Shown here in pieces: positions 1 through 40,766 of a DNA stretch of 40,766 nt. This stretch comes from Chlamydiota bacterium (GTDB taxonomy: Bacteria; Chlamydiota; Chlamydiia; Chlamydiales; SM23-39). The stretch is taken from NCBI GenBank assembly GCA_048498835.1, contig JBEHXF010000015.1, forward strand, positions 1 through 40,766, in the 5' to 3' direction. Each line of letters begins with the position of its first letter. The stretch's first letter is position 1. The notes below the pieces were generated by a model. It ran no database searches and had not been told where the DNA came from. It worked only from the letters and a program-made list of their open reading frames with translations. The position numbers and the translations under genes are program-made.

Positions 1-890
1 CGGCTCTTGCCATTGAGAGCCATTTTTATGTGCTGACGGGAATGGCAATGGGGCGCTGCGTGTTCGATGAGGGCGTGCATGTGGGCGTGCCGCTCTTCAG
101 AGAGCATGCAAAGGCCTTGCAAGAGGGCCGAGCTATTTTCTTCTGCGAGTTCAAACTTGGCCGAAAATCGCTCTGCTTGGGCGCCGTTCGTTGCATGGAA
201 GACTTCGAGGCGAGCGTCGCGCTTCAAAGTGGAGCGGAGTCCAGCGAAAGCCCAAGCCTCTTTCGGAAGAAGTTGGACGTCGAGGAGTTTGGCTTGAGCG
301 CCGGCTTCCAGCGCAATATCGATTCCACTATTTTGAAAGGGAGCCGAGCCGAAAATTTGTGTCGTTTGAACCAGAGAGAGGCTAGCCTCTTTTCCGAGCG
401 TTATTTGGAGACGTGGGGAAGCGAGCTCAGAGCCTGTTGAAACATGGAGAATGTGGAGAATCTGCTCGAATTTCATTTTGGGCGGCGCGTAGAGAAAAAC
501 GCCTCCATTTTGCTGCGCACTATTGAGCGCGAAGAGCGGATCGGTCTCTTCTCGATCCATCTTTGTCCAGCGGTTTTGGAGAAAAAGGCCGTAGGATTTT
601 AAAGCGGCATCGAGAGGCAAACAGATAAGACCTGCGGGGATATTCGAGAGAGCCGCATCATAAAAACCATCGACAAAGACGAGGTGGAATTCAGAGAGGA
701 GTGTGAGATTTTCTTTGGGCACCGTCGTCTTTTTAGCTGGCTCTGGCCAGATAGTTGCAAGCGAGGTAAGCGGTAGATATTGAAAGCCATCTTGCTTAGA
801 TTTTGGAAAACCAAGCGCAGTGAATCGATCGTACGCTTTTTTGCGCCAAGAAGAAAGTGCGTCTTGCGGCAAGCTAAGGCGTGTCGTCAT
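1..890 (-). CDS. sufD: Fe-S cluster assembly protein SufD (3' end outside window)
   Basis: Not in the ORF track because it runs off the edge. Manual translation from ATG 890 gives MTTRLSLPQDALSSWRKKAYDRFTALGFPKSKQDGFQY...; the same frame near position 1 gives HMHALIEHAAPHCHSRQHIKMALNGKS, typical of SufD. Lies downstream of sufBC. Confidence 0.9.
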   Translation of the reverse strand, partial: MTTRLSLPQDALSSWRKKAYDRFTALGFPKSKQDGFQYLPLTSLATIWPEPAKKTTVPKENLTLLSEFHLVFVDGFYDAALSNIPAGLICLPLDAALKSYGLFLQNRWTKMDREETDPLFALNSAQQNGGVFLYAPPKMKFEQILHILHVSTGSELASPRLQITLGKEASLSLVQTTQIFGSAPFQNSGIDIALEAGAQAKLLDVQLLPKEAWAFAGLRSTLKRDARLEVFHATNGAQAERFSAKFELAEENSSALLQGLCMLSEERHAHMHALIEHAAPHCHSRQHIKMALNGKS

Positions 891-1046
891 TTAAGCCTCT
901 GGGAGATCTTTGATGGATTTTTCTGCAGATTTTCGTGTATACCCGAGGGGCATAGTTGATAACCTAGACCAAGGGCAGCTCCGGAAAGCTGCTGGAAAAG
1001 CCGCAAAGAGCTCTTCATGGCTTAATTGACGGCGGGCCCTAATCAT
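891..1046 (-). CDS. Possible 51-aa small ORF between sufC and sufD
   Basis: ATG 1046 overlaps the sufC stop (ATGA); its TAA (891-893) abuts the sufD ATG. Sequence MIRARRQLSHEELFAAFPAAFRSCPWSRLSTMPLGYTRKSAEKSIKDLPEA; no recognised family. Confidence 0.35.
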   Translation of the reverse strand: MIRARRQLSHEELFAAFPAAFRSCPWSRLSTMPLGYTRKSAEKSIKDLPEA

Positions 1047-1777
1047 GCGTACCCTTTTTCCTCTAGTTCAAGAGCGAGCTCAGGTCCACCTGTGCGGATG
1101 ATTTGGCCATCTGCGAGAACGTGGACAAAGTCAGGGCGAATATAGTCGAGGAGTCGCTGGTAGTGAGTGATGAGGAGGAGCGCTTGATCGGCCGAGCGCA
1201 TCTTATTTACGCCCGCTGCAACAATGCGCATCGCGTCGATATCGAGTCCTGAATCGGTCTCATCGAGAATCGCCAGGTCGGGATTGAACATCGCCATCTG
1301 GAGAATTTCATTTCGCTTCTTCTCTCCGCCAGAAAAACCTTCATTGATCGACCGTTCTTTGAATTCGGAGCGGATTTCCATCATCGCCATTTTTTCAGTG
1401 AGGAGCGCTTCAAATTCTTCGCTCGTGAGAGCGACCTGATCTTGCGCTTTGCGGTGGGCGTTGAGGGCGATTTCGAGGAATTGCTTATTGGATACGCCGC
1501 CGATTTCAACGGGATATTGGAAGCTCATGAAGAGTCCCGCACGAGCTCTTTCTTCCGGTTCCATTTCAAGGAGATTTTGTCCTTTGAACCAAATCTCTCC
1601 TTCTGTCACTTCGTAGGCTGAGTGGCCGGCGAGGATCTTGGCGAGCGTCGATTTTCCTGCGCCATTGGGTCCCATTACGGCGTGGATTTGCCCCTTTTCA
1701 ATCGTCAGGCTGAGCCCTTTCAAGATGGGCTTCCCATCGACGTTGGCATGGAGGTTTTTAATCTGAATTAAGTGCAT
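1043..1777 (-). CDS. sufC: Fe-S cluster assembly ATPase SufC
   Basis: Walker A GPNGAGKST, FQYPVEI, GFSGGEKKRNEILQM, LDETDSGLDIDA, ITHYQRLL. Confidence 0.98.
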   Translation of the reverse strand: MHLIQIKNLHANVDGKPILKGLSLTIEKGQIHAVMGPNGAGKSTLAKILAGHSAYEVTEGEIWFKGQNLLEMEPEERARAGLFMSFQYPVEIGGVSNKQFLEIALNAHRKAQDQVALTSEEFEALLTEKMAMMEIRSEFKERSINEGFSGGEKKRNEILQMAMFNPDLAILDETDSGLDIDAMRIVAAGVNKMRSADQALLLITHYQRLLDYIRPDFVHVLADGQIIRTGGPELALELEEKGYA

Positions 1778-1778
1778 G

Positions 1779-3218
1779 TCATCCTACGGAATGTTCAAGT
1801 TTAAGCGCGAGGAGCTTTTGCGCCTCTGCAGCAAATTCGAGCGGCAGCTCGCGGATCACCTCTTTACAAAATCCATTGACGATGAGGTTGATCGCGTCTT
1901 CTTTGGCCAGACCGCGCGTTTGGAGATAAAAGATCTGCTCTTCATTGAGCTTGGACGTGGAGGCTTCATGCTCCACTTGGGCCGTTTTGTTTCCCACTTC
2001 GATGTAAGGAAATGTGTTGGCGGAGCATCGGTTCCCTACGAGCATCGAATCGCACTGCGTGTAATTGCGAGCCGATTCGGCCTTCGGCGAAATTTTGACA
2101 AGTCCGCGGTACGAATTGTGCGACTCGTCAGCGGAAATTCCCTTCGACACAATCGTCGAGCGGGTGTTCTTGCCGATGTGGAACATCTTCGTTCCGGTGT
2201 CGGCTTGCATTTTACCGTTTGTCAAAGCAACGGAATAAAATTCTCCGACAGAGTGATCGCCGCGCAAGATGCAGCTCGGATATTTCCACGTGATTGCGGC
2301 GCCCGCTTCCACCTGCGTCCACGAAATCTTCGAGTGGGCGCCAGCGCAGAGGCCTCGCTTGGTCACAAAGTTGTAAATTCCACCTTTTCCCGTCTTCGGA
2401 TCGCCAGCATACCAGTTTTGAACGGTCGAATACTTGATTTCAGCCCGATCCAGCGCGATCAATTCAACGACGGCGGCATGGAGTTGGTTTGTATCGAAAG
2501 CGGGCGCTGTGCACCCTTCTAGATAGCTTACAGACGATCCCTCTTCGGCAATGATCAGTGTCCGCTCAAATTGACCTGTCTCTTTTTCGTTGATTCGGAA
2601 ATAGGTAGACAGTTCCATCGGGCTCTTCACGCCCTTCGGAATATAGACAAACGAGCCATCTGAAAAAACAGCCGAATTGAGCGCGGCGAAAAAGTTGTCG
2701 CCTGCAGGCACAACTGAACCGAGATACTTTTCTACGAGTTCTGGGTAGCGATGTACCGCTTCCGAAATCGAGCAAAGAACAACACCCGCCTCATCGAGTT
2801 TTTTGCGGAAGGTCGTGCCGATGGAGACCGAGTCAAAGACCACATCGACGGCTACATTCGTTAGCCGCTTTTGCTCATCGAGAGGGATGCCTAGCTTTTC
2901 AAAGGTTTTTAGGATTTCGGGGTCCACCTCATTGAGGCTGTCGAGACGCGGCTTGGATTTAGGCTCAGAGTAGTAAGAAATTTCTTGATAGTCGATTTTA
3001 GGGTAGTCGGCGTTGAGCCAGTGGGGCTCTTCCATCTCTTTCCATTTTCGGAAGGCCTTCAGCCTAAAGTCCAACAGAAAGGCAGGCTCCCCCTTTTTCG
3101 CTGAAATAGCGCGGACCGTCTCTTCGCTCAGGCCCTTCGGAAAAACATCCGATTCAATCGGCGTAACGAAGCCATACTTATACTCAGTCGCTTGAAACTC
3201 AGACGTATCTGCAGTCAT
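1779..3218 (-). CDS. sufB: Fe-S cluster assembly protein SufB
   Basis: [68 protein letters not shown]. Confidence 0.98.
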
Positions 3219-3367
3219 AACTCGGTTCTTATCCTAAATCGGGAAAAGAATATCCCAGATCTACCCTCATTGTCAATTTTTAAATAATTAGAATTCAGAC
3301 ACTAATAATAATTAAAACTGTTAAAATAGTTTTATATATTATAATAAGGAAGGAGCTTGTCTTAATT

Positions 3368-3655
3368 ATGAAAAATGAACTACCTATTCGATCTAAAGTC
3401 CTCATGGCTCAAGAAATTGGAGAAATCATCCAATGTCTGCACCGAGGCCAAAGAAGTCTCGCCGACCTGATGATCGAAGATTTGAAAAGCCGCGCCATCT
3501 ATCTCGATGAGGAGATCCAACAGAGCGTCCTCCAATTCGCCGAGCAGGTCCAGTTCCAATATGACTACGACCCGTGGCATAAAGTGACCCTGGACGTCCA
3601 GCAGGCCGCCGACCACCTCATCGAAGACCTCGGATTCCGCTCCCCTCTCGAATAA
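3368..3655 (+). CDS. Hypothetical protein (95 aa), divergent from suf operon
   Basis: ATG preceded by AAGGAG; acidic, helical-looking composition. Confidence 0.7.
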   Translation: MKNELPIRSKVLMAQEIGEIIQCLHRGQRSLADLMIEDLKSRAIYLDEEIQQSVLQFAEQVQFQYDYDPWHKVTLDVQQAADHLIEDLGFRSPLE

Positions 3656-3725
3656 ACCTGTGCTATACTTTCCCCTAGCAGATGTTCTCCAATGAATTCT
3701 CTATTCAGATTGAAGATATAAATCA

Positions 3726-3801
3726 GAAAAATATCAGCGCAGAGAAAAAGCAGAGGCGCTGAGACGCAGAGAAGAAATGTGAAAATAATCAAAATTCAGA
3801 A
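3726..3801 (+). repeat. Dispersed ~75-bp repeat, copy 1
   Basis: atatcagcgcagagaaaaagcagaggcgctgagacgcagagaagaaat...taatcaaaattcagaa; near-identical to 20367-20442 and, inverted, to 4847-4892. Confidence 0.9.
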
Positions 3802-3819
3802 CACCCTGCTACAAAAGGT

Positions 3820-4257
3820 ATGATTATGTCCTCTCTCCAGATTGAATTTGACCGTGCGTTGGCTTTTATAGCTTCATTAGAAATAGAAAAAATACCGGAC
3901 TTACAAAGACATATCGACCGATTTATTGAACGACTCCGAGATATTCAAAAAATTGCAAACAAGCGTCTTTCTAAAGCTCCCACCGAAAATGAAGCTTCTC
4001 TTTTAAATAAAGTCAAAAAGATTACGGATATGCTGTCTGAAATCCAAAGAAGGGAAAACTTTAGCGCGGACTCCCCTTATCAGGATACTTATCGGAGCTT
4101 TACTAGCGTGCTACAAGCTCAATTGAAGTACAACTGGGATTTTAACGCCGATTATTTCGAAAAGATGCTCAATAGATATGTGAATATCTACAACGAAGCG
4201 CTCAGTTTTGAAGAAGAGAGACGAGAGCTCGATGCAGCTGGCGATTTTTGGAGTTGA
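3820..4257 (+). CDS. Hypothetical helical protein
   Basis: 145-aa ORF filling the space, no recognised motif. Confidence 0.65.
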   Translation: MIMSSLQIEFDRALAFIASLEIEKIPDLQRHIDRFIERLRDIQKIANKRLSKAPTENEASLLNKVKKITDMLSEIQRRENFSADSPYQDTYRSFTSVLQAQLKYNWDFNADYFEKMLNRYVNIYNEALSFEEERRELDAAGDFWS

Positions 4258-4316
4258 CTTTACAAAAAACGAGTGCTAATTTGCTTCGCCATTTCTTTTT
4301 CTAACGGAGCAAATCG

Positions 4317-4805
4317 ATGAACGCACTAGAGCAAATTCAAAACCAATACCGCAACTATCAACAAAATCCCGCTGTTTTAGACAATGTGACAATGGATCAG
4401 TTAGATCGCGCTCTTCAGACAGATCTAAGAGCGAAAGAAGATCTGATCGATGGCACAACCATTCTCAATACAGCTTCTGCCATCGCTTTAATCGTCCTAC
4501 CCATCATCTTTATCGCAATCCCGGGCTGGATCTGTTTTTTTATCACGGCGCCACTGACTTACTACGCTTATGAAATGACGACTGCGACGGACAACGGTTT
4601 GGATATGCTGACAAATCCCAGGATCAGAACGAAATGCCTCATCTCCAAGCCCGAGTGTATGCACCGCGCCTTTTCAACAGCGCCGGTTATGAAGATGATC
4701 ATGTCTTGCGTTAAGATCAATAACCCAAATGATACTTGGGAATCGCTCGCATCGGGTTATTTAGGAGTGGGTGGACAGATCCCGTTCCGCTGGGCAATCA
4801 ACTAA
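4317..4805 (+). CDS. Hypothetical membrane protein with bilobed hydrophobic segment (Inc-like)
   Basis: GGAG RBS; ASAIALIVLPIIFIAIPGWICFFITAPLTYY hydrophobic hairpin. Confidence 0.7.
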   Translation: MNALEQIQNQYRNYQQNPAVLDNVTMDQLDRALQTDLRAKEDLIDGTTILNTASAIALIVLPIIFIAIPGWICFFITAPLTYYAYEMTTATDNGLDMLTNPRIRTKCLISKPECMHRAFSTAPVMKMIMSCVKINNPNDTWESLASGYLGVGGQIPFRWAIN

Positions 4806-4846
4806 GCTTGAGCAGGGACGCAGAGAAAAACACACTTCTCCATTAC

Positions 4847-4892
4847 TCTCTGCGTCTCAGCGCCTCTGCTTTTCCTCTGCGCTGATATTTTC
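4847..4892 (-). repeat. Dispersed repeat, copy 2 (inverted, partial), overlapping the rfbB 3' end
   Basis: Reverse complement gaaaatatcagcgcagaggaaaagcagaggcgctgagacgcagaga; gacgcagaga at 4817-4826 can pair with tctctgcgtc at 4847-4856. Confidence 0.85.
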
Positions 4893-5873
4893 ATTTTGTT
4901 TCAGATAAGAGCGGATTGTTCGTCTGAGCCCAGTCCGCAAATCAATCGTTGGCTCCCAGCCGAGCTCACGTGTGATTTTGGAGTGATCGATCGCATAACG
5001 AAAGTCATGACCGGGCCGATCAGCGACAAAACGGATCAGCGCATGATAAAAAAGAGCATTGACTTGCGTCGCATCAGCGAGTAGCTCGATGAGGAGATGG
5101 AGAAGTTGTAGGTTGGTCTTTTCAGCGTCACCACCAATATCGTAAGTTTCTCCCGTTTTCCCTTTTTGCAAAATCGCCCAAATCGCATCGACATGATCGT
5201 CGACATAGAGCCAATCGCGCACGTTTGTCCCTTGGCCATAGATCGGTAGCTCTTTTCGATTGAGGCAATGGGAGATCATCAGAGGCAGAAATTTCTCTGG
5301 ATGTTGAAAGGGGCCGTAGTTATTCGAACAGTGAGACAGAGTGGTCGATAGACCGTACGTGCGCGCATAGGCCCTGACAAAATGATCAGAAGCGGCTTTA
5401 GAGGCTGAATAGGGAGAATTCGGGCAATAGGGTGAGCTTTCGGAAAAATATCCCTCTTTGCCAAGCGTTCCATACACTTCATCAGTTGAAACATGGTGAA
5501 AGTGAATGTGGGGATGGCGGCGAACGACTTCTAAAAGATGGACCGTCCCCTTCACATTCGTTTCCATGAATGGAAGCGAAGAGGCAATGCTCCGATCGAC
5601 ATGCGTTTCAGCAGCAAAATGGACAATTGCATCGATTTCGTGCTCGCTGCACAGTCGATCGACCAATTCTACATTGTTGATATCGCCCTGCATAAAATAG
5701 TAGCGGGGATGGTTGGTAAAACCATCGAGACTCTCGGGATTTGCTGCGTAGGTTAGCGCATCGAGATTGACGATTTTTCCTGCAAACTCAGATCGGAGCG
5801 TTTTTCGAATAAAGGCCGAACCAATAAAACCCGATCCGCCGGTGACGAGAAGGTTATCGAGGCGCCGGGACAT
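4857..5873 (-). CDS. rfbB: dTDP-glucose 4,6-dehydratase
   Basis: VTGGSGFIGS, HFAAETHVDRSI, VSTDEVYG, PNSPYSASKA, RDWLYVDDH, DRPGHDFRYAID. Confidence 0.97.
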   Translation of the reverse strand: MSRRLDNLLVTGGSGFIGSAFIRKTLRSEFAGKIVNLDALTYAANPESLDGFTNHPRYYFMQGDINNVELVDRLCSEHEIDAIVHFAAETHVDRSIASSLPFMETNVKGTVHLLEVVRRHPHIHFHHVSTDEVYGTLGKEGYFSESSPYCPNSPYSASKAASDHFVRAYARTYGLSTTLSHCSNNYGPFQHPEKFLPLMISHCLNRKELPIYGQGTNVRDWLYVDDHVDAIWAILQKGKTGETYDIGGDAEKTNLQLLHLLIELLADATQVNALFYHALIRFVADRPGHDFRYAIDHSKITRELGWEPTIDLRTGLRRTIRSYLKQNENISAEEKQRR

Positions 5874-6705
5874 GATTCCTCAAATATTCTGGTAGGGTGT
5901 CGCGCCAGTGCCGGGGTTTGTAGATCGACTCGATTTTTGTCGTATCAAAAGCTGAATAAAGAGGGCGTTTGGCTGGAGCTGAAAATTCTGAACTGAGACA
6001 GGGAAGGATCGTTTTACAGCGGATCGGGAAGCCCAAATTGGCAGCTTCCTGCCGCAAGGCTAAAGCAAAATCATATTTGCTCGTCGGTCCCGCATTCGCA
6101 AATTGATAAAGACCTGACCGGTCTTTCATTAAAATCATCACATGGACCAAGTCCGGAACATACGTGGGGCGGCTCACTTGATCTTCGACAAGCCGCAGTT
6201 CTTCCTTCGTTTGCAAAAGTCCAATGAGCTTAGCGACAAAATTTTTCCCGCCGCTTCCATAAATCCACGATGTGCGCAAGATACAAGCTTCAGGATAAAC
6301 AGCTTTGAGTCCTTTTTCCCCTTCCAGTTTAGTCATGCCATAATAATTGCAAGGAGCTACAGGATCAGTTTCCTTTAAGGGTTGTTTGCCTGTGCCAGCA
6401 AAGACATAATCGGTCGAAAGGTGGAGCAGCTTGATTCTTCGCTCCTTTGCTACACGGCCTAAAACTTGGGGTCCTAAAGCATTGGAGCGAAAAGCCGCAT
6501 CGCGCTCTGTCTCCGCTGGATCAACAGCTGAAAAGGCGGCGCAATTGAAGATATGTGTCGGTTTTTCGCGACGGACAAATTCGTCCACTTGACTTGGTTC
6601 AGCGATATCGATTTCTCGCCCTGTCGCCACAAATGGGATGGTCTGTTGAGAAATGAGGTAGCTGCCGACTAAACCTTTAGCGCCGGTTATCCAGACCTTC
6701 ACCAA
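5854..6705 (-). CDS. rfbD: dTDP-4-dehydrorhamnose reductase
   Basis: ITGAKGLVG, NCAAFSAVDPAE, HLSTDYVF, YGMTKLEGE, LRTSWIY, DQVSRPT, AKRPLYS. Confidence 0.95.
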   Translation of the reverse strand: MVKVWITGAKGLVGSYLISQQTIPFVATGREIDIAEPSQVDEFVRREKPTHIFNCAAFSAVDPAETERDAAFRSNALGPQVLGRVAKERRIKLLHLSTDYVFAGTGKQPLKETDPVAPCNYYGMTKLEGEKGLKAVYPEACILRTSWIYGSGGKNFVAKLIGLLQTKEELRLVEDQVSRPTYVPDLVHVMILMKDRSGLYQFANAGPTSKYDFALALRQEAANLGFPIRCKTILPCLSSEFSAPAKRPLYSAFDTTKIESIYKPRHWRDTLPEYLRNHVPAPR

Positions 6706-7228
6706 ATACCTCTTTTAAAAATGGACTCTGTTGATCGCGCAAGGACAAAATGGGCTTAAAGGTAGGCCATTTGATTCCAATATCTGGATCATTCCACCGG
6801 ATCGATCGTTCAGTCGAAGGATCATACAAGGCGCTTACTTTGTAATGGACCGTTGTTTGATCGCTCAAAGCGCAATAGCCATGGGCAAAGCCGACCGGAA
6901 TGAAGAGCATCGCATGATCGACATCATCTAAAACAACCCCTTCCCACTGCCCAAAGGTCTTTGAGCCGGGCCTTAGATCGACTGCCACATCGAAAATCTT
7001 CCCTTGTGGACAGCTCACGAGTTTCGCTTGTCCTGGAGTTTCTTGATAATGAAGAGCGCGAAGCACATCTTTTTTCGACCAAGCCACATTGTCTTGAACA
7101 AACGGAGGCAATCCTAATCTTTCAAACAGTGGCTGGCGAAAACTCTCATAAAAAAAACCCCGCTCATCTCGAAAGATGCGGGGTTTTATGAGTTTTAATC
7201 CAGAAAGTTTGAGATCGATGACATCCAT
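6677..7228 (-). CDS. rfbC: dTDP-4-dehydrorhamnose 3,5-epimerase
   Basis: FRDERGFFYESF, FVQDN, LRALHYQ, QAKLV, DVAVDLR, GFAHGY, WNDPDIGIKWP; start moved to ATG 7228. Confidence 0.96.
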   Translation of the reverse strand: MDVIDLKLSGLKLIKPRIFRDERGFFYESFRQPLFERLGLPPFVQDNVAWSKKDVLRALHYQETPGQAKLVSCPQGKIFDVAVDLRPGSKTFGQWEGVVLDDVDHAMLFIPVGFAHGYCALSDQTTVHYKVSALYDPSTERSIRWNDPDIGIKWPTFKPILSLRDQQSPFLKEVFGEGLDNRR

Positions 7229-7267
7229 AAGAATGGTATTGTCACCCATCGCTCGGATTTTATCCAA

Positions 7268-8374
7268 CTATGTTGTTATCGTCGCAACCGTCGCATAGTG
7301 ATCGGTGAGGAGCTGATCTCCTGCCATCAGCGGTCTAGACTCAACTGCATCGACACGAATTTCCTCTGGTCGGAAAACAAATCCATCCAGTTTCTCTTCA
7401 CATTCGTCGCAAGGCTGTTTCTTACCTCTCAATGCGTGTTTTCCTGCATCGGTGCAAGTGACTTTTTCGAATAGGGCATTTTTAACACCCCAGAAAACAG
7501 TCGTGACGGTTTTCGAAACATCGAAATTGAAATCGCCCATTAAAACGGTTGCCTTCTCGCGGAAGCGATGCATGATGTGCTTTTCGAGTTGCCGCTCTTG
7601 AGCTTTTGAATCGTTGCACGGATAGTTGAGATGGGTATTGATGAAACGGATCTCTCTCCCGTTTACCGGGACGGTGCAGGCCAAGGCGCCTTGCGCAGAC
7701 CAGCGAGAGAGTCCTACTCGATCTTCGAGCGGGAATGGGATAAATTCTACTTCTCTGATTGGCATTTTTGATGCGATCAAAAGACCTGAATTATTGCTGA
7801 CCGGATGATCGGCGCCTAAGTCCCTAACAAAGTACTTGTATCCATTTTCCTTCATCAACCGAATGAATTCATCTTGAGCGGCCAAATTTTCAAATTCTTG
7901 ACCGAGGAAAATCGCAGGGTTTTCTTTTTTAATTTCATGGACTAGCCCCGCGATGCGCGTTTCAAATCCGGGAACCGATTCAAAAGGAGTGACCACTCCA
8001 CCGGTCAAAGGAGACCAGGGATCCTGAAAACAGACGTTATTTGACATGACTTTAATCGATTGCAGATCGTGCTGCGCCGATTCTTGTTCTGCGATGATTT
8101 CAAATCGACCTGTACCCACTGTTGCCGCTAACGCGTAGCAGAGAATGGCAGGAATTCCCAACACCGCCGAAAGAGGAAGAGAAAAAATAGCCGTTGCGAC
8201 ATCTTTTACTCGATTCGCAACGCCGCTCCAATCAGAGCCTTCTCGGTCGGGTCGGGTCAATCGTTCAACGCATCGTCCCAATAGGCGGGCTGGAGCATTG
8301 GCGTAATAACCGGCATAGGTGCACACTTTCTGCAGCGGGCTCACTTGATGTAAAAAAGGATGGATTGTAACCAT
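7268..8374 (-). CDS. Endonuclease/exonuclease/phosphatase (EEP) family protein, sphingomyelinase-like, with N-terminal hydrophobic extension
   Basis: VMSNNV, GQE, NSGLLIASK, INTHL, LMGDFN, KLDG, LTDHY motifs in DNase I-like order. Confidence 0.85.
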   Translation of the reverse strand: MVTIHPFLHQVSPLQKVCTYAGYYANAPARLLGRCVERLTRPDREGSDWSGVANRVKDVATAIFSLPLSAVLGIPAILCYALAATVGTGRFEIIAEQESAQHDLQSIKVMSNNVCFQDPWSPLTGGVVTPFESVPGFETRIAGLVHEIKKENPAIFLGQEFENLAAQDEFIRLMKENGYKYFVRDLGADHPVSNNSGLLIASKMPIREVEFIPFPLEDRVGLSRWSAQGALACTVPVNGREIRFINTHLNYPCNDSKAQERQLEKHIMHRFREKATVLMGDFNFDVSKTVTTVFWGVKNALFEKVTCTDAGKHALRGKKQPCDECEEKLDGFVFRPEEIRVDAVESRPLMAGDQLLTDHYATVATITT

Positions 8375-8508
8375 GGTAACCTGCCCTATTTAATGGGCCT
8401 ATATTTTACCCCTGACTACGAATATCCCCCTACCATTAAAAAAATAAATACAACAAAGGTCCACACGATGCGCGCGAGTTACCTGGCTCTGTGGTGAGTT
8501 TTTCGAAT

Positions 8509-8541
8509 CGGGCACGGGCACGCACACGGGCACGGGCACGG
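8509..8541. repeat. Hexamer tandem repeat (CGGGCA)n, one imperfect unit
   Basis: cgggca cgggca cgcaca cgggca cgggca cgg. Confidence 0.9.
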
Positions 8542-8587
8542 CCGCTTCGCGTACACTTTTTTTCTCGGTGGTGAATTTTTTTTGGAG

Positions 8588-8694
8588 TGCGGGGCTTCCC
8601 CGCATCCTGTCGCCGCTTTTGCGGCGATCTTGCCCGCACGTTTCGTGCGGATCTTTGTTATTTCTTTTTATCCGGCGCTTCGCCGGATCTTTTG
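8588..8694. other. Array of four short GC-rich perfect hairpins
   Basis: tgcgggg-ctt-ccccgca 8588-8604; tcgccgc-tttt-gcggcga 8610-8627; ccgcacg-ttt-cgtgcgg 8634-8650; atccggcg-ctt-cgccggat 8670-8688. Confidence 0.85.
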
Positions 8695-8702
8695 TTTTCT
8701 GT

Positions 8703-9455
8703 TTAGGGTTTCATGGCGACGACGGTGGCATTGCGGCCTGTGTCCTTTTCTACCCGGTGAGAGAAATAATCATCGGTGCTGCAAAAGGTGCAGACCCCTG
8801 CTATCTCGATGTTTTTTTCGAGCACTCCACACTTAGTCAACTGCATTTTGCTAATCGACCAGAAATCAAAGTGGAGCGGTTTTTTCTGAAAGTCCCAAAA
8901 ATCTTTCGGAAGCTCATGTTTATAGTTTTTGAACTCCGCATGATCGGGGCCAAGAGAAGGAGAAATGCAGACAATGAGATTATGAGGCTGCGTTCCGAGC
9001 TCTCTTTGCATCGTCTCGATGAGACGGGCATAGATGTTTTGAGCGCTTCCACGCCAGCCAGAATGAACAACCGCAATCGCTTCATGAACAGGATCATAGA
9101 GAATGGCCGCTTGGCAATCGGCATGAGTCACGCCGAGGCCTAGATTTTTTTCGGTTGTATACAGAGCATCTGCTTGGGGTATCTGATCGATATTTTTAGC
9201 GGTGACGCGGTGGACGTTTACACCGTGGTTTTGATGAGCGAAGAGAACTTTTGGCACGCCGATCGCTTTGCGGATTAATTCCCGATTTAATTTAACATGG
9301 TCTGGATTGTCCGAGGTTCCTTCACCGACGTTGAGCGTACCGAAGCGGCCAGCACTCACTCCGCCATGCCGAGTAAATGTGCCGTGAAGAACATGCGGGT
9401 AGGTTTCCAATAAATCATATTCCAACCATTCTAACTTTGCTTTATCGAATTCCAT
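8703..9455 (-). CDS. pgeF: PgeF/YfiH family (peptidoglycan editing factor / purine nucleoside phosphorylase)
   Basis: FTRHGGVS, LNVG, QNHG, ADAL, HADC, VHSGWRG, SPSLGP, CTFC, FSHR, GRN; start placed at ATG 9455 after GGAG. Confidence 0.92.
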   Translation of the reverse strand: MEFDKAKLEWLEYDLLETYPHVLHGTFTRHGGVSAGRFGTLNVGEGTSDNPDHVKLNRELIRKAIGVPKVLFAHQNHGVNVHRVTAKNIDQIPQADALYTTEKNLGLGVTHADCQAAILYDPVHEAIAVVHSGWRGSAQNIYARLIETMQRELGTQPHNLIVCISPSLGPDHAEFKNYKHELPKDFWDFQKKPLHFDFWSISKMQLTKCGVLEKNIEIAGVCTFCSTDDYFSHRVEKDTGRNATVVAMKP

Positions 9456-9536
9456 ACGTTCTCCACTTTTTCTTCTTAGTACCAAAAATCGATTTGAGTT
9501 AACAGCAAATTTAGAAACCACTAAACTTTTTTACTT

Positions 9537-10460
9537 ATGTCCAACGAATTGCCAGATAACCGTCTCTCTCTAGGAATTGCCATCACACTGGTTGCAAATC
9601 TTTTTTTTGCAACCGCTTCATCGCTTGTTTGGAATTTTCAGGGAAAATTTCCAACCATTCAGATTATTTTTATCCAAAACGTCGTCAGTCTCTTTTGCAT
9701 CCTGCCCATTGCTCTCAGAAAAGGGTGGGCTAGACTCAAGACGAATGAATTGCAAATTCACCTGATACGCGATTTGTTCGGCGTATCGAGTTATTATCTT
9801 TACTTTCTCGCGATTCGATACCTCAATCTCGTCGATGCCACAACACTCAATTATGCTGGCCCCTTTTTCGTCCCTTTTGTCTGGTGGATTTGGATGAAAG
9901 AAAAATTTGAAGGTCGAATTTGGTGGTCGATCATCATCGGCTTTATCGGCGTCGCCGTGATCCTCAATCCTTCGGCTGATATTTTACAAATGGGCTTTGT
10001 TTTTGGAATCTTTGCTGGCATGACCTCAGCTGTTGCGCTTGTCGCCGTGCGCGCGCTCAATCTTAAAAAAGAGCCGATGAGCCGAACGCTATTTTATTAC
10101 TTTTCCATCGCCGCTCTTCTCACCTTTCCCTTTGCATGGGCAGCTTGGATTCCCCCTTCCGGACGCGAGTGGCTCTTTTGTATTTTGATTGGGATGGCGA
10201 CGTCGGTCGGTCAAGTCCTTCTCACGATTGCCTACCGTTATGGCACAGCAGCCTATCTTTCCCCTCTGGGCTATGCGACCGTCATTTACAACTGCTTGAT
10301 TTCCTACTTTATCTTCCAAAAACCACTCGGATGGAGATCGGTTGTCGGAACATTTCTGATTGTCGTCGGCGGAACTTTGACTTATCTACTCAAGAAGAAA
10401 CCACATTCGATTCGAGACAGCTTCGTTAGACCGAAGCCCGGAGAAAAACCACCACTATAG
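9537..10460 (+). CDS. DMT/EamA family transporter
   Basis: About 10 hydrophobic segments in two halves; PFFV...LKEK-like and GFIGVAVILNP motifs. Confidence 0.92.
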   Translation: MSNELPDNRLSLGIAITLVANLFFATASSLVWNFQGKFPTIQIIFIQNVVSLFCILPIALRKGWARLKTNELQIHLIRDLFGVSSYYLYFLAIRYLNLVDATTLNYAGPFFVPFVWWIWMKEKFEGRIWWSIIIGFIGVAVILNPSADILQMGFVFGIFAGMTSAVALVAVRALNLKKEPMSRTLFYYFSIAALLTFPFAWAAWIPPSGREWLFCILIGMATSVGQVLLTIAYRYGTAAYLSPLGYATVIYNCLISYFIFQKPLGWRSVVGTFLIVVGGTLTYLLKKKPHSIRDSFVRPKPGEKPPL

Positions 10461-10461
10461 A

Positions 10462-10506
10462 AAGGCAGAAGTAGGAAGAGGTTTAGCCCTTTTTTACTTC
10501 TGCCTT
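10462..10506. terminator. Long hairpin between convergent genes (probable terminator)
   Basis: aaggcagaagta...tacttctgcctt 12-bp perfect stem, extendable with G-U pairs. Confidence 0.7.
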
Positions 10507-10512
10507 CTGACT

Positions 10513-10791
10513 TTAGTTTCCTTCCATCACTTTCTGAGCTGCGCTTTTACGCTGCGTCTTTACTTGTGAAGAAGCATCGGATTGATCGCCATTGCATCCG
10601 CTGTGGCAATCGTTGCTTTTTCTCGAGCAACCGCTGTCGCAGCTATCACACTCATCTCTCATTTCTGGAGAAGTGTCTTTTGTGCATTTAGTCATTGCGA
10701 TCTCTTTGCAGTTAGTTGTTGGAGATGCAGCAGAAACACAAAAGCCCGCAACTAGTGCGATTGCGGCAAATTTTAATACATCCATCTTCAT
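10513..10791 (-). CDS. Small exported cysteine-rich protein (OmcA-like composition)
   Basis: Signal-peptide-like N-terminus, 8 Cys in 92 aa, GAGG RBS. Confidence 0.7.
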   Translation of the reverse strand: MKMDVLKFAAIALVAGFCVSAASPTTNCKEIAMTKCTKDTSPEMRDECDSCDSGCSRKSNDCHSGCNGDQSDASSQVKTQRKSAAQKVMEGN

Positions 10792-10927
10792 AAAAAACCT
10801 CGTTACGAGTTGGTCCAGTTCTCACATTATTCCCTAAACCTTTTTTGAGTCTACAAGAAATTCTTCTACTTTATTCTGAGCTTCGTTACTATAAGGCCAT
10901 TTTTCTAACCGTTTTGGTGTTCGAATC

Positions 10928-11365
10928 ATGCTTAGACTGCTTTTTTTCGTTTTCTGTCTCGTTAGTTCCATCACAAACTGGGCAGAAGAGGGTCCTCATT
11001 ATTTCTCTGGCAAACACTTCCTCGGAAGTTATCTAGATTGTAATAAAGAAGCGATTGGCGATGTCGATGCTATGCTTGCCGCTATGGACCGAGCGGTTGA
11101 AGCTTCTGGAGCTACGATTTTAAGTCGCACCCCGCATGTATTTGAACCCAACGGCCTCACAGTTGTTTATCTACTTTCTGAAAGTCATGCTAGCCTTCAC
11201 ACCTATCCTGAATGGGGCGCTTGCTTTGTCGACCTTTTCACTTGCGGCGACCATTGCTCGCCTGAAGGATTCGATCGAGTCCTGCGGGCTTACCTCCAAC
11301 CTGGAGAAGTCAACGCACGCCTCTTTCTCCGCCACGAGGGAATTGAGGACGTCACTCCCTATTGA
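10928..11365 (+). CDS. speD: S-adenosylmethionine decarboxylase proenzyme with signal-peptide-like N-terminus
   Basis: GKH, GATIL, HVFEPNGLT, LLSESHASLHTYPE (self-cleavage E-S), DLFTCG. Confidence 0.9.
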   Translation: MLRLLFFVFCLVSSITNWAEEGPHYFSGKHFLGSYLDCNKEAIGDVDAMLAAMDRAVEASGATILSRTPHVFEPNGLTVVYLLSESHASLHTYPEWGACFVDLFTCGDHCSPEGFDRVLRAYLQPGEVNARLFLRHEGIEDVTPY

Positions 11366-11370
11366 TTTCT

Positions 11371-12300
11371 ATGCCTCCTATTTTATCGGTAAAAAAACTC
11401 AAAAAAGTCTACGGAGATAAACATCCGTTTTTAGCAGTGGATGAGATCTCTTTTGATCTCGAAAAAGGGGAAATTCTCGGCTTACTCGGACCCAATGGAT
11501 CAGGTAAGACGACGACGATTCAAATGCTCCTCGGAACGCTCTCGTACACAAGCGGCTCCATCTTCTATTTTGGCAAAGAATTTCAACAGCACCGCTCTGA
11601 AATCCTCCAACACGTCTCTTTCGCCAGCACCTATACGAGCCTTCCTTACATTCTCACGATTGAAGAAAACCTCGAAGTATTCGGTCGATTCTACGGTTTG
11701 AGCCCAAAAGAAACTTCTCGGCGCACACAAAGACTTCTGGAGCGATTTGGCATTTGGAATAAGCGCAAAGAGAGGATTTCTTCGCTCTCTGCCGGACAAG
11801 TGACTCGACTCATGCTTGTAAAAGCCTTCTTTATCCAGCCCTCCATCGTCCTTCTTGATGAGCCCACCGCATCGCTCGATCCCGATGTCGCTATGGATGT
11901 GTGTGATTTCCTCCTGGAACAGAGAAAAGCAACAGGACTTTCCATCCTCTTTACTTCCCATAAAATGGATGAGGTGACCAAACTCTGCGACCGGGCGATT
12001 TTCTTAAAAGAGGGGAAAATCATCGCGAATGACCTTCCTAAAAAGCTCGCTAAAAGCGTCTCCCGCTTTAGCCTTACCCTCACGATCTCCGATGGACTGA
12101 AGAGGACCGCTGCATTAGCGAAACAACAACAACTATCTTTTATCGTCGAACACCGCTCCATCGAACTTTCTCTCGATGAGACCCAAATTCCAGACTTTTT
12201 ACACTCCCTGATGCAGGCTGGAGTCACTTATACGGGTATCCAAATCAAGGAACCATCCCTCGAAACCTACTTCCTTCAAATCGCCGAGAAAAGAAAATGA
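11371..12300 (+). CDS. ABC transporter ATP-binding protein
   Basis: GPNGSGKTT, LSAGQ, LLDEPTASLDP, TSH; ATG 11371 preferred to TTG 11362. Confidence 0.95.
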   Translation: MPPILSVKKLKKVYGDKHPFLAVDEISFDLEKGEILGLLGPNGSGKTTTIQMLLGTLSYTSGSIFYFGKEFQQHRSEILQHVSFASTYTSLPYILTIEENLEVFGRFYGLSPKETSRRTQRLLERFGIWNKRKERISSLSAGQVTRLMLVKAFFIQPSIVLLDEPTASLDPDVAMDVCDFLLEQRKATGLSILFTSHKMDEVTKLCDRAIFLKEGKIIANDLPKKLAKSVSRFSLTLTISDGLKRTAALAKQQQLSFIVEHRSIELSLDETQIPDFLHSLMQAGVTYTGIQIKEPSLETYFLQIAEKRK

Positions 12301-13082
12301 ATCTAAAACGGGTCTCTGGAGTTTTTTTTCGCTACTATTACGTTCTACTCAAAGGGCCGCAACAGCTCTCCGACCTCTTTTACTGGCCGCTGATCGACAT
12401 TCTTCTGTGGGGACTCACCTCCGTGTGGATCCAAAGCCAAACGCAAGGCGTATCAGACTACCCTCTCCTCCTGATGACAGGCCTCATCTTCTGGCAAATC
12501 ACTTGGCGTGGATCGGTCGATATCTCAGTGAGCCTTCTGCAAGAGTTTTGGCATCGCAACCTCGTCAATCTCTTCTCCACTCCCCTCAAGCTCTCCGAGT
12601 GGATCGCTGGTGTTATTCTCCTTTGCCTTTCCAAACTCGTCATCACTGTCGCATTCGGCGCTCTCACCGTCTACCTTCTCTACGCACTCAATGTTTTTAC
12701 CATCGGCTGGGCTTTCATCCCATTTGGTATCTCTCTTCTGATCTTTGGTTGGATTCTCGGCTTTTTAGCCGCAAGCCTCATCATTTACTGGGGCCAGCAG
12801 ATCGAAGCGCTCGCCTGGATGATCGGGTTTGTCTTCGCTCCCTTCAGCGCCGTCTTCTATCCCGTTTCCGTCCTTCCCGAATGGGCCCAAGCGATTTCCT
12901 GGAGTTTACCCACCACCTACATCTTCGAAGGAATGAGACACATTCTCGCTCAAGAATCTTTCCCCCTCGAATATTTCTGGATCAGCATCGGACTCAACCT
13001 CTTCTACCTCACCCTTTCTCTCATCCTCTTCCGCTTTATGTTTGAGAAGAGCCGAGCGAAAGGCCTGGCCCGGCTAGAATAA
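12297..13082 (+). CDS. ABC-2 type exporter permease
   Basis: 6 TM segments, FSAVFYPVSVLPEW, LPTTYIFEGMR; ATGA overlap with the ATPase gene. Confidence 0.93.
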   Translation: MNLKRVSGVFFRYYYVLLKGPQQLSDLFYWPLIDILLWGLTSVWIQSQTQGVSDYPLLLMTGLIFWQITWRGSVDISVSLLQEFWHRNLVNLFSTPLKLSEWIAGVILLCLSKLVITVAFGALTVYLLYALNVFTIGWAFIPFGISLLIFGWILGFLAASLIIYWGQQIEALAWMIGFVFAPFSAVFYPVSVLPEWAQAISWSLPTTYIFEGMRHILAQESFPLEYFWISIGLNLFYLTLSLILFRFMFEKSRAKGLARLE

Positions 13083-13142
13083 TCGAATTTGACACAGAAA
13101 ATGACTGCCTAAAACAAAAAGCCCACTTCTCGGCATTAAAAA

Positions 13143-13923
13143 TTATCTAGTAAGCAATTCTTGCCCTTGATTGATTTCGTCAATAACCTCATCCATGGAA
13201 GTGAGCTGTCCAAAGTAGCTGAAGAGCTTTGAGCCCAGAGAAATCGAACTGAATGGATGAAAGGCGTGTGCCTCTGTTTTGAAAAGTTTTGGTTAAGGCT
13301 TCTTTGAGTTTTTTTGGCTCAATTAGTCCATTGCTTCTCACAAGCAGAAGAAGGTCGTGATAGTCTTTCATGCGGCTATTTTTTGAACCTTTAGAGAGAA
13401 CTGTTTCTAACTTTTCTGCGAATATAGTCTCAATTGGATAGACGAGTAGGGAGACCGCATCTTCAAAAAAGGGCTTCCCGCGATATTGGAAAAGCTTGAT
13501 TTCTAGGGTGTGAGGTTTCACAACGTCACCTACGCCCACATCGATATGGATTTTGTCTTTCATTTTCGCGAAAGATGAGCTAAGCGTGATCCGGTATCCT
13601 GGATAGTCCATGTGTGGTTGAGAAAGTAACTCGATACTCGAAAAAGTAAACGTGAATCCGTCATCCAAAGCAACTGTAGCAATTTCTTTGCAGAGTTCCA
13701 CAAGAGTTTCCCTCTCCGCTTCCATTCGATTCAGTAGAAAATCGAGGTCTACTGTTTCCCTTCCTATTCTCATCATGTAGGCGAGAAGGAAACCACCTTT
13801 GAATATGAGCTTATTGGCATAAAATCTTTCTAAGAGTAGCTATTTCCAACACGAGTTGAATGGGATACTTTTTTCTTTTGCAATCGTTTGAAGTCGATCT
13901 TTTAGAGCTTGTTCGTTGATCAT
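13143..13923 (-). pseudogene. abiEii: AbiEii/AbiGii nucleotidyltransferase toxin (type IV TA), disrupted
   Basis: ATG 13923 coupled to the abiEi stop; MINEQALKDRLQTIAKEKSIPFNSCWK*LLLERFYANKLIFKGGFLL...RETVDLDF...FAEKL...NSRMKDYHDL; in-frame TAG at 13840-13842; tail EVIDEINQ out of frame after 13189. Confidence 0.88.
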
Positions 13924-14516
13924 GTGGTCACACTCAACAAATAGGGAGTGATGTTAAATCGGAGCTTCTTAGCATACGCTTCTAGCTTTACAAGATCGAG
14001 GCGGTTTTTTCCGCCCTTAGCAATCCCAGCCTTCAGCGCCTTGATCGCAGTCTCACGGCTCAAGAGTCGGAAGGCATCAATAATCGTTCGTTCTCGGTCG
14101 AAGATAGGAATGACCAGTCCTTCAACGTCAATCTCAGTTTTCCCTAATTCCAGGTTTCGGAAGCGGATAATTTTGGTTTGGCGATTGCTTCTAGCCGAAG
14201 TTCCGTGCCGGATACCAATCCAATGCTGACGAGGAAGTTCTTCCGTTAGATCATAGATGGCAAGAGCAGATAGGAGACAAACAACTCCGCTCGGAATAGA
14301 AAAGACAGCTTCTGCCAGATCCCCCCAACGAGTCGAGAAGGGGTTGTTTTTGCCTGCCTGTTGATATAGGCCACGGCCAATCCTTTTGAGCTTGCCTATC
14401 TTGACGTAGTGAGCGAGTACGGCTGAAGATAGTCCAAGGGCTCGAGCTTCTCTTGCAGTAAATGAGGGCTTATTTAGAAGAGGTTCTAGCGCCTGGAAGT
14501 ATCTTTTTTGTCTCAT
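13920..14516 (-). CDS. abiEi: AbiEi-family type IV TA antitoxin / transcriptional regulator
   Basis: N-terminal wHTH (LKRIGRGLY), VCLLSALAIYDLT, FDRERTIIDAFR. Confidence 0.9.
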   Translation of the reverse strand: MRQKRYFQALEPLLNKPSFTAREARALGLSSAVLAHYVKIGKLKRIGRGLYQQAGKNNPFSTRWGDLAEAVFSIPSGVVCLLSALAIYDLTEELPRQHWIGIRHGTSARSNRQTKIIRFRNLELGKTEIDVEGLVIPIFDRERTIIDAFRLLSRETAIKALKAGIAKGGKNRLDLVKLEAYAKKLRFNITPYLLSVTT

Positions 14517-14524
14517 GTCTTTAA

Positions 14525-14569
14525 CTTATCAAAAACACCCAATCATAGCAATTGGGCGTTTTTGGCAAG
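14525..14569. promoter_or_regulatory. Inverted repeat operator upstream of abiEi
   Basis: cttatcaaaaacacccaat-N7-attgggcgtttttggcaag (16/19 match); AbiEi proteins autorepress via promoter inverted repeats. Confidence 0.7.
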
Positions 14570-14742
14570 AACAATCCAGCCACATTGCAGATCCTTGAAG
14601 AGTGCTCAAACTGATTTAGGCAGAACTAATTATGAATAGCTTGCTCTACAAGTTCGAAGTTATTTTCTAAATTGGCTCAGCAGAATCTCTCTTTGTGTTA
14701 AATTGCACAAATAAAACGGTTAGTCCAATTGCAAAAGCTAAT

Positions 14743-15015
14743 TCAATCAAGAGTAAGATCCCTGACTTGAAATGCCCTAGCTATAGAGTTGGCAATCAAT
14801 GGGTTTAATGGATCAGAATCCAAGAGATGACACATCAATGCCGTTCCTCCACCTACACAAAATGAAATCGCAAGATTTGATGGCAGGAGATAAGCAATGA
14901 TTCCAATTGCTACTGCTGTAATCAGTGAAGCCAGAATTCTTATAGACAAGGGCGCGGGATCAACAGGTACTACTTGTGTATTTGTAGGCATTGATCCCTG
15001 AAATAATGGAGTCAT
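14743..15015 (-). CDS. Small Inc-like membrane protein (90 aa)
   Basis: ATG 15015 just after the upstream stop; ILASLITAVAIGIIAYLLPSNLAISFCVGGGTALMC. Confidence 0.55.
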   Translation of the reverse strand: MTPLFQGSMPTNTQVVPVDPAPLSIRILASLITAVAIGIIAYLLPSNLAISFCVGGGTALMCHLLDSDPLNPLIANSIARAFQVRDLTLD

Positions 15016-15017
15016 GG

Positions 15018-15656
15018 TTAGGAGCCTTGTTCTAAATTCGTTTGGGCGATTTCTGCCTCTCGTATGCGGTAAAGACGTTTTAGGTAGGCTTTTACCTCCG
15101 GACACTCTTTGATACTCTCGCGGTAGTGGACCCGCAGCTCTTCAATGCTTGCTGACATGCGGAGAGGCTGGGCTGCAATCTCAGCTTTATGAGGGAATTT
15201 GACATAGGCTCGGTAGGCTTTATTCATCCGGCGCAGCGAAATCGTCAGGAACAGTGCAGGAATGGAGAGAAGGGTGGAGAGGTAAAAAAGCTTTTTCTCA
15301 AAACCCTCCTTCATCAATCCTTTGATTTGGATGTCGCCAATCACAACATAATAAAGAAGCACAAAGAGAGAACACCAAAGGCCAATCAACGATAGAGTGA
15401 GAAGGATCGATCTTTGCTTGACGTAGGAAACATAAAAATAGAGGGCTGGGTAGGCCATGAGAGAGAAGAAAAATACGGACCATTGCAGCGAAGTGGGAGC
15501 AAAAGCGATGACCGAATTTGTCGACTCGTAAAACCAAGCAACCCAACTCAATGATAGATTAATAAAAAATAGAACTTTCCAGAATTCACGTTTTTTTAAT
15601 TCTTCATTTGTAAAAAAAGATTCTAATCGGATTGTATCAGTCATAACATTCTCCAA
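15018..15656 (-). CDS. Hypothetical 4-TM membrane protein
   Basis: Four hydrophobic segments plus a soluble C-terminal tail. Confidence 0.75.
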   Translation of the reverse strand: MENVMTDTIRLESFFTNEELKKREFWKVLFFINLSLSWVAWFYESTNSVIAFAPTSLQWSVFFFSLMAYPALYFYVSYVKQRSILLTLSLIGLWCSLFVLLYYVVIGDIQIKGLMKEGFEKKLFYLSTLLSIPALFLTISLRRMNKAYRAYVKFPHKAEIAAQPLRMSASIEELRVHYRESIKECPEVKAYLKRLYRIREAEIAQTNLEQGS

Positions 15657-15724
15657 GATAAAATCCCTCGAAGATACAGAACCTATCCAAATAAAGCTAG
15701 TTCATTGGATAGGTTCTCGAGAAA

Positions 15725-16693
15725 TTAACGAACGGCTTCGTAGGCTTCGATCACCTCGGCGACGCCAGGGCAAACATTCTCCTTCCACCGTTGATCTCCG
15801 CTTTTTAGACATTTGCGGATTTCGGTACCAGAGATGGCGTGGACAGAGGAATCGACGTCCACATAGTTGCGCTCGTAACCTACATCGCGGCCCCAATTGA
15901 CGCTATCGATGTTTGGGATGATCATGACTCGAGCTGCAATATTCATCTCTTTCATGCTTTTTTCAATCATCTCTTTGCGAACAGCCACAGGCCATGCATC
16001 CGTCTCCGTATCTCGGACAAAAATGAGAAGCGGGCGGTTTGGATTTTTCTGTCTGACGGCATCCATAATTGCCCAATGGCCCCGATGGAAGGGAGACCAA
16101 CGACCGACAAAGAGAGCATGAGGAACTGTCGGATCTGGTAAATTCATAGCGACAATGATCTTCTTCGCACTCTCCTTCACAGACTCTTCTGCCGTTTTGC
16201 AAATGACTTGCGCTTCGGTAGGAGCCTCATAAGGAGCAGAAATGCCAGTGAAAGATTTAATCTCTCCATTTAAAGCTTTCTTATACATTCCCTTCACATC
16301 GCGCTGAACGCAAACATCTAGCGGAGCGTCAACATAGACTTCGATGAATCGATAGCCCGCATCTTCAAAGGATTGCCTTGCCATGGCTCTCACTTCTTCG
16401 CGAGGGCTGACGACGGGAATCAAAACATAGTCAACCGATTGCAAAATGAGCTTGCCAATCTCGACGATTCTTCTTAGATTTTCTTTTCGATCTGCATCGG
16501 AAAACCCGAGATCTTTATTGATGGTTGAGCGAACTTCATCTCCATCGAGCAAAACGCTACCGGGAAAATGGACTTGCAATTCTTTTGCAATCGTGGTTTT
16601 TCCACTGCATGGCAATCCAGTAAACCAAACAGCTACTTTTTCAGCTCCGAAGAGGGAGCTGCATAAACAACAAAGAACAACTAGAAATCTCAT
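15725..16693 (-). CDS. cysC: Adenylyl-sulfate kinase fused to a HIGH-type nucleotidyltransferase domain, signal-peptide-like N-terminus
   Basis: WFTGLPCSGKTT, LDGDEVR, DLGFSDADRKENLRRI, RDVKGMYKKA, FTGISAPYEAP; C-domain FVGRWSPFHRGH, WGRDVGY, ISGTEIRK. Confidence 0.9.
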   Translation of the reverse strand: MRFLVVLCCLCSSLFGAEKVAVWFTGLPCSGKTTIAKELQVHFPGSVLLDGDEVRSTINKDLGFSDADRKENLRRIVEIGKLILQSVDYVLIPVVSPREEVRAMARQSFEDAGYRFIEVYVDAPLDVCVQRDVKGMYKKALNGEIKSFTGISAPYEAPTEAQVICKTAEESVKESAKKIIVAMNLPDPTVPHALFVGRWSPFHRGHWAIMDAVRQKNPNRPLLIFVRDTETDAWPVAVRKEMIEKSMKEMNIAARVMIIPNIDSVNWGRDVGYERNYVDVDSSVHAISGTEIRKCLKSGDQRWKENVCPGVAEVIEAYEAVR

Positions 16694-16757
16694 ATGCCTC
16701 CAGGGTTAAAATGGAGGGGCAGTTTAAAAGAATTGCTGACTTAAATTAAATGTTTTT

Positions 16758-17573
16758 TTACGAAGCGCGGAGAGAAGAGGATTTGCGAGAGGAAGAAATT
16801 GGAACCCGAGTCAACCAGTTGAGACTTGCAGCAGAAATCAATTCTTCGCATCCCAACATAAAACCAAAATTATCTAAAAAAATTCGGTTTGCTTCCATCT
16901 TCCCTTGAGCACAATTCGCCTCTAAAAAACGAATGACAAGCTCATCCATGTCGATCCATTTCCGACCGGATCGATCCCAATCACATCGGAATGCTCTCTC
17001 TTTCAAACATGGCGCTAACCAGTTGAGATTCAAAGTGAGATAGAAAGCAAATTCGCTACGCTCTTTAGAAGGTGGCAATTCGAGCAATTTAGCCATGACA
17101 ATCTCGCCATCCAATTCATGACACCGTTCGCCTTTCACCATCAAGAAACACTCATTCCTTCCCCTTGGCTTGTCCCACGTCTCCAAAAACTTTTTCTGAT
17201 AAACCGAGATGATTTGGAGAGGCTTTTTTTCTCGCCGCTGAACAACGACATTCGGAAAATTCTGCTGCTCTCTCTTTAGCCAAGCGGTGAAAAAAATGCC
17301 GTTTCGAAAGCAGTTTTGCAAGAGATCTACCGCAAGCTTTGAAATTCCTTGAGCCCCCAAAACTCGTTGTCCCTGAAGCCACTGGATTTCCATTGGGTAG
17401 AAAGTCGATAAATTGAGAGAGTAGGCATTCGATGCGGCGTGGAATAATAAATAGAAAAGATCAGAGCGACTAGTTTGGAGCAACTCGAGAGTTTGACAGC
17501 ACTGAAGCATATCCAGTTCTGAAACGATCAGGCCGCTGGGCATCGTAACTAAATTCAATGTAGCGATGTTCAT
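16758..17573 (-). CDS. Hypothetical protein, paralogue of 19457..20254
   Basis: Shared blocks EIxW, LPPSxxRS, NCxxGKxExNR, NFGFxxGxE. Confidence 0.75.
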   Translation of the reverse strand: MNIATLNLVTMPSGLIVSELDMLQCCQTLELLQTSRSDLFYLLFHAASNAYSLNLSTFYPMEIQWLQGQRVLGAQGISKLAVDLLQNCFRNGIFFTAWLKREQQNFPNVVVQRREKKPLQIISVYQKKFLETWDKPRGRNECFLMVKGERCHELDGEIVMAKLLELPPSKERSEFAFYLTLNLNWLAPCLKERAFRCDWDRSGRKWIDMDELVIRFLEANCAQGKMEANRIFLDNFGFMLGCEELISAASLNWLTRVPISSSRKSSSLRAS

Positions 17574-17635
17574 ACCCTAGTTTTTTGCCGCGAAGAATCT
17601 TAACCAACCCTTAAATATTTTTACACGTATTTACA

Positions 17636-18481
17636 TTACCAATTGTAGTCTGATTCGTAGCCGAGCTCGATGAGGAGATCTCCGATTTCTTCTTTTGTGG
17701 CTATTTTATGCACTTCTTTGAAGTAGTCTTTCCAAGCACCTACTTTCCCCCTGAAAAAACTCCATCCTTTTCCAAAGTGGCGCTTATAGAGTTTTTTCAA
17801 CAAAATATCGGAATAAGGAAGATCTAACGCCTGAACTACCTTTCTCAATTCTCGCAAGGCTTCTCGGTCGCTTTCTACCCCTCCATGCGATCCCATCAAC
17901 TTGCCAAAATCGAGGACGCAACAAAGGGGAGATGTCAACCATCCCATGTAGCGTTGGGTTTGCCATCTCAAGCGCATTCGAATCATCGCCAGCAGCCTCT
18001 CGTCATCTGACTGGAGAAGCTCAATCGCTTTGTCGTTAAAATGAATGTACTTATAGTGGTTGAGCAAAGAGATGAGGAGATCTCTGGGATCTCGTTTGAT
18101 AAAAAAATTGATGCAATTTCTCTCTCTTAGATACTGCTCCATGACAGTCGTGTAGGGGGCATGCAGATGGAGAAACGTTCCTTGCCTTTGATTGAGAGCC
18201 CAGACGCGATCCATCGTCTCTTTCGTCCACGGGTTGTTATCAGGGGAGAAAAAGAAATAGGCCGGATTGGTTGAGAGCGCCCAATCTCCCGATCGGGGTT
18301 CATCGAGCGGAGGCTTGTATTCTTTCGCCCAGTAGTAGTGTTTACCTGTTAATTCGGTTAAAATTGGAAGGAGTAAATGCGTCCCCGATTTCGGTTCGGT
18401 AAATAAGACAAAGTCAACTGCATGAACAAAAGGGAAGCTGAATAGAAGAAGCCAAATTTTAGCGGCCAAATTCTCGCTCAT
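17636..18481 (-). CDS. PAPS-dependent sulfotransferase with signal-peptide-like N-terminus
   Basis: 5'-PSB motif PKSGTHLL, 3'-PB motif RDPRDLLIS, C-terminal FFRGKVGAWK...LGY. Confidence 0.9.
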   Translation of the reverse strand: MSENLAAKIWLLLFSFPFVHAVDFVLFTEPKSGTHLLLPILTELTGKHYYWAKEYKPPLDEPRSGDWALSTNPAYFFFSPDNNPWTKETMDRVWALNQRQGTFLHLHAPYTTVMEQYLRERNCINFFIKRDPRDLLISLLNHYKYIHFNDKAIELLQSDDERLLAMIRMRLRWQTQRYMGWLTSPLCCVLDFGKLMGSHGGVESDREALRELRKVVQALDLPYSDILLKKLYKRHFGKGWSFFRGKVGAWKDYFKEVHKIATKEEIGDLLIELGYESDYNW

Positions 18482-19454
18482 TTTTTATTTGTTGATTCAT
18501 TTCATCGATTTTCAACAACTGCTGCGACAGGATAAACTTTTCCTCAAAAATACGATGGGCGGTTTTCGCCATTTCCCAGCAAATTTCGGGGTGATATTGG
18601 ATGAAATCAAGATGTGTTTGAATCTGGCGGTAGATCTCTTCAGCAGAGAGGTTTATATCGATGTAGAAAACCGAATCTCCAAATTGCTTTCGGACAAATT
18701 CATTTTCATCTGAAATGATGAGAGCAGAGGCTGCCGCGGCCTCAAAGATTCTCGAGGATGGGATCCCCTCTCGGTTGTGTGTGTGGGAGTGAAGAACAAG
18801 AACGATCCCATGCTTTTGAAGAGCATCAATGACCGAGATTCCATCAAAGGGGATCTTGCCTAAATAACCTCGTTTTACTCCATTGCCGGGCATGCGCATT
18901 CCATAAAACCTAGCTTTTCCACTCTGGCTCAAGAGGGAGTACAAAGTTTGGTATTTTTTATCGAATCTTCGCCTGCTCCATGCGGGCAATGTCGTTACAA
19001 GATGGGTAAGAGGGATTTGCTTATAGGGAACCAATTGAATCGATGGATAGAAAGGGAGCCAATTTAACTTCCGGCCACTTTCCGCCTCAAACTCTTGGAC
19101 AGGTTCAATCGTCATTAAATACCCGTCGTATTTTTCGTAAAAAGAGAGAAGTTTTTTATCCTGATCCAAAAATCCAAAAGGATGAAAGATGGTGAGATAA
19201 TTAGGACAATGGGGATTGTGATGGATATTTTGAGGGAGAAGGCAAATCACCCAATCGAGATCTGTTCTTTTTTTAACCTGTACTCCCTGATTCTCATCTA
19301 AAATGGCTTCCCATCCGAGATGTTCCGCAGCGCGCTTGATTCGCCATCCTATTTCCCTCTCTCCATAATAGGTATGATCTGAAACAATACCGATCCGAAC
19401 TTGCGCGTGCACACTCCAAGCAATCGCCAAACAAGCCAACAGCTTAAAAAGCAT
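18459..19454 (-). CDS. Glycosyltransferase (CgeB/YkvP-like GT-B) with signal-peptide-like N-terminus
   Basis: YLGKIPFDG, SSRIFEAAAASALIISDENEFVRKQFGDSVFYID; overlaps the sulfotransferase start. Confidence 0.8.
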   Translation of the reverse strand: MLFKLLACLAIAWSVHAQVRIGIVSDHTYYGEREIGWRIKRAAEHLGWEAILDENQGVQVKKRTDLDWVICLLPQNIHHNPHCPNYLTIFHPFGFLDQDKKLLSFYEKYDGYLMTIEPVQEFEAESGRKLNWLPFYPSIQLVPYKQIPLTHLVTTLPAWSRRRFDKKYQTLYSLLSQSGKARFYGMRMPGNGVKRGYLGKIPFDGISVIDALQKHGIVLVLHSHTHNREGIPSSRIFEAAAASALIISDENEFVRKQFGDSVFYIDINLSAEEIYRQIQTHLDFIQYHPEICWEMAKTAHRIFEEKFILSQQLLKIDEMNQQIKNEREFGR

Positions 19455-19456
19455 TC

Positions 19457-20254
19457 CTATCCTCCCAAAGGTAAGGAGGATCTACTTTTTTCCAGGCGAT
19501 CTTCGAATTGCTTTGTCTCAAAGAGCATTTTCCCTCGATCTAGAACTTCTTTCTCGAGAATGGCAATCCCCCTTTCACTTCCCCATAGAAAACCAAAATT
19601 TCGAATCAGGGCTCGATTGATCTCAATTTTTCCCTCTAGACAGTTTTTCTTAAGCAATTGATATCCCTCTTTTCCGACATTGAGCCAGACCGGACCGACA
19701 ACAGGCGCGAATCGATACTTTTCTTCGAAAAGAGAGGGATCTATGAAATGCGTTAAAAGAACCAATTCTAAAGCCAATCGGCTCCTCAATCGCGAAGGGG
19801 GAAGGCTGCAGAGTGAATTCATGAGATTTTTCGTCGGTATATTCGCCTGATTCAGGCTACGGAGCCAGCTGCAATAAGTTTCTAATTGTCTTTCCGTTTG
19901 AAGAATTTGCTTTAAGCACAGCCAACTAAAATCAAAAGGAAGAGAGTCTAAAGGCTGAGGATTTCTTTGTCTCCCGACCAAGTGGGTGGACCAACTATTC
20001 TGTTCTGGAAAGTAGCAATAACCCAAAATCGGCAAAGCTTCTTGCAAAGCCTCGTGCCTCGTAACCAATCGCGTATTCTTGATCCAATCAATTTCTCGAG
20101 CGGTTAAAGAGAGAGGTTGGTTGTAGCAAAGGACATGAAGACATTTCTGAAATAACACCTGATGGCGTTTTTGCATCTCCTGGAAAAGGCCGAGAAAGCT
20201 ATTGAATTCATTCTCTACATATCTCTGCTGAGTAGGAAGAATGATACTAGCCAT
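19457..20254 (-). CDS. Hypothetical protein, paralogue of 16758..17573
   Basis: GAGG RBS; stop 2 bp before the glycosyltransferase start; shared blocks with the paralogue. Confidence 0.75.
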   Translation of the reverse strand: MASIILPTQQRYVENEFNSFLGLFQEMQKRHQVLFQKCLHVLCYNQPLSLTAREIDWIKNTRLVTRHEALQEALPILGYCYFPEQNSWSTHLVGRQRNPQPLDSLPFDFSWLCLKQILQTERQLETYCSWLRSLNQANIPTKNLMNSLCSLPPSRLRSRLALELVLLTHFIDPSLFEEKYRFAPVVGPVWLNVGKEGYQLLKKNCLEGKIEINRALIRNFGFLWGSERGIAILEKEVLDRGKMLFETKQFEDRLEKSRSSLPLGG

Positions 20255-20366
20255 ATAGTCGCCTCGATTGGCCAGTAGATTGTAAGTCTTTACTTAAAAT
20301 AGAAGCAAGAGAGCTTTAGAGAGTCTTCGGCAATAAATCTTTGATTCAGTTTGAGGGGATTAACGA

Positions 20367-20442
20367 GAAAGATATCAGCGTAGAGAAAAAGCAGAGGCGC
20401 TGAGACGCAGAGAAGAAATCCGAAAGTAATCAAAATTCAGAA
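20367..20442 (+). repeat. Dispersed ~75-bp repeat, copy 3
   Basis: gatatcagcgtagagaaaaagcagaggcgctgagacgcagagaagaaatccgaaagtaatcaaaattcagaa. Confidence 0.9.
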
Positions 20443-20503
20443 TTTCTTCGAGATGTTGTTAATCCTCAAAAAGGAAATTGTTCTCCTGAAATGAGGGAGG
20501 TTT

Positions 20504-20645
20504 TTAAGTCAGTTTCGGTTTCTTTCCCAAAACCTTCCAATAACCTGGGCCGTAATCAATGATCAGCTCTTCGCCTTTGGAAATCGGCCGGAAACGTCTC
20601 AATGATCACATGAGGCACTTCTCGACCCTAATCAATATAAGCCAT
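20504..20645 (-). pseudogene. C-terminal remnant of a SET-domain lysine methyltransferase
   Basis: MAYID*GREVPHVIIETF, then a frameshift to RPISKGEELIIDYGPGYWKVLGKKPKLT*; GEELxxDYGxxYW is the SET C-terminal signature. Confidence 0.75.
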
Positions 20646-20813
20646 TTTGTACGAGCGTACCCAATTGAGGCCTCAGTTTATAAGAACATCCAATTTTAAC
20701 ATAAAATTAAATTTAAATTTGACTAACAATCATCGCTTTAAAAAAATATAATTTACTTAATTCAGCAAATCTTTTTATACTAAATTGTCCAACAAATAAC
20801 AACTTAAACTATC

Positions 20814-21377
20814 ATGGCTGCACCACCGATTAATCTCTCTTTTGTAAACTCCAACTATTTTGAACGGATACAGCAAATAGTCTCTTTCCAAGATCGGTTT
20901 TTTAGCGAATCATCAAACGTAGAATGGGCAAAAAATGACGCTGGAATTTTAGAGTCTTTAGCGGAGCTTGAAAAGCTCGGCTTTAGCATAGATAAGGAGG
21001 AACGAGTGTTGGGTCCTCAGGGACAATCGTGGCCCTCTTTCAACCATCCCAAATTCCCCTATCTCTCTTACGAAAACTTGTTTACCTCAACTCGCTCGGA
21101 TCCTTTTTACCGTCCCCCATTAGAATTTTATTTATCCAGCGTCTGTCATCTTTTTAATCACACACCGAAATTGGCTTCCGCTGAAGAAAAGGAAGATCAA
21201 TGGCTGAACGCACCCATGCCAGTTGGTTTAAAAAAGCAGATTTTAATCAGAAAAGGATTGAGTCCGAACGGGGCTCAGAAAAAAATTCAAGAAGCAAGCC
21301 AACGATTCTTCAACCAACCGATGGGCCCTTTTCCACAGATCATCTTTGGAGATGAAATGCTCTTATCTGACATGTAA
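20814..21377 (+). CDS. Hypothetical protein
   Basis: 187-aa ORF after an AT-rich promoter region, followed by an imperfect hairpin at about 21383-21407. Confidence 0.7.
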   Translation: MAAPPINLSFVNSNYFERIQQIVSFQDRFFSESSNVEWAKNDAGILESLAELEKLGFSIDKEERVLGPQGQSWPSFNHPKFPYLSYENLFTSTRSDPFYRPPLEFYLSSVCHLFNHTPKLASAEEKEDQWLNAPMPVGLKKQILIRKGLSPNGAQKKIQEASQRFFNQPMGPFPQIIFGDEMLLSDM

Positions 21378-21525
21378 TAGGGGCGCTCAATAAAAATCAT
21401 TGAGTGCTCTTATTTCATAGCAACATTCCATCGCGGCCGTTGCACTAAGAGACTGTTAACCAATTTAGTTTCAGTCGATGTTTTCGGTTCTTTTTCCTTG
21501 GAAAGAAAATCCCAAACTTAAGCAT

Positions 21526-23172
21526 TTACTCTTCGCTTTTTCTTTCTACACCAAACCGCACTCTCTGCGCTCTTTTAAGTTTTTTTTGATGAAGTTCATC
21601 TAAAAATAAATGCGCTTGCGGATCATCCGATGCTTCAATTGCTTGGATACAAGCATCGAAAAATTCAAGACGCATGTGATGATACTCTTCTTCCCCCAAT
21701 GTATTTTTAAGATAGGCAAAAACACATTCAACCGTACAGTTTTTTCCTTTTTGCTCTCTTTGCCAAATGGGATTTTGACTCTCTATTTTTTTCGCTCCTG
21801 GCAGAGCTAAAAGAAAACGATAAAATTCATTAACAGATTTATCGGAATATGTATTGTCTATCAAATTTTTGATCAAAACGGAATCGACACTTTCCTTTGG
21901 AACTTGGAATTGCAACCGTGTTTGATAGCGACCACTCGATCTATCTTGATCATGAAATAATTTCAACCCATTTCCCGAATTGTATAGGTTGAAAATGAGA
22001 TCATTTTTGGTTGGCTCAATTTCTAATAATAGGACGTGGTTTAATACGCCAAGCGAAATAAATCGAGACTTATTGTTATCCATAAGATCTGTATATATTT
22101 CATTTACTGTAGCGTCAGTTAAGCGCTTGTGATCAATTTCTAGTAAAGAAGAGAACGCGTAAATAACGCGTGGATATTTTTGCTTTTTCTTAAAATAATC
22201 ACAAATAATAGAAATAGCGGCGGGTAACGAAATAAAAGAACCCTTTCTTAATATACTATAAAGAAAATATGGACTACTTAAAAAAGAACTGTCTCCAACA
22301 AAATAACCGTTTAGCCATTCCCCCTGAAGTTGATGTTTTACTTCATTTTTTTTTGTAAAGAATTTTCCCCTGCCGTGTCGCTTTCCCTGTTCAAAATCCC
22401 CCTCATAACAGTCGCCATTGGCATAGTAGAAGGTTCCCTTGCCTTGTCGCTCCCCTTGTTCATAATCCCCCACATAACGGTTACCATTGACATAGTAGAA
22501 GGTTCCCCTGCCGTGTCGCCTTCCATGTTCATAATCCCCCACATAACGGTTACCATTGGCATAATAGAAAACTCCTTTACCATGCGCCAAACCGTCTTGG
22601 CTACTCCCCACATAGCTATCTCCATTAGTTAAGTAGCAAATTCCTTGGCCATTAGCTTTATTGTTTTGAAAATCCCCCTCATATCGATTGCCACTGAGAT
22701 AATAGAACTTTCCTTTTCCGTGCCGCTTCCCTTGGCGAAAGTCTCCCTCATATCGCTCTCCAATGCGATAGTAGAACGTTCCCTTACCGTGCGGTTTCCC
22801 GCATTGATATTCTCCCTCATAACGGTCGCCATTGATAAACCAGCAAGTTCCATTGCCATGTCGCTCCCCCTGAAAATAGTCCCCTTCATAGCGGTCGCCA
22901 TTGTGAGGCACCCGATTAACTAACTCGTCTTCATTCCAATCGTCATGGAGATCATGCTCAGTCCCAATATAATCTCTCTCAGGAGCTAATCGTTCGATTT
23001 GGCGTTTACTCCAATAATAAACTTCTGTTGCAGTTGTATAAGCAACAACGCCAGATCCTAAGATGGGTAACACTTGGGAGATAAATGGGAAAGCGGCAGC
23101 AGCTCCCATACAGGCAGCCATACCGATGAGTTTTGGAGAGGAAAAGAAAGAACAGATATCCCGAATTTTCAT
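21526..23172 (-). CDS. MORN-repeat protein (8 full repeats) with N-terminal hydrophobic segment and C-terminal cysteine-protease-like domain
   Basis: 23-aa YEGDF..G.RHG.G..YY repeats; C-domain NHVLLLEIE...LYNSG...QREQKGKNC. Confidence 0.9.
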   Translation of the reverse strand: MKIRDICSFFSSPKLIGMAACMGAAAAFPFISQVLPILGSGVVAYTTATEVYYWSKRQIERLAPERDYIGTEHDLHDDWNEDELVNRVPHNGDRYEGDYFQGERHGNGTCWFINGDRYEGEYQCGKPHGKGTFYYRIGERYEGDFRQGKRHGKGKFYYLSGNRYEGDFQNNKANGQGICYLTNGDSYVGSSQDGLAHGKGVFYYANGNRYVGDYEHGRRHGRGTFYYVNGNRYVGDYEQGERQGKGTFYYANGDCYEGDFEQGKRHGRGKFFTKKNEVKHQLQGEWLNGYFVGDSSFLSSPYFLYSILRKGSFISLPAAISIICDYFKKKQKYPRVIYAFSSLLEIDHKRLTDATVNEIYTDLMDNNKSRFISLGVLNHVLLLEIEPTKNDLIFNLYNSGNGLKLFHDQDRSSGRYQTRLQFQVPKESVDSVLIKNLIDNTYSDKSVNEFYRFLLALPGAKKIESQNPIWQREQKGKNCTVECVFAYLKNTLGEEEYHHMRLEFFDACIQAIEASDDPQAHLFLDELHQKKLKRAQRVRFGVERKSEE

Positions 23173-23377
23173 ATTTGTTTCTATATTAATTTTTTAATAT
23201 TATAAATTAATTACAATAAACTTACTACACTGCATTTTAGAGTGTTTAATGGGATGTGGTTCTAAATAACAACCTACAGAAGTGAGTCACGCTTCTCTAA
23301 GCGCAAAGTAAAAGAGTTAGATTTTTGAATGTGAGAAAGGCTGCTCGAGGCCGACGGTTTCGCTTTATGAAAAGCAT

Positions 23378-24805
23378 CTAGCTCGATTTTCTTTTTTCAC
23401 TGTTCTCCAGTCGCTGAGCTCTTTTGAGTTTTTTTTGATGAAGCTCATCTAAAAATAAGTGCGCTTGCGGATCATCCGATGCTTCAATTGCTTGGATACA
23501 AGCATCGAAAAATTCAAGACGCATGTGATGATACTCTTCTTCCCCCAATGTATTTTTAAGATAGGCAAAAACACATTCAACCGTACAGTTTTTTCCTTTT
23601 TGAGCTCTTTGCCAAATGGGATTTAGGCTCTCTATTTTTTTCGCTCCTGGCAGAGCTAAAAGAAAATGATAAAAATCATGAGCAGATTTAGTTAAATAAG
23701 TGCCATCTAACAAATTTTTGATCAAAACGGAATCGACACTTTCTTTTGGAACTTGCAATTGCAACCGTGTTTGATAGCGACCACTCGATCTATCTTGATC
23801 ATGAAATTGCAACCCATCTCCCGAATTATACAGGTTGAAAATGAGATCATTTTTGATTGGCTCAATCTCTAATAATAGGGCATGGTTTAATACGCTAAAC
23901 GAAATAAATCGAGACTTATTGTTATCCATAAGATCAGTATATATTTCTTTTACTGTAGCGTCAGTTAAGCGCTTGTAAACAATTTCTAGTAAAGAAGAGA
24001 ACGCTTGAATAACTCGTGGATATTTTTGCTTTTTCTTAAAATAATCACCAATAATAGAAATAGCGACGGCTGACGAAATAAAACTATGCCTTCTTAATAT
24101 ACTATTAAGAAAGTATGGGCTACTTAAAAAAGAACTGTCTCCAACAAAAGAATCGTTTAGCCACTCTCCTTGAAGTACAGGTTGGGGTACTTGATTTTCT
24201 TCTGTAAAGAATTTTCCCTTGCCCTGTCGATTCCCTTCCTCAAAACCCCCTTCATACCGAGACCTATTGGAATAGTAGCAAATTCCCTTGCCATGTCGCT
24301 TCCCCTGCTGAAAGTCTCCCTCATATCGACTGCCTCTGGCTAAGCGGCAAGTTCCTCTACCGTGTATCTTACCGTTTTGAACGTCTCCCTCGTAGACAGT
24401 CCCATCAACAAAGTGAAACGTTCCCTTACCGTGTTCTTTTCCCTGCTGAAAGTCCCCCTCATATCGAGAGCCATTGCTATAGTACATTGTTCCTTTACCG
24501 TGCGGATTTCCGCATTGATAATCCCCTATATATTGATCGCCATTGGCATAATATAATGTTCCATTGCTTTGCGCTCCTTTGAGACACTGCTCTGTCCCAA
24601 TATAACCGTCTTCAGGTGCAAGTCGTTCGACCCGGCGTTTATTCCAGTAAAAAACCTCTTTTGCAGTTGTATAAGCAACAACGCTAGATCTTAAGATGGG
24701 TAACACTTGGGAGGTAAATGGTAAGGCAACAGCAGCTCCCATACAGACAGCCATACCGATGAGTTTTGAAGAGGAAAAGAAAGAACAGATATCCCGAATT
24801 TGCAT
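23378..24805 (-). CDS. MORN-repeat protein (5 full repeats), tandem paralogue of 21526..23172
   Basis: Highly similar N- and C-terminal domains and similar upstream regions. Confidence 0.9.
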   Translation of the reverse strand: MQIRDICSFFSSSKLIGMAVCMGAAVALPFTSQVLPILRSSVVAYTTAKEVFYWNKRRVERLAPEDGYIGTEQCLKGAQSNGTLYYANGDQYIGDYQCGNPHGKGTMYYSNGSRYEGDFQQGKEHGKGTFHFVDGTVYEGDVQNGKIHGRGTCRLARGSRYEGDFQQGKRHGKGICYYSNRSRYEGGFEEGNRQGKGKFFTEENQVPQPVLQGEWLNDSFVGDSSFLSSPYFLNSILRRHSFISSAVAISIIGDYFKKKQKYPRVIQAFSSLLEIVYKRLTDATVKEIYTDLMDNNKSRFISFSVLNHALLLEIEPIKNDLIFNLYNSGDGLQFHDQDRSSGRYQTRLQLQVPKESVDSVLIKNLLDGTYLTKSAHDFYHFLLALPGAKKIESLNPIWQRAQKGKNCTVECVFAYLKNTLGEEEYHHMRLEFFDACIQAIEASDDPQAHLFLDELHQKKLKRAQRLENSEKRKSS

Positions 24806-25160
24806 GTCTATTTTCTTGTTATTTTTGTAATATTATAAAATAATAATAGTAAATTTACTACTTTATACTTAAATCAAATAAACGATTTAAAAAAGCAAAT
24901 AAAAATCTGTTCTAGCTAAGTATTATTTAATGGGATGAAGCTCTAAACAACGATCTAAAGAAGAGACTCAAGCTCCCTGCAGAACGCAAAATAAAGAAAG
25001 AGACTTGTGGCCTAGTTTTGCGAAAAGCAATCTAGAATGATTGGCTTTCATCCCTATTTGGTGCAAGATTGGTCTATAAGCAAGGCGATGAAGATGAATG
25101 AAGATCTGAAGGTTAAAGAGACTTATTGCGCTTTCTCAAGAGGTTTGTTAGAATTAGGAT

Positions 25161-25222
25161 AAATGGATTGGGGGTTACCCGGTCGGCGCTAGACCTCGGA
25201 GAGATCCGGGGTCTTTCGCTTT
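25161..25222 (-). ncRNA. Candidate DUF3800-associated structured RNA
   Basis: Minus strand aaagcgaaagaccccggatctctccgaggtctagcgccgaccgggtaacccccaatccattt: hairpin agaccccgga/tccgaggtct plus ggg-taac-ccc, directly after the DUF3800 stop. Confidence 0.65.
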
Positions 25223-26016
25223 CAGGCTTTCGCAAAATCAAGAACTTTCTCAAGATCAAATCTCTTTCTGGCTTCACTATTTTTAGGAAAAATTTTCAAT
25301 CCCTTCTGCAAATAATCTGGGAATTTATGAAATTTTTGCTCAATGATTTTAAAAGCCAGGTTTTCTTCATGAGGTTTTAGTACATGTCGCCCAATTGGAT
25401 AAGCGATTAAATCAGCGAGCTGCAGCCCTATGCTATTCGCTTTTTTATCTCCAAAGATTAATTTCATAGGACACTGATCTTGCCATGGCTTATTTTTTTC
25501 GAGCATGCTAAGAAAGGCTTTCTCTAGTTCCTTGTTCTGATTGTCCATTCTTGATTCAATGACGATATGAGTAGTTCGCCCATTCTGATTCTTTTCCGTA
25601 AGAAATCGATAGAGTCGCTCTAGAGAAAATTGTAGTGCAAGCTTGTATGGATTAGCGGGGGTTACGTATTGTTCCTGAAGCAACCTCTTGTCAATACCAG
25701 TAGCTATAATTGTGAATGGAGAATCCTTGATCGCCTGGCTCAGAGCTGCCATGAAGAGTCCCCTTTGAGCCTGGCCCTGAAGAAAGTGAAAATCGTCAAT
25801 TTGCATTCTGATTTTTTTGCTATGAAGAACGGTCATATCATGACCCCAGGTGGCAAACTTAAACCCCTTTATATGCCTAACTACATCTGTGAGATATTCG
25901 CGTTTAGAAAAAATGCAAAACGCGAGAACAAACACAGGATAATCCTTATCCTCTAACGAAAGGTCGCCGCTTTCGTCAGCATATACAACGTAATCACTAT
26001 AATGATTTTCTCTCAC
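25222..26016 (-). CDS. DUF3800 domain protein (RNase H-like acidic motifs)
   Basis: VYADESGD, YPVFVLAFCIF, LHSKKIR, IVIESR, GLQLADLIAYPIGR. Confidence 0.88.
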   Translation of the reverse strand: MRENHYSDYVVYADESGDLSLEDKDYPVFVLAFCIFSKREYLTDVVRHIKGFKFATWGHDMTVLHSKKIRMQIDDFHFLQGQAQRGLFMAALSQAIKDSPFTIIATGIDKRLLQEQYVTPANPYKLALQFSLERLYRFLTEKNQNGRTTHIVIESRMDNQNKELEKAFLSMLEKNKPWQDQCPMKLIFGDKKANSIGLQLADLIAYPIGRHVLKPHEENLAFKIIEQKFHKFPDYLQKGLKIFPKNSEARKRFDLEKVLDFAKA

Positions 26017-26309
26017 TCTACCACGCAGAAATGGGCCATTTTCTCATGGGACAAAATTTTATTGCAATCGATTGGTATGATTTGAGAAATCTGGGCCCGC
26101 AATTTATGCTTGATTTGACCAAGTCCAATTAGCTCTAAAAATACAGCAGGAGTCCAAATCCATGTAAAATCCGTGTCTGCAAAGTTGGAGTGATATCGAT
26201 CCATCTGATCCAAGAACCGTTCCCAATTTTCAACCGCGACAGTTAACTGTTGCCCTTCCCCAACAAAAGCAATGGGAGACAAAATTGAAGTATCAAAAAA
26301 GAAATTTTT
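26013..26309 (-). pseudogene. Truncated PIN-like fragment
   Basis: Frame extends upstream of the TTG to KNFFFDTSIL; later WIWTPAVFLEL; no start codon upstream before an in-frame stop; too short for a full PIN domain. Confidence 0.4.
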
Positions 26310-26347
26310 CGTTGGCTTTATTTGGGGCGTATTGATCGCATTCTCTT

Positions 26348-26956
26348 CTAATGAATGTATCCTATTGTTAAGGCCAGAATATATTTGTTAATATTAATTC
26401 TTAGTGCCTTAGCATATTGTGAAAGCTTTGGCAAATCGGCTTTTGGTTTGGAAGAAGGTTTTAGATAAGCTTGAAGAGCCTTGATGGCAATTTCGTCACT
26501 TAAAATACGAAATGAATCGACTATGGTTCTTTCACGATCAAAGATTTTTACTTCATAGTTCCCCATCTTCACAGTTGTTAGTCCAAGATTCATATTTCTC
26601 ATTCGAACAATTCGGGTATGGGGGCGCTTCGGACTCTTATCCGTGTTGGGAATGGCAATCCAATACTCCCTCATGATCTGATCGGTCAAATGATAATAAC
26701 AAAGGGCTGAGATGAGACACACCACCCCTCTTGGGATACTCGAAGCAGTCAGCACAAGCTCTTCAAAATCAAGACTGACTCCACTCGAAGCTTCAGCTAC
26801 CCGATATAGTCCGCGCCCGACTCTTTCAATCAGCCCCTTCTGACAAAAATGGGCAAGCATTCGAGTGGGGATGCCCATAGAGCGTGCCTCAGTAGCCTTA
26901 AATATAGGCATTTTCAGAAGCGGTGCAAGAAGATGCTCATATTTAGATTGTTTCAT
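26348..26956 (-). CDS. abiEi: Second AbiEi-family antitoxin, no cognate AbiEii downstream
   Basis: IERVGRGLYR, VCLISALCYYHLTDQI, FDRERTIVDSFR; start placed at ATG 26956. Confidence 0.88.
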   Translation of the reverse strand: MKQSKYEHLLAPLLKMPIFKATEARSMGIPTRMLAHFCQKGLIERVGRGLYRVAEASSGVSLDFEELVLTASSIPRGVVCLISALCYYHLTDQIMREYWIAIPNTDKSPKRPHTRIVRMRNMNLGLTTVKMGNYEVKIFDRERTIVDSFRILSDEIAIKALQAYLKPSSKPKADLPKLSQYAKALRININKYILALTIGYIH

Positions 26957-26963
26957 ATTTCTA

Positions 26964-27012
26964 TATGTAACAGAGGCACTCACTAAACGTCAATGAGTAC
27001 CTGTGTTACATA
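26964..27012. promoter_or_regulatory. Inverted repeat operator upstream of second abiEi
   Basis: tatgtaacagaggcactca-N11-tgagtacctgtgttacata (17/19 match). Confidence 0.75.
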
Positions 27013-27056
27013 ACAAACAAGTGAGCAATTCATTATGCTTAAAAGAGATCCTCACA

Positions 27057-27156
27057 AATGCGCTGCACAACCTTACCCCAAAGAATGATGCATCCTTTGG
27101 GGGCCCTTGATGCTTGCCTGAAATAAGAATCGAACTTGCGATCTTCGCATGACGAA
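27057..27156 (-). repeat. Displaced, permuted copy of the tRNA-Thr-linked repeat (att-like)
   Basis: aatgcgctgc + spacer/palindrome + gcctgaaataagaatcgaacttgcgatcttcgcatgacgaa; similarity begins and ends at the anticodon loop. Confidence 0.9.
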
Positions 27157-27261
27157 CGCTAGGCTATCAACAGATATTCAGCAGGTTATAAAAAATTGAC
27201 CACTCTCAATTGCCTCCAGAAAGTGCATATCTTTTTCTTTAAGAATACCATTTTCCCGGAA

Positions 27262-27307
27262 TCGACATAAACTTATCAGATCGGTTATATTACCTATTAA
27301 ATAGGTA
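27262..27307 (+). promoter_or_regulatory. Putative promoter and palindromic operator for the HTH gene
   Basis: tcgaca-N18-tatatt overlapped by the palindrome tacctatt-a-aataggta (27291-27307). Confidence 0.5.
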
Positions 27308-27312
27308 TACCC

Positions 27313-27648
27313 ATGCTTGAGTATCTTTTTGCGAATAAGAACGTCGAAAAAGTCTTGATGTACTTATGCTTGCATGGCAAAGCTAGCGCGACTGAACTCA
27401 GCCGCTCCTTTGATTCAGCTCTAGATCCAATTCAAAAGACATTGCGGAAATTGGAGAGAGGGGGTCTTTTAGCCAGCTTCCTTGAGGGGAGAACGCGGGT
27501 ATTTCAATGGAATCCCCGTTATCCCTTTCTAGAAGAGATTCAAGCCCTGGCAAAAAAAGCATACAGTTTTTTACCTCCAGATATTCAGGAAGCTCGGTAC
27601 CAATCGACCAAAAGAAAGCGCCCTCGTAAAACGGGCAAGCCTCTATAG
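27313..27648 (+). CDS. Winged-HTH (ArsR/TrmB-like) DNA-binding protein
   Basis: SATELSRSF...IQKTLRKLERGGLL...GRTRVFQWNPRYPF. Confidence 0.85.
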   Translation: MLEYLFANKNVEKVLMYLCLHGKASATELSRSFDSALDPIQKTLRKLERGGLLASFLEGRTRVFQWNPRYPFLEEIQALAKKAYSFLPPDIQEARYQSTKRKRPRKTGKPL

Positions 27649-27653
27649 GAATT

Positions 27654-28040
27654 ATGGATTTTTCAAACCCCGATCTGTAAGAACTTGCCTGCTTGATTTA
27701 CGAGACTCTAAAAAATAGCGGTATTAATGCAGTCTTAGTCGGAGGTGCGTGCGTTTCTATTTACAGTCATAATCGATACCAGTCTTCAGATCTTGATTTT
27801 GCAACCTACGAAGAGATGAAACCGATAGAAAAGGCTTTGACAAAACTCGGCTTTAAAAGAACAGGCCGCCAGTTTTCTCATGATCAGTGCCCTATCTCAT
27901 AGACTTTGTAAACCCTCCCATCTCTATTGGTCATGAAGCATCCCACGAATTCACTACTCTAAACACTTCTGTTGGCTCCTTGCAACTCCTCTCTTTTACC
28001 GATTGCGTTAAGGATCGTCACGCCTCTTTCTTTCACTGGG
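27654..28040 (+). pseudogene. Nucleotidyltransferase-like protein, disrupted
   Basis: ATG 27654, in-frame TAA at 27678-27680, AVLVGGACVSIYS...SSDLDF motif, frameshift near 27890 (CP/YLIDFVNPP), apparent truncation after FFHWG. Confidence 0.75.
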
Positions 28041-28106
28041 GTGAGGTTCTCGGTTATATTCTTTCCAGTTACGGATACGGTGCTAACCTTTTTTCTTGAG
28101 AATCAT
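28041..28106 (-). mobile_element. Possible N-terminal remnant of an IS5-family (IS903-like) transposase
   Basis: MILKKKG*HRIRNWKEYNR resembles the RxRNWxxYN N-terminal motif; no terminal inverted repeat identified. Confidence 0.4.
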
Positions 28107-28223
28107 ACTGAGCTTAAAAGTTTTTTCTGTTCAGTAAACATGCCCACTCTTTTGCTGGCATACATCTCAATAACCATAGATAGGTATGGCAAAATATATG
28201 GGTATCTGGAAACATCATGAGGT

Positions 28224-28508
28224 ATAAGCAAAGCTGAATTTGAATGGAATCCTACGAAGGAAGCTGCAAATATTTCAAAGCACGGCGTTTCGTTTTTTGA
28301 TGCTCAACAAGCTTTTTTAGATCCACACCGAATCATTGCTCAAGATTTGCAGCACTCAAAAAATGAAAGCCGGTATTACTGTTTTGGCAAGGTAGAAGGA
28401 ATGGTTATGACCGTTCGATTTACCTATAGAAATCAAAAGATTCGCATTTTTGGCGCAGGCTATTGGCGAGAAGGGAGGAAAATTTATGAAAAAGAAACGC
28501 AAAACTAA
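28224..28508 (+). pseudogene. brnT: BrnT-family toxin lacking a canonical start codon
   Basis: EFEWNPTKEAANISKHGVSFFDAQQAFLDP...HSKNESRYYCFG...TVRFTYRNQKIRIFGAGYWR; frame opens after TGA 28218 with ATA at 28224 and no ATG/GTG/TTG before FEW. Confidence 0.8.
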
Positions 28509-28722
28509 ATATACAAATACATCTATTGGGAAAATTAAAATCGTTGATGATTTTTTACCCCAACCCAAAGATTTGGTTTTAAAAGAGGAAACGGCAAAGA
28601 TAACTATTTCCTTAACCAAGTCAAGTATTGAATTTTTTAAAAATGAAGCAGAAAAATATCATACAAATTATCAGACGATGATTAGAAGACTAATTGATAA
28701 ATACGCTTCACGGTATGCTTAG
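28486..28722 (+). CDS. BrnA/CopG-like ribbon-helix-helix antitoxin
   Basis: DDFLPQP, KITISL...IEFFK...YQTMIRRLID; GGAGG RBS before ATG 28486; overlaps brnT. Confidence 0.85.
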   Translation: MKKKRKTKYTNTSIGKIKIVDDFLPQPKDLVLKEETAKITISLTKSSIEFFKNEAEKYHTNYQTMIRRLIDKYASRYA

Positions 28723-28804
28723 GGATATATACCCATAAATCAGGTCAATCGACAAATAGAAAACTCGAAAATAAACATTATTTGTGATCATAAACTATTA
28801 ATAC

Positions 28805-29049
28805 GCCTGAAACAGGAGTCGAACCTGCGACCTTCGCATTACGAATGCGCTGCACAACCTTACCCTAAAGGATGATGCATCCTTTGGGGGCCCCTGATGC
28901 TTGCCTGAAACAAGAATCGAACTTGCGACCTTCGCATTACGAATGCGCTGCACAACCTTACCCCAAAGGATGATGCATCCTTTGGGGGCCCCTGATGCTT
29001 GCCTGAAACAAGAATCGAACTTGCGACCTTCGCATTACGAATGCGCTGC
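28805..29049 (-). repeat. 98-bp tandem repeat: 49 bp tRNA-Thr 3' part plus 49 bp spacer containing a 12-bp-stem palindrome
   Basis: gcctgaaac... starts at 28805, 28903 and 29001; spacer ccccaaaggatg-atg-catcctttgggg. Confidence 0.95.
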
Positions 29050-29072
29050 TCTACCAGCTGAGCTATCCAGGC
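29000..29072 (-). tRNA. tRNA-Thr (anticodon CGT), CCA not encoded
   Basis: GCCTGGATAGCTCAGCTGGTAGAGCAGCGCATTCGTAATGCGAAGGTCGCAAGTTCGATTCTTGTTTCAGGCA folds as a cloverleaf. Confidence 0.96.
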
Positions 29073-29249
29073 AAATGGAATGCAATATAGCGTATTCAGG
29101 GATGGCTTTTCTCTCAATGCCTTTCTATTAAATTCATCTAAGTCGTTGGTTTTCAGGTATTTTAATAATGAAGTGACTTAAAATTAATGTTTACAAGGAA
29201 ATGTTTTTATGATAAGATATAGTAAAGAACTATTAGGGTCAGGTGAATT

Positions 29250-29849
29250 ATGGAATCAACTCCAGTTTCAAGTTGTTATAACTTCTTAGTAAATCCTGAA
29301 AGTGGCTATGAAGCCGCTATCGCTAAATTGCAGGCGGACGAGGCGAGCAATCCTCAAAATGCAGCCATGGATCAAAAACAAATCGCTTTGTATCAGGAAT
29401 TAGAGGCGAATTTTAAGGAGCAAGAAAGCGTTGCTGCTGCATATCGGAAATCGGATAACGATCCCAACCTGGCAACACAGCTAAGGATCCTCACTGGTCA
29501 GCAACAGACGCTGACTCAGATGATTCAATTGAATTCCTATATTCAAAGTTTGCAGACAGACATGCAAAAAAATCCGCAAGATACGGCTGCAGATCAAGCG
29601 AAGATCGAGAATGCAGAGGCGCAACAGCAGTGCATTCAGCAGTTCGAGTCTGCCTGGGAGGCCTATCAACAAACTGGCGAGGGCGCAGATCAGGTCAATG
29701 CACTGATTGAAGAGCTTCAGAAATTGAGAGAAGAAAATCCAGATTCTCCTCTTTCAAGCGGCCCTATTTGGGAAGACAGGCAAGCAATTGAGAGCAAATA
29801 TACTGTCTTTTCTTTCGACGGCCAGAAATATGCCGTAGGTCCTTCTTAA
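29250..29849 (+). CDS. Gln/Ala-rich coiled-coil hypothetical protein with internal duplication
   Basis: LQADEASNPQNAAMDQKQI versus LQTDMQKNPQDTAADQAKI; AGGTG RBS. Confidence 0.8.
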   Translation: MESTPVSSCYNFLVNPESGYEAAIAKLQADEASNPQNAAMDQKQIALYQELEANFKEQESVAAAYRKSDNDPNLATQLRILTGQQQTLTQMIQLNSYIQSLQTDMQKNPQDTAADQAKIENAEAQQQCIQQFESAWEAYQQTGEGADQVNALIEELQKLREENPDSPLSSGPIWEDRQAIESKYTVFSFDGQKYAVGPS

Positions 29850-29869
29850 GTTTTTATCCCTGATGTATA

Positions 29870-31189
29870 ATGCAGCGCATGAGTTCAATCGGCGCTGTAT
29901 TATTAATGGCAGGTGAGGGTCTTCGCTTTGGCGGAGATATTCCAAAACAATTCTTGATGCTCGCAGGAAAACGGGTCTATCTCCATACACTCGATGTATT
30001 TTTTCGCTCAAAACTTTTTGATGAAATTGTTTTGGTTTGCTCGGAGGAGTGGACGGTTGAGGTGCAAAAAGAAGTGGGCGAGAGGGCACGGGTGGTGGCT
30101 GGAGGGAAAAGTCGCCAAGAATCTTCTTATTTGGGACTGAAGTCTCTCAAGACAGAGATTGTCGTCATTCACGATGCTGTTAGACCTTTTATCACTGAAA
30201 AAATTTTAAGAGAAAATATTGAAGGGGCATTGGAGTTTGGAGCAGTGGATACGTGCATCCCCTCTGCTGATACGCTTGTTCAAGTAAAGGACAATGTGAT
30301 TCGGGAAATCCCCAATCGAGCGGAATTTTTGAGAGGGCAGACGCCTCAGTCGTTTCGACGAGAGTGGATTTTAGAGGCGCATGAGCGGGCGAATGGAACG
30401 CAGGCGACAGACGATTGCAGGCTTGTTTTAGAACAGGGACGGCCTGTTCAAGTGGTACTGGGTGACGAGGCCAACATCAAAATTACGACAGAGTTGGATT
30501 TATTCATCGCTGAGCAGCTCTTTCGTTTGAGAGTTGGAAATCGCCCGTTTGGAAAAGAGAGTTTGGCGGGCAAGGTCTTTGCAGTGGTGGGCGGGAGCGG
30601 CGGAATTGGCGGGGCGATTTGCAGAAAATTGGAGTTGGAGGGGGCCAAAGGAATACCCTTAAGTCGATCAAGCGGTCTCGATTTAAAAAAGGCAGCGTCC
30701 ATTCAGCCGATCTTTAAACGATTGTATGAAGATTGGGGGCCTTTAGATGGCTTGATCAATTGCGCAGGCAAGCTAGCGGTAAAGCCACTGATCGAGCTAT
30801 CTCTCGAAGAGATTGAAGAACTTCTCGCGGTCAATTTGCAGGGATTGATTTTATGCTGCCAACAGGCGAGGTTGAAAGAAGGGGCTCATGTCGTAAATAT
30901 CGCTTCTTCTTCCTTTACGAGGGGGCGCAAAGATTTAGGAGTCTATTCAGGAGCAAAGGCTGGCGTGGTCAATTTTACACAGGCTTTGGCTGAGGAGAGG
31001 GCTGATTTGAAGGTCTGGACGGTCGTGCCTCAAAGAACTCGGACTGCGATGCGCCAAAAGGCTTTTCCAGAGGAAAATCCAGACTCTTTACTTGATCCAG
31101 AAGTCGTGGCTGAACAGGTGATCGAAATCTTAAAAGATCCTCATAGCACAGGCCTATTACTAGATATTAAAAAAGAACTATCCCATTAA
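29870..31189 (+). CDS. Bifunctional IspD/TarI-type cytidylyltransferase / SDR oxidoreductase (Bcs1-like)
   Basis: MAGEGLRFGGDIPKQF, GGKSRQES, IHDAVRPF, GQTPQSF, ATDD, NIKITT; then GGSGGIG, INCAG, NIASSS, YSGAK. Confidence 0.9.
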   Translation: MQRMSSIGAVLLMAGEGLRFGGDIPKQFLMLAGKRVYLHTLDVFFRSKLFDEIVLVCSEEWTVEVQKEVGERARVVAGGKSRQESSYLGLKSLKTEIVVIHDAVRPFITEKILRENIEGALEFGAVDTCIPSADTLVQVKDNVIREIPNRAEFLRGQTPQSFRREWILEAHERANGTQATDDCRLVLEQGRPVQVVLGDEANIKITTELDLFIAEQLFRLRVGNRPFGKESLAGKVFAVVGGSGGIGGAICRKLELEGAKGIPLSRSSGLDLKKAASIQPIFKRLYEDWGPLDGLINCAGKLAVKPLIELSLEEIEELLAVNLQGLILCCQQARLKEGAHVVNIASSSFTRGRKDLGVYSGAKAGVVNFTQALAEERADLKVWTVVPQRTRTAMRQKAFPEENPDSLLDPEVVAEQVIEILKDPHSTGLLLDIKKELSH

Positions 31190-31197
31190 TAATAATC

Positions 31198-31227
31198 TTG
31201 ACATTTCTATCCTGAATTAAATATAAT
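31198..31227 (+). promoter_or_regulatory. Consensus sigma70/sigma66 promoter
   Basis: TTGACA (31198-31203)-N18-TATAAT (31222-31227). Confidence 0.75.
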
Positions 31228-31234
31228 TTAATGC

Positions 31235-31312
31235 ATGAAAGACAATCAAACTTCTAATTCTTTCTTCTTCTTTTACTGGCCCTGGTGCCAGACTCCTTTC
31301 TTTTTTATCTAA
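31235..31312 (+). CDS. Candidate leaderless aromatic-rich leader peptide MKDNQTSNSFFFFYWPWCQTPFFFI
   Basis: ATG 7 nt after the -10 box; 7 Phe, 2 Trp and 1 Tyr in 25 aa. Confidence 0.4.
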   Translation: MKDNQTSNSFFFFYWPWCQTPFFFI

Positions 31313-31383
31313 TTTTTTCACTGCTAGTTATTTTTCCTTCGCTCTGTGAGCTGAAGTGCGTCATTTTTTATTAAAGTTTGATT

Positions 31384-32466
31384 ATGGGCACAATTTTAAT
31401 CCAATGTGCACCCGCGGATCGGGGGCTATTAGGCGATGTTGAACAGGTCCGTCCTATAGTAGAAAAGCTGGGGCACCAACTAGAAGACTATTCCATTGAA
31501 TGGATTGCCGATACAAGCGTATCAAGTTTGGCTATTATCGATTCAGTCGGGAAGTGCGTAGCTGCCTCTCGCATCGCTTTAGAGCGAACACAAAATGACC
31601 GAGAAGCGATCGGGATCGACTATAATTCAATGGCTCGAAATGGCGATGAATTAGTGATGGCCGTGACTAAGCAGACAAGCGCTGGAATCACCGTCTTGGG
31701 TAGCTCGTTGGGGTTGCTCGGGGTGTTTGGAACCAAGCAGGCTTTTCGGTTGGCCACTGGAAGCGCCAAAGGCCTTGTCCAAGCTATCAAGAGAAAAGAT
31801 GGCGAAGGGGCCTTTCAGTCTGGTCTTCTAACAGCAGTTGGAACGGGATACGTGGTTTTGAGTTTGTCTGCGGGCGTAATCGGTGGCTCGCTTCTCGCTG
31901 AAAAACTAGGAGGCGCTCATGTTCCGGCTGAAGTGATGAGCGTGGCCTCTCAAGCTCTCACCATCGCTGGAACGGGAATGTACGCAGGTGTGGCTCTCTA
32001 TGCATTGGCTAAATTCGGAATGGATGTTTCGTTTGGATATAAACTGAGAAAAGGTCTGTCCAATCCAATTTTATTATTGCGCGATTTGCAAGCTGCGGCA
32101 AAGAAAAATCCTGCTGCGTTTGCCAGACGTACAAGCGGGTATCTTGCACAGCGGATAGCCTCTTTAGAAATCGGAAGACTAGGGAATGAAGAAGCTCTGC
32201 TCTTGATTGAAGAGGTCGCGAAAGAGAACTTCATGCAGATTATCGGAGATGTGCTTTTATTTTTAGTGGGAGCGATCGGAGTTGCCGCCTTCTTTATCAC
32301 CGGTCCTTTTTCCTTCGCTCTCTTTTTAGTAGTTGGGATTCTCTGGTTATGTGCGATGGATGATTCGAAGCTGAGCAATCGGGTCCGCTATTTCTTGTGG
32401 GAAAAATTGGGCAAAATAAATTTCAAAGCTCAATACGAAGGGGCTCGTTTTGCGATTGATAGATGA
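31384..32466 (+). CDS. Hypothetical multi-pass membrane protein
   Basis: Several Gly/Ala-rich hydrophobic hairpins; ATG 31384 in frame with the listed TTG 31378. Confidence 0.8.
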   Translation: MGTILIQCAPADRGLLGDVEQVRPIVEKLGHQLEDYSIEWIADTSVSSLAIIDSVGKCVAASRIALERTQNDREAIGIDYNSMARNGDELVMAVTKQTSAGITVLGSSLGLLGVFGTKQAFRLATGSAKGLVQAIKRKDGEGAFQSGLLTAVGTGYVVLSLSAGVIGGSLLAEKLGGAHVPAEVMSVASQALTIAGTGMYAGVALYALAKFGMDVSFGYKLRKGLSNPILLLRDLQAAAKKNPAAFARRTSGYLAQRIASLEIGRLGNEEALLLIEEVAKENFMQIIGDVLLFLVGAIGVAAFFITGPFSFALFLVVGILWLCAMDDSKLSNRVRYFLWEKLGKINFKAQYEGARFAIDR

Positions 32467-32610
32467 ACATCAAAAGTGTGAATAGCAAAAGGAAGAGAAA
32501 GGTTGTGATTGCGGCTTGTTGACGCCGCGTGAAGACAAAATAGAGATTGATGAGAGAGAGTGTGAGAAGAGCTACCATCATAATTGGAGATTTTCCTATA
32601 TTTCTCGATC

Positions 32611-33603
32611 ATGCGCAAGTTCCTCTTTTTCTTCCTTCCTATTTATCTCTTCGCTTTTACGGGCACAGAAGAGAATTTACAATCGCTTAAGCCTTGGTTT
32701 ACGGGACCGCTACTCGCTGGATCTGGCAATGTGACGCAAGTGGGTCATTACAACGTTGAACCCTATTTTTTTGCCACCGCGCGCACTTCGTTTTACAACA
32801 ACAATTGGAAATCGGAATCGATTGAAACGCTCTGGAATTTACAATTTCGAGTTCCGGTGTGGATTGGACTGACGAAGTGGGCCGATTTCAAAGTGGTTCC
32901 AAATTGGTTTTGGAATTATCGGGATCATCAGTCTCAATGGACGCTTGGCGACTGGGCGGCCCAAGTGAGTTTTCAACTTCATCGAGCTCAATTGCCTGAA
33001 AAGAGTTGGCTCCCTTCGATTAAATTAATCATTAGCGAAACGTTTCCGACGGGAAAGTACCAAAAGCTCAATCCACATAAACTGGGAACAGATAGCACAG
33101 GCCTTGGCACTTGGAGAACAGGATTTGGTCTGAATTTCTCAAAAATTTTTCAGGTTCAAGATGCTCACTTTCTCAATACCGCTCTGAACTTTTCGTATTC
33201 AGTTGGTGTTCCGTTTTCTGTGCGAGGCTATAACGCTTATGGCGGTGGAAATGGGACAAAAGGAACGATTCATCCAGAGCACGTCTTTTTAACGACGTTG
33301 GCTTTTGAATATTCACTGACGCAGCGATGGGCAATCGCTTGTGATTTGCAGGGAATTTGGCAAAGTTCTACGAGTTTTTCGGGAAGATTGGGAACTGTGC
33401 CGTCGCATGATATCAATATCGATCCGGAAGGGATTCCTGCATCGAATGATCGTCTAGCCGCGATGCAATACAGTTTGGCGCCAGCTCTCGAATACAATTG
33501 GAGCGATAATTTGGGCTTGATCGGGGGAGTTTGGTTCACCTTTGCAGGTAAAAACAGCTCCCACTTCACAAGCGGCGTCATCGCCCTCAATTATTATCGA
33601 TGA
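32611..33603 (+). CDS. Putative outer-membrane beta-barrel channel
   Basis: Signal peptide MRKFLFFFLPIYLFA, WFTGPLL, FPTGKY, alternating aromatic strands, aromatic C-terminus. Confidence 0.75.
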   Translation: MRKFLFFFLPIYLFAFTGTEENLQSLKPWFTGPLLAGSGNVTQVGHYNVEPYFFATARTSFYNNNWKSESIETLWNLQFRVPVWIGLTKWADFKVVPNWFWNYRDHQSQWTLGDWAAQVSFQLHRAQLPEKSWLPSIKLIISETFPTGKYQKLNPHKLGTDSTGLGTWRTGFGLNFSKIFQVQDAHFLNTALNFSYSVGVPFSVRGYNAYGGGNGTKGTIHPEHVFLTTLAFEYSLTQRWAIACDLQGIWQSSTSFSGRLGTVPSHDINIDPEGIPASNDRLAAMQYSLAPALEYNWSDNLGLIGGVWFTFAGKNSSHFTSGVIALNYYR

Positions 33604-33612
33604 TGAACCAGC

Positions 33613-34392
33613 TTAAGAAGCCCACCGACCATGAGACATTTCTTCTGTCCATTTAGATAAACGCGCTGCGGCACTAGAAACAGCAGATCGAACGTATGTT
33701 AAACCTACAGAAACTCCTTGAGATATGGCAGCAGTAGTGGGTTGAAGTGTACCAGGAGCGATAACTTCTGTTAGAGTTCCGAGTAAGAGAGTTACTTGGC
33801 TTGTCTTCCAGATGGCTTCTCCAGCTCCTTTTGGTAGGAGGTAACTTATACCGGAAACGAATACGCTTCCAACTTTCGCAGCTAATCCAACCACATTGAG
33901 CGCTACGACGGCTGATAAGCCTAATGCCATCTGATCAGAGGTTGTGCTAGCAAGTGGATATTCTGTGCGAGCCACTGTGTTCACTGCTTCGCGAGCGTAG
34001 TTAACGGCTTGACCGACTCCGCCCAAAGTCTGACTAGCAAGTGTGGTCGCATCGCCTGCGCTTTTGCCTAATTCAACAGCGTTTTTTGTCATGAAGACAA
34101 AACCGTTGAATGCTTCTTTCGCATCGGAAACGGTGGGGATTCCAACGGATTGATAAATGCCGTAAACGGCTGCGGCGATCAAGGTCCACTTCGCTGTGGT
34201 GTAGGCGGCGTTAGCTACGATGCGAGCGCCATTGAGTGTTTTTTGCGCGTAGCTCGCAGCTGTTGAGAGATGTTCCCAAGCAGGTTTTGATGCCTCATTT
34301 ACTTTGACATCTTGTTTAGTTGGAGCTGGAGTTTCTACATCCAGTTTTGTCGTCTCTAAATTGATTTTTATTGGTTGAATTGCCTCGGCCAT
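33613..34392 (-). CDS. Hypothetical Ala/Thr-rich membrane-associated protein
   Basis: 259-aa ORF with hydrophobic segments, GGGGA RBS. Confidence 0.75.
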   Translation of the reverse strand: MAEAIQPIKINLETTKLDVETPAPTKQDVKVNEASKPAWEHLSTAASYAQKTLNGARIVANAAYTTAKWTLIAAAVYGIYQSVGIPTVSDAKEAFNGFVFMTKNAVELGKSAGDATTLASQTLGGVGQAVNYAREAVNTVARTEYPLASTTSDQMALGLSAVVALNVVGLAAKVGSVFVSGISYLLPKGAGEAIWKTSQVTLLLGTLTEVIAPGTLQPTTAAISQGVSVGLTYVRSAVSSAAARLSKWTEEMSHGRWAS

Positions 34393-34549
34393 AAATCCCC
34401 AAATTTTCTTTTTTTGAAATTAAAGAATAACAAAAACAAAAGATAAAAGTAAAGTTATTAAAATTTTTAATCATATTACTAAATTAAATATTTGATTTAT
34501 TTTGGATCATTTTTTATATTTTCAGGTCTATTTAACAAGGAAATTTGAG

Positions 34550-35026
34550 ATGACCTCCCCGATTCAAGCAAATCAAAATAGTTTTGCAAGATATGAACCT
34601 TTCGTTGATGAAGCTGCAAGCGATTCAAAAGAAGAAGAAAAAAATGACCCTGCAACAGAAACGAACAACAAACGGATTGAAACGCTCCTCAGCGGAACTG
34701 CGGTCAGTATACGAATGCTTCCGCTTATTGAAATAGGCCTTGATTTGACACCACAGAATCATGGGTATACCACGCTTGAGGGATTGCGATTTCTGGGAAT
34801 ATTTAAAGAGAAGATTCCAAAGAAAAAGAATTCGATTGCAAAAGAGCGGTTTTTTGGAGCGGAGATTTTCTTATTTGAAGGGCCAAAATACCGAATCAAA
34901 GGGCGCGATGGAACTGTGCTAGCTGAAAGCAAAGAATTAGATAAAGATTCAAAGTGCAAAAAGACGTGCCGATTAAGCGAAAAACAATTCGAGAACAGTA
35001 TTCTTAGCTACCTAAATGGGATTTAG
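34550..35026 (+). CDS. Hypothetical protein
   Basis: ATG 34550 (MTSPIQ) after AAGGA. Confidence 0.65.
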   Translation: MTSPIQANQNSFARYEPFVDEAASDSKEEEKNDPATETNNKRIETLLSGTAVSIRMLPLIEIGLDLTPQNHGYTTLEGLRFLGIFKEKIPKKKNSIAKERFFGAEIFLFEGPKYRIKGRDGTVLAESKELDKDSKCKKTCRLSEKQFENSILSYLNGI

Positions 35027-37437
35027 AAACAGGAGGAGAACTCGAAGAGCCCTTCTTGAGAGAGATAGCCCGAACCTACGAGAAGATCGTAGCCGAGGTA
35101 AAAGGTGGCATGAGTGAAGGGGACACGGAAGGAGAGGCCGCCGACAAAGAGATTGCGAGTGGGATTCATCTCGGTTGTGGAAAAGGGTGTATCTCCGTCA
35201 GCAAAGGTGGCTTTGTAATTACCGTTTGAGAGCGGGGTTTGGTTGGCGTAGGCGACTTTTAGCTGCGGCTCGAAGTGTTGGTAACAGGTGGAAAAATAGA
35301 GGCCGATTTCAGTGTCGATGAATTGCGCGGCTTTTGAGTCGATGTGGAGATCGAGCGCCTCGGCTCCCGATTCGGTATAGCTGGGCTGGTAGGAGAGGAT
35401 GTAATCGACATGCGCGTAGGGAGTGATGGCGAGAATTCTTTTGTGAAAGGGGGGCGAAGCGAGGGTGAGGCCGCAGAGAAAACTGTAGCCGTTGTCGGAG
35501 CTTCGGGCATTTCGGGTAAGAGTGTCAATTTCGATGGAGCGCTTCGACCGTATTTGGTTGTAGCTCGCGAGAATAGAAAGTTCGGCGAAGAGTGGTGTGT
35601 AGAGCGCACCGTAGAGGCCACCTGTGATGTTGTTCAGCCAACTTTGACTGGATGAATTTTTCGCATCGATGAGGCTGTAGGTGTAATCGAGGAGGGCTCC
35701 GAGGAGAAGAGAATTTCCGACTTTTCCATCGAATCCGAGCTGGGCGCCGAGGGAATCAGAAGAGTATTCCTCTTGCTGCTCTTCTGCTCTTCCACTGATT
35801 TGTAACCAGAGGCAATGAGGTTGTGGAGAAGTGCAGGGTTTTCTTAGATGACTGCGTAAATCACTATCGAGTTGACGGATGGTCGATGCTTGTACGTAGG
35901 CGATGGATGCTGAGAGCGAGGGAGAGAGCTGATTGAAGTTTGGATCTGCGAGAAGCGCTTCTGAAACAAGAGCGGTGTCGGAGAGTGGAAAAACCGGAAG
36001 TGTAGCGAAACTGGTCGCAGCGCTGAGGGCATTCCCAGAGAGATTCGTGGCGAGGAGTCTCACTTCGACGGTTGTGGGATTGTAGAGTACTTGGTAAAGC
36101 TTGGAAGAATCGGTATTTTCTAGACGAGAAAAGGTGCCGATGACTTGTGATGCTTGGATGATTGTCGATTGTGTGCCAGCTGTGTAAGTGCCAGGTTCGG
36201 GTAGGATTTGTATCGTTCCATTGAGGATGGCATTTCCAGATGAGACGATCAAATCTGCGTCGCCTAGTCCATTCACTTCTTCTTCAAGAATGCCGTCTGG
36301 AGATTGCTCATAGATGGTCACATTTGAAGTGCCGATCGAATTACCAGGAGCAAAAATACCGTTGTTTAAAATTGCACGAAGGGTCCCTGAACCAGAGAGT
36401 TTTCCGCTCGGAGAAATGAAAATCGGTCCATGGTAGCTACCGTTGTAAACGATTTCTCCTTTAGCCACGGTGAGTGGTCCTGTCGCTGTCGATGCGCCGG
36501 AGAGTGTTAAAGATCCTGTGCCTTCTTTGACGATCGGTCCATCGCCGGTGATTTTTCCGTGGTAGTGGCACGAATTTGCACTTGAAAAGATGAGGGTTTT
36601 GGAACCCAGATGGACGGTAGCATTGGGTGTGCTTTCGATGGTGTGAGCAATCGCGTAGGATCCTCCATATTCCGATAGATCGAACATGGTTCCTTCGTTT
36701 AAAGTCAGTCTACTTTCTGGATGAAGGGATCCGATTCCTGCAAGGGAAAGAGTTCCTTCTGCGAGAGTGGTGCTTCCGGTATAAGCGTGCGGAGCTGTCA
36801 GGCGCAAAGTAGAGGTTCCGGATTTTACGAGTCCCCCTTCTCCACTGATCACTCCATCGTATACGCATCCTTCGTCATTGACCAGGATGAGGGTTTTATT
36901 TCCGAGAAGGACGGTTGAGTCGGGGCTTCCGGTTAAAAGGGCTAAGATCGGCGTTTCTTTTTCACTGAGATTAAGCTGACAACTTCGATCGAGTTCGACC
37001 ACGAGATAGTCGGAGCTGCCATTGAGAAGGTGGAGAGATCCTTCTTCCACATGAAAACTCGCATCGCTATAGCTGCCAATTTGTAGCGATCCTTGCCCTT
37101 TTTTTCGGCACAGCTCCCCCTCAATCGAAGAGAGGATGGTGATGTCGTATTGATCCGTATGAAGATAGCTCGAGGGATTGGGAATGGAGATGGCATTTTC
37201 AATAGAAAGGGTATTCGCAAATTGGAGAGCACCTCCATCGAGGACGATTTTTACTCGTGGATCTCCGATCATACCACTGGAAGTAAAGCATACGTTTTGC
37301 GTACTTGATGCTACGTATTCAATTGAATCTGTTGGACTTGCATGATTTAGTGCATAGGTGAGAGTACCGGGGATATCCTCGGCGGAATTCGAGGTGATAG
37401 AAAATACGGTACCGAGGAGAAAGAGTCCATGCCACAT
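35023..37437 (-). CDS. Autotransporter with passenger-associated beta-strand repeats
   Basis: GGLVKSGTSTLRLTAPHAYTGSTTLAEGTL and GPIVKEGTGSLTLSG repeats, APGNSIGT, C-terminal barrel (YTESGA, terminal Phe). Confidence 0.92.
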   Translation of the reverse strand: MWHGLFLLGTVFSITSNSAEDIPGTLTYALNHASPTDSIEYVASSTQNVCFTSSGMIGDPRVKIVLDGGALQFANTLSIENAISIPNPSSYLHTDQYDITILSSIEGELCRKKGQGSLQIGSYSDASFHVEEGSLHLLNGSSDYLVVELDRSCQLNLSEKETPILALLTGSPDSTVLLGNKTLILVNDEGCVYDGVISGEGGLVKSGTSTLRLTAPHAYTGSTTLAEGTLSLAGIGSLHPESRLTLNEGTMFDLSEYGGSYAIAHTIESTPNATVHLGSKTLIFSSANSCHYHGKITGDGPIVKEGTGSLTLSGASTATGPLTVAKGEIVYNGSYHGPIFISPSGKLSGSGTLRAILNNGIFAPGNSIGTSNVTIYEQSPDGILEEEVNGLGDADLIVSSGNAILNGTIQILPEPGTYTAGTQSTIIQASQVIGTFSRLENTDSSKLYQVLYNPTTVEVRLLATNLSGNALSAATSFATLPVFPLSDTALVSEALLADPNFNQLSPSLSASIAYVQASTIRQLDSDLRSHLRKPCTSPQPHCLWLQISGRAEEQQEEYSSDSLGAQLGFDGKVGNSLLLGALLDYTYSLIDAKNSSSQSWLNNITGGLYGALYTPLFAELSILASYNQIRSKRSIEIDTLTRNARSSDNGYSFLCGLTLASPPFHKRILAITPYAHVDYILSYQPSYTESGAEALDLHIDSKAAQFIDTEIGLYFSTCYQHFEPQLKVAYANQTPLSNGNYKATFADGDTPFSTTEMNPTRNLFVGGLSFRVPFTHATFYLGYDLLVGSGYLSQEGLFEFSSCF

Positions 37438-37534
37438 CAATTTCGGATTGTATGAGCGAATGCGATTTCTGAAAATATTTTTCTATAACGAGAATTCATG
37501 ACAAAAATTAAATGGGGTTTGCTATAGAAAAACT

Positions 37535-40500
37535 GTGAGACATTTTTATCTATTTTTGCTCTCTTCTTCTCTCTTTGCTCTCCCCGAAGGGTCTCACGTG
37601 CAGCAAGGGGACATGCAAATCTTTCACAGAGAAAATGGCTTACAGATTGAAGTTGGCGATCGGACGGCGGTCGATTGGAACAGTTTTTCCATCGCCAAGG
37701 GGGAAAGCGTCCGCATCCAAATGCCCTCTTCTTCTTCTCGGATGCTCAATCGAGTGGTTGGTGCTGATATCAGTCGCATTCACGGGCGCCTCCAGTCCAA
37801 TGGCCAGGTTTGGCTCTTCAATCCCAATGGGATATTCATTGGCAAAGAGGCGATCATCGATACGAATTCTTTCTTGGGGGCAGCTTTTGATTTGCTCGGC
37901 GCGAAAGAGCCGGGATCGATTGAGTGCTTCGGTAAGATTTTAGCGAAAGATGGCGATGTCCATCTCGTAGCCCGAAAAATTGAAATGCATGGGGAAATCG
38001 AAGCGGCAAATGTCGAAATGGGGACAGAGCTTTTCTTCATGCGGGAAGGGCTGAATGAATTCCGAATCGCTTGCAATCCTGAGGTGACTGAGTCCAACCC
38101 TTATGCGCATGCAATCCGCATCGACGGGGTAATCAAAGCGGGCAAAGAGGTTCATCTCGAATCGAAACACTCTTTGGAATTGGCTGGCTCGATCGAAGGT
38201 CGCAACCTGGAAGGAACGCTGTTTGCTGATGAGATTTTGTTGAAAAAGGGCTCGTTGATTGATGCGCCCGAATCTCACTTTTTAATCGGTGGAAGCCGAG
38301 GCGGTAAAGATGACTCAATTCCTCACGCTTCTTACACTTGGATGCAGCCGGGTGCTCAGATTGACGTTTCTGGCTTCGATGGGAAAGATGCAGGTTCCGT
38401 GATTTTGTGGGGAACAAAAGGGGTCTTCTTCGAAGGGGCGATCAAAGGGACGAGCGATGGTATTGGCGGATTTGTCGAGGTTTCGGGAAAAGAGGGAGTT
38501 TTGTGCCCAGGCTACGCCGATCTTCGCGGAGGCAAACAATTCGGGACTTTTCTGATCGATCCGATCAACGTCACGATTTCTACAAGCCCCATGACAGCGG
38601 GCGTCGATTTGACAACGACTCCCGTCACCTGGCCCTCTGCTTCAACGGCTATTATTAATAATACCAGCCTACAAACTCAGCTGGAGGCAGCTAGCGTTTT
38701 CATTGATGCGACATCAGGATCTGGAGGAACTGGAACGATTACTTGGAGCACAGGGGCCGATGTTAGTTGGGGTGCGAATACGAGTTTGAAAATGCAAGGC
38801 ACCACGATTAGCCTTGGCTCATCCATTACAACAACATCGACGGCAACAACTCCTATTTCAGTGATGGGAACAGGAGCCATTTCTTTCAGTAATTCACTCG
38901 CTATAACCATCTCTGCAACGGGTCAAGCGGGTCAAAACGCCGTCAGTATCGTGACAGATGGAACATTGACGGGTGCTTACATCGGATTTACGCTTGCGAC
39001 CAACGTAACGATTGGGGCTAGCACCATGCTCGGGAATATCTATATCGAGGCAAAAGCCGGCCCAACTGGATCGCTGGGAGTCAGTATTCCTTCCGGCACG
39101 ATTCTAGCAGCTTCGGGAACCACAGCCACGATTGTTGCGACAGGCGCCACAGCGAATCTTGGAAGCGTCGGAATGACGATGTCTGGCGGAGCGATTACCT
39201 TAAACTCCAATGCAACCGGGATCATTCGCGCTCAAGGGGGCATCAGTCTCAATAGCAATGGCAATAGTTACGGTTTTAATAAATCGGGCGGCACGATTAC
39301 CTTCAACACAAATAGCACGTTGATTTTTGATCAATGCAGAGGAGGTGGCAAGGGAGCTAATGGAGGGAACAATAATGTTGCTATTCGCTTTGGTGGCAGC
39401 GGGATTAACACGTCAGTTTCAGGGGCAGCTATTTATTTCAATGAAGTCTGGGGAGGGGGAACCGGAAATTCCCAACGGAATTATGGCCTTTGGATTCAAG
39501 ATAACGCAAACTTATCTGCACCCATAATTGCTCTTTATCCCGGAGGCAGCCTCGGGCCTGCAAGCGGTCCTATACGGGGGGGAAATCCTGGCACCGTATC
39601 CAATCCGACAGGATCAGATAATCACGGCATCCACCTTTCAGGAAACTCGTTTACAACCCCTCTCTTAGGATCAACAAGCAATCCGAATGTAATTACCTTA
39701 GAAGGGGCGGCAGGCGTTGGAGCAACAAACTCGATCGGCATAAATATTGCAGGGCCGGGCCAAGTTCAAACTGCGGGTAGCGGCACAATTTCTCTAACTG
39801 GTACCGGCGGAGGCGGAGCTTCTTCAGTCAATAACTGCGGCATTGTCATCACCGATACTGTTTCATCCAGAAGTGGGGCTGTGATTGCAGTCAATGGCAA
39901 CATCACCCTGACAGGAACTCCCGGTACTGGGGCGACCGATACGATCCGCGTCGCCAATACAGGAATTCTCCAAAGAACTGGAACAGGGACTTTGTCGCTA
40001 ACAGCAACAAGCGGAAATATCGCGATTGGGGCAGCTACCATCTCAGGGGGCAACGGAGCGGTTGCGTTTCAATCTCCTGTTGTTTTAATCGCGGCGTCCA
40101 CCTCGCTCTCTTCTGCAGGTTCGATGACGTTCTCCAGTACTTTAAATGGTGCTTTTGCCTGTACGATCAGTGGGGGCGGAGCCATGGCTATGAATGGCGT
40201 AGTGGGTGGCACGACCCCTTTGGCCTCTTTTACAGTGAGCAGCAGCTCCACTTTCAGCAATAGCGGGAATGTAACGGCGACGGGGGCAATTGCCATCACT
40301 TCATCAGCACTCTCTATTGGTTCTACTTGGAACGGCAGCGCGATCACCTATACTGGACCGGTCACTCTCACTGGAACAACTAGCGCCACAGCTTCGAGTG
40401 GTTCGATCCAATTCACCAGTACCATTAACGGAGCTCAGAGTTTAACTCTTTCCGCAGCGAGCGGCGGTGTTTCTTTAGGCGGTGTTGTCGGCGGTTCGGT

Positions 40501-40766
40501 TAATTTAAGCAGTCTGACTGTTTCCAGCAGCAATACCTTTAGCAATAATGGCAATATCACGACTACAAATGCGATCGGTATCACCTCGTCAGCCCTTACG
40601 ATTAATTCAACTTGGAGCGGATCGGCGATCACTTATACGGGTCCCGTGACTTTAAATGGAACAACAATTGCCACCGCCACAAGTGGCTCACTCCAATTTA
40701 CGGGGACGATTAATGGTGCTCAAGGATTAACTCTCTCCGCAGCGAGCGGCGGCGTTTCTTTAGGCG
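37535..40766 (+). CDS. Large filamentous-haemagglutinin-type (TpsA-like) exoprotein, 3' end outside window
   Basis: GTG 37535: MRHFYLFLLSSSLFALPEG...VDWNSFSI...LNRVVG...NGQVWLFNPNGIFIG; later GGFVEVSG, GTFLIDP and G/S/T-rich strands; same frame at spot checks through to the end. Confidence 0.92.
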   Translation, partial: MRHFYLFLLSSSLFALPEGSHVQQGDMQIFHRENGLQIEVGDRTAVDWNSFSIAKGESVRIQMPSSSSRMLNRVVGADISRIHGRLQSNGQVWLFNPNGIFIGKEAIIDTNSFLGAAFDLLGAKEPGSIECFGKILAKDGDVHLVARKIEMHGEIEAANVEMGTELFFMREGLNEFRIACNPEVTESNPYAHAIRIDGVIKAGKEVHLESKHSLELAGSIEGRNLEGTLFADEILLKKGSLIDAPESHFLIGGSRGGKDDSIPHASYTWMQPGAQIDVSGFDGKDAGSVILWGTKGVFFEGAIKGTSDGIGGFVEVSGKEGVLCPGYADLRGGKQFGTFLIDPINVTISTSPMTAGVDLTTTPVTWPSASTAIINNTSLQTQLEAASVFIDATSGSGGTGTITWSTGADVSWGANTSLKMQGTTISLGSSITTTSTATTPISVMGTGAISFSNSLAITISATGQAGQNAVSIVTDGTLTGAYIGFTLATNVTIGASTMLGNIYIEAKAGPTGSLGVSIPSGTILAASGTTATIVATGATANLGSVGMTMSGGAITLNSNATGIIRAQGGISLNSNGNSYGFNKSGGTITFNTNSTLIFDQCRGGGKGANGGNNNVAIRFGGSGINTSVSGAAIYFNEVWGGGTGNSQRNYGLWIQDNANLSAPIIALYPGGSLGPASGPIRGGNPGTVSNPTGSDNHGIHLSGNSFTTPLLGSTSNPNVITLEGAAGVGATNSIGINIAGPGQVQTAGSGTISLTGTGGGGASSVNNCGIVITDTVSSRSGAVIAVNGNITLTGTPGTGATDTIRVANTGILQRTGTGTLSLTATSGNIAIGAATISGGNGAVAFQSPVVLIAASTSLSSAGSMTFSSTLNGAFACTISGGGAMAMNGVVGGTTPLASFTVSSSSTFSNSGNVTATGAIAITSSALSIGSTWNGSAITYTGPVTLTGTTSATASSGSIQFTSTINGAQSLTLSAASGGVSLGGVVGGSVNLSSLTVSSSNTFSNNGNITTTNAIGITSSALTINSTWSGSAITYTGPVTLNGTTIATATSGSLQFTGTINGAQGLTLSAASGGVSLG
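40170..40766 (+). repeat. 285-bp (95-aa) internal repeat in the TpsA-like gene; left boundary approximate
   Basis: ccgcagcgagcggcgg at 40452 and 40737; repeated ITSSAL...STW...ITYTGPVTL. Confidence 0.85.

Follow-up and report, generated by a model that had tools for sequence, protein, structure and literature searches.

Probable insertion of a small, decayed islet into a tandem tRNA-Thr tail copy in a chlamydial genome

The window analyzed here (the whole 40,766-nucleotide stretch, contig JBEHXF010000015.1 of assembly GCA_048498835.1) belongs to a draft genome of 1.97 Mb in 88 contigs. Below, G000 denotes the genome under study, other G numbers denote related genomes, and L numbers denote extracted loci. 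The single tRNA in the window, as judged by ARAGORN and Rfam, is tRNA-Thr(CGT), and Tandem Repeats Finder reports a 98-bp tandem period at 28805-29049 (2.5 copies, 97% matches). Each repeat unit is composed of a 49-bp spacer and a copy of tRNA positions 24-72. Outward from the gene, the order is: spacer S1, a perfect tRNA 24-72 copy, spacer S2, the V copy, 1.65 kb of cargo, A', spacer S3, and a stub. The features of the locus are:

28999..29073, minus strand: intact tRNA-Thr(CGT) with a genome-specific T-arm ('A type'), called by ARAGORN and Rfam and typed against 35 relatives.
28952..29000, minus strand: spacer S1 with a REP-like hairpin at 28961-28987, from sequence comparison.
28903..28951, minus strand: unit 1, tRNA positions 24-72, identical to the gene, unoccupied, with the whole anticodon arm present.
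28854..28902, minus strand: spacer S2, one substitution relative to S1.
28805..28853, minus strand: foreign-type ('V') tRNA 3' copy with the same sequence as the intact tRNA of G117; it would be the attL core of islet B.
28791..28803, minus strand: weak IHF-like site, one mismatch to the consensus; 8% of random 60-nt windows have one.
28450..28722, plus strand: brnA-like antitoxin, open frame (PF14384, E 5e-5, below the cut-off).
28224..28508, plus strand: brnT-like toxin (PF04365, E 7e-8), without a standard start codon where the G020 homolog starts.
27654..28044, plus strand: nucleotidyltransferase (DUF2204-like) pseudogene, with a frameshift near 27890 and similarity to about codon 134 of 178.
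27313..27648, plus strand: winged-HTH partner, intact, with 90-96% identity to the G005, G020, and G031 homologs.
27160..27260, minus strand: decayed attR arm of islet B, aligning with the G005 and G125 attR arms; deletions have removed ~31 bp adjoining the core and one of the presumed pair of arm-type sites.
27116..27159, minus strand: displaced host-type tRNA 3' part (A', putative attR core), 4 substitutions in 44 nt.
27057..27115, minus strand: spacer S3 (2 substitutions), followed by a 10-nt stub, all that is left of the next unit, which breaks off after anticodon-loop T33.
26348..27010, minus strand: abiEi antitoxin with an upstream inverted repeat; homology to relatives runs from ~27011.
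26013..26350, minus strand: what remains of the abiEi partner, its N-terminal part; ~840 bp are deleted, the G116 counterpart has 347 aa, and there is a PIN-like lead.
25222..26016, minus strand: DUF3800 gene, intact; the last gene before attR in the G116 island.
25030..25221, minus strand: decayed attR arm of a G116-type island with a degenerate direct-repeat pair at 25057-25076 and no tRNA 3' copy.

The copy at 28805-28853 carries a variant T-arm and has no spacer behind it, and BLAST confines the full spacer to three sites in the 1.97-Mb genome, S1, S2, and S3. The sequence-only reading from which this work started had described the 98-bp units, the variant T-arm copy lacking a spacer, and a host-type 3' part with spacer at 27057-27156, all of it accurately. 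It had also stated that similarity ends at the anticodon loop on both sides; this holds for the stub, which ends in the loop after T33, whereas the distal 3' part starts in the 5' strand of the anticodon stem, at about position 29 and with one mismatch, and resembles the attR sites of relatives. The 36 bp behind the stub match no other locus among those compared.

Islet B (27160-28804) is 1.65 kb long, with a GC content of 0.385 as compared with 0.462 for the genome, and is bordered on the left by the foreign tail and on the right by an attR arm and the resident tail. The tail at 28805-28853 and the fragment at 27116-27159 have the same orientation, as in the end signature used by the Islander program, the left end being a repeat copy 147 bp from the gene. 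Islander also calls for intact att sites and a length of 2-200 kb; islet B measures 1.65 kb and its attR arm has two deletions. In G125, the end on the tRNA side shares the direct-repeat motif of the arm and has a V-like tail and, at L080:4671-5744, a 358-aa integrase; the G125 attR is on another contig. No PF00589 (tyrosine integrase) match is present on the contig under study; the three in the genome are all on other contigs, the closest, at 35-39% identity, lying beside tRNA-Asn. The cargo recurs in relatives: homologs of the wHTH and nucleotidyltransferase genes are found at the same tRNA in G005, G031, and G124 (85-87% DNA identity), and homologs of brnTA in G017 and G020 (74-79%). The partners of the damaged nucleotidyltransferase and brnT genes, wHTH and brnA, are both intact. 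The wHTH-nucleotidyltransferase pair also occurs 5' of the tRNA, in G074, and the module is therefore not confined to islands. Judged by its borders and content, islet B is likely the remnant of a tRNA-targeted integrase island.

Beyond the stub, positions 25052-27011 align at 86-90% identity with the right-hand end of an island of 17.9 kb that is complete in G116. The order in that island is: tRNA, integrase (L075:15947-17221), primase/DUF3987, restriction-type genes, abiEi, a 347-aa partner, DUF3800, and attR. The partner has no match in Pfam, PADLOC, or NCBIfam, and Atlas gave PIN-like leads for it, all under 0.9. A search for a remnant tRNA tail beyond the abiEi block returned a best score of 20, equalled by 79 of 200 shuffles. 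The alignment identifies the abiEi-DUF3800 block as the right-hand remnant of a G116-type island whose integrase, left end, and attR core are lost, and because of this loss a second used slot is unsupported. The earlier proposal of a clean second insertion at 27057 is not supported: a normal insertion is expected to leave a restored tail after the stub, where there is none, and no displaced copy lies beyond. The breakpoint inside the loop suggests instead a deletion made by an integrase.

Several other features of the window were recorded. About 60 nt behind the DUF3800 stop (25165-25225) are identical in G116, with flanks 80-90% alike, and a similar stretch occurs in a tmRNA island of G020; it is a candidate structured RNA with no Rfam match. 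A second abiEi/abiEii-like pair at 13192-14516 is 39-43% identical to G010 proteins, its listed toxin ORF being shorter than the match. Two tandem MORN-repeat genes at 21526-24805 derive from a 1.85-kb duplication and contain 69-bp internal repeats, and a 56-bp inverted repeat at 3685-4891 surrounds two small ORFs (3820-4805), with a further copy at 20326-20442.

We searched 61 and 103 related genomes, which yielded 35 loci with an intact tRNA-Thr(CGT), and scanned the downstream ORFs of 18 of these against Pfam. A tyrosine integrase adjoins the tRNA in 8 of the 18 (G002, G011, G031, G064, G116, G123, G125, and G126), several of which also carry primase and DUF3987 genes. Displaced tails lie on the same contig in G010, G011, G020, G026, G031, G116, and G123. 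The displaced tails of relatives begin between tRNA positions 24 and 32, which fits a crossover in the anticodon arm, and three kinds of short direct-repeat pairs flank the island ends, likely the arm-type sites of three integrase groups. In G116, islands are stacked at tRNA-Thr(CGT) in the absence of any 98-bp unit, so that islands can accumulate independently of the repeats. On these comparisons, tRNA-Thr(CGT) is an ordinary integrase hotspot in the family, and the earlier suggestion of crossover in the anticodon arm is supported.

Tyrosine integrases often follow an anticodon-loop subsite rule. The 49 bp repeated here include the anticodon arm, and the units could therefore be integration targets. 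A 19-bp anticodon-loop segment was reported to suffice for one integrase (bioRxiv 10.1101/2020.11.02.365908), and the 98-bp unit contains that segment.

Since the genome is a draft of 88 contigs, the tandem units might have been created during assembly. We regard this as extremely unlikely: the copies differ at diagnostic positions, and G112 and G020 (assemblies of ~10 and 6 contigs), from two other genera, have homologous units, each with local tails of its own. The unit is rare, being present in only 3 of 103 family genomes (G000, G020, and G112), and the three genera share the unit junction. A phylum-wide pattern matched 4 of 401 genomes, of which G000 and G112 are real and G074 and G308 are chance matches, G020 lying outside that sample. 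Scans for the hairpin-tail junction returned five matches in genome_contigs and one in metagenome_contigs; five of the six arose by chance, having no hairpin or tRNA tail, and the sixth added no new example.

The T-arm types bear on whether islet B entered a unit or the gene. The A type is found in the gene, in unit 1, and in the distal copy A', and in 0 of 35 relatives, as compared with 9 of 35 for V-like T-arms, which argues that A is resident and that V arrived with an element. The foreign origin proposed for the variant tail is thereby supported. What was called the 'variant' T-arm is the common form among relatives, and what was called the 'host' form is private to this genome. That the variant tail might be the host's ancestral form was considered and ruled out, as the genome-specific tail lies on both sides of V. 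Because the foreign tail stands behind a unit with A-type tails on either side, insertion into the repeat is the simplest history: entry into the unit takes one event, and entry into the gene takes one more, which would have to bring A-type units upstream of V.

Two other genera are informative here. In G112 (another genus), the homologous spacer follows the tRNA, then comes a tail of the type local to that genome, and the unit is empty. In G020 (a third genus), the homologous spacer is followed by a foreign tail with a mispaired T-stem, a GNAT gene, brnTA, a wHTH gene, an attR arm, and a host-type tail; host-type ends lie on both sides, and the foreign tail stands right behind the homologous unit, where the cargo starts at the unit's 3' copy. 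Elements with variant-like tails also exist among the integrase islands of relatives (G125, with 1-2 differences). With these and the G020 cargo, the check on relatives that the sequence-only reading had named as a possible refutation left its proposal standing. Insertion of islet B into a repeat unit, as put forward in the sequence-only reading, is supported by this parallel as the most economical history. Based on these comparisons, we propose, with moderate confidence, that islet B probably recombined into a tandem tRNA-tail copy and not into the gene, and that the locus comprises the decayed remains of likely two small tyrosine-integrase islands.

Several observations weigh against entry into the unit, which is itself carried by only 3 genomes. 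The distal tail and spacer show 6 changes in 93 nt, whereas in the proximal non-genic copies 1 position in 196 is changed (p = 0.005 by Fisher's test, or 0.06 when the proximal pair is counted once, with no signal in the 21 nt beyond slippage refresh), and V is undecayed, which fits a long stay inside a working gene. The greater decay of the distal copies keeps alive, as a rival, a history of plain tandem accretion, in which all islands entered the gene, islet B gave it the V tail, and A-type units were placed between later, either through recombination with a sibling chromosome that lacked the island or by riding on another element. Such a course has points in its favor: V matches the working tRNA of G117 exactly, in contrast to the decay of the distal copy and of islet B; no repeats accompany the islands stacked at the gene in G116; and other hairpin units separate the tRNA from an island's left arm in G017 and G074, which indicates that small units can arrive after an island. 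Its cost, however, is one additional event or more, together with fresh A-type units from some outside source. G112 suggests that units copy whichever tail is resident; in that case a later insertion would leave V instead of A on either side. In G020, the tail behind the unit, with its mispaired T-stem, could hardly have functioned in the gene. The G000 and G020 cases may in turn not be independent, since they share cargo types (74-78% identity). Taken together, we consider entry of all islands through the gene to be credible although unlikely.

In the favored history, with islet B entering a unit, the unit would be an accidental second attB. An older G116-type island would have entered the locus first, via a unit or the gene; a G125-type integrase would have crossed over in the anticodon loop of the unit and left its own tail; later deletions would have removed the integrase, left end, and attR core of the G116-type island, with one breakpoint inside the loop; and slippage would afterwards have added or refreshed the proximal units.

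The sequence-only reading had gone further and suggested that the array could be a multi-slot landing pad that gathers toxin-antitoxin and defense cassettes while sparing the tRNA, an arrangement that, if selected, would be integron-like. Cargo does lie behind the unit in two of the three unit-bearing genomes, and it is TA-like. The same cargo, however, is found at the tRNA without any unit in G005, G010, G011, G017, G031, G116, and G124, and integration restores the tRNA anyway. No integrase resides at the locus or elsewhere on the contig, and a unit does not border every gene module; damage affects each of the three putative toxin genes, the two attR arms have decayed, unit 1 is empty, and the unit is as rare as given above. 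A selected landing pad is accordingly very unlikely, and the repeats would serve as passive decoys rather than as a selected cassette system. The locus is likely a variation on tandem accretion at an ordinary hotspot; an adaptive landing pad is unsupported, and a purpose-built one is unlikely.

The spacer belongs to a dispersed hairpin family, found in at least 29 of 103 family genomes among the matches listed. Its hairpin of 12 bp has z = -4.3 relative to 200 shuffled sequences. Fifteen copies were used to build a model, with which up to 61 candidates across the 103 family genomes were scored, and 6 of the 12 pairs change on both sides, a score reached by 0 of 500 shuffles and inflated by kinship of the sequences. 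Three weaker copies occur elsewhere in G000, and the hairpin also nests in other tRNA-linked units. It was rejected as an intrinsic terminator, having no T-run and no terminator call, and Rfam matches no RNA in it besides the tRNA. REP/BIME palindromes go with RAYT transposases, and the spacer hairpin resembles them in being short and covarying, in having many dispersed copies in some genomes, and in nesting within mosaic repeats; it differs in that this genome has few copies and in showing no tie to Y1_Tnp. By presence or absence per genome, the Y1 transposase (PF01797) is in 40 of 103 genomes and absent from G000, G020, G066, and G074, and no association with RAYT was seen. At one locus (L141; G000 C2:28272-28776), two hairpin copies lie in long inverted repeats flanking a small ORF, which has a putative GxxExxY-like motif. 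A second tRNA with a similar unit is tRNA-Arg(TCT) in G007 (L147:1-105; G007:C181): two tails of this tRNA, of which the second begins in the anticodon loop, enclose the same REP-like hairpin at the end of a contig.

The 98-bp unit is best seen as a form of tRNA-linked repeat or as a collapsed island, the latter because one attR in G020 also starts at position 24. Another, hairpin-rich type of tRNA-linked repeat follows many tRNA genes and the tmRNA gene: in G000, an inverted copy of the gene's own T-arm and acceptor strand stands behind 5 of 35 tRNA and tmRNA genes, as compared with 2 of 1190 cross pairs in the control for this strict test. These units are at C5:64286, C7:20309, C16:22939, C23:29869, and C29:22651, with further loci at L005, L022, L031, L040, L049, L089, L090, L091, L114, L123, L124, and L125, and occur behind tRNA-Thr in G003, G004, G017, G020, G074, G081, and G124. 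The inverted copies are split by a hairpin, often end in a direct copy of ~17 nt, and track each host's own sequence; they are possibly more novel than the finding on islet B. Other tRNA islands with displaced tails in G000 are at C3:14362-23253 (tRNA-Asn, with an integrase), C4:21483-24923 (tRNA-Leu(TAA)), and C6:46146-50656 (tRNA-Met).

Complete islands of the relatives resemble P4-like or PICI-like satellites; they share with such satellites an integrase, a primase, DUF3987, and defense-type cargo, whereas here just cargo and att arms remain. Tandem accretion and deletion of islands were reportedly described by Pavlovic in 2004. Secondary att sites and tandem accretion are treated in PMC5812530, and the Islander work sets out the island signature and tandem arrays with displaced tDNA fragments (PMC4383910). 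The locus shares with Islander-type tRNA islands the use of tyrosine-integrase islands, tail replacement, a displaced fragment at the far end, and stacked and deleted elements, but islet B has a repeat unit, not the gene, at its left border, there is no integrase, and 1.65 kb is below the 2-kb floor. The tRNA-linked repeats of E. coli (TLRs, tyrT type) are described as repeating 18-19 bp of the upstream gene and having no known function (PMC8144298); processed unit RNAs have been reported for them. A TLR array consists of one to five units that contain no genes and lie immediately after a tRNA, and every unit closes with a copy of the gene's 3' end; the units here are likewise gene-free, directly behind the tRNA, and within 1-5 copies, but 49 bp are repeated instead of 18-19 bp, and the likeness is one of architecture. 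Our literature search, a weak one with subscription journals mostly outside it, found neither a report of integration into a tandem tRNA-tail repeat nor an account of such repeats in chlamydiae.

A broader and rather doubtful generalization may be offered for environmental chlamydiae: gene-free hairpin elements would copy the local tRNA or tmRNA end, in direct and mostly also inverted form; the 98-bp type would multiply attB by way of the anticodon arm; and satellite integrases would fill these copies, building TA-rich stacks off the gene. The cargo is known TA-type material in decay, and no new defense system is shown. If entry of islet B into the unit is true, tRNA-tail repeats, which have no known function in E. 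coli, can be real second integration sites, which would change how the order and borders of islands are read, as tools that assume gene entry for all islands would misplace such islands.
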